Source of the DNA: Candidatus Methanoperedens sp.
GTDB taxonomy: Archaea; Halobacteriota; Methanosarcinia; Methanosarcinales; Methanoperedenaceae
DNA length: 32,000 nt
NCBI GenBank assembly: GCA_027460535.1
Contig: JAPZAR010000006.1
Coordinates: 1-32,000 of the forward strand
Direction: 5' to 3'
Of this stretch, positions 1-32,000 are shown piece by piece; within the stretch, counting starts at the first letter, position 1, and each line of letters opens with the position of its first letter. The notes beneath the pieces were generated by a model. The model was given only the letters and a program-made list of their open reading frames with translations, made no database searches and was not told the origin of the DNA. The translations under genes and the position numbers were made by a program.

Positions 1-427
1 GCCATTCGCATGTTCTTTTATGCATATCGACAGCTGCGCGGAAAGGTCCAGTCACGAAGTCGACCGATATGGTCATGTTGGTAATCGGACCGTTACCACG
101 CTACCCAAAAAGATTAATGGAGGCATTAACATGTCGTCAGGAAGGTTTTGAGATCATTAAGGCAGATCGTCAGATAGCTAATAAAAACCTGCAAATGACA
201 GAATCAAGTGGGGTACAAGTTATCGCCAGTATAGTTCCAGAAGCTGCCGGCATTGCCTCAAGACCAGCACTTTCTGCAAATCTTGTCCGGCCTTATATCT
301 GGATGGGAACTTATTCCATTGGCTTAGAACAAATTGGAAATTACGAAGGTTTCATGACTTGAATACAAATTTGTGGTCAAATTCATTTAACTGAATCAGT
401 GGGTAAACGATTTAACTAAACGGCTCC

Positions 428-2338
428 ATGATTGTGAAAGTGCAAAAAGAATTCAGAAAACTCATCACAATGGATGAAGCAAGAAACATAATCCGGCACC
501 TCGGTATCCAGCCACGCATAATGCAGGTGGATATTGAAAATGCATCCGGGCGTGTCCTCGCTGAGGATTCGGTTTCTCCTGTGGATGTCCCTCCCTTCAG
601 CAGAGCCTCAATGGATGGATATGCGGTTCATGCTTCTGATACCTACGAGGCGCGTGAAGATAGGTCTGTGCAACTCAAACTCACGGGTTCGATCCCGGCA
701 GGTATAAATTCCGATGTCCACGTAGGTACGGGAGAAGCTGCCGAGATATCGACAGGCGCGGTCATGCCCTCAGGCGCCGACGCCGTGGTTATGGTAGAGT
801 ACACTATTATTGATACAGACCTGCTCGTACTTCGTCCCGTTTCCATCAATGAAAATGTAATGCACGCAGGGGTAGATATCATGGCTGGTGAAAGGGTACT
901 GGAAAAGGGAACTTCACTTGGTGCCAGGGAGATAGGTGTCCTTGCTGCTACAGGGAGGAAAGATGTCCGGGTATATGGCCTGAACGTGGGTATTATTTCC
1001 ACGGGGAATGAGCTTGCGGAACCGGGAAGAGAACTCGAGGCAGGAGAGATATACGATATTAACTCATTTTCTATCGCCTCGGCCGTTAGGGAGTGCGGCG
1101 GGACTCCTGCGCGCTACGGCATAGTCGGTGACGATGAGACTGAAATGAAAGAAGTCCTTGAAAAAGCTGCCGGGAACTGTGATATCATCCTTACGTCGGG
1201 GAGCACATCTGCAGGCTGCGGAGATATCATGTACAGGATAATTGAGGAGAACGGGACTGTACTTGCCCACGGGATCGATATCAAACCCGGAAAACCAGCG
1301 ATCATCGGAAAAGTATTCGGCAAAACGATTTTCGGCCTCCCTGGATATCCGGCATCTTCACTTATCATTTTTAATGAGTTCGTGGCACCGCTTATCAGGA
1401 AATTGACAGGGAAAAAGAAGGAACAAATCAGTGTAACGGCAAAACTTGCAATACGCGTCCGCAGCGAGGGACGAAGCCAGCTCCTTCCGGTCGGTCTGGT
1501 AAGAGGAAGGGCATACCCGATCGAGAAAGGTTCCGGTGCCATAACCACACTTTCCGAAGCTGATGGATTTATTGAGATACCGCTTGATGCAGAGATGATA
1601 AGTGCGGGTGAAAGTGTGGAGGTCACCTTATTTGGGGAACCTGAAACGCCGGATTTGCTTTTCGTGGGGAGCAATTGCATCGGGCTGGATACTCTTTCTG
1701 ATATTTCGAAATTAAAAATACGCGTGATAAACGCGGGTTCTTCGGGCGGATTGAATGCGATCAGGAACGGTATTGCCGATATTGCGGGGGTGCATTTGCT
1801 TGATGAATCGGGGGAGTATAATCTGCCTTTCCTGAAAAAGTTCGGTATAGAGAATGCAGTATTGATAAAAGGCTATCTGAGGGAACAGGGTCTGATAGTT
1901 AGAAATGAAAGCAATATCTGGAGATTTGGGGATATCATCAATGTCAGGATGATAAACAGGAACACAGGTTCCGGAACAAGGGTTATGACCGATATGAAAT
2001 TAAAGGAAATAGCAGAACAAAAAGGGTTGTCTCTTGAGGAACTCACGGGCAGCATACAGGGCTACCATATGGAGGCGAAAACACACAGCGCCGTTGCAGC
2101 ATCGGTGAAGCTTGGAAAGGCTGATGCCGGAATCGGGATCCGCGCGGCAGCAGAGCACAACGATCTTAAATTCATCAAAATCGCAGATGAAGAATATGAT
2201 TTCGTGATTCCGATGAACCTGCTGGATAGCAGGGAGATACAGATCTTTTTGAAAGCTCTGCGCTCTGAAGAGTTTAAAGAAAAACTGCCATCGGGGCTTA
2301 GTACATACGACAGGACAGGGGAAATCGTCCGGCCCTGA
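428..2338 (+). CDS. moeA: Molybdopterin molybdenumtransferase MoeA fused to a C-terminal periplasmic-binding-protein-like (molybdate/tungstate-binding type) domain
   Basis: 636-aa ORF. The N-terminal ~400 aa have the MoeA layout (..PPFSRASMDGYAV.., ..ISTGAVMPSGADAVVMVE.., ..SGSTSAG..DI.., ..KPGKP..). The C-terminal ~230 aa resemble the PBP-like domain often fused to archaeal MoeA. The true start could be the internal Met at codon 15. Confidence 0.85.
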   Translation: MIVKVQKEFRKLITMDEARNIIRHLGIQPRIMQVDIENASGRVLAEDSVSPVDVPPFSRASMDGYAVHASDTYEAREDRSVQLKLTGSIPAGINSDVHVGTGEAAEISTGAVMPSGADAVVMVEYTIIDTDLLVLRPVSINENVMHAGVDIMAGERVLEKGTSLGAREIGVLAATGRKDVRVYGLNVGIISTGNELAEPGRELEAGEIYDINSFSIASAVRECGGTPARYGIVGDDETEMKEVLEKAAGNCDIILTSGSTSAGCGDIMYRIIEENGTVLAHGIDIKPGKPAIIGKVFGKTIFGLPGYPASSLIIFNEFVAPLIRKLTGKKKEQISVTAKLAIRVRSEGRSQLLPVGLVRGRAYPIEKGSGAITTLSEADGFIEIPLDAEMISAGESVEVTLFGEPETPDLLFVGSNCIGLDTLSDISKLKIRVINAGSSGGLNAIRNGIADIAGVHLLDESGEYNLPFLKKFGIENAVLIKGYLREQGLIVRNESNIWRFGDIINVRMINRNTGSGTRVMTDMKLKEIAEQKGLSLEELTGSIQGYHMEAKTHSAVAASVKLGKADAGIGIRAAAEHNDLKFIKIADEEYDFVIPMNLLDSREIQIFLKALRSEEFKEKLPSGLSTYDRTGEIVRP

Positions 2339-2405
2339 TAATCCGCCGGTGCCAGTAGAATGTCTTAAATACCATCTTATATAATATAAAATTGGAGGTT
2401 AATTC

Positions 2406-3230
2406 ATGTTTAAGGGAAGAATAGTGTATAATATCCTGGCTGTTGCTATTGTATTGTCTGTCATTTCAGGCTGCGTGAGCCAGCCTCCACAGCAAACCGT
2501 ACAAACAGCAAAACCTACAACTACAGCACCAGCTGCACCCACCCCGGCCGCGGGAACCAGCGTGGAAGTATTGACAGCCCCTGCTACAGCGGAGGCGGGG
2601 CGCAGTTTTGAAGTAACCTGGAAGGTCAACAGTCCGGTTGAAAAGAATATCACCCATACAGCAGTGCATTACGGTAATCAGTCGAAATCCGAGCCTCTGA
2701 CACTCCAGAGCTACCCGAGCCTGACAACACCCAAGGGGGGGAAAATACCCGCAAGTTTCAGCGCAAACATAACCATAAACAATCCAGGAGTGATATATTT
2801 CAGGGCGCATGCTATAATAGATACGGTCTTCTATTGGTCTCCTGAACAAACCATCACAATAACACCGGCCCCCGCCGTATCAGGCACTCCAGCGGCCATT
2901 AAAGTAACATCCCATCCTTCGAGCGTGGATGGAGATACCAGTTTCACTATCCAGTGGGAGGTCTCTGGTGGGACCCAGGGCAGCATCAGCCAGACTGCGA
3001 TTTACTGGGGCTTCAACAGCGGCAGTGCTAATATCTCCAGCTATCCCAGGGTCAGCAGCGTACAGAGCGGTAATACGCCGGCGAAATTCAGCGCTCAATT
3101 CACTGCCCCTTCAGGCGGTGGCAGCATTTACGTTCGGGCATATGCGAAGGTCGATGGTGTTGACGTCTATTCGCAGGAATACCCCATAGTAGTCAATTCA
3201 CGCTACACTGGGGGTGGAGGAGGATATTAA
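2406..3230 (+). CDS. Secreted lipoprotein with two internal ~100-aa repeats, unknown function
   Basis: The N-terminus has a hydrophobic signal sequence plus a lipobox (..LSVISGC), followed by a Pro/Thr/Ala linker. Two homologous modules follow (FEVTWKVNS..HTAVHYG..IYFRAHA and FTIQWEVSG..QTAIYWG..IYVRAYA). A GGAGGT Shine-Dalgarno sits 8 nt upstream and an AT-rich TATA-like tract lies at about 2375-2392. Confidence 0.7.
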   Translation: MFKGRIVYNILAVAIVLSVISGCVSQPPQQTVQTAKPTTTAPAAPTPAAGTSVEVLTAPATAEAGRSFEVTWKVNSPVEKNITHTAVHYGNQSKSEPLTLQSYPSLTTPKGGKIPASFSANITINNPGVIYFRAHAIIDTVFYWSPEQTITITPAPAVSGTPAAIKVTSHPSSVDGDTSFTIQWEVSGGTQGSISQTAIYWGFNSGSANISSYPRVSSVQSGNTPAKFSAQFTAPSGGGSIYVRAYAKVDGVDVYSQEYPIVVNSRYTGGGGGY

Positions 3231-3269
3231 ACCGGATTAGAGGGGTCTTAACCGACTCCTTAATTTTTT

Positions 3270-3845
3270 TCAGGCATATCTTCCCCGGGCTTCAATCTCT
3301 TCTACTCTTTCGATGATTTTTTCTGCATTTTCAAAGGTTCTTGAATAACCTTTCTTAAAAGCAGCAATCAGTTCCTCATCATTCTCATGGGTGCTCTCCA
3401 GTGTCTGGAAAAATACGTGGACATCCACCCCCCTCGCCTCCACACTCTTGTCCAGAGACGCAAGGCCGAAGTCTATAAGGAACAATTTTCCATTCCGGAA
3501 TAATAAGTTAGATGTGGTAAGGTCGCCGTGAACAATGCCGCAGGAATGCAACCGCCCGATAAGTTCTCCTGTCAGTTCACTGAGACCTGGTGTTATTATA
3601 TTTTTCAGTGCAGTCCCGTCGATATATTCCATTCTTATTTCAAAATCAGAAACGTCCTTAATTATCGGCGTCGGGACACCGCATCTTCGCGCTTCAGAAA
3701 TAAGCCTTGCTTCCGTTCTTGTACGCTCTCTCCGGATATTTTCATCTATTTCCTTCAACCTGTACCGTTTCTCTATCCGTGTCTTGATTATGGTATTTTC
3801 TTCCAGATTTATTACGGCCTCAGCCCCGCTTGCGATCACCGCCAT
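3270..3845 (-). CDS. bud32: KEOPS complex kinase/ATPase Bud32
   Basis: 191-aa ORF with the small RIO-like kinase pattern (GAEA.., ..HGDLTTSN.., ..IDFGL..). It lies immediately downstream of kae1 and overlaps it by 10 nt. Confidence 0.85.
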   Translation of the reverse strand: MAVIASGAEAVINLEENTIIKTRIEKRYRLKEIDENIRRERTRTEARLISEARRCGVPTPIIKDVSDFEIRMEYIDGTALKNIITPGLSELTGELIGRLHSCGIVHGDLTTSNLLFRNGKLFLIDFGLASLDKSVEARGVDVHVFFQTLESTHENDEELIAAFKKGYSRTFENAEKIIERVEEIEARGRYA

Positions 3846-4807
3846 CCGACCTCCGCATCATCGGGTCTGTAATTCGGGTTGACGGCGGATTCGGAAATCC
3901 CGGTTCTATACCCCGCCCTGAACATTAAAAGGCCGAGGTAAGCTATCATGGCTCCATTGTCACCCATGTACCGCTTTTCAGGCACATAGAACTCTATACC
4001 CCGGTCCTCACACATTATTTTAAGCATCTCTCGAAGGCGTGAGTTCGCGCCCACCCCGCCTGCCAGAAGCACTTCAGTTTTTCCCGTGTGAGCGACGGCG
4101 CGTTCTGTCACCTCCACGAGCATGGCAAAGACCGTCTCCTGGAAGGAATAGCACACATCGGGCAACTTTGAGTTTTTTAAAGACTCCTGTGCAGCTGTGG
4201 TCAGACCCGAAAAGGAGAAATCCATTCCTTTTACTGTGTAGGGTAGCGGGATATAACGCGTTGCCTTTTTAGCGAAATCCTCCACTTTCGGACCGCCGGG
4301 ATGCCTGAGCCCTGCCGATCTTGCGAATTTGTCAAGGGCATTGCCTACCCCGATATCGAGTGTTTCGCCAAAAACCCTGTAGCGTCCTGCCCTGTATGCC
4401 AGCACCTGGGAATTCGCACCGCTCACATATAGCGTGACAGGGTCCTTAGCAGGTGTTTTCCATCTTCCCACCTCGATGTGGGCAATACAATGATTGACCC
4501 CTATGAGGGGCACACCAAGAGACAATGAAAGCGCCCTTGCTGCTGTGGCAACTGTGCGAAGACATGGCCCTAGACCCGGCCCCTGCGAAAAAGCCACTGC
4601 GCTGACAGTCCTTCCGCCTTTTTTTAAGGTTTCACCTACCACTTCTCCGATATGGTTTGAATGATGCTGCGCGGCCTCACGGGGATGTATCCCTCCGGCC
4701 TCAGGCATGTAAGTGGCCGTGGTCTCCGCTATGACATCGTTCTCGTCAACGATCGCGGCGCTCAGGTTCCATGCTGTTCCTTCCAGGCCTAATATTGAAA
4801 TGGACAT
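3836..4807 (-). CDS. kae1: tRNA N6-adenosine threonylcarbamoyltransferase Kae1 (KEOPS catalytic subunit)
   Basis: 323-aa ORF with the Kae1/TsaD signatures (GIEGTAW-type N-terminus, ..HH..H.. metal site HCIAHIE, ..GGV.AN..LR.., ..GDNGAMIA..). Confidence 0.9.
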   Translation of the reverse strand: MSISILGLEGTAWNLSAAIVDENDVIAETTATYMPEAGGIHPREAAQHHSNHIGEVVGETLKKGGRTVSAVAFSQGPGLGPCLRTVATAARALSLSLGVPLIGVNHCIAHIEVGRWKTPAKDPVTLYVSGANSQVLAYRAGRYRVFGETLDIGVGNALDKFARSAGLRHPGGPKVEDFAKKATRYIPLPYTVKGMDFSFSGLTTAAQESLKNSKLPDVCYSFQETVFAMLVEVTERAVAHTGKTEVLLAGGVGANSRLREMLKIMCEDRGIEFYVPEKRYMGDNGAMIAYLGLLMFRAGYRTGISESAVNPNYRPDDAEVGWR

Positions 4808-5029
4808 TGGTTCCTCAGGGTTGCAGGACTTATTGTAATCTCTTCTAAAATAAGTATCGTATAATTTTATAGAATTTTTTGGAATTATATTTCAGTAACC
4901 TTTACATACAGCGGAGACATATAGAAATGTGAATTACGAGGTGTTATACTGAAAGAGCGAGCAAAGGGTGGCCCCAGGCCCGAGGAAGAATTCACAAGGG
5001 TTCGCATTCCACAAAAAGGCGCAAACGAG

Positions 5030-5266
5030 GTGCTTGGAATTGTAGAAAGCCTGCTCGGAGCAAACAAGATAAGAGTGAGGTGCATGGATGGGGTAGTAAG
5101 GCTTGCTCGCATTCCCGGTAAAATCAAGAAACGCATATGGATAAGGGAAGGGGATGTTGTTATCGTTGTTCCATGGTCTTTCCAGAACGAAAAAGCAGAT
5201 ATCGCGTGGAAATACAGCGGACCTCAGGTAAACTGGCTTGAACGTAAGGGATTTTTGAAAAGTTAA
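5030..5266 (+). CDS. eif1a: Translation initiation factor aIF-1A. The ORF-track start is a GTG, and homology clearly continues upstream (see finding).
   Basis: It has an S1-like OB fold sequence (..[48 protein letters not shown]..). The conserved 'RVRIPQKG' N-terminal segment is encoded in frame at 4997-5020, upstream of the first canonical start codon. Confidence 0.85.
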
Positions 5267-5274
5267 CGGGAAAT

Positions 5275-6066
5275 ATGGTCAGTGACAAGAAGCTCAGCCG
5301 AATGGATGTCATCGTCGATGAATTCCGGATGCGGATCAAAGATTCCAGCCAGAGGGCCGCGTTTAGTGATGTTTTTGATGATGCAACTCTGATGGCGCTG
5401 TATGAGCTTTCCAAGAAAGGTTTCATTGATGCATTTGGGGGTTCTGTAAGTACGGGAAAGGAATCAAATATTTTTCATGCGATCTCAAAAAAGGATGACA
5501 TTTCTGAAGTAGCCGTGAAGATATATATGATCACCACTGCGAATTTCAATGCAATGAAGGATTATATTTTGGGGGATCCGCGTTTTGCAGGTATCAGACA
5601 CTCAAAAAAAGATATCATCTTTGCGTGGGCAAAGAAGGAATTCAAAAATCTCAAACGGGCTGAAGAAGCAGGAGTAAGGGTTCCAAAGCCATATGTTACC
5701 AAAAGGAACATCCTGCTGATGGAATTTATTGGAAAAGATGGCATCGCGATGCCGCAATTGAAAGACGTGGATATAACCCAGGAAGAGATGCAGCATATTT
5801 TCGACAGGACCGTTGAATATATGAAACTGTTGTATTCCAAAGCAGAGCTCATTCATGCCGACCTGAGCGAATACAATATACTGGTTGACATGAATACTCT
5901 TGAACCCGTTATAATCGACATGGGGCAATCGGTAACTAAGGACCATTTTAATGCAGATATGTTTCTGCGGCGCGATGTGACCAATATCGCCAGATTCTTC
6001 AGGAAATTCGATATTACTGTGAATGAAGAAGAGATGATTTCAGCTATAAAGGAGGATAAGAAATGA
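5275..6066 (+). CDS. rio1: RIO1-type serine protein kinase
   Basis: 263 aa with the ..STGKESNIFHA.. P-loop-like motif, ..HADLSEYNILV.. catalytic loop and ..IDMGQSV... It lies between aIF-1A and the KH protein, a conserved archaeal arrangement. Confidence 0.85.
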   Translation: MVSDKKLSRMDVIVDEFRMRIKDSSQRAAFSDVFDDATLMALYELSKKGFIDAFGGSVSTGKESNIFHAISKKDDISEVAVKIYMITTANFNAMKDYILGDPRFAGIRHSKKDIIFAWAKKEFKNLKRAEEAGVRVPKPYVTKRNILLMEFIGKDGIAMPQLKDVDITQEEMQHIFDRTVEYMKLLYSKAELIHADLSEYNILVDMNTLEPVIIDMGQSVTKDHFNADMFLRRDVTNIARFFRKFDITVNEEEMISAIKEDKK

Positions 6067-6599
6067 CAGACCATATTAAGATCCCGCTTGAGAGAGTTGC
6101 GGTTCTAGTCGGGCCAAAAGGCGGAACAAAAGAGCTTATTGAAGAAAAATCGACTGCTGCCCTCAATATAGACAGCCAGAGCGGGGATGTTGAAATATCG
6201 AATGCCAAAGACCCTATAAAAGGATTGCGAGCCAGCGAGGTAGTACATGCGATAGCAAGGGGCTTCAGTCCCGAAAAAGCTCTTCGTCTATTTGATGATG
6301 ATCTTCTGATATTTGAAAGCATAGACCTGTCCAATATCGCCAGGACTGAAAAAGATCTTCAACGTTTGAAAGGAAGGATCATAGGAAAAGCTGGCAAGAC
6401 CCGCGAGGTTTTTGAGACGCTTACCAATGCGCGTATTTCCGTTTACGGAAAGACCATATGCCTGATCGGGTATCCGGAACAGAATGCTGTGGCGCGGGCG
6501 GGTATCGATATGCTTCTGGAAGGATCAACGCATGGGCCGGTTTACAAGTTCCTTGAGAAAAAGAAAAGTGAGTTGAAAAAAGTTGAGCTCGGGTTTTGA
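6063..6599 (+). CDS. KH-domain RNA-binding protein (archaeal Dim2/Pno1-like)
   Basis: 178 aa with two KH-like GxxG segments (VGPKGGTK, IGKAGKTR). Its start overlaps the rio1 stop (ATGA). Confidence 0.8.
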   Translation: MTDHIKIPLERVAVLVGPKGGTKELIEEKSTAALNIDSQSGDVEISNAKDPIKGLRASEVVHAIARGFSPEKALRLFDDDLLIFESIDLSNIARTEKDLQRLKGRIIGKAGKTREVFETLTNARISVYGKTICLIGYPEQNAVARAGIDMLLEGSTHGPVYKFLEKKKSELKKVELGF

Positions 6600-6637
6600 T
6601 TAAAGTCAAATACTATCACCTCTTTTAGGCATACCGG

Positions 6638-7153
6638 GTGACTAATTTGGCAAAAAGAATTACTAAGAGTCTAATTGGTGAAGCCCTTGCAGGTTCAGGT
6701 CCCGAGATCGCTCATATCGACCTCGTGATAGGACCCAAGGGCGGTGCAGTAGAAACAGCTTTCATGAATTCGCTTGCAATGCCTCGATACGGGCATACGC
6801 CTCTCCTGGCAGTGCTTGAACCCAACCTTCAGCCGAAGCCGGCAACGCTGATGGTCAATAAGGTAACGATCAGGAAAGCCTCGCAGGCAATACTCATGTT
6901 CGGTCCAGCTCAGGCCGCCATTGCTAAGGCTGTGATGGATTCCGTGGAGGAAGGAATTATCAATAAAAGCGAGGCTGAGGACATTCTCATTATCGTTTCG
7001 GTATTCATCGAGTGGGATGCGCAGGATAAGGACAAGGTTTACAAGTTTAACTACGAGGCCACGAAACTTGCTATAAAAAGAGCGATGCAAGGAGAGCCAA
7101 CAGTCGAGGAAGCGCTCTCGAAGAAGGAAAAGGCGAAGCATCCGTTCGCGTAG
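6638..7153 (+). CDS. fae: Formaldehyde-activating enzyme (5,6,7,8-tetrahydromethanopterin hydro-lyase)
   Basis: 171 aa that is collinear with Fae as I recall it (..GEAL.G.G.E.AHIDL.IGP.G..ET AF.., ..MFGPAQ.., ..YKFNYEATKLAI.RA..GEP.., C-terminal HPFA). It has a GTG start. Confidence 0.85.
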   Translation: MTNLAKRITKSLIGEALAGSGPEIAHIDLVIGPKGGAVETAFMNSLAMPRYGHTPLLAVLEPNLQPKPATLMVNKVTIRKASQAILMFGPAQAAIAKAVMDSVEEGIINKSEAEDILIIVSVFIEWDAQDKDKVYKFNYEATKLAIKRAMQGEPTVEEALSKKEKAKHPFA

Positions 7154-7363
7154 ATCGATCGCAATTAAGGCTGATATTTTCCAAATGGAATTTTCTGCCT
7201 TATTACTTTACCCGATATTTTTCTCTTTTCCTTCTCTTAAACTGAATTTGAATCAAATCTTTTATAAATTCGGAAATCATGGTTAGGGTTGGTCAGAAGA
7301 GATTCAAATTTTAGCAACGAGCTTTATGTTGGTTTCTTATTCTGAATATAGAGTGATACGAAT

Positions 7364-7603
7364 ATGTTTGCAGAACAGAAAAATATCGATGAATTGTCAC
7401 AGAAGTCAAATAAATATTTGAATGATTTCATGAATAAAATAGTTGTTTGTGAAACCTTGAGCGGGAAAACAATAACGGGAATATTGACAGGTTGTGACAA
7501 GTATGAACTTATTTTAGTGGAAACAAAGGATATTAAATCAAAGAAACCGATAAAAACCATTGTCTATAAACATGGTCTGGTAAGTATCCGGGAATTGGAT
7601 TAA
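7364..7603 (+). CDS. Small Sm-fold / Hfq-like RNA-binding protein (putative)
   Basis: 79 aa. The pattern ..KIVVCETLSGKTITGILTGCDKYELILVE..TIVYKHGLVSI.. matches Sm1 (hydrophobic-x-L-x-x-G-x-x-x-x-G) and an Hfq-type Sm2 'YKH' motif. It is an isolated ORF in an otherwise ORF-poor AT-rich region. Confidence 0.45.
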   Translation: MFAEQKNIDELSQKSNKYLNDFMNKIVVCETLSGKTITGILTGCDKYELILVETKDIKSKKPIKTIVYKHGLVSIRELD

Positions 7604-7969
7604 TGCCTCATATGGTCCTCGGGGTGAATGTATTTAAGAAGAGCAATGACAACACATATGGAATGATTTAGCTACGGAAAATGACACTAAGGACCTGTGA
7701 GGGAAAAAAGATACGTGCCAACAGGCGTAGTTTACTCTCCTTTTTATATTAAAAGGATGACAGAACAACTAAATTGTGTAAGAGAAATCGGAGGAACCAT
7801 AGAAATAGGAAAATAGCGAGGATTTCGGGAAATTCCTGGGGATAGAATCGCCGGCTCACATCTGGATGCCTGATGCATGCGAACTAAATGAGTGATTTTT
7901 TGGATGGGAATATTTAGAAAAGTGGAATTTATCGTAATAACAAGGCGAGAATGATCACGTTTAACTTTA

Positions 7970-7981
7970 ATGATTAATCAT
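7970..7981. promoter_or_regulatory. Perfect 12-bp palindrome ATGATTAATCAT about 40 bp upstream of a TTATATATGAT TATA-like box (8010-8020). This is a putative operator/activator site of the first PHA-locus promoter.
   Basis: The same TTTAATGATTAATCAT plus TTATATATGATA pair recurs with the same spacing at 9911-9926 and 9956-9967. Confidence 0.5.
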
Positions 7982-8134
7982 AAATGTAAGTAGTAATATT
8001 AAACAAAAATTATATATGATAGTTGTTGCTATATATATGAGAGTGACCCTTATTGAATAGCCCAAATTGTTAAGGTTGCGGGGTTGTGAGTAATTAGAAC
8101 CCAAAAAACAGCAGAACTTTTCTACTGGGTTCAG

Positions 8135-8152
8135 CCCTGAATTAATTCAGGG
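8135..8152. promoter_or_regulatory. Perfect 18-bp palindrome CCCTGAATTAATTCAGGG in the leader of the first PHA-locus gene
   Basis: The sequence is exactly self-complementary. An identical copy lies at 15068-15085 between phaB and phaA. Confidence 0.55.
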
Positions 8153-8173
8153 ATTAATTGGAAGGTGAATTAA

Positions 8174-8425
8174 ATGGAATTTAAAGAAATAAATATACCG
8201 GGAGGTATCATCCAGCAAATTGATCGCGAAGGATTGTTTGCTGGCATCGCAGTTGATGCGGGAAATGGACCAGTTCCAGAGTTCATGAATTTTTTTCCCA
8301 AAGTAGTACTCGTCCATGACCGGTCTTCATGGAAGATGGTTGGGGAGATAGACATGGAAAGGGCAAGATATCTTCTAAGTACCGACGAAATGTTAGAAGA
8401 AATGCTGGGCAAAACCCAGGGGTAA
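8174..8425 (+). CDS. Small conserved hypothetical protein (PHA-locus small protein, paralog A1)
   Basis: 83 aa with a strong SD (GGAAGGTGA) 8 nt upstream. It is paralogous to the 11197-11436 product, sharing N-terminal ..Q(Q/E)ID.EG.F.. and C-terminal ..ERARYLLS.DEM.EEMLG. Confidence 0.6.
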   Translation: MEFKEINIPGGIIQQIDREGLFAGIAVDAGNGPVPEFMNFFPKVVLVHDRSSWKMVGEIDMERARYLLSTDEMLEEMLGKTQG

Positions 8426-8436
8426 GCTGGCTACTC

Positions 8437-8628
8437 ATGGATATATTTGATGTATTGACAGCAATTTCAAAAAGAAAGATGGCATTCATGCATGCAGGTG
8501 TGAACGAAAATGAAGCCTTGATCAAGGCTGAATTTTATGTATCTAAAGATTATCACATACCGTTGCTTGATATCAAAAAGTTGTTGGGAGTGAGATTTAT
8601 TCCCACTGGACTGGTTGAGAATAAATAA
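8437..8628 (+). CDS. Possible small ORF (63 aa), unknown function
   Basis: The ATG at 8437 begins MDIFDVLTAISKRK... This ORF fills the gap between the A1 gene and the first PhaE-module repeat gene. The ORF-track version (8329) would overlap A1, so I prefer the internal Met. I recognise no homology. Confidence 0.3.
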   Translation: MDIFDVLTAISKRKMAFMHAGVNENEALIKAEFYVSKDYHIPLLDIKKLLGVRFIPTGLVENK

Positions 8629-8667
8629 AGACCCCGTATACGGGGACTAAATAAAGAGATGAATAAT

Positions 8668-9780
8668 ATGGTTAAAAAAACTGAAGACAGAAAAGATATA
8701 CACGAAGAGAATAAGGATAGTTTCAAGACTTCCGAAGACAGCTACACAGCCGTTTCAAAAATGTGGGAGGATTCCTACTTAAAGCTATACAGGCCCTGGT
8801 TCGAGTCCACAGAAGCGCTGTTCGGGAAGGCGTTTGAACTCTCAAAAGATGCTGCACCTGAAAAATTTAAGGAATTTTATGATGAATGGATGAAAACGTC
8901 CCAGAACAGCTTCGGAAAATTTTATGAAATGCCGACCCTTGAATCCAATAAGGAAACATTTGAGAAACTCTTGAGTAGCGCAGATGAATCGAATAAAATC
9001 TATATGTTACGGATCGCCGAATTAGAGGAGAATTCCAGGGCTACCCGCGAAGTACTCCAGGGCGAAGCAGATCCTGCAAAATATAAAGAGGTCTATGAGA
9101 TGTGGATCAAGTCATATGGAAAAATGCTCGACGAGCTTCTTACTCTGCCATTGCGGCAAAATATGAAAGAGATCTTTGAGAACGTCACAGGCGTACCGGA
9201 TTTCTATTCAACATCATTTGAGCAGATATCAAAACTATGGAAAGATTCATACGCAAAGCTATACGTGCCGTATATCGACTCTATGCTGGAGCTTTCAGCG
9301 AAATCAGCAGAGATCTCCCGGGGGAATGCGAGCCCTGAAGCCTATAAGGAATTTTATACATTATGGATGGATACATATCAGGAGACCTATGGAAGGTTGT
9401 TTGATACCCAGTCCATGCGGCCTTCAAAGGAAGTTTTGGAGTATTTCGTACGGAGCGAAAACGTTAATCTGAACCTCTACAAGTCCTGGATAGCAACCCT
9501 TGAAAAAATGTCACAGAAAGCCAGGGAACTATCAGAAAAGAGCGCAGGTCCAGAGGCACATACGGAATTTTATAATCTCTGGGCACAAACATATGAAAAG
9601 GCACTTGCCAACATCTTTGAGAACACGCCCACATTCAGCCCGTTTAAAGAGATTATGGAGCCTGTAAAGAATGCGGCCAGGATATACGCAGATACATTTG
9701 CCAGCATATCCAATATATGGATGAAATCGGGTGTTCATTCAGCGTCAGCGTATCCGAGAAAGGGAAAGCATACAACATAA
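8668..9780 (+). CDS. PhaE-N-module tandem-repeat protein, paralog 1 (candidate phasin / PHA granule protein)
   Basis: It starts MVKKTE.. like its paralogs (the ORF-track start at 8659 is also possible). It carries four copies of the P-E/A-x-Y-K-E-F-Y-x-x-W-x-x-T-Y motif, which is also present in the adjacent PhaE. Confidence 0.8.
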   Translation: MVKKTEDRKDIHEENKDSFKTSEDSYTAVSKMWEDSYLKLYRPWFESTEALFGKAFELSKDAAPEKFKEFYDEWMKTSQNSFGKFYEMPTLESNKETFEKLLSSADESNKIYMLRIAELEENSRATREVLQGEADPAKYKEVYEMWIKSYGKMLDELLTLPLRQNMKEIFENVTGVPDFYSTSFEQISKLWKDSYAKLYVPYIDSMLELSAKSAEISRGNASPEAYKEFYTLWMDTYQETYGRLFDTQSMRPSKEVLEYFVRSENVNLNLYKSWIATLEKMSQKARELSEKSAGPEAHTEFYNLWAQTYEKALANIFENTPTFSPFKEIMEPVKNAARIYADTFASISNIWMKSGVHSASAYPRKGKHTT

Positions 9781-9849
9781 GCGAATCAGATGGTTTAAAT
9801 ATAAAATACCCCGTATTTAAATACTGGTATCGCAGCTCCACAAGTGCGG

Positions 9850-9884
9850 TTTAAGATTGGAAAAATCCAATCTTAAATTTTATT
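9850..9884 (+). terminator. Hairpin (TTTAAGATTGG / CCAATCTTAAA, 6-nt loop) followed by a T-rich tract; putative terminator after paralog 1
   Basis: An 11-bp perfect stem spans 9850-9860 and 9867-9877, followed by TTTTATT. Confidence 0.45.
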
Positions 9885-9914
9885 GTAAACCACATCTATC
9901 TCAATATTAATTTA

Positions 9915-9926
9915 ATGATTAATCAT
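9915..9926. promoter_or_regulatory. Second copy of the ATGATTAATCAT palindrome, with a partial third copy at 9929-9941 and a TATA-like TTATATATGATA at 9956-9967. This is the putative promoter/operator of paralog 2.
   Basis: Exact repeat of the 7970-7981 element, with the same ~40 bp spacing to the TATA-like box. Confidence 0.5.
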
Positions 9927-10080
9927 AATTTAATGATTAATATAGAAAAATAACTTTATATATGATAAAGAAGATGTAGGCATAGCTAAATCGGGTAGAT
10001 GCTGAATTTCGGGATCGTGGGGAAACCATCCATGATAGAACTGCCGGTTTAGATAAAATAAATTGGAGAAGGGAATTATT

Positions 10081-11169
10081 ATGGTCAAGAAAACTGAAGA
10101 AAAAAAATATATGAACGAAGAAAACAAGAATTTTTCCAAGACATGGGAAGACAACTATACGGCTGTTTCAAAAATGTGGGAGGATTCCTACTTAAAGCTA
10201 TACAGGCCCTGGTTCGAATCCACAGAAGCGCTGTTCGGGAAAGCGTTTGAACTCTCAAAAGATGCTGCACCTGAAAAATTTAAGGAATTTTATGATACAT
10301 GGGTGAAAACATACCAGAACAGCTTCGGAAAATTTTATGAAATCCCGACCCTGGAGTCCAACAAGGAAACATTTGAGAAACTCCTCATCAGCGCAGATGA
10401 ATCGAATAAAATCTACAGGTTACGGATCGCCGAATTAGAGGAGAATTCCAGGGCTACCCGCGAAGTACTCCAGGGCGAAGCAGATCCTGCAAAATATAAA
10501 GAAGTCTATGAGATGTGGATCAAATCATATGGAAAAATGCTCGACGAGCTTCTTACTCTGCCATTGCGGCAAAATATGAAAGAGATCTTTGAGAATGTCA
10601 CAGGCGTACCGGATTTCTATTCAACGACATTTGAGCAGATATCAAAACTATGGAAAGATTCATACGCAAAGCTATACGTGCCGTATATGGACTCTATGCT
10701 GGAGCTTTCAGAGAAATCAGCAGAAATCTCCCGGGGGAATGCGAGCCCTGAAGCCTATAAGGAATTTTATACATTATGGATGGATACTTATCAGGAGACC
10801 TATGGAAGGTTGTTTGATACCCAGTCCATGCGGCCTTCAAAGGAAGTTTTGGAGTATTTCGTACGGAGCGAAAACGTTAATCTGAACCTCTACAAGTCCT
10901 GGATAGCAACCCTTGAAAAACTGTCACAAAAAGCCAAGGAACTATCAGAAAAGAGCGCAGATCCAGAGGCACATACGGAATTTTATAATCTCTGGGCACA
11001 AACATATGAAAAGGCACTTGCCAACTTCTTTGAGAACACGCCCACATTCAGCCCGTTTAAAGAGATTATGGAGCCTGTAAAGAATGCGGCCAGGATATAC
11101 GCAGATACATTTACCAGCATGTCAAAGATCTGGATGAAATCGTACACCGCCTCCACAAGTGGGGCTTAA
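10081..11169 (+). CDS. PhaE-N-module tandem-repeat protein, paralog 2
   Basis: Starting at the ATG at 10081 gives MVKKTEEKK.., with GGAGAAGGG upstream (the ORF-track TTG at 10063 is less likely). It is collinear with paralog 1, has no indels over 1062 nt, and differs at only a few percent of positions. Confidence 0.8.
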   Translation: MVKKTEEKKYMNEENKNFSKTWEDNYTAVSKMWEDSYLKLYRPWFESTEALFGKAFELSKDAAPEKFKEFYDTWVKTYQNSFGKFYEIPTLESNKETFEKLLISADESNKIYRLRIAELEENSRATREVLQGEADPAKYKEVYEMWIKSYGKMLDELLTLPLRQNMKEIFENVTGVPDFYSTTFEQISKLWKDSYAKLYVPYMDSMLELSEKSAEISRGNASPEAYKEFYTLWMDTYQETYGRLFDTQSMRPSKEVLEYFVRSENVNLNLYKSWIATLEKLSQKAKELSEKSADPEAHTEFYNLWAQTYEKALANFFENTPTFSPFKEIMEPVKNAARIYADTFTSMSKIWMKSYTASTSGA

Positions 11170-11196
11170 GAATTCAAAAATCCAAAAAATTAGAAT

Positions 11197-11436
11197 ATGG
11201 AGCTTAATCATATGGATCCTGAAGAAATTGGCTCACCCAATATTATAGACGGTGCAGTCCAGGAAATTGACAACGAAGGTTCGTTTATTAACATTGTGGG
11301 ATATGGGAATTATAAATTTTCCAATATCCTCCAAGAAATAGAAGTATACGGAGATACGCCTTCCGATATGTTTATAGAAAGAGCGCGATACCTGCTGAGT
11401 GCAGATGAAATGATAGAAGAAATGCTGGGGATGTGA
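11197..11436 (+). CDS. Small conserved hypothetical protein (PHA-locus small protein, paralog A2)
   Basis: 79 aa that shares the ..EIDNEGSF.. and ..IERARYLLSADEMIEEMLG motifs with the 8174-8425 product. Its stop lies 6 nt before the paralog 3 start. Confidence 0.6.
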   Translation: MELNHMDPEEIGSPNIIDGAVQEIDNEGSFINIVGYGNYKFSNILQEIEVYGDTPSDMFIERARYLLSADEMIEEMLGM

Positions 11437-11442
11437 ATTATT

Positions 11443-12540
11443 ATGGTCAAGAGAACTGAAGAAAAAAAAGACGTGAATGAAGAGAAGATTTCCAAGACAT
11501 GGGTTGACAGTTATGAAGCAGTTTCAAAAATGTGGGAGGATTCTTACTTAAAGCTATACAAGCCCTGGATCGAATCCACAGGAGAGATGCTTGAGAAGAC
11601 ATCTATTCTCTCAAAAGAAGCTGCTCCACAGAAATACAGGGAATTCTATGATGAATGGATTAAAACATACCAGAATACCTTTGGTAAATTTTATCCAATC
11701 CCAACACTGAAATCCAATAAAGAAACGCTTGAAAAATTCCTCTCAAGCGCAGAGGATTCCAATAAACTCTACAGGTCGTGGATCGAAGAGTTAGAAGATA
11801 ATTCCAGCAAGACAAGAGAGATACTTTCGGGCAATCCAGATCCGGCAAAATATAAAGAATGCTATGATATATGGATGAAGACTTATGAAAAAATATTCGA
11901 TGAGCTTTTAGAACTGCCTGCTCAAGAAAGTACAGAAGAGATATTTGGGAATTACATGGGCATACCAGATATCTACTTAGGGAGCTTTTTGCAGATGTCA
12001 AAACTGTGGAAGAAGTCATACGCACAGCTTTGCGGGCCATTGAATGAATCCATGCTGAAACTTTCCGAGAAAATGGCAGAAATCTCTCGGGGAGATGCAG
12101 GCCCAGAAGCCTATATGGAATTTTATACCTTATGGATGGATACATATCAGGAAATCTATGGAAAGCATATCCAGTCCATGGAACCTTCCAAGGTAATGTT
12201 TGAGCATTTTGTTCAGAGCACCAATATTTATGTGAGCATGTACAAGTCCTGGATAGCTGCACTTGAAAAAATGTCAGAAAAGGCTAAGGAGCTGTCGAAA
12301 CAAACCTCTGATCCAGAGGCATATAAAGAATTCTATAATCTATGGGTAAAGATGTATGAAAAGGCTTTTGATAGCTTTTTTGAGGACATGCCTACAGTAG
12401 GAGGCCCTATGAAAGATATCATGGAGTCTGTAAAGGTCATGGCTAAGATTTACGCTGACACATTTACCAAGATGTCAAAGATGTGGGTAAAATCTGATTT
12501 CGGTTCGGCATCAGCATATCCGGGAAAGAATAAAAAATGA
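11443..12540 (+). CDS. PhaE-N-module tandem-repeat protein, paralog 3
   Basis: 365 aa. By eye it is clearly more diverged from paralogs 1 and 2 than they are from each other, but it has the same four-motif architecture. Its stop overlaps the phaE start (ATGA). Confidence 0.8.
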   Translation: MVKRTEEKKDVNEEKISKTWVDSYEAVSKMWEDSYLKLYKPWIESTGEMLEKTSILSKEAAPQKYREFYDEWIKTYQNTFGKFYPIPTLKSNKETLEKFLSSAEDSNKLYRSWIEELEDNSSKTREILSGNPDPAKYKECYDIWMKTYEKIFDELLELPAQESTEEIFGNYMGIPDIYLGSFLQMSKLWKKSYAQLCGPLNESMLKLSEKMAEISRGDAGPEAYMEFYTLWMDTYQEIYGKHIQSMEPSKVMFEHFVQSTNIYVSMYKSWIAALEKMSEKAKELSKQTSDPEAYKEFYNLWVKMYEKAFDSFFEDMPTVGGPMKDIMESVKVMAKIYADTFTKMSKMWVKSDFGSASAYPGKNKK

Positions 12541-13109
12541 GCGATTCAGACGGGTTAAATATGGGAAAATCAGGTTTTGAATCCACCCAGGAATTTTTTG
12601 ACCAGTGGTTAAAGGTATACAACGCCACCACAGGCAGGCTCGTAGAGATGCCTGCCCTGGGTCCAGCGCGTGAGAAATCTGAAAAAATGATGAAGGGTTT
12701 CTCTACCTTTGTTAACCTTTATGCCGCAGGGATGGATACCAGTTCTAATTTCCAGGTTGTATTCATGGAAGCAATGCGCAAAGTGCAGGAAAAGACAGCA
12801 ACCGATATGGAAGGGGAAATCAGTCCTGAGAAATGCAAAGATTTTTACAAGATCTGGATAGAGACGTATAGCGAGACTTTCAAGGAATTCTTGAAATCAG
12901 GCCACTTTGCGTCGGATATGGGGAAATTAAATTCGAATTTAATGGAATTTCAAAAATACAACAGGGAAATGCTTGAAGAGAATTATCTAAAACCCATGAA
13001 TCTCCCTACAAAGACGGAAATCGACGAGATCAACAAAGAGTTGTATTCCCTTAAGAAAACAGTAAAAGAACTGACCAGCCAGATCAGAGAACTAAAGGAG
13101 AAAAAATAG
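12537..13109 (+). CDS. phaE: Class III PHA synthase subunit PhaE (short archaeal form)
   Basis: 190 aa with ..MPALGPAREKSEK.. and the ..NLPTKTEIDEINKELYSLKK.. PhaE-box-like segments. It lies directly upstream of phaC. Confidence 0.8.
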   Translation: MSDSDGLNMGKSGFESTQEFFDQWLKVYNATTGRLVEMPALGPAREKSEKMMKGFSTFVNLYAAGMDTSSNFQVVFMEAMRKVQEKTATDMEGEISPEKCKDFYKIWIETYSETFKEFLKSGHFASDMGKLNSNLMEFQKYNREMLEENYLKPMNLPTKTEIDEINKELYSLKKTVKELTSQIRELKEKK

Positions 13110-13130
13110 GGATTTGGAGAAGGAGATGAC

Positions 13131-14321
13131 ATGAACGGACTTAATTTAATAGGAGATTATGAGAAATTCAAATGTGGAATGGAATTATTCCTGAAACCAC
13201 CCGAATTTTCGGTTGGAACAACGCCATCGAAGATCATTTATTCCGAAGATAAGATGAAACTTATCCATTATATCCCAGCTGTTGAAAAACCACATCAAGT
13301 TCCAATACTCATAGTGTATGCACTCGTGAACCGGTACTACATTCTGGATCTCCAACCAGATAAGAGTGTGATAAAGAAGCTTTTGGAAGAAGGTTTTGAT
13401 GTTTATGTCATTGACTGGGGATATCCATCGGGTGCAGACAGATACCTCACACTCGACGATTATGTGAACGGTTATATAAATAATGCTGTGGAAAAGATCA
13501 TAGAGCTTTCCAGGCAGGATAAGATTACGCTGCTGGGAGTATGTCAGGGTGGGACTCTTTCTGTGATGTATGCCGCACAGCATCCTGAAAAAGTAAAAAA
13601 TCTGGTTACTTTAGTGGCTCCTGTGGACTTTGATACTGATAAAGGGATGCTTCATCTCTGGGCAAAAAGCTTAGACGTGGATAAAATCGTGGACTACTAC
13701 GGAATAGTGCCCGGGGATTTCCTGAATGTCGGATTCCTGCTCACAGACCCATTCAGGCTTATGATCGATAAGTATGTAGGTCTGTTCGAACGGATCGAAT
13801 GCGAACCTGGAGATAAAGAAGGCGAGCTTCGAAATGAAGAGATTGTCAGGAATTTCCTTAGAATGGAGAAATGGATATTCGACAGTCCCGACCAGGCGGG
13901 GGAAACCTTCAGGCAGTTCATGAAAGACTGCTACCAGAAAAACCTTCTCATCAAGAATGAGATGAAGCTCAATGGTACGAAGATCAATTTGAAAAATATT
14001 ACCATGCCTTTGCTTAATGTCATGGCAGAATTCGACCACCTCGTTCCTAACGATGCAAGTAAGCCGTTGTCAAATGCGGTATCGAGTACAGATAAAGAGA
14101 CTCTGGTCTTCCCGACCGGTCATATAGGAATATTTGTGGGCTCAAAATCCCAGAAAGAGGTCTGTCCCAGGATCGCAGCGTGGTTGAAGCCCAGGTCTCT
14201 TTTCAATGGAAAAGGAGAAGAAAAGATTGAATCAGGAAACGAAGAGAAGCCTGAATTAGCCAAGGAAAAGACGCTTGAACAAAATAGAAGGAAGCGTAAA
14301 TCAAAGGTGAACAAAAAATGA
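13131..14321 (+). CDS. phaC: Class III PHA synthase catalytic subunit PhaC
   Basis: 396 aa with an alpha/beta-hydrolase fold, the lipase-box variant G-V-C-Q-G-G, and a C-terminal His motif (PTGHIGIFVG). It has a Lys/Glu-rich C-terminal tail. Its stop overlaps the phaB start. Confidence 0.85.
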   Translation: MNGLNLIGDYEKFKCGMELFLKPPEFSVGTTPSKIIYSEDKMKLIHYIPAVEKPHQVPILIVYALVNRYYILDLQPDKSVIKKLLEEGFDVYVIDWGYPSGADRYLTLDDYVNGYINNAVEKIIELSRQDKITLLGVCQGGTLSVMYAAQHPEKVKNLVTLVAPVDFDTDKGMLHLWAKSLDVDKIVDYYGIVPGDFLNVGFLLTDPFRLMIDKYVGLFERIECEPGDKEGELRNEEIVRNFLRMEKWIFDSPDQAGETFRQFMKDCYQKNLLIKNEMKLNGTKINLKNITMPLLNVMAEFDHLVPNDASKPLSNAVSSTDKETLVFPTGHIGIFVGSKSQKEVCPRIAAWLKPRSLFNGKGEEKIESGNEEKPELAKEKTLEQNRRKRKSKVNKK

Positions 14322-15055
14322 GACTTGAAAACAAAGTTGCAGTTATTACAGGAGCGGGAAGCGGTATTGGTAAAGAGACTGCGCTCCTGTTCGCAAAAGA
14401 AGGAGCCAAAGTTGTTGTAGCCGATATGAATGAAAGGGCTGGCGAGGAGACAGTAGAAGAGATCAAGAAAAATGGAGAGGGATTTTTTGTTAAATTAGAT
14501 GTATCCAACAGGGAACAAGCAAGACAGATGGTTAAAATCACTCTTGAAAAATATGGTAAAATAGACGTTTTGATAAATAATGCAGGCATTGTTCAGGATG
14601 CCTTTTTATCAAAAATGACTGAGGAACAGTGGGATAAGGTTATCAACGTCAATCTTAAAGGAGTTTTTAACTGCACCCAGGCTGTGGTTGAAGTCATGAT
14701 GAACCAGGGGAATGGTGTAATTATCAATACATCATCGATCGTAGGACTCAACGGCAATGTCGGCCAGGTCAATTATGCTGCAACAAAAGCCGGTCTGATA
14801 GGCATGACAAAGACCCTGGCAAAGGAACTCGGTAAAAAAGGGATACGGGTCAATGCTGTGGCGCCTGGGTTTATTACGACTCCTATGACCTCAAACGTAC
14901 CTGAAAAAATCCTTGAAATGATGAAAGAAAAAACTCCATTGCGCAGGCTGGGAGTAGCAAAGGATGTTGCCTATGCATATTTGTATCTGGCTTCGGATGA
15001 GGCAAACTTTATTAATGGGGCAGTGCTTTGTGTGGATGGCGGATTAGTAATTTAA
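14318..15055 (+). CDS. phaB: Acetoacetyl-CoA reductase / 3-oxoacyl reductase (SDR, FabG-like)
   Basis: 245 aa with TGAGSGIG, NNAG, and the S..Y...K catalytic pattern (YAATKAG). It sits between phaC and the thiolase gene. Confidence 0.8.
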   Translation: MRLENKVAVITGAGSGIGKETALLFAKEGAKVVVADMNERAGEETVEEIKKNGEGFFVKLDVSNREQARQMVKITLEKYGKIDVLINNAGIVQDAFLSKMTEEQWDKVINVNLKGVFNCTQAVVEVMMNQGNGVIINTSSIVGLNGNVGQVNYAATKAGLIGMTKTLAKELGKKGIRVNAVAPGFITTPMTSNVPEKILEMMKEKTPLRRLGVAKDVAYAYLYLASDEANFINGAVLCVDGGLVI

Positions 15056-15067
15056 TGACCCCAAAGA

Positions 15068-15085
15068 CCCTGAATTAATTCAGGG
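15068..15085. promoter_or_regulatory. Second copy of the 18-bp palindrome CCCTGAATTAATTCAGGG, in the phaB-phaA intergenic region
   Basis: Identical to 8135-8152. It lies 12 nt after the phaB stop and 44 nt before the phaA ATG. Confidence 0.55.
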
Positions 15086-15129
15086 GCCTTTCGAGGGACT
15101 ATCAGAGGATTAAATAAAATGGTGAAAAA

Positions 15130-16308
15130 ATGAATAATGTAGTTATTGTGTCGGCAACAAGAACTGCAGTGGGGAAATTCGGGGGAAGTTTGAAGGATTT
15201 CACCCCCGGACAACTTGGCTCGGTAGTGTTGAAAGATGCCCTTAAAAGGGGTAATGTTGAATCAAATGACGTTGATGAGGTAATCCTGGGAAATGTTCTT
15301 TCAGCAGGTCATGGCCAGAACGTGGCAAGACAGGCTGCGATCTGGGCGGGGATTCCAAAAGAGGTCCCTTCCTTTTGCGTTAATAAAGTGTGCGGCTCGG
15401 GCTTGAAATCGGTTGTTCTAGGTGCTCAAGCCATCATGCTGGGTGATGCGGATGTCGTCCTTGCAGGCGGCATGGAGTCCATGTCAACAGCCCCGTACGC
15501 GTTGAAAAAAAACCGGTGGGGAGCGAAGATGGGGAACGATGAAGTCGTGGATTTGATGATACATGATGGATTATGGGATATTTTCAACAATTATCATATG
15601 GGTGTAACAGCGGAGAACGTAGCAGAAAAATATAATGTTACACGGGACGACCAGGATGAATTCTCGGCAAAAAGCCAGAATAAGGCAGAAGCTGCAATCA
15701 AGGCTGGTAAGTTTAAAGATGAGATAGTCCCGATAGCAGTTCCCCAGCCAAAAGGCGAGCCCGTTCTCTTTGATACAGATGAATTCCCCAGGTTCGGCAC
15801 AACAAAAGAGACACTTGCAAAGCTAAAACCAGCATTTAAAAAGGATGGGACAGTAACTGCGGGCAATGCTTCAGGAATTAACGATGGAGCTGCTGCGGTT
15901 CTTCTTATGTCTGAAGAAAAGGCAAAAGACAAAGGGCTTGTGCCCCTGGCATCCATCAAAAGCTATGGATTATGTGGAGTTCCTCCTGAACTGATGGGTC
16001 TTGGTCCTATTTGTGCGACCAAGAGAGCCATAGAACGTGCTGGTATTGCTGCAGGCAAACTGGACGTGCTAGAACTCAATGAAGCCTTTGCATCACAGAG
16101 TATAGCAGTTAGCAGGGAACTGGGATTGAATCCTGACAGGGTTAATGTTAACGGCGGCGCTATAGCCCTCGGGCATCCCATAGGAGCCAGCGGCACAAGG
16201 ATACTGGTCACACTCCTGCACGAATTAGCAAGAAGGAAAGGCACCTACGGCCTTGCAACCCTCTGTATTGGAGGAGGGCAGGGTATCGCCATGGTGGTAA
16301 AGAGATAG
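15130..16308 (+). CDS. phaA: Acetyl-CoA acetyltransferase (bacterial-type thiolase II)
   Basis: 392 aa with the ..[10 protein letters not shown].. active-site Cys, ..[12 protein letters not shown].., ..[15 protein letters not shown].. and ..CIGGGQG... Confidence 0.9.
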
Positions 16309-16313
16309 ATAAT

Positions 16314-17165
16314 ATGGGAAAGAAAGCAGGACTGGAAGGTAAAGTCGCTTTGGTCACAGGAGGATCAAGGGGGATAGGTCAGGCGATCGCCTTGCGTCTG
16401 GCTGAAGACGGCGCGGACGTTGCAATTAATTATCAGGCAACTAAAGAGCAAGCTGAGAAGTTATCAAAGCTCATAGACCAGATGGGCATGATGGACGAAT
16501 TTGATAGATTATCCCTGAAGATAGACCTGATGGAGACAAAGGAGAACGCGAAGGAAGTATCAGAGTTAATAGATTCTATGGGCAAGCATTCTATCATATG
16601 CCAGGCAAACGTCAATGACTTTGAGCAGGTGAACAGGATGCGGGATGAGGTGGTAAAGCAGTTCGGCAGAATAGATATACTGGTCAATAACGCAGGAATA
16701 GTAAGGGATAAATCGTTTGTAAAAATGACTCCCCAGATGTGGACAGAAGTATTATCTGTTAACCTGGACGGTGCTTTCTACTGCACCAAAGCGGTTATAG
16801 AGGGTATGCTGGAGAGGAAGTATGGCAGGATCGTGAATATCTCCTCAGTTATTGGGAGGATGGGCAACCGTGGACAGGCGAACTATGCAGCTTCGAAGGC
16901 AGGATTGATAGCTCTATCGCAAACGCTGGCAAAAGAATTTGCAGGCAAGGGTATAACCGTGAACGCTGTTGCGCCTGGATTCATAGAAACGGATATGCTA
17001 AAATCGGTTCCCACAGAAATAATGGGGAAAATCCTGGCAGAGATACCCCTGGGAAGACTCGGGAAGCCATCCGAGGTGGCAGGTGCGGTGGCATACCTGG
17101 TCTCCGAAGATGGGGATTACATAACAGGTCAGGTCATTGATATAAATGGGGGTCTTTACATCTGA
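16314..17165 (+). CDS. Second FabG-like SDR reductase with a ~32-aa internal duplication
   Basis: 283 aa with TGGSRGIG, NNAG and YAASKAG. Extra sequence between beta2 and beta3 contains a duplicated helix: KEQAEKLSKLIDQMG versus KENAKEVSELIDSMG. Confidence 0.8.
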   Translation: MGKKAGLEGKVALVTGGSRGIGQAIALRLAEDGADVAINYQATKEQAEKLSKLIDQMGMMDEFDRLSLKIDLMETKENAKEVSELIDSMGKHSIICQANVNDFEQVNRMRDEVVKQFGRIDILVNNAGIVRDKSFVKMTPQMWTEVLSVNLDGAFYCTKAVIEGMLERKYGRIVNISSVIGRMGNRGQANYAASKAGLIALSQTLAKEFAGKGITVNAVAPGFIETDMLKSVPTEIMGKILAEIPLGRLGKPSEVAGAVAYLVSEDGDYITGQVIDINGGLYI

Positions 17166-17286
17166 AAAAAACTATTTTAGGCGATACGGGTAAAATCGGT
17201 TGCGTATCTCCATTCTCAACAACAATCAATATGGATAAATTAATATATAGTGCCAATATACAATCTCATCAGGGGGTTTAATTAAT

Positions 17287-18540
17287 ATGAAAAAAATTGC
17301 CATCGCATGCCAGGGCGGTGGAAGCCATACGGCTTTTACAGCTGGCGTGCTGAAAAGAATTCTAAAAGAAAACAAAAAAATGTACGACATTGTAGCTCTT
17401 AGCGGTACATCAGGTGGTGCTATCTGTGCTCTGCTGACCTGGTATGGTTTATTAACAGGTGGTAATGATAAAGCGGCCAAATTGCTGGATTCCTTCTGGA
17501 AAGATATTTCTGCCAATACATTTGGAGATATGCTCTTAAACGAATGGTTCGTCGGGACATCTCGCATGCAAAATGAAGGTTATGCAATACCTCAGATCAG
17601 CCCATATCTGTATCCCCCATTTGCGCAGGAGTATATGAGATCCCTTCTTGAAAAAAATGTAGAATTTGAAAAAATTAAGACATTTACTGATCCTCAACCT
17701 GAATTGCTTGTTGGAGCGGTTGATGTTCTTTCTGGTGATTTCAATGTTTTCAAGAATAGCAGGATTACTTCTGATGTAATTTTAGCTTCAGCGGCAATAC
17801 CAACTTTCTTACGGGCTGTGCCAGTTGATAAATATCTATTTGACTGGAATAAAATTCCAGGCGCTGATGATGAAAAGCTCATGGAATTTCTAAAACAAGA
17901 TTTCAATATTGAATGGACTGAAAATGCAAAAATTGAAAAAACCGATAATGGTAATATCGTAAAAGTTTATAAAGGAACAAAATCTCTTTTATGGGAACTT
18001 AACGATAAAAAAACCATTGTATATTTAAAAATCGATAAAAATAAAACGTATGAGTTTATCGTGAAGATGCAAAATGAAGAGATGAACATAGTCAAAAAAA
18101 GTGAGTATTGGGACGGCTTGTTTTCCCAGAATCCTCCCGTAAGAGATTTTATTTCTGGTATTGATGAAAAACCTGACGAGATATGGGTGATACAGATCAA
18201 TCCAAGAATGAATAAGAAATTGCCAGAGTCGATAGAAGCTATCGGCCATAGGCGAAATGAGCTTGCCGGAAATATTTCATTGTATCAGGAATTATTCTTT
18301 ATAGAAAAAGTCAATGAATGGATAGATAAAGGATATTTTGAAGGAACCAAAGCAAAATATAAACCTATTCAGGTGAGATTTATCAAGATGCTTCGCGAAC
18401 TGGATCTCGAAACAAAGCTTGATCGCCGTCCGGAATTCATAGAAGAAATGAAGAGCTACGGTGAAAAACAGGCCGAGGAATTTTTGAGACAGCCAGCCAA
18501 GCGCCATATGGAACGATTACGCAACCTTGTGGTTCAATGA
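17287..18540 (+). CDS. Patatin-like phospholipase-family hydrolase (candidate intracellular PHA depolymerase) with a 90-codon insertion
   Basis: It has a CQGGGSHTAF oxyanion motif, a G-T-S-G-G nucleophile elbow and a ..YWDGLF.. catalytic Asp motif. An AT-rich, Lys/Asn-rich insertion is encoded at 17836-18105. Confidence 0.8.
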   Translation: MKKIAIACQGGGSHTAFTAGVLKRILKENKKMYDIVALSGTSGGAICALLTWYGLLTGGNDKAAKLLDSFWKDISANTFGDMLLNEWFVGTSRMQNEGYAIPQISPYLYPPFAQEYMRSLLEKNVEFEKIKTFTDPQPELLVGAVDVLSGDFNVFKNSRITSDVILASAAIPTFLRAVPVDKYLFDWNKIPGADDEKLMEFLKQDFNIEWTENAKIEKTDNGNIVKVYKGTKSLLWELNDKKTIVYLKIDKNKTYEFIVKMQNEEMNIVKKSEYWDGLFSQNPPVRDFISGIDEKPDEIWVIQINPRMNKKLPESIEAIGHRRNELAGNISLYQELFFIEKVNEWIDKGYFEGTKAKYKPIQVRFIKMLRELDLETKLDRRPEFIEEMKSYGEKQAEEFLRQPAKRHMERLRNLVVQ

Positions 18541-18652
18541 TCTTGAGTACAATTTCATTGTAGTTCCGAAATATCCTGCTTCCGAATCGCAGAAATTTGA
18601 AAAATTAGCAGCTTAGTGCTTGCTCAGATATCAGGAGGTGCAGTAAACGTTA

Positions 18653-18859
18653 GTGGTCGCGTGTGTCAAACAGGTACCAGATACTACTCAGGTCAAAGTT
18701 GACCCGATCACTGGTACTCTGATCCGAGAAGGTGCGCCTTTTATCATAAATCCGTTTGATACCCACGCTTTAGAAGAAAGCCTCCGACTCTAAGAAAAAT
18801 ATGGGTTCCGCGCGGCTGTTATTTAAATGGGGCCTCCCAATACTGAGGAAGTTGCATAG
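18653..18859 (+). pseudogene. etfB: Relic of the electron-transfer flavoprotein beta subunit (N-terminal ~68 codons, two in-frame stops)
   Basis: It translates to VVACVKQVPDTTQVKVDPITGTLIREGAPFIINPFDTHALEESLRL*EKYGFRAAVI*MGPPNTEEVA*, which matches the canonical EtfB N-terminus. In-frame stops lie at 18791 and 18824. The rest of the gene is absent. Confidence 0.7.
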
Positions 18860-18997
18860 ATTATATTCTTCATTCATAGCTAAATCCATATTGTAAGGGC
18901 AGGATTATATTTTAATTAAACCAAAAGAAACTGGTCAGAAAATAAACCGGCATAACACATCGATTGCGGCAATCTGCAAAAATGAAAAAATAAGGGA

Positions 18998-19510
18998 CTA
19001 ACTCACGAACTTGGGCAAGAAATACTTCTTAATCACTGTATCGCATTTCCCGCATGTTATCATGAGCCAGTCGCCCACATCCTGTTTATCGTAGTTTTCA
19101 AATATGGATGCGCCACAGCTAGGACAGACGTAGTATTCTTTGAAATAGTAGTTATAGAACTCGGGGCAACGCTCAAGCCAGTTGATGGCCTGGAGGAGCC
19201 TCTCAAGGTACCTCTGTTTTCCACCCTCTGCACCTTTCTTCATCTCATCGAGCACATGCTCTTCCATATGTTTGATGTGGCGTTTGCTATGCTGTCTTAT
19301 TTTCTGGTAGTCGCTCACATACTGTTTCCCGCTCTCCAGATATTTCATATACCCCGTCTTTGTATTCGAGCCCTCTCTCATGGTTCTCAGGAAATACTCA
19401 CTCATCAGATCTTCCATGAGGTCGGAGCATTCGGTGCATATATTGTATCCCTTGTAGAGTCTGGAGTCCTGCTCTCCCTTGCATATCTTGCAGGTTTCCA
19501 TCCTTCTCAC
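18998..19510 (-). CDS. Hypothetical protein with two zinc-ribbon-like Cys pairs
   Basis: 170 aa with an N-terminal CKIC..CTEC and a C-terminal CPSC..CGKC. It overlaps the upstream gene by 4 nt. Confidence 0.6.
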   Translation of the reverse strand: MRRMETCKICKGEQDSRLYKGYNICTECSDLMEDLMSEYFLRTMREGSNTKTGYMKYLESGKQYVSDYQKIRQHSKRHIKHMEEHVLDEMKKGAEGGKQRYLERLLQAINWLERCPEFYNYYFKEYYVCPSCGASIFENYDKQDVGDWLMITCGKCDTVIKKYFLPKFVS

Positions 19511-19923
19511 CCGACTTGCACAGGTTTGGTCGCCTCTCGTGTGAACATTATTGGATAAAGGTTCAGCACTGAAAGGAGGTCCCCCTTCTTGATCTCGCCA
19601 GATTCCTGACCGAGCACATAGGCGGTATTAATGATTCGGTCTGTTTCAACAGGCGCAGGACCACCTTTAGCCCCTACCTTTACGACTGAAACAATTGGAT
19701 GATGGCTGAACGCACAGGGCATCGCAAGCATGTCCTTCTGGACTTTGATATCCTTTACCTTTACACGCTCCAATTTCCCCGCTCCGATGGTTACGTCCTC
19801 GTCCGCGATTACCATCTCCCATTTTGCCCTTGTGGCTATGGTAAATTCATAAGGCGATGCTTTGACTTTTTTCCGAGATACTTTCCCGTTCTCACGGGAA
19901 ACTACATTTACTATTTCGCTCAT
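19507..19923 (-). CDS. Hypothetical beta-rich protein (138 aa), unknown function
   Basis: Clean ORF and first gene of a two-gene operon divergent from cdrS-ftsZ. I recognise no catalytic motif. Confidence 0.55.
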   Translation of the reverse strand: MSEIVNVVSRENGKVSRKKVKASPYEFTIATRAKWEMVIADEDVTIGAGKLERVKVKDIKVQKDMLAMPCAFSHHPIVSVVKVGAKGGPAPVETDRIINTAYVLGQESGEIKKGDLLSVLNLYPIMFTREATKPVQVG

Positions 19924-20187
19924 AAAGGCTCACCATAGACTATATATTCCTTATACTACTTAAATTTTATCATGTTTAATAATTATAATAATCAATCGTG
20001 ATTTAAATTATTAATATAATCTTAGACATTTAAAGCCGGCGGATGCAATATATAATAGAGATTAAATTTAAATCTATTGCTGACACCGAGCTTTAAATTA
20101 TTTAAAAGGCATGCCTCCTAAGCTCAATTTTCAATTAGCATATTTTCATAAATATTTTTATTTAATCGATAGTTTTATATACTTTTG

Positions 20188-20207
20188 TGTCAGACTTACG
20201 TCTGACA
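20188..20207. promoter_or_regulatory. Inverted repeat TGTCAGAC-TTAC-GTCTGACA immediately downstream of a TATA-like box (about 20171-20186); putative operator of the cdrS-ftsZ promoter
   Basis: It has perfect 8-bp arms. A second 8-bp inverted repeat (TGGCATAC 20210-20217 / GTATGCCA 20240-20247) follows in the leader. Confidence 0.4.
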
Positions 20208-20277
20208 ATTGGCATACTAATGTCGCACAAATGGCGCACGTATGCCATTAGCCTCCTTCCAAAGGGGAGATACCAAA

Positions 20278-20505
20278 ATGCAAAGAGTCACACTAAGGCT
20301 CCCGGAACAGCAATTAAAAATGATCGACATGTTAGTAGAGGTTGGAGAATTTCCGTCCGCAAGCGAAGCAATCAGGACGGCTATAAGGGATCTCATCGAT
20401 CTGAGAAGCGAAAAATTGGTTGGCAGGATGAAGTTGTTAGAGAAAACGCAAGATCAAACAAAATATGCAGATAGTTTTCTGCGTTTGAAAGAAGAAAAGC
20501 AATAA
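20278..20505 (+). CDS. cdrS: Ribbon-helix-helix (CopG-like) regulator, CdrS-type, upstream of ftsZ
   Basis: MQRVTLRLPEQQLKMIDMLVEVGEFPSASEAIRTAIRDLI.. shows the RHH pattern. A GGGGAG SD sits upstream of the ATG at 20278. The gene ends 12 nt before ftsZ. Confidence 0.75.
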   Translation: MQRVTLRLPEQQLKMIDMLVEVGEFPSASEAIRTAIRDLIDLRSEKLVGRMKLLEKTQDQTKYADSFLRLKEEKQ

Positions 20506-20517
20506 AATACTGAGGGG

Positions 20518-21663
20518 ATGAATATGGAATCATTTGTACAAGATGCCTTAAAAATGGCAGAAAAAGAACAACAGTTGAAAAGAGCAGCAACAGGCGCTGC
20601 TGAAGATGTTGACGATTTCGGGACCCCGAAGATCGTCGTGGTCGGATGCGGCGGCGGTGGCAATAATACCGTAAATCGCCTTTACAACATAGGCATTGCC
20701 GGCGCAGATACGATCGCCATAAATACCGACAAGATCCACCTTGATATCACCCAGGCAGATAAGAAGATCCTGATAGGCAAGTCGATAACAAGGGGGCTTG
20801 GAGCAGGCGGATTCCCGGAGATCGGAAAGAGAGCGGCCGAGCTTGCAAGGGGAACACTTGAGGAAGTTCTCAAGAACGCGAACCTTGTATTCGTTACAGC
20901 AGGCATGGGTGGCGGAACAGGAACAGGCGTAGCACCGGTTGTTGCCCAGATCGCAAAAGACCAGGGCGCGATCGTGATCGGAATGGTTACAAGCCCGTTC
21001 AGGGTCGAGCGTGCAAGAATGGTCAAAGCGGAAGAAGGGCTTGATGACCTGAGGAACTGTGCGGACACCGTTATCGTACTTGACAATAACAGACTGCTTG
21101 ACTATGTTCCAAATCTCCCGATCGACCAGGCATTTTCGGTAATGGACCAGTTGATATCGGAGACCGTTAAGGGTATAGCCGAAACAATAACCCAGCCTTC
21201 ATTGATCAACCTTGACTACGCTGATGTCAGGGCCATAATGAAGGGCGGAGGCCTTGCGGTAATGCTTGTCGGAGAAGCAAAGGGCCAGGATAAGGCGAAC
21301 GAGGTCGTAAGAGCGGCATTGAATCATCCGCTGCTTGACGTGGATACAACGGGTGCAACAGGGTGCCTGCTACATATCACAGGCGGACCTGACATGTCTC
21401 TCCACGAGGCAGAGCAGATCGCTTCCTCATTAACCTATGAACTTGACTCCCATGCAAACGTGATCTGGGGTGCAAGGGTAAGGAAGGATTACGAGAGCAA
21501 AGTCCGCTGCATGGCAATAATGACCGGTATAAAGTCAGCGCAAATAATGGGACCGAGCGAGCAGAGAAATGCTTCAAGGAACAGTTCCCCGGCAGTTGAG
21601 GAAAGAATAAGAGTTCCAGCTGGCAGGGCAACAAAAGGTTCGATAATTGATCAAATAATGTGA
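20518..21663 (+). CDS. ftsZ: Cell division tubulin homolog FtsZ (FtsZ2-type by synteny with cdrS)
   Basis: 381 aa with GCGGGGNN, the GGGTGTG tubulin signature and NTD...D. The start may be the second ATG at 20524, which is better spaced from GAGGGG. Confidence 0.9.
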
Positions 21664-21667
21664 AAAT

Positions 21668-21799
21668 ATGAAATGCAAGCACTCTAAGATAGGTTGTGTC
21701 ACACGCATCATTAACCAGGCATGGGAAGAGATGCGTGCGTGCGAGTGTGGAGTGGCCTGCGGGTATTACCATAAGAAATTGGTGAAAGCGCCGATATAA
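21668..21799 (+). CDS. Possible small Cys-rich protein (43 aa)
   Basis: The sequence is MKCKHSKIGCVTRIINQAWEEMRACECGVACGYYHKKLVKAPI. It starts 4 nt after the ftsZ stop and ends 2 nt before the terminator hairpin, so it would lie on the ftsZ transcript. Confidence 0.35.
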   Translation: MKCKHSKIGCVTRIINQAWEEMRACECGVACGYYHKKLVKAPI

Positions 21800-21801
21800 A
21801 C

Positions 21802-21836
21802 CTGGCAAGAAATTGCCAGTTTTCTTTTTTATTTTT
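21802..21836 (+). terminator. Hairpin CTGGCAA-GAAA-TTGCCAG followed by TTTTCTTTTTTATTTTT
   Basis: A 7-bp perfect stem with a GNRA-like loop, followed by a 17-nt T-rich tract. Confidence 0.6.
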
Positions 21837-21878
21837 CTAATCGATAAGAATATTCTATATGCAGGCATATTTTAGTTC

Positions 21879-22658
21879 ATGGATTTATACGATACTCTAA
21901 AAAAATTGAAAAATAACGAGATGAGTATTGAAGAGGCGGAAAGGCAGCTCAGGATAACTGGTTTAGAGCATCTTTCAAATATCGCAAAGATCGATGTCCA
22001 CCGCGCAAAAAGGACAGGTATCCCTGAAGCCATTATTGCAGACTGCAAAACCGGCGAAGAAGTCGTCAATATTGCGCGTATCCTTTTAAAAAATGAAGGT
22101 AGGGTGATTATTACAAGGGTATGCGATGAGAATTATACAGCCCTGGGGTCGCTGGCAAATGAATTGGGTGTTGAGATCAGATGCGAAGAAAGGGCAAGAA
22201 TGGCAGTCCTGGGCCGCCCAGCCATTAAGACCGGAGGGAAAGTGGGTGTTATTTCTGCGGGTACTGCGGATATACCTGTGGCAGAGGAAGCTAGGGTGAT
22301 AGCAGAAGAGATGGGTTGTTCTGTCACCACAATATACGATGTCGGGGTAGCGGGAATCCACAGGCTTTTTCCCGAATTGACTAAGCTTATTGAAGCCGGT
22401 GTGGATGCTATCGTTGTTGCCGCAGGACGCGAGGGCACCCTTCCCACAATTGTATCCGGGCTTGTGGATATCCCTGTTATCGGGGTTCCTGTGTCGACCG
22501 GATACGGCGCAGGGGGAAAAGGAGAGGCTGCGCTTCTTTCGATGCTTCAATCCTGTTCCGTTCTGACTGTGGTGAATATCGACGCGGGTTTTGTGGCTGG
22601 AGCGTTCGCGGCAAGGATTGCAAATCAGGCTGTGCGGTATAGAAAACAAATGGAATAG
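21879..22658 (+). CDS. larB: Nickel-pincer cofactor biosynthesis protein LarB (AIR-carboxylase/PurE-like)
   Basis: 259 aa with an N-terminal ..D.HR..RTG.PE.I.. segment and a C-terminal PurE-like domain (..GVISAGTADIPVAEEA.., ..VVAAGREG.LP..V.G..). This is typical LarB architecture. Confidence 0.8.
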   Translation: MDLYDTLKKLKNNEMSIEEAERQLRITGLEHLSNIAKIDVHRAKRTGIPEAIIADCKTGEEVVNIARILLKNEGRVIITRVCDENYTALGSLANELGVEIRCEERARMAVLGRPAIKTGGKVGVISAGTADIPVAEEARVIAEEMGCSVTTIYDVGVAGIHRLFPELTKLIEAGVDAIVVAAGREGTLPTIVSGLVDIPVIGVPVSTGYGAGGKGEAALLSMLQSCSVLTVVNIDAGFVAGAFAARIANQAVRYRKQME

Positions 22659-22863
22659 ATTGCATTAGAATGTCTTTTGGAAATCATATCCAAAAAATAA
22701 ACTTCAAAAAAGTTGAAATCCTGGCTGATAAACTTATTCCAAATTACGCTTTTTGAAATAAAATTTATGGGGTGTATCAAATACATTTTTGCCAATTGAA
22801 TAAATTTTTATACTATGTGAGAGAGTAATATGTTGTTAAAAAAGTTATGAGAGGTAAGAAAAT

Positions 22864-23274
22864 ATGAGAATAAGAGTTGTGAGTTCAAAAGAGGAGATTA
22901 ATTCTCTGGGAGAGGGCGAGAAGATCATTCACCTGGCTTTCAGGCCATCAAACAAAGACATTTTTGCATTAGTTCAATCCTGTCCTAATGTGAAAGCAAT
23001 ACATATACCGAGTTCTTATATAAAAACGATATCGCATTCCACCAAGATGTTCCTTGATATGCAGGGCATTTCATTGCTGGAAGGGGATGTCTGGGGGCAT
23101 AGGAAGGATATTAACGAATATTCCGAGATCAAACCAGAGGTCTTTGACAGGATGCAAGAACTGAAAGGTGAAGGCTTGTCCGAATCTGCTGTTCTCGACA
23201 GGCTGGGAAGAGAGACCCGGCTCAGCAAGGATTTATTGAAATTCCTGTTGAAAGAAAAATCCAAAAAGAAATAG
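22864..23274 (+). CDS. Conserved archaeal hypothetical protein (DUF1699-like, from memory only)
   Basis: 136-aa clean ORF with an AGGTAAG SD-like sequence upstream. The ..LAFRPSN.DIF.L...CP...AI..P.SY......S..MFL.MQGI.LLEGDVWGHRKDINEY.. pattern resembles a family I recall from Methanosarcinales. Confidence 0.55.
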   Translation: MRIRVVSSKEEINSLGEGEKIIHLAFRPSNKDIFALVQSCPNVKAIHIPSSYIKTISHSTKMFLDMQGISLLEGDVWGHRKDINEYSEIKPEVFDRMQELKGEGLSESAVLDRLGRETRLSKDLLKFLLKEKSKKK

Positions 23275-23350
23275 ACACTTTTTTGTGATCTATTTTTAAT
23301 ATTTTTAATTGGGGTGCTTGAATAAAACCAAGCATTATTCGGAACTATTT

Positions 23351-23647
23351 TCAGGTATTGGATTTTACAGTTGGCATCTTTTTCTTTATCTCATCAAGCA
23401 ACTGTTCGTCGCTCTTTCCTTCAGTAGCTATACCGAGATCTTTTGCCATCTGTCTTATCTTAGGCGACTTCTCATCTTTACTTGATTTCTCTATATCCTT
23501 GAGTTCAAGCTCTGACTCATGTTGTGCTTTTTTGAACTCGCCTGTGGCCTTGCCAAGCGATCTTGCAAGTTCGGGGATCTTGTTAGCTCCAAAAAGGATT
23601 ATTATGACAAGAACGATCAACAATATTTCGGGTGTTCCTATAGCCAT
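23351..23647 (-). CDS. tatA: Twin-arginine translocase subunit TatA/E
   Basis: MAIGTPEILLIVLVIIILFGANKIPELARSLGKATGEFKKA.. shows the classic TatA TM segment plus amphipathic helix. Confidence 0.85.
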   Translation of the reverse strand: MAIGTPEILLIVLVIIILFGANKIPELARSLGKATGEFKKAQHESELELKDIEKSSKDEKSPKIRQMAKDLGIATEGKSDEQLLDEIKKKMPTVKSNT

Positions 23648-23648
23648 A

Positions 23649-23987
23649 TTATATACCTGAGGGTTTTGATCCTTCGACGGATTTCAGATTTTCATTTGAT
23701 TTTAATCCTTCGTTAGACCTGATTTTTGCGCGTATTTCTTCTATCAACTGTTCAGCTGTCTTATTCTGTGCATCCAGACCCATTTCTATCGCAAGATTAT
23801 GGATCTTTGTATCTCTGTCATTAATTGACGAATCCAATCGTTTAAGTTCATGTTCGGTTTCCATCTGGGCCTTCTTGAATTCCCCGGCGGCTTTACCAAG
23901 AGAGCGTGCCAATTCCGGGAGTTTGTTTGGCCCGAATAAGAACAATGCAACGATCAAAATCAATATCAACTCTGATGTTCCTATCAT
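23649..23987 (-). CDS. tatA: Twin-arginine translocase subunit TatA/E, second paralog
   Basis: The internal Met gives MIGTSELILILIVALFLFGPNKLPELARSLGKAAGEFKKA... The longer ORF-track version (to 24095) would overlap cfbB. Confidence 0.8.
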   Translation of the reverse strand: MIGTSELILILIVALFLFGPNKLPELARSLGKAAGEFKKAQMETEHELKRLDSSINDRDTKIHNLAIEMGLDAQNKTAEQLIEEIRAKIRSNEGLKSNENLKSVEGSKPSGI

Positions 23988-24006
23988 GAATCTATTCTTT
24001 ATTGCT

Positions 24007-25446
24007 TCAATACTTAAATCTTTGTACACAAAAATCCACAAACGTTCTCGCAAACTTCGTGTATGAAGCAGCATGCAGATGTGCGTACGCAGCAAGCGTG
24101 TTCTTCACAAGTATGCCATCGAGATCCCCCTTTATCCCTGTTCCACGCTCAAGTCTGATAGCAAAATCTGTATCTTCAGGAAGATCAACTATCTCGGAAT
24201 GATGGAATTCATGCCCGATAAAAGAGGCGCCCGCTTTTCCTATAACATTATTCTTTACAAAGCTGCCGACATTGTAGCTCACAACCCTTTTGTGCCCCAT
24301 CAATGTCCTTCCCGGGATCGCACCGACCATCGCAAAGGTTCCTTCCTCCATTTCAGCCATATGATAATTGCCGGCACCAGAGACTCCGGTTTGAATCTCG
24401 TGCGTCAAATACATGAGGCCACCACATTCGGCATATAAAGGCATGCCATCGGATGAAAACTGTTTGATGGCTTCGCGCATAGGGGTATTGTCCTCAAGTT
24501 CCCTGGCGAAGAGTTCTGGATAGCCGCCGCCGATATAAATGCCGTCGACCTCGGGGATAGAACGGTCGTTCACAGGGCTGAAATAAACAAGTTCGGCACC
24601 TGCAAGCTCAAGCAATTCGAGATTATCACGGTAATAGAAATTGAAAGCTTCGTCCAATGCCACCCCGATCCTTATATTGTTTTCAGTGGAATATGATTTG
24701 AAAATATTCTCCGCAGGCTTCTTTAGAGGTTGTACGGAGCCTGCAAGGGATATCAGCCTGTTGATATCGATGCCCTCTTTAATGATCGCCTTGATCCGAC
24801 CAAGATTCTCATCAAAATCAGCAAGTCTTCGCCTTCCCTCCATTGCAGGAATCAGCCCGAGATGTCGCATCGAGATCCTCATGGAGTCGTTTCTTGGAAT
24901 TACACCTATGACCGGTGTACCGGTGTAATATTCAATAGCAGTCCTGGCTTTTTCTCCATGTCGATCACTTCCGATATTGTTCAGGATCACGCCTACAATG
25001 TTCACGTTCGGATCAAATGATTTGTATCCGGAGACAAGGGCTGCTGTGCTCCGTGTAATGCTTCTGGCATTAATGACCAGAATGACGGGGCATTCTAATA
25101 TTTTGGCGATCTGGGCAGTACTCCCTGTATCGCTTGTGGCTTCAAGACCTTCAAAAAGGCCTCGCACGCCCTCAATAACCGCAATATCCGCGCCTTCCAC
25201 AGCATGGGAAAATACCTCGCATACCGCTTCCTCCGTCATCAGATATCCATCAATGTTGCGGGAATACCTGCCTGTTACTTCGGTATGATAGCTGGGATCA
25301 ATAAAATCCAATCCGACCTTGAACGGCTGCACTGTGTATCCCATATCGCGAAGTACTGACATTATGCCTGTAGAAATTGTGGTTTTCCCGGCTGAAGAGC
25401 GATCTCCTGCTATGAGGATACGGGGAATATCTATTGCATCGGTCAT
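24007..25446 (-). CDS. cfbB: Ni-sirohydrochlorin a,c-diamide synthase (CobB/CbiA family; F430 biosynthesis)
   Basis: 479 aa with an N-terminal ..GDRSSAGKTT.. P-loop and a C-terminal glutamine amidotransferase domain (..YAECGGLMYL.., ..GHEFH..). It is adjacent to the NifH/NifD-like cfbC and cfbD. Confidence 0.8.
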   Translation of the reverse strand: MTDAIDIPRILIAGDRSSAGKTTISTGIMSVLRDMGYTVQPFKVGLDFIDPSYHTEVTGRYSRNIDGYLMTEEAVCEVFSHAVEGADIAVIEGVRGLFEGLEATSDTGSTAQIAKILECPVILVINARSITRSTAALVSGYKSFDPNVNIVGVILNNIGSDRHGEKARTAIEYYTGTPVIGVIPRNDSMRISMRHLGLIPAMEGRRRLADFDENLGRIKAIIKEGIDINRLISLAGSVQPLKKPAENIFKSYSTENNIRIGVALDEAFNFYYRDNLELLELAGAELVYFSPVNDRSIPEVDGIYIGGGYPELFARELEDNTPMREAIKQFSSDGMPLYAECGGLMYLTHEIQTGVSGAGNYHMAEMEEGTFAMVGAIPGRTLMGHKRVVSYNVGSFVKNNVIGKAGASFIGHEFHHSEIVDLPEDTDFAIRLERGTGIKGDLDGILVKNTLAAYAHLHAASYTKFARTFVDFCVQRFKY

Positions 25447-25467
25447 ATTTTATGATGTAAAGCTGAG

Positions 25468-26259
25468 TTAAATTCTCGTAAGTTGTCTTAATCTTTTATC
25501 ATCCAGCGGCACAGGGATTTTCCCATCTCTTTTCGCCATTATACTGCGCGCAAGTTTCCTGTAAACGCCTGCTATATTGGAATCGGGCGCTTTTTCAATA
25601 ACTGAAAAACCTTCTCTCTCGCATGTTTGTACAAGAACATCCTTTGGGATAAATGCAAGCAAGCTGCTTCCTATTTCCTTTGCGAACTCGCTGACTATAT
25701 TTTCTTCATTAGGCGCCCCCCGGGAGTTGCAGATCACTCCATTAAGAGTCATTTCGAGACGTGAAAGCCCTTTGCAGATATTATTGGCAGCATACAGCGG
25801 CATGTATTCGCCTGAGGTCAGAACGTATGCCTCGTTCACCAGACCTTTCTTGACAGGAGCTACAAAACCCCCGCACACGATATCACCCGGCACGTCATAT
25901 ATCACAAGGTCCGTATCCTCGATGGCTTTTGAGATTTTCCGAAGTAATGCTATTGCCACGATTATGCCTCTCCCTGCACACCCTATCCCGGGTTCCGGTC
26001 CGCCAATCTCTATACACTTTACACCTTTATACCCGTTGAATACGATGTCCTTTTCGGTGATTTCCTCGCCCTGCCTCATCAGGTCCATGATCGTGGGGAT
26101 GCGCTCTCCGCGCAATAATGTAATGGAAGAGTCGCTTTTCGGGTCACATCCGATTATGGTTACGCGGTACCCATCGTCAGCACAGGCCGCAGCCACATTT
26201 GATGCTGTACTTGACTTTCCGATGCCTCCTTTTCCATAGATGGCAATTTGCTTAGGCAT
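25468..26259 (-). CDS. cfbC: Ni-sirohydrochlorin a,c-diamide reductive cyclase, NifH-like ATPase subunit
   Basis: 263 aa with [11 protein letters not shown], ..CDPK.DS.. and ..CAGRG.. / ..VCGGF.. cluster Cys motifs. Confidence 0.85.
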
Positions 26260-26520
26260 TCTGTTTATCCTATATTTAATTCAGTTGAAATTCGTTCGAT
26301 AATTCTTTTTAGTTCATCATCAATTTCATCAGGTATTATTGATTGGTCGACCTTTTCTCCAATTATTATTTTCCGTCCGTCTGTATTCTTACTTTTTTCT
26401 TTCAAATATTTTTCAATATTCTTATCTTATTGAAATGCAATTCTATTAATGTTATGCGAACAGATTTTAGAAGACTAATTATTTTATAGCTAAATAAAAT
26501 GCTTTCATTTATAATATTAA

Positions 26521-26666
26521 CCGCAGATGAACGCAGATAAACGCAGATACATGATGATAAATCCGTGTTAATCTGTGTTATCCGTGCAATCCGTGTTCTA
26601 TTCATCGACCCCACGCACCTCAATGGAACACGGATGACACGGATTTGACGGATTTTCACAGATTTT
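26521..26666. repeat. 10-bp-periodic short repeats (CGCAGATNA x3, then ATCCGTGNN units) arranged as an imperfect ~40-bp inverted repeat (arms 26558-26598 and 26626-26666)
   Basis: Read directly from the sequence: ccgcagatga/acgcagataa/acgcagatac/..atccgtgtta/atctgtgtta/tccgtgcaa/tccgtgttc, mirrored by gaacacggat/gacacggat/ttgacggat/tttcacagat. Confidence 0.7.
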
Positions 26667-27056
26667 TTTATCTATGTTCCAGATTTTTCTATCATTCGTA
26701 AATATTGTTCTTTTGAATTCTGCTTTTTTACCAAAATTCAACAACATTCCAACTTCTTTATCTGTTGCTTTTAGATAATTGATCAACTGAGCTTTATGCT
26801 CATCCCTTAAACTCTCAGCAGCTTTGATTTCTATGATGATCTGGTCATTTACAACAATATCCGCAAAATAATTACCAACTTCCTGATTTTCGTAGTAAAC
26901 TTTTATACTTCTCTGTTGTGAAGTGCATAACCCCATATTCTTTATCTCAATGTTAATGGCATTTTCATAAACTTTTTCCAAAAAGCCATAACCCAACGTG
27001 TTATAGACTTTGTAAAATGCACTTATAATTTTGTCGGTTATTTCAGCATGGAGCAT
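26598..27056 (-). CDS. GxxExxY-family protein (PD-(D/E)XK nuclease-like)
   Basis: 152 aa with ..GYGFLEKVYENA.. (the G-x-x-E-x-x-Y motif) and ..D..V...IIIEIKA.. (the D..ExK-like core). The last ~30 codons (..ICENPSNPCHPCSIEVRGVDE) read into the repeat region and are probably not part of the folded domain. Confidence 0.75.
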   Translation of the reverse strand: MLHAEITDKIISAFYKVYNTLGYGFLEKVYENAINIEIKNMGLCTSQQRSIKVYYENQEVGNYFADIVVNDQIIIEIKAAESLRDEHKAQLINYLKATDKEVGMLLNFGKKAEFKRTIFTNDRKIWNIDKKICENPSNPCHPCSIEVRGVDE

Positions 27057-27126
27057 TTTGTTCTCCTTTTATGAAACATGATGGCACTTGATTTGATTGA
27101 TTTTTGCCCAAATATGAAATCTTCTT

Positions 27127-28245
27127 TCAATCACTTTTCGCCATCTCCCGAAGCGTGGCGCCGAATTCTGACTCCACGATGTGGTTCACACCCAGCGTCT
27201 TTGGATGCAGGTCGACTTCCACCACCACGTGCTTATGCCCCATCTCTTTTAAAGGCACAACCTGCCGCGGTCCGTTGGTGATGGAGAATAACTCCATGTT
27301 CTTTATGTTTTCCATGGGAAGCGCATGCGGCACACCAGTTATTACCGCAAAATCGAAATCGGAGTATTTTTCACCTATTATCCGGCTGGCTGTATCCCCC
27401 GCTATGGGGTACTCGTCCAGTCCTCCTATTATGTGGTGGATTTCAAAGCCTTTCTGCGTTAATTCTTCTCTGATTTCGCGTGCATTTCTTCTGTTCTTGG
27501 GAAGCCCCAGGTTCTCATCAAGGTTTGCCATATTTATGATACTTGAGTTTGAACCGAATTTCTTTGCTACCTGAGTGACAGCGAGATTGATGTCAGCGAA
27601 CATGAACGCGGTCTCTTTCTTCGCGTTGAGGATGTTGAGTCCGTTCTTACCCTGTTTTATAAGCTCAAGCAATCTTCCCGCAACTTTAAATTTCAAATCC
27701 CCCCTGCTGGGTTCCAGATACTCCTGGCTTGCGGCTCCATGGCGCTTTTCGACATTGGTTGCTTCCTTCAGGAGTAATTTTTGCCTTTCGAATTCCGCTT
27801 CGCTTATTATTCCAGAGGCAAGGGCTGATTCAAGCGCGATGATGACTCCTTTTGTATTGTCCCTGTAGCCCGCATGGACTTCGACTTCAATGACTGGAAC
27901 ATCTGGCTGGACTTCCGTCACGGCTTCATGTAATTCCTCACCTATGATCATGCTCGCGCACGTTCCCACGATGCCAATACGTTTTGGATTGAACCGTTTG
28001 ATGACCTTTTGAAGCACTTCAACAAGTGCATCGTGCCCGCCGAATACGAACCCAGATTCATCGAGCGATGTTGTGACAACCCTCATGCCATCCTCCTCAA
28101 GCAGGCGTGCATGCTTGAAACTGCATCCGGGAGGGCCATGCAGGATAACAACATCGGTATCAAGGTCTCTCAAGGTGTATAATGCGGCAACGATCGAGCT
28201 GGGGCGCGGATGCATTATCAGGGGTTCTTTCTCTCTTACTGGCAT
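27127..28245 (-). CDS. cfbD: Ni-sirohydrochlorin a,c-diamide reductive cyclase, NifD/NflD-like subunit
   Basis: 372 aa belonging to the nitrogenase component-1-like family (..[11 protein letters not shown].., ..[12 protein letters not shown]..). It is in the same orientation as cfbC and cfbB. Confidence 0.8.
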
Positions 28246-28388
28246 CTTTTTTCTCCAAATCAGTCCAATAGGACCAATGAAAATCGTGGTTTTAGCTTAT
28301 AGACACTTATTGTGATAATACTTTCTACCACTTTAGCTTTCGGATAGGAATTAATACTATCTTCAAGAAAGCGCTTAATGGATAGGTA

Positions 28389-29222
28389 TTAGATGGTCAG
28401 GTCAAGCCTGTCCAGATCGATCTTTTTCATTGTCCATCTATAATAGTTGAGGTGAGCATATAGCCCGAGTGCGATCAAAAGATAGCTCAAAATGTAAATT
28501 GAATCAAGTAATGTTCCAGTGTGAAATCCACTGCTTAATTCCTGATAGGATATTTTTGAAAGGATCTCCAAGACATAATCTCCTATTGTGCTGATGATTA
28601 TTCCTATAAGTACTATAGTGAATGTGATGCTTTCTTTGTTTTCCATACTGGATTGCTGTCTGTAAAGAAAAAGGATCGGCAGAAGCATAATGACTATTGC
28701 ATTATCTATGATTCTAAACAATATCTTCGTCAATACTTCCACATTGAACTCGATCCTGTAATTCAAAAGGAAATAAAAGATTATGAAATTTCCAAGGATG
28801 AACATAAAAATTATAAATATCCACTCCTTTTTGTGTATGCTTGTGAAATCTGTTATCTTCAATATATTTATACACGACCTGATTAGAAGAACATAGGCTA
28901 TTCCGGCTACGGCCAGGGAAATATACGGGAGCGGGCCAAATATGCTGTACAGTAAGCTCCAGAACTGATCCAGGTTCGCGAAAAATAGAAACAATATGAA
29001 AAAAGCAAGGTAGAAGAATACTTTTTTAAGTTCCCGTTCATAGCTGAATGCTACTTTAAGAGATAACAAGAAAGCAATTAAAAGAGATATAAGCATAATA
29101 TTAATCGTGTATATACCGGCTATATTCCTCGGCAAGAGCAGGGCGATGACAGAAATCCCGAAGCTGACGGGAATTGATATTTTCAAAAATAATTTAGGAT
29201 TCATGCCAAACTCTTTTATCAT
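28389..29222 (-). CDS. Polytopic membrane protein (about 8 TM segments), unknown function
   Basis: 277-aa AT-rich gene with repeated hydrophobic ~20-aa stretches. I recognise no catalytic motifs. Confidence 0.6.
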   Translation of the reverse strand: MIKEFGMNPKLFLKISIPVSFGISVIALLLPRNIAGIYTINIMLISLLIAFLLSLKVAFSYERELKKVFFYLAFFILFLFFANLDQFWSLLYSIFGPLPYISLAVAGIAYVLLIRSCINILKITDFTSIHKKEWIFIIFMFILGNFIIFYFLLNYRIEFNVEVLTKILFRIIDNAIVIMLLPILFLYRQQSSMENKESITFTIVLIGIIISTIGDYVLEILSKISYQELSSGFHTGTLLDSIYILSYLLIALGLYAHLNYYRWTMKKIDLDRLDLTI

Positions 29223-29679
29223 CAGGTCGATTTTTCATATCAGCAATAATACAGATACTCATTAAAGATATGAAATTTGAGAAATCGTGAAGTTGGACAG
29301 TGCAGCAAAAGGGAGGTTTTAGCATTGGATCTAATTATAGATTGCATTCCATAAAAAACTAACGGCATTAAGAAGTTGCATCCGCATGATAAAAACAAGC
29401 ATTGGTTTATGCACGGACCTTTAATTTATTAACATTAGTATTTCATTAGTATTTATACTTTTTGATATATTAAAATGCATTATATCCGGGTTCTTATACG
29501 GTGTCACTCTAATAGTAAGATAGTATTTATTGGTGGCACTATAATCTTATCATTAACCAGGAGGGTTTTAAGGGCAGGTTGGGGTGGGATTCAGCTTTTC
29601 AACAGAATATTTATCATTCCGATGTATATAAATAATCGCAGTGTTATTTACGATCAAAACTTGCTTTTGAGACTGAACG

Positions 29680-30135
29680 ATGCTATTTAAAGCACTAATG
29701 AAATTAATAGCAATCAAGATAAACCTTCAGACCCTATTGTATATCTTGGCGTTTGTTAGTTTTGGCATAGGGGATAGTGTCAGTGGAGCCCATATGATGA
29801 CTGTTCGAGGTCCATATGCTGAAGCCAATCCTGTTTTAAGGGATATGTTCATAACATTTGGTTTGGAGTACATGGTTCTGGCCAAGCTGTGGGTCACCGC
29901 CATTATGCTTTTTGCGATCCATATTTACCAGTGGCGGCATAAGGGCAGAATTTACTGGACTGTAAATGGGACCCTGCTCGCCATAATTGCGGGGGGATTG
30001 ATAGGGACATATTTTAACATAAGGGTGCTTAATGGTGCAATGCCTTCGGAGCCGGGTTTAGTAATATTTATATACGCTGCTATTGTCCTGATTTTCATTG
30101 AACTGGGTAATCTTATAGACGGGCCTGCGTCATGA
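29680..30135 (+). CDS. Small 4-TM membrane protein with D-x-x-S/T and E-A-N-P motifs (DUF5658-like, from memory)
   Basis: 151 aa containing ..GIGDSVSGAHMM..YAEANPVLRDMF... The start may be the Met at codon 7. Confidence 0.55.
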   Translation: MLFKALMKLIAIKINLQTLLYILAFVSFGIGDSVSGAHMMTVRGPYAEANPVLRDMFITFGLEYMVLAKLWVTAIMLFAIHIYQWRHKGRIYWTVNGTLLAIIAGGLIGTYFNIRVLNGAMPSEPGLVIFIYAAIVLIFIELGNLIDGPAS

Positions 30136-30146
30136 ATTTCATATTT

Positions 30147-30881
30147 TCATGATTTCGGGACTTTATTAATTAGTAAACCGAAAGCAAAAAACACCACGAT
30201 TAAACCCAGTATCCCGGCCTCAGGCCCATAATTGCCTCCAGTGAGTATGCTGGGCTCTATGTATCTTGATTTTATTAATCCAATATGTATATCTGAAAGG
30301 GTAAAGATATTATATTGCAGGAAGTTCCATGCGAAATGAAACCCTACTGCAGACATGAGTCCATATTTTAAATAGATTATCGCAGCGATAGCTCCGAGTA
30401 ACCCAATAACGGAAAATGCCACGATTCCCCTTGACGTATCCAGGCCATAGTAAATTATGGAAGGTATGTGAATGGTGGAAAACATTAAAGAAGAAAGGAA
30501 AATACCTGCCCGGGTCCCGGTTTCGGAGATAATGTTCGGAAGCATATAACCTCTAAAGGAGATTTCTTCCCCCAGGGCAACGATTATCTGGAGAATAAAA
30601 TACGAAGAAAGTAGATAAAGATTTAGATCAAATCCTTCAATTTTGACCCAATCAGCAAGAATTTCGATTCCAAACACTATTCCAATCAAGGAGGTCCCTA
30701 TTAATAATCCGGAAGCAACATTTCCTCTCCATGAGATATTGCTATTTAAATAAATAACAGCTAAAATAATTATTACATATATGATATATATGGAAACGGG
30801 ATTAGATACTGCAACCAGGTTAAAAACCAACAATCCCATTATAAGGCAATACATTGAAAGGCTTTTTATTAAAGGTCTCAT
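30147..30881 (-). CDS. CPBP-family (CAAX/Abi) intramembrane glutamic endopeptidase
   Basis: 244 aa with the three CPBP motifs EEISFRG, FSTIHIP and HFAWNF in a polytopic membrane context. Its start overlaps the stop of the upstream gene (ATGA). Confidence 0.8.
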   Translation of the reverse strand: MRPLIKSLSMYCLIMGLLVFNLVAVSNPVSIYIIYVIIILAVIYLNSNISWRGNVASGLLIGTSLIGIVFGIEILADWVKIEGFDLNLYLLSSYFILQIIVALGEEISFRGYMLPNIISETGTRAGIFLSSLMFSTIHIPSIIYYGLDTSRGIVAFSVIGLLGAIAAIIYLKYGLMSAVGFHFAWNFLQYNIFTLSDIHIGLIKSRYIEPSILTGGNYGPEAGILGLIVVFFAFGLLINKVPKS

Positions 30882-32000
30882 ACCACTTCTTGTGACGTAT
30901 CCAGCGTGATGCGATCCTTTATATTGACTTTCATCCTTTTCGTTGGAGGTATCATTCCCCGTATTTTCGATATGATCAGTAGATTTGTTATATCGTCTCC
31001 GTTAATTGTTACATCCAGGTCGAATACAACATCACATTTATTTGCGATCATGTTCTCAATTTCTTTCCCATGGGTATTATTGAAAATATACAGGTAGCAT
31101 ATACTGTTAGTGCTTGATGTGATCTCATAGATCTTATTCAGGAGACGCCATGTTCTATCACGGTCGTTTATGAGATCTATGTAAAATGAGAAATTATCTA
31201 TTATAATCCTATTGTCCTCGCTGGCCTGGATTTGCTTTAGCGAGTGTTCGGTGAAAAGGGATATTTCATCATCCTTTCTCATCGATGCGGGATTAAAATA
31301 CCTGTTCATATTATCCTGGATATCCTTGTCGCTGCTCGGTCCCACTATGAACGTACAGTTTGCATTCCCGGCAGCATGACACTGGATTTCATAAGCGCTC
31401 ATCTCTGAATTAAGGAGTGACGTGAGGAGACCGGCAAACAGCCCGGCGTGATAGTAGCATATACTTTCTTTAAACCCGGAAAGCTCATTGCATTCAGGGC
31501 AATTGTTAAATTCTATTGTGAACTTCTTGTTCTTCGGGTCGATCTCTGAGAACCGAAAGCTGCTCTGCTCATTTGTTTTCATCAATTTGGTAAATACCTT
31601 GTTTGATAGATCTCCAAGGATTTCTGCTGCTTTTTCTTTTGTCCAGAACTCGAACTTCCAGAGCGTATCTTTTGGCAGTTTGACGCTCTCGGTGAAGATA
31701 TTTGCGTCTTTCTTTGCGCTATTATAAGATAATTCGTATAGATTTTTTTTGACAGTGGGTGGCAGGTTCTCTTTTTGTTCGTAGTTAAATTTACTGTATA
31801 TGTCAACAAAGGAAATGTTCTTCGTATCAAAACCCAATTTTTTTGATCCCTGGATTATGTGCTCTGGCTTTCGCTCCGTTGTAAAATACAGGACTTTCCC
31901 GACCGATGCCAGCTGATGTATCAAGACCTCGGCCATGGATTTCGGATTTATAAGGCAGCAAACCATTGAACCGGCTGGGATGCCTCCTCCCAGTACATTG
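30878..32000 (-). CDS. KaiC/RecA-superfamily protein with a degenerate Walker A and an inserted V4R (4-vinyl-reductase-type ligand-binding) domain; 5' end outside the window
   Basis: The reading frame stays open to the window edge (..NVLGGGIPAGSMVCCLINP..). It has KaiC-like ..VLYFTTE..P..II...KKLGFD.. and ..RIIIDNFS.. segments. The V4R pattern is ..NNCPEC....G....ICYYHAGLFAGLL......YEIQCHAAGNANCTFIV... Confidence 0.7.
   Translation of the reverse strand, partial: NVLGGGIPAGSMVCCLINPKSMAEVLIHQLASVGKVLYFTTERKPEHIIQGSKKLGFDTKNISFVDIYSKFNYEQKENLPPTVKKNLYELSYNSAKKDANIFTESVKLPKDTLWKFEFWTKEKAAEILGDLSNKVFTKLMKTNEQSSFRFSEIDPKNKKFTIEFNNCPECNELSGFKESICYYHAGLFAGLLTSLLNSEMSAYEIQCHAAGNANCTFIVGPSSDKDIQDNMNRYFNPASMRKDDEISLFTEHSLKQIQASEDNRIIIDNFSFYIDLINDRDRTWRLLNKIYEITSSTNSICYLYIFNNTHGKEIENMIANKCDVVFDLDVTINGDDITNLLIISKIRGMIPPTKRMKVNIKDRITLDTSQEVV

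Follow-up and report, generated by a model that had tools for sequence, protein, structure and literature searches.

What is the role of three similar PhaE-like proteins, encoded one after another directly before phaE and phaC? This is the question raised by the locus studied here, which lies in a window (the whole stretch of DNA that was analyzed) of 32,000 nucleotides from Candidatus Methanoperedens sp. The family of the three genes par1, par2 and par3, all-helical PhaE-like proteins of ~365 aa, is called P in what follows. A preliminary description, made from the sequence alone, had placed three ORFs ahead of class III phaE-phaC. All three were found in their places, and the identity of phaE and phaC agreed with matches to PF09712 and TIGR01836. 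The features of the locus are as follows.

sA1: 8174-8425, + strand; 83 aa; small conserved ORF that opens the sA-sB-P-phaE-phaC arrangement, itself conserved
sB: 8437-8628, + strand; 63 aa; small conserved ORF that separates sA from the first P gene
par1: 8668-9780, + strand; PhaE-like protein of 370 aa without the tail, of clade B type; modules at approximately nt 8719-9144 and 9193-9621
par2: 10081-11169, + strand; tail-less PhaE-like protein, 362 aa, recent duplicate of par1; modules at approximately nt 10132-10557 and 10606-11034
sA2: 11197-11436, + strand; 79 aa; repeat family D5; ends 6 nt before par3
par3: 11443-12540, + strand; PhaE-like protein of 365 aa without the tail, of clade A type; modules at nt 11488-11913 (residues 16-157) and 11962-12384 (residues 174-314); extra C-terminal helix at residues 322-358
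phaE: 12537-13109, + strand; short-form PhaE, 190 aa (PF09712, 91.6 bits, model positions 156-310); incomplete module at residues 18-119 (nt 12588-12893) and tail at residues 122-190 (nt 12900-13106)
phaC: 13131-14321, + strand; class III PHA synthase catalytic subunit, 396 aa (TIGR01836, 474 bits, cutoff 365)
Monomer-supply genes: 14318-17165, + strand; the three genes that follow
SDR/FabG-like reductase: 14318-15055, + strand; Pfam adh_short
Thiolase: 15130-16308, + strand; Pfam Thiolase_N/C
Second SDR: 16314-17165, + strand; Pfam adh_short
Patatin-like gene: 17287-18540, + strand; PF01734 Patatin, E 2.9e-14

The starts at 8668 and 10081 were preferred over those of longer ORFs (8659 and 10063) because homologues begin with MVKK. 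The PhaE of the window is 100% identical to a protein from a Ca. Methanoperedens MAG, and the identities to the Haloferax mediterranei proteins are 23% for PhaE (E 2e-11) and 47% for PhaC. The stop of phaC is overlapped by the start of the SDR/FabG-like reductase (ATGA), and the order of the monomer-supply genes matches that of related loci in three PhaE-seeded lookups.

Module structure and relation to PhaE

As had been proposed, each paralog consists of two homologous halves, which in profile comparison (hhalign) display 39% identity over 140 columns with E 5.4e-33; the count of seven module copies in 4.5 kb was also correct. Offset self-alignments of the halves (E 1e-13 and 3e-9) indicate a finer unit of ~72-80 aa inside the modules. 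The motif P-x-x-Y-K-E-F-Y-x-x-W-x-x-x-Y occurs four times per P protein (at residues 62, 134, 221 and 291 of par3) and twice in PhaE. Long stand-alone variants of P carry N-terminal, highly charged SSWWEERKTIERP repeats.

The resemblance of each half to residues ~17-125 of short PhaE, first noticed from the sequence alone, turned out to be significant when checked by profile-profile comparison. The halves align to PhaE residues 18-119; the E values were 1.1e-12 and 7.8e-14 when the PhaE profile was used in full length, and 7.4e-14 and 4.7e-15 when it was restricted to residues 1-125. BLASTP of par3 against PhaE gave E values of 1e-12, 9e-11 and 2e-10 for three registers. The family PF09712 was matched at E <= 0.01 by all the P members scanned (132/132); its gathering threshold of 25.7 bits is exceeded by par3 (32.4), with par1 at 23.9 (model positions 29-251) and par2 at 23.2. 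Against TIGR01834, P scored 13.6 bits, far under the cutoff of 154.95. Concerning the C-terminal segment, said earlier to be restricted to PhaE, an HMM built from PhaE residues 122-190 matched PhaE and the long-form PhaE proteins but none of the P-family representatives P0241-P0289, and no PhaE tail was found in the P ORFs of 72 related loci. These comparisons show par1-3 to be tail-less proteins of PhaE-type modules.

The build of ~365 aa with two modules is not novel as an architecture, since bacterial long-form PhaE (PF09712/TIGR01834, ~330-450 aa, with examples in Clostridium/Clostridiales) already has two helical modules and, like P, adjoins phaC. Residues 16-339 of P are collinear with residues 11-323 of the long form (E 2.7e-41, 24% identity, ~300 residues). 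The long form (full-length PF09712) has an internal duplication of its own (E 1e-16), and short archaeal PhaE corresponds to its C-terminal half, residues 191-367 (E 4e-39). The earlier thought that the proteins might match a known long-form PhaE family of known function thus holds for the match and fails for the function, as the N-terminal region of the long form has no characterized function. On the other hand, every genuine PhaE has a C-terminal tail of ~55-70 aa which P lacks, and P, unlike the long form, is multi-copy and is encoded along with a PhaE gene distinct from it. The half-to-half identity is 39% in P compared to 22% in the long form, and the P halves are each other's closest relatives. 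Both of them resemble the tail-proximal module of the long form (scores 156.5 and 175.9) more than its N-terminal module (117.4 and 109.2), and for this reason the idea of a duplicated PhaE module can be maintained. As far as alignments can tell, the halves fit with the duplication or homogenization of the module still present in short PhaE.

Short archaeal PhaE shares with P the module with F-Y-x-x-W-x-x-x-Y motifs and the same operon, but it consists of one incomplete module plus the tail, whereas in P both modules are complete, a further helix is added and the tail is missing. A first long helix, present in the P module, makes it fuller than its counterpart in short PhaE; therefore, the assembly of P from short PhaE in its present form was excluded. 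The similarity of P to the PhaE of Haloferax mediterranei (182 aa) is weak (E 0.0017).

Distribution, gene coupling and selection

A survey of phylogenetic distribution, proposed at the outset as a check, identified P by homology as a conserved family of Methanoperedenaceae. More than 500 homologues were found, and P lies upstream of phaE-phaC, in 1 to 3 copies, in 45 of the 72 related loci; the same set includes ~26 P-only loci. The genomes carry 2-6 copies of P, with four P loci in BLZ2 and METP1 and five in Mnv1. The statement that no PhaE-derived phasin family had been described stands for the literature, where a search for a description of the P family found no paper, but less so for the databases, in which some NCBI records label P proteins as PhaE and PF09712 matches them.

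The P genes were directly upstream of phaE in three out of three PhaE-seeded lookups. In the window, the par3 stop and the phaE start overlap by 4 nt (ATGA), as read from the sequence; the same overlap occurs in 13 other loci, and the gap between P and phaE is <=32 nt in at least 28 loci.

Within the window, par1 is 91% identical to par2 and 61% identical to par3. At the DNA level the tandem array comprises three copies, the periods being 1413 and 1356 nt and the par1/par2 repeat (period 1413 nt) being 89-98% identical. For par1 versus par2, dS is 0.17 and dN/dS is 0.28; among the window copies dN/dS is 0.26-0.29 (about 0.27), and the P copies are under purifying selection. Two old P clades coexist in many genomes: par1 falls into the 'upstream tandem copy / E181-184-adjacent' clade, while the members of clade A mostly show the 4-nt overlap with E190-193. 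The family has ~100 nearly invariant positions, about 1/3 of them aromatic. Relative to the window copy, identity averages 66% in P, 74% in PhaE and 78% in PhaC, and P diverges faster than the enzyme.

Concerning the small ORFs before the P genes, sA1 and sA2 are paralogous (45% identity, E 4e-14), and the copy of sA that separates par1 from par2 has degenerated. A Pfam scan of sA and sB gave no match, and neither of them showed similarity to haloarchaeal PhaR (AbrB type); sA showed none to PhaP either. Of 73 sequences (the 72 loci and the window), 32 contain homologues of sA, most of which share the strand of a P gene and lie 7-320 nt ahead of it; sA1 lacks ~26 residues found in its orthologues. 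Homologues of sB precede a P gene by 16-127 nt in 15 loci. In one PhaE-seeded lookup, P is preceded by genes of 108 and 51 aa.

Candidate roles of the P proteins

The P proteins are all-helical, acidic proteins of 43 kDa with zero predicted strands. Their helices are amphipathic (muH 0.35-0.53), and F+W+Y make up 14-15.5% of the residues; amphipathic helices and aromatic cores are equally expected of an ordinary soluble helical bundle. The AF2 model of par3 is all-helical with moderate confidence (pLDDT 68), and no informative analogue was found with Foldseek using the P model.

Phasins are often multi-copy, and classical ones are roughly 11-25 kDa, a size that P exceeds two- to threefold. Those of the Phasin_2 type (PF09361; PhaP1 type of Ralstonia eutropha) are like P in being amphipathic, helical, often multi-copy, near pha genes and without catalytic function. 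PF09361 was the second most frequently matched family, with weak matches in 27 of 132 P members (best E 4e-6): P0252 reached 27.1 bits, over the gathering threshold of 24.9, and par3 stayed under it with 15.6 bits. None of the curated phasin models matched the window P proteins above threshold, and the clear affiliation of P is with PhaE, not with Phasin_2. A very high transcript level is typical of a major phasin; that of the gene next to phaE in Ca. M. BLZ2, probably a P gene, is modest and similar to those of phaE and phaC. The values in three conditions were 5, 16 and 104 TPM for this gene, and 7, 34 and 86 TPM for phaE (PMC13079737 supplement).

The reading that we favor, with a probability of about 0.5, is that par1-3 belong to a Methanoperedenaceae-specific family of PhaE-derived, non-catalytic, phasin-like proteins that form a granule coat or a synthase scaffold. 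In descending from the synthase subunit PhaE, P has kept two copies of its amphipathic, aromatic-rich helical-hairpin module and lost the C-terminal tail. The hydrophobic, aromatic faces of the helices would bind the polyester, and P may pack onto the homologous PhaE module as well; a coat would thus be laid around the PhaE-PhaC synthase as the polymer emerges, presumably with an effect on granule number or size. The par3-type copy is made in step with PhaE via translational coupling, and the extra tandem and dispersed copies could provide a higher dosage or a more diverse coat. The genomic context speaks for this reading, P holding the place of the haloarchaeal phasin gene, as do the helical, aromatic-rich composition, the weak PF09361 matches, the multiple copies, the selective constraint and the expression alongside phaE in BLZ2.

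The tight coupling of P to phaE would be expected as much of a stoichiometric subunit as of a coat protein. It is conceivable, though doubtful, that P is an obligatory third subunit of the synthase, which supplies in trans the N-terminal modules missing from short PhaE, so that P plus PhaE would equal the bacterial long form and the full activity of PhaC would require a P-PhaE-PhaC complex. The two proteins do tile the long form (P covering 11-323 and short PhaE 191-367) with one module shared, the 4-nt overlap and the tiny gaps are widely conserved, P was directly upstream of phaE in every PhaE-seeded lookup, and the transcript level of the presumed P gene is near that of phaE. However, haloarchaeal phaE and phaC co-expressed alone restore PHA synthesis without a P homologue (PMC7137286), and the phaP gene upstream of haloarchaeal phaE is unrelated to P. 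Neither the extra tandem copies nor the ~26 P-only loci are expected of a stoichiometric subunit, and the resemblance of both P halves to the tail-proximal module departs from the N/C order seen in long-form PhaE. The case of the Borg elements is also pertinent. Borg 'subfam2598' (369-371 aa, PF09712/PF09712; supplement of Schoelmerich et al. 2024, PMC11208441), which is undiscussed in the text of that paper, has the same size and double PF09712 annotation as P and one copy directly upstream of Borg phaE-phaC; it is flagged multicopy, such subfamilies being core proteome of all 17 Borgs. Its length, domains and position suggest that it belongs to the P family. The Black Borg PhaE beside it has 412 aa and, judged from this length, is probably of the long form, in contrast to the short PhaE of the window, which argues that P is not merely a replacement for missing modules.

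Other roles seem less probable. P is unlikely to serve PHA mobilization or granule organization instead of coating, as an adaptor that recruits a depolymerase, other enzymes or cellular structures, or that governs granule partitioning, even if the cluster of the window ends with the patatin-like gene, a patatin-like protein is a granule depolymerase in Haloferax, and the window protein is, by analogy with haloarchaeal PhaZh1 (PMC7137286), a possible PHA depolymerase. The PHA cluster of Borgs was interpreted by the Borg authors as possibly serving degradation, Methanoperedens uses up PHA under salt or sulfide stress, and the charged SSWWEERKTIERP repeats of the long stand-alone variants could be interaction modules. 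Yet the patatin gene is not conserved beside the cluster in other loci (one match in the locus set), and the tightest and most conserved link of P is with the synthesis genes phaE-phaC. We give slightly less credit to P as a decoy or regulator that competes with PhaE, or binds PhaE/PhaC non-productively, and throttles polymerization or sets chain length. Having the PhaE module without the tail, the most PhaE-specific segment, would suit such a function, and 1 to 3 copies across loci could tune the dose, but an inhibitor coupled at fixed ratio to its target in every locus seen would be an odd design, and in the BLZ2 data P is co-induced, not anti-correlated, with phaE. Lastly, it is hardly credible that the extra copies are functionless decaying duplicates or gene-prediction artefacts: although the par1/par2 duplication is recent (dS 0.17) and the sA copy between both genes has degenerated, the three ORFs are intact with low dN/dS, and the >500 homologues, the joint retention of two old clades and the nearly invariant positions speak against decay.

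Regarding phasins of related systems, the Black Borg gene table contains small PF05597 'Phasin' proteins, and therefore other phasin candidates may exist in the system. Haloarchaeal PhaP (H. mediterranei, 154 aa), a granule structural protein according to Cai et al. 2012 as cited in PMC7137286, is acidic and predicted helical like P, but less than half its size and not derived from PhaE. The preliminary description was right in finding it unlike the paralogs, as hhalign detected no relationship between P and PhaP (E 0.25, probability 0.2%). The haloarchaeal gene order is phaR-phaP-phaE-phaC (PMC7137286), with which the annotated locus agrees, PhaP being encoded immediately upstream of phaE-phaC; P sits where haloarchaea have the phasin gene.

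The PHA gene row and its tail-less PhaE-like proteins

The genes of the row are listed below; par1, par2 and par3 are the window members of the family of tail-less PhaE-like proteins that is called P here.

Genes of the PHA row in the window (coordinates, strand, product)
8174-8425, +, sA1, small ORF, 83 aa
8437-8628, +, sB, small ORF, 63 aa
8668-9780, +, par1, P protein, 370 aa
10081-11169, +, par2, P protein, 362 aa
11197-11436, +, sA2, second sA copy, 79 aa
11443-12540, +, par3, P protein, 365 aa
12537-13109, +, phaE, 190 aa
13131-14321, +, phaC, 396 aa
14318-15055, +, SDR reductase
15130-16308, +, thiolase
16314-17165, +, second SDR
17287-18540, +, patatin-like protein

All these genes are co-directional, and an ATGA is common to the stop of par3 and the start of phaE (4-nt overlap), and likewise to the stop of phaC and the start of the first SDR gene. 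PhaC clearly belongs to the class III synthases (TIGR01836, 474 bits versus a cutoff of 365), and PhaE gave 91.6 bits with PF09712, over model positions 156-310 only. Considering the class III PhaC, the housekeeping genes that flank the row (MoeA, Kae1/TsaD, RIO kinase, Fae, FtsZ, CobQ), the GC content of the window (43%) and a PhaE that is 100% identical to one encoded in a Candidatus Methanoperedens MAG, this is a chromosomal Methanoperedens PHA locus.

The protein par1 is 91% identical to par2 and 61% to par3, and at the DNA level the three genes repeat in tandem, at intervals of 1413 and 1356 nt. The dN/dS ratios among them were 0.26-0.29. A stretch of 230 nt (par1 9404-9633, par2 10817-11046) is 98% identical, the remainder of both genes being 89-91% identical, which suggests gene conversion between these tandem copies.

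The preliminary description had proposed that each paralogue is built of two homologous halves, that each half is homologous to the adjacent PhaE, and that the C-terminal segment of PhaE is absent from the paralogues. Self-BLAST for internal repeats in P returned the identity match alone, and profile comparison was used instead. With a family profile of 24 sequences, the N-half aligned to the C-half with 39% identity over 140 columns (E 5.4e-33), and offset alignments of the halves (E 1e-13 and 3e-9) indicated that each half is made of two units of ~72-80 aa. Both halves aligned to PhaE residues 18-119 with E values of ~1e-12 to 1e-14 when the full-length PhaE profile was used, and with somewhat lower E values against PhaE residues 1-125 alone; par3 and the neighbouring PhaE were also matched by BLASTP (E 1e-12). 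Concerning the tail, i.e. short PhaE residues 122-190 or PF09712 model positions ~251-311, a dedicated HMM matched PhaE and long-form PhaE, but none of the P representatives P0241-P0289 and no P ORF in the 72 loci scanned. In place of the PhaE tail, P ends with an extra helix followed by a short tail such as ...SASAYPGKNKK. At the level of sequence comparison, every element of the earlier observation is thus confirmed, far beyond chance.

The proteins were also compared with the PhaE model of Pfam, as the preliminary description had suggested. The score of par3 with PF09712 (32.4 bits) is above the gathering threshold of 25.7, those of par1 (23.9) and par2 (23.2) are just below it, and 132 of 132 P members matched at E <= 0.01, with the matches limited to model positions 29-255. 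The cutoff of TIGR01834 (154.95 bits) was not reached by par3 (13.6 bits), and par1 and par2 had no listed match; family-wide, only weak matches were obtained, in 86 of the 132 members (best E 2.4e-7). Genuine short PhaE also stays under the cutoff of this full-length model, with 81 bits.

With the PhaE tail itself (window 12900-13106), weak matches to phasin models were obtained, in their C-terminal part (TIGR01837, E 0.0014; PF05597, E 0.05). One long-form PhaE matched TIGR01837 with E 2e-4, and a distant relationship between the PhaE tail and phasins of the PF05597 type is possible.

Relation to long-form PhaE

When 1.84 billion representative proteins were searched exhaustively with the profile, only 256 matches reached E <= 0.001, and they fell into two groups. 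The matches better than ~1e-28 were tail-less proteins like par1-3 (fragments and, at the 50% identity level, some eleven clusters of full-length proteins), and their named members all belong to Methanoperedens or to an unclassified archaeal MAG. The weaker matches were mostly 360-450-aa proteins with the tail, in other words the bacterial long-form PhaE, with Clostridium and Clostridiales among the sources named. The ten proteins of this weaker group that were scanned all matched PF09712, eight of them over essentially the full model; another one, P0348, covered model positions 30-257 only and has no tail.

In profile-profile comparisons, P residues 16-339 were collinear with residues 11-323 of the 380 of long-form PhaE (E 2.7e-41), the short Methanoperedens PhaE corresponded to long-form residues 191-367 (E 4.4e-39), and long-form PhaE displayed an N/C duplication of its own (E 1.1e-16). 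Since the long form is collinear with P and is itself duplicated, a tandem-module protein of ~365 aa is the normal build of PhaE and not a new one. What is unusual in P is the missing tail, together with the coexistence with a separate short PhaE. As judged from these alignments, the architecture of P is a variant of that of PhaE, and not one without precedent.

The origin of the two halves was approached through comparison scores. The N-half and the C-half of P were closest to each other (200.8), then to the tail-proximal module of long-form PhaE (156.5 and 175.9, respectively) and then to its N-terminal module (117.4 and 109.2). This supports the duplicated-module idea of the preliminary description, and it weakens the alternative that P is simply a long-form PhaE cut before the tail, as the tail-proximal module is the best match of either half. 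The halves are therefore best explained by a more recent duplication of the module kept by short PhaE, or by its homogenisation. The P module contains the first long helix, which the present short PhaE does not have, and its source must therefore have been a more complete PhaE.

Distribution and possible role of the P family

One genome per species was scanned with two P-derived peptide patterns as seeds, a procedure biased towards the P family. The scan gave 72 loci, nearly all from Methanoperedens or Methanoperedenaceae MAGs. The P family is conserved and lineage-restricted. The order P...phaE...phaC occurred in 45 of the 72 loci, with one P copy in 26, two in 17 and three in 2, which places the three copies of the window at the high end; the remaining loci contained P only, some of them on truncated contigs. 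Lookups seeded with PhaE found P directly upstream in 3 out of 3 cases, in one of them along with both small ORFs. Tallied over the scan, a genome has ~2-6 P genes and 1-3 phaEC loci. The MAG matching the window has a second locus (contig k141_674971, L077 5913-11514) with P (361 aa), PhaE (182 aa), PhaC (385 aa), SDR, thiolase and SDR, and several other genomes also have two or three phaEC loci; Methanoperedens thus often carries duplicated PHA synthase operons.

A neighbour-joining tree separated P into two old clades. Clade A, the par3 type ending in SASAYPGKNKK, usually has the 4-nt overlap with a 190-193-aa PhaE, and clade B, the par1/par2 type, is found either upstream, as a tandem copy, or paired with a PhaE of 181-184 aa. 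Stand-alone variants of 420-560 aa with an N-terminal extension were also observed (L047 7542-9050, L056 7383-9056, L057 4602-6179, L063 3943-5442); the extension, carried also by P0243 and P0248, consists of two or three highly charged repeats, e.g. TTPSSWWEERKTIERPxPEDQERRYREEQERYEQERQ. Four P-phaE-phaC loci with 51-55% GC were in MAGs labelled Actinomycetota (L053), Dehalococcoidales (L070), Methanomassiliicoccaceae (L059) and Methanomicrobiales (L029). Wrongly binned contigs, or relatives of Methanoperedens with a higher GC content, are the probable explanation. The PhaC proteins of L070, L059 and L029 are 74-80% identical to that of the window (74-77% for L070 and L059), so that these loci are regarded as the same lineage, and L053 has only a 90-aa PhaC fragment, 63% identical over that piece. 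A spread of P outside the lineage was set aside on account of the identity of the full-length PhaC.

With regard to protein properties, P is acidic (pI ~5.2), hydrophilic overall and rich in aromatic residues (F+W+Y, 14-15.5%), and about a third of its ~100 nearly invariant positions are aromatic. The Pfam scan of the window P proteins found no enzyme domain in them. AF2 modelling of the repeat protein alone, which the preliminary description had suggested, predicts ten elements, all of them helices, in a long-helix/short-helix pattern, with a mean pLDDT of 68 for a 54-sequence alignment (80-93 at residues 100-160) and of 57 for 24 sequences. The predicted helices are amphipathic (muH 0.35-0.53). 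With ~43 kDa, P is not small as phasins are, though it is helical and amphipathic. Foldseek searches of the PDB with both AF2 models gave no match better than E 0.25, and those to 14-3-3, talin and designed helical bundles were set aside as uninformative. No solved PhaE relative came up when the PDB was searched by sequence and by profile, and matches to apolipophorin-III and apolipoprotein E (E 0.04-0.5) were not significant and were not used as evidence. Among curated phasin families, which in Pfam are PF09361, PF05597, PF09602 and PF09650, the window proteins stayed below threshold with PF09361 (E 0.019; par3 15.6 bits versus 24.9) and TIGR02131 phaP_Bmeg (par1 17.7 bits versus 109.3). Over the family, the most frequent Pfam match after PF09712 was Phasin_2 (PF09361), which 27 of the 132 members matched weakly (best E 4e-6).

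Haloarchaea have the conserved order maoC-phaR-phaP-phaE-phaC, where phaP codes for the phasin of the granules and phaR for a regulator of the AbrB type (PMC7137286); the pHM300 locus of Haloferax mediterranei, as retrieved, reads phaR-phaP-phaE-phaC. Its PhaE is homologous to Methanoperedens PhaE (E 2e-11), whereas its PhaP, although encoded like P immediately upstream of phaE-phaC, shows no similarity to the 132-sequence P profile (hhalign, E 0.25, probability 0.2%), in agreement with the earlier remark that haloarchaeal PhaP looks unlike these proteins. P was rejected as a homologue of haloarchaeal PhaP or PhaR. The two archaeal lineages thus share the short PhaE-PhaC pair and have unrelated proteins in the upstream "phasin slot".

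P-like genes also occur in Borg elements. The supplement of the Borg paper lists a subfamily "PF09712|PF09712" of 369-371 aa with a multicopy flag, which is not discussed in the text (PMC11208441). Black Borg has one copy of it directly before a 412-aa PhaE and PhaC, and also encodes small PF05597 "Phasin" proteins of 105-107 aa (PMC11208441); the genes concerned are 516, 743-745 and 445/493 (PMC11208441 supplement), and the GC content of the P-like ones (0.36-0.39) is above that of their Borg neighbours (~0.28-0.32). The same paper has the one real mention of a phasin met in the literature together with Methanoperedens, a highly expressed "phasin" that is not tied here to a particular gene (PMC11208441). 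In BLZ2 transcriptomes, the gene after phaE has TPM values of 5, 16 and 104, and phaE of 7, 34 and 86 (PMC13079737 supplement); from the gene order and locus L032 we infer that this gene is P.

The finding of P is real and well delimited, and its role can be read in several ways. The favoured reading, with a probability of about 0.5, is that P derives from PhaE and serves as a phasin-like coat of the granules or as a scaffold for the synthase. The main rival, an unlikely one, sees in P a third, obligatory subunit that completes a "split" PhaE. The coupling of P to phaE speaks for such a subunit, but the haloarchaeal short PhaE works without a P homologue, Black Borg retains its P-like gene beside the 412-aa PhaE, and there are extra and stand-alone P copies. 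An adaptor or mobilisation role is improbable, a function as decoy quite improbable, and non-functional copies are to be considered highly improbable. Returning to the granule coat or scaffold, a more specific version of it is possible, though rather doubtful: in Methanoperedenaceae and Borgs, a fifth and distinct kind of phasin would have arisen directly from PhaE, by tail loss and module duplication, and would co-assemble with PhaE, and the Borg copies would tune the carbon and electron storage of the host. Given the shared module, P and PhaE would co-assemble, and the synthase itself would then nucleate the granule coat.

In Methanoperedens, a key filter for methane in freshwater, PHA serves as an important sink for electrons and carbon, and a 2026 review considers the control of electron flow into PHA an open question, with phaCE as the only genes mentioned; the Methanoperedens PHA papers likewise speak of phaC and phaE only. 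As far as the searchable literature shows, no paper describes or studies P, in line with the earlier statement that no PhaE-derived phasin family is described; the same literature contained no Methanoperedens granule proteome, and supplements of the salt-stress paper had nothing on PhaE or phasin. If P is a granule coat or a third synthase component, parts are missing from every current metabolic model of these archaea, and the gene repertoire of Borgs has in P a conserved component that has gone unrecognised. For the biology of PHA, it would be an example of a phasin-like protein that arose from PhaE, and would give a natural dissection of PhaE into module part and tail part, which could open the long unexplained role of the PhaE N-terminal region to testing. 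At present P is mis-annotated, as hypothetical protein or as PhaE, and PhaE counts are thereby inflated or confused. In a 2021 pangenome study PhaE, unlike PhaC, was not one single cluster (PMC8561730), and we suspect that tail-less proteins with a PF09712 signal contribute to this.

Small ORFs and other features around the P genes

Two families of small ORFs, sA (~80-108 aa) and sB (~51-65 aa), precede P genes; of the 73 sequences examined, 32 have sA and 15 have sB. The sA1 of the window lacks ~26 residues that its orthologues have. Neither family matched Pfam or NCBIfam, and homology to haloarchaeal PhaR or PhaP was ruled out by lack of similarity, the PhaR of H. mediterranei resembling neither of them. 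A regulatory role is conceivable for them, as is one as additional granule proteins.

A perfect 14-nt palindrome, CCCCGTATACGGGG (8632-8645; chance expectation 0.03), lies after the stop of sB and before the start of par1, and could be a terminator or a processing hairpin; a check of other loci found no conservation of it. The 1.5 kb preceding the cluster is AT-rich and poor in genes apart from one for a small LSM-domain (Sm-like) protein (7364-7603), which adjoins P in only 3 sequences. At the other end, the patatin-like gene (17287-18540) closes the PHA cluster and was not found adjoining it in the other loci scanned; the granule-bound PHA depolymerase of H. mediterranei is a patatin-like protein (PMC7137286).
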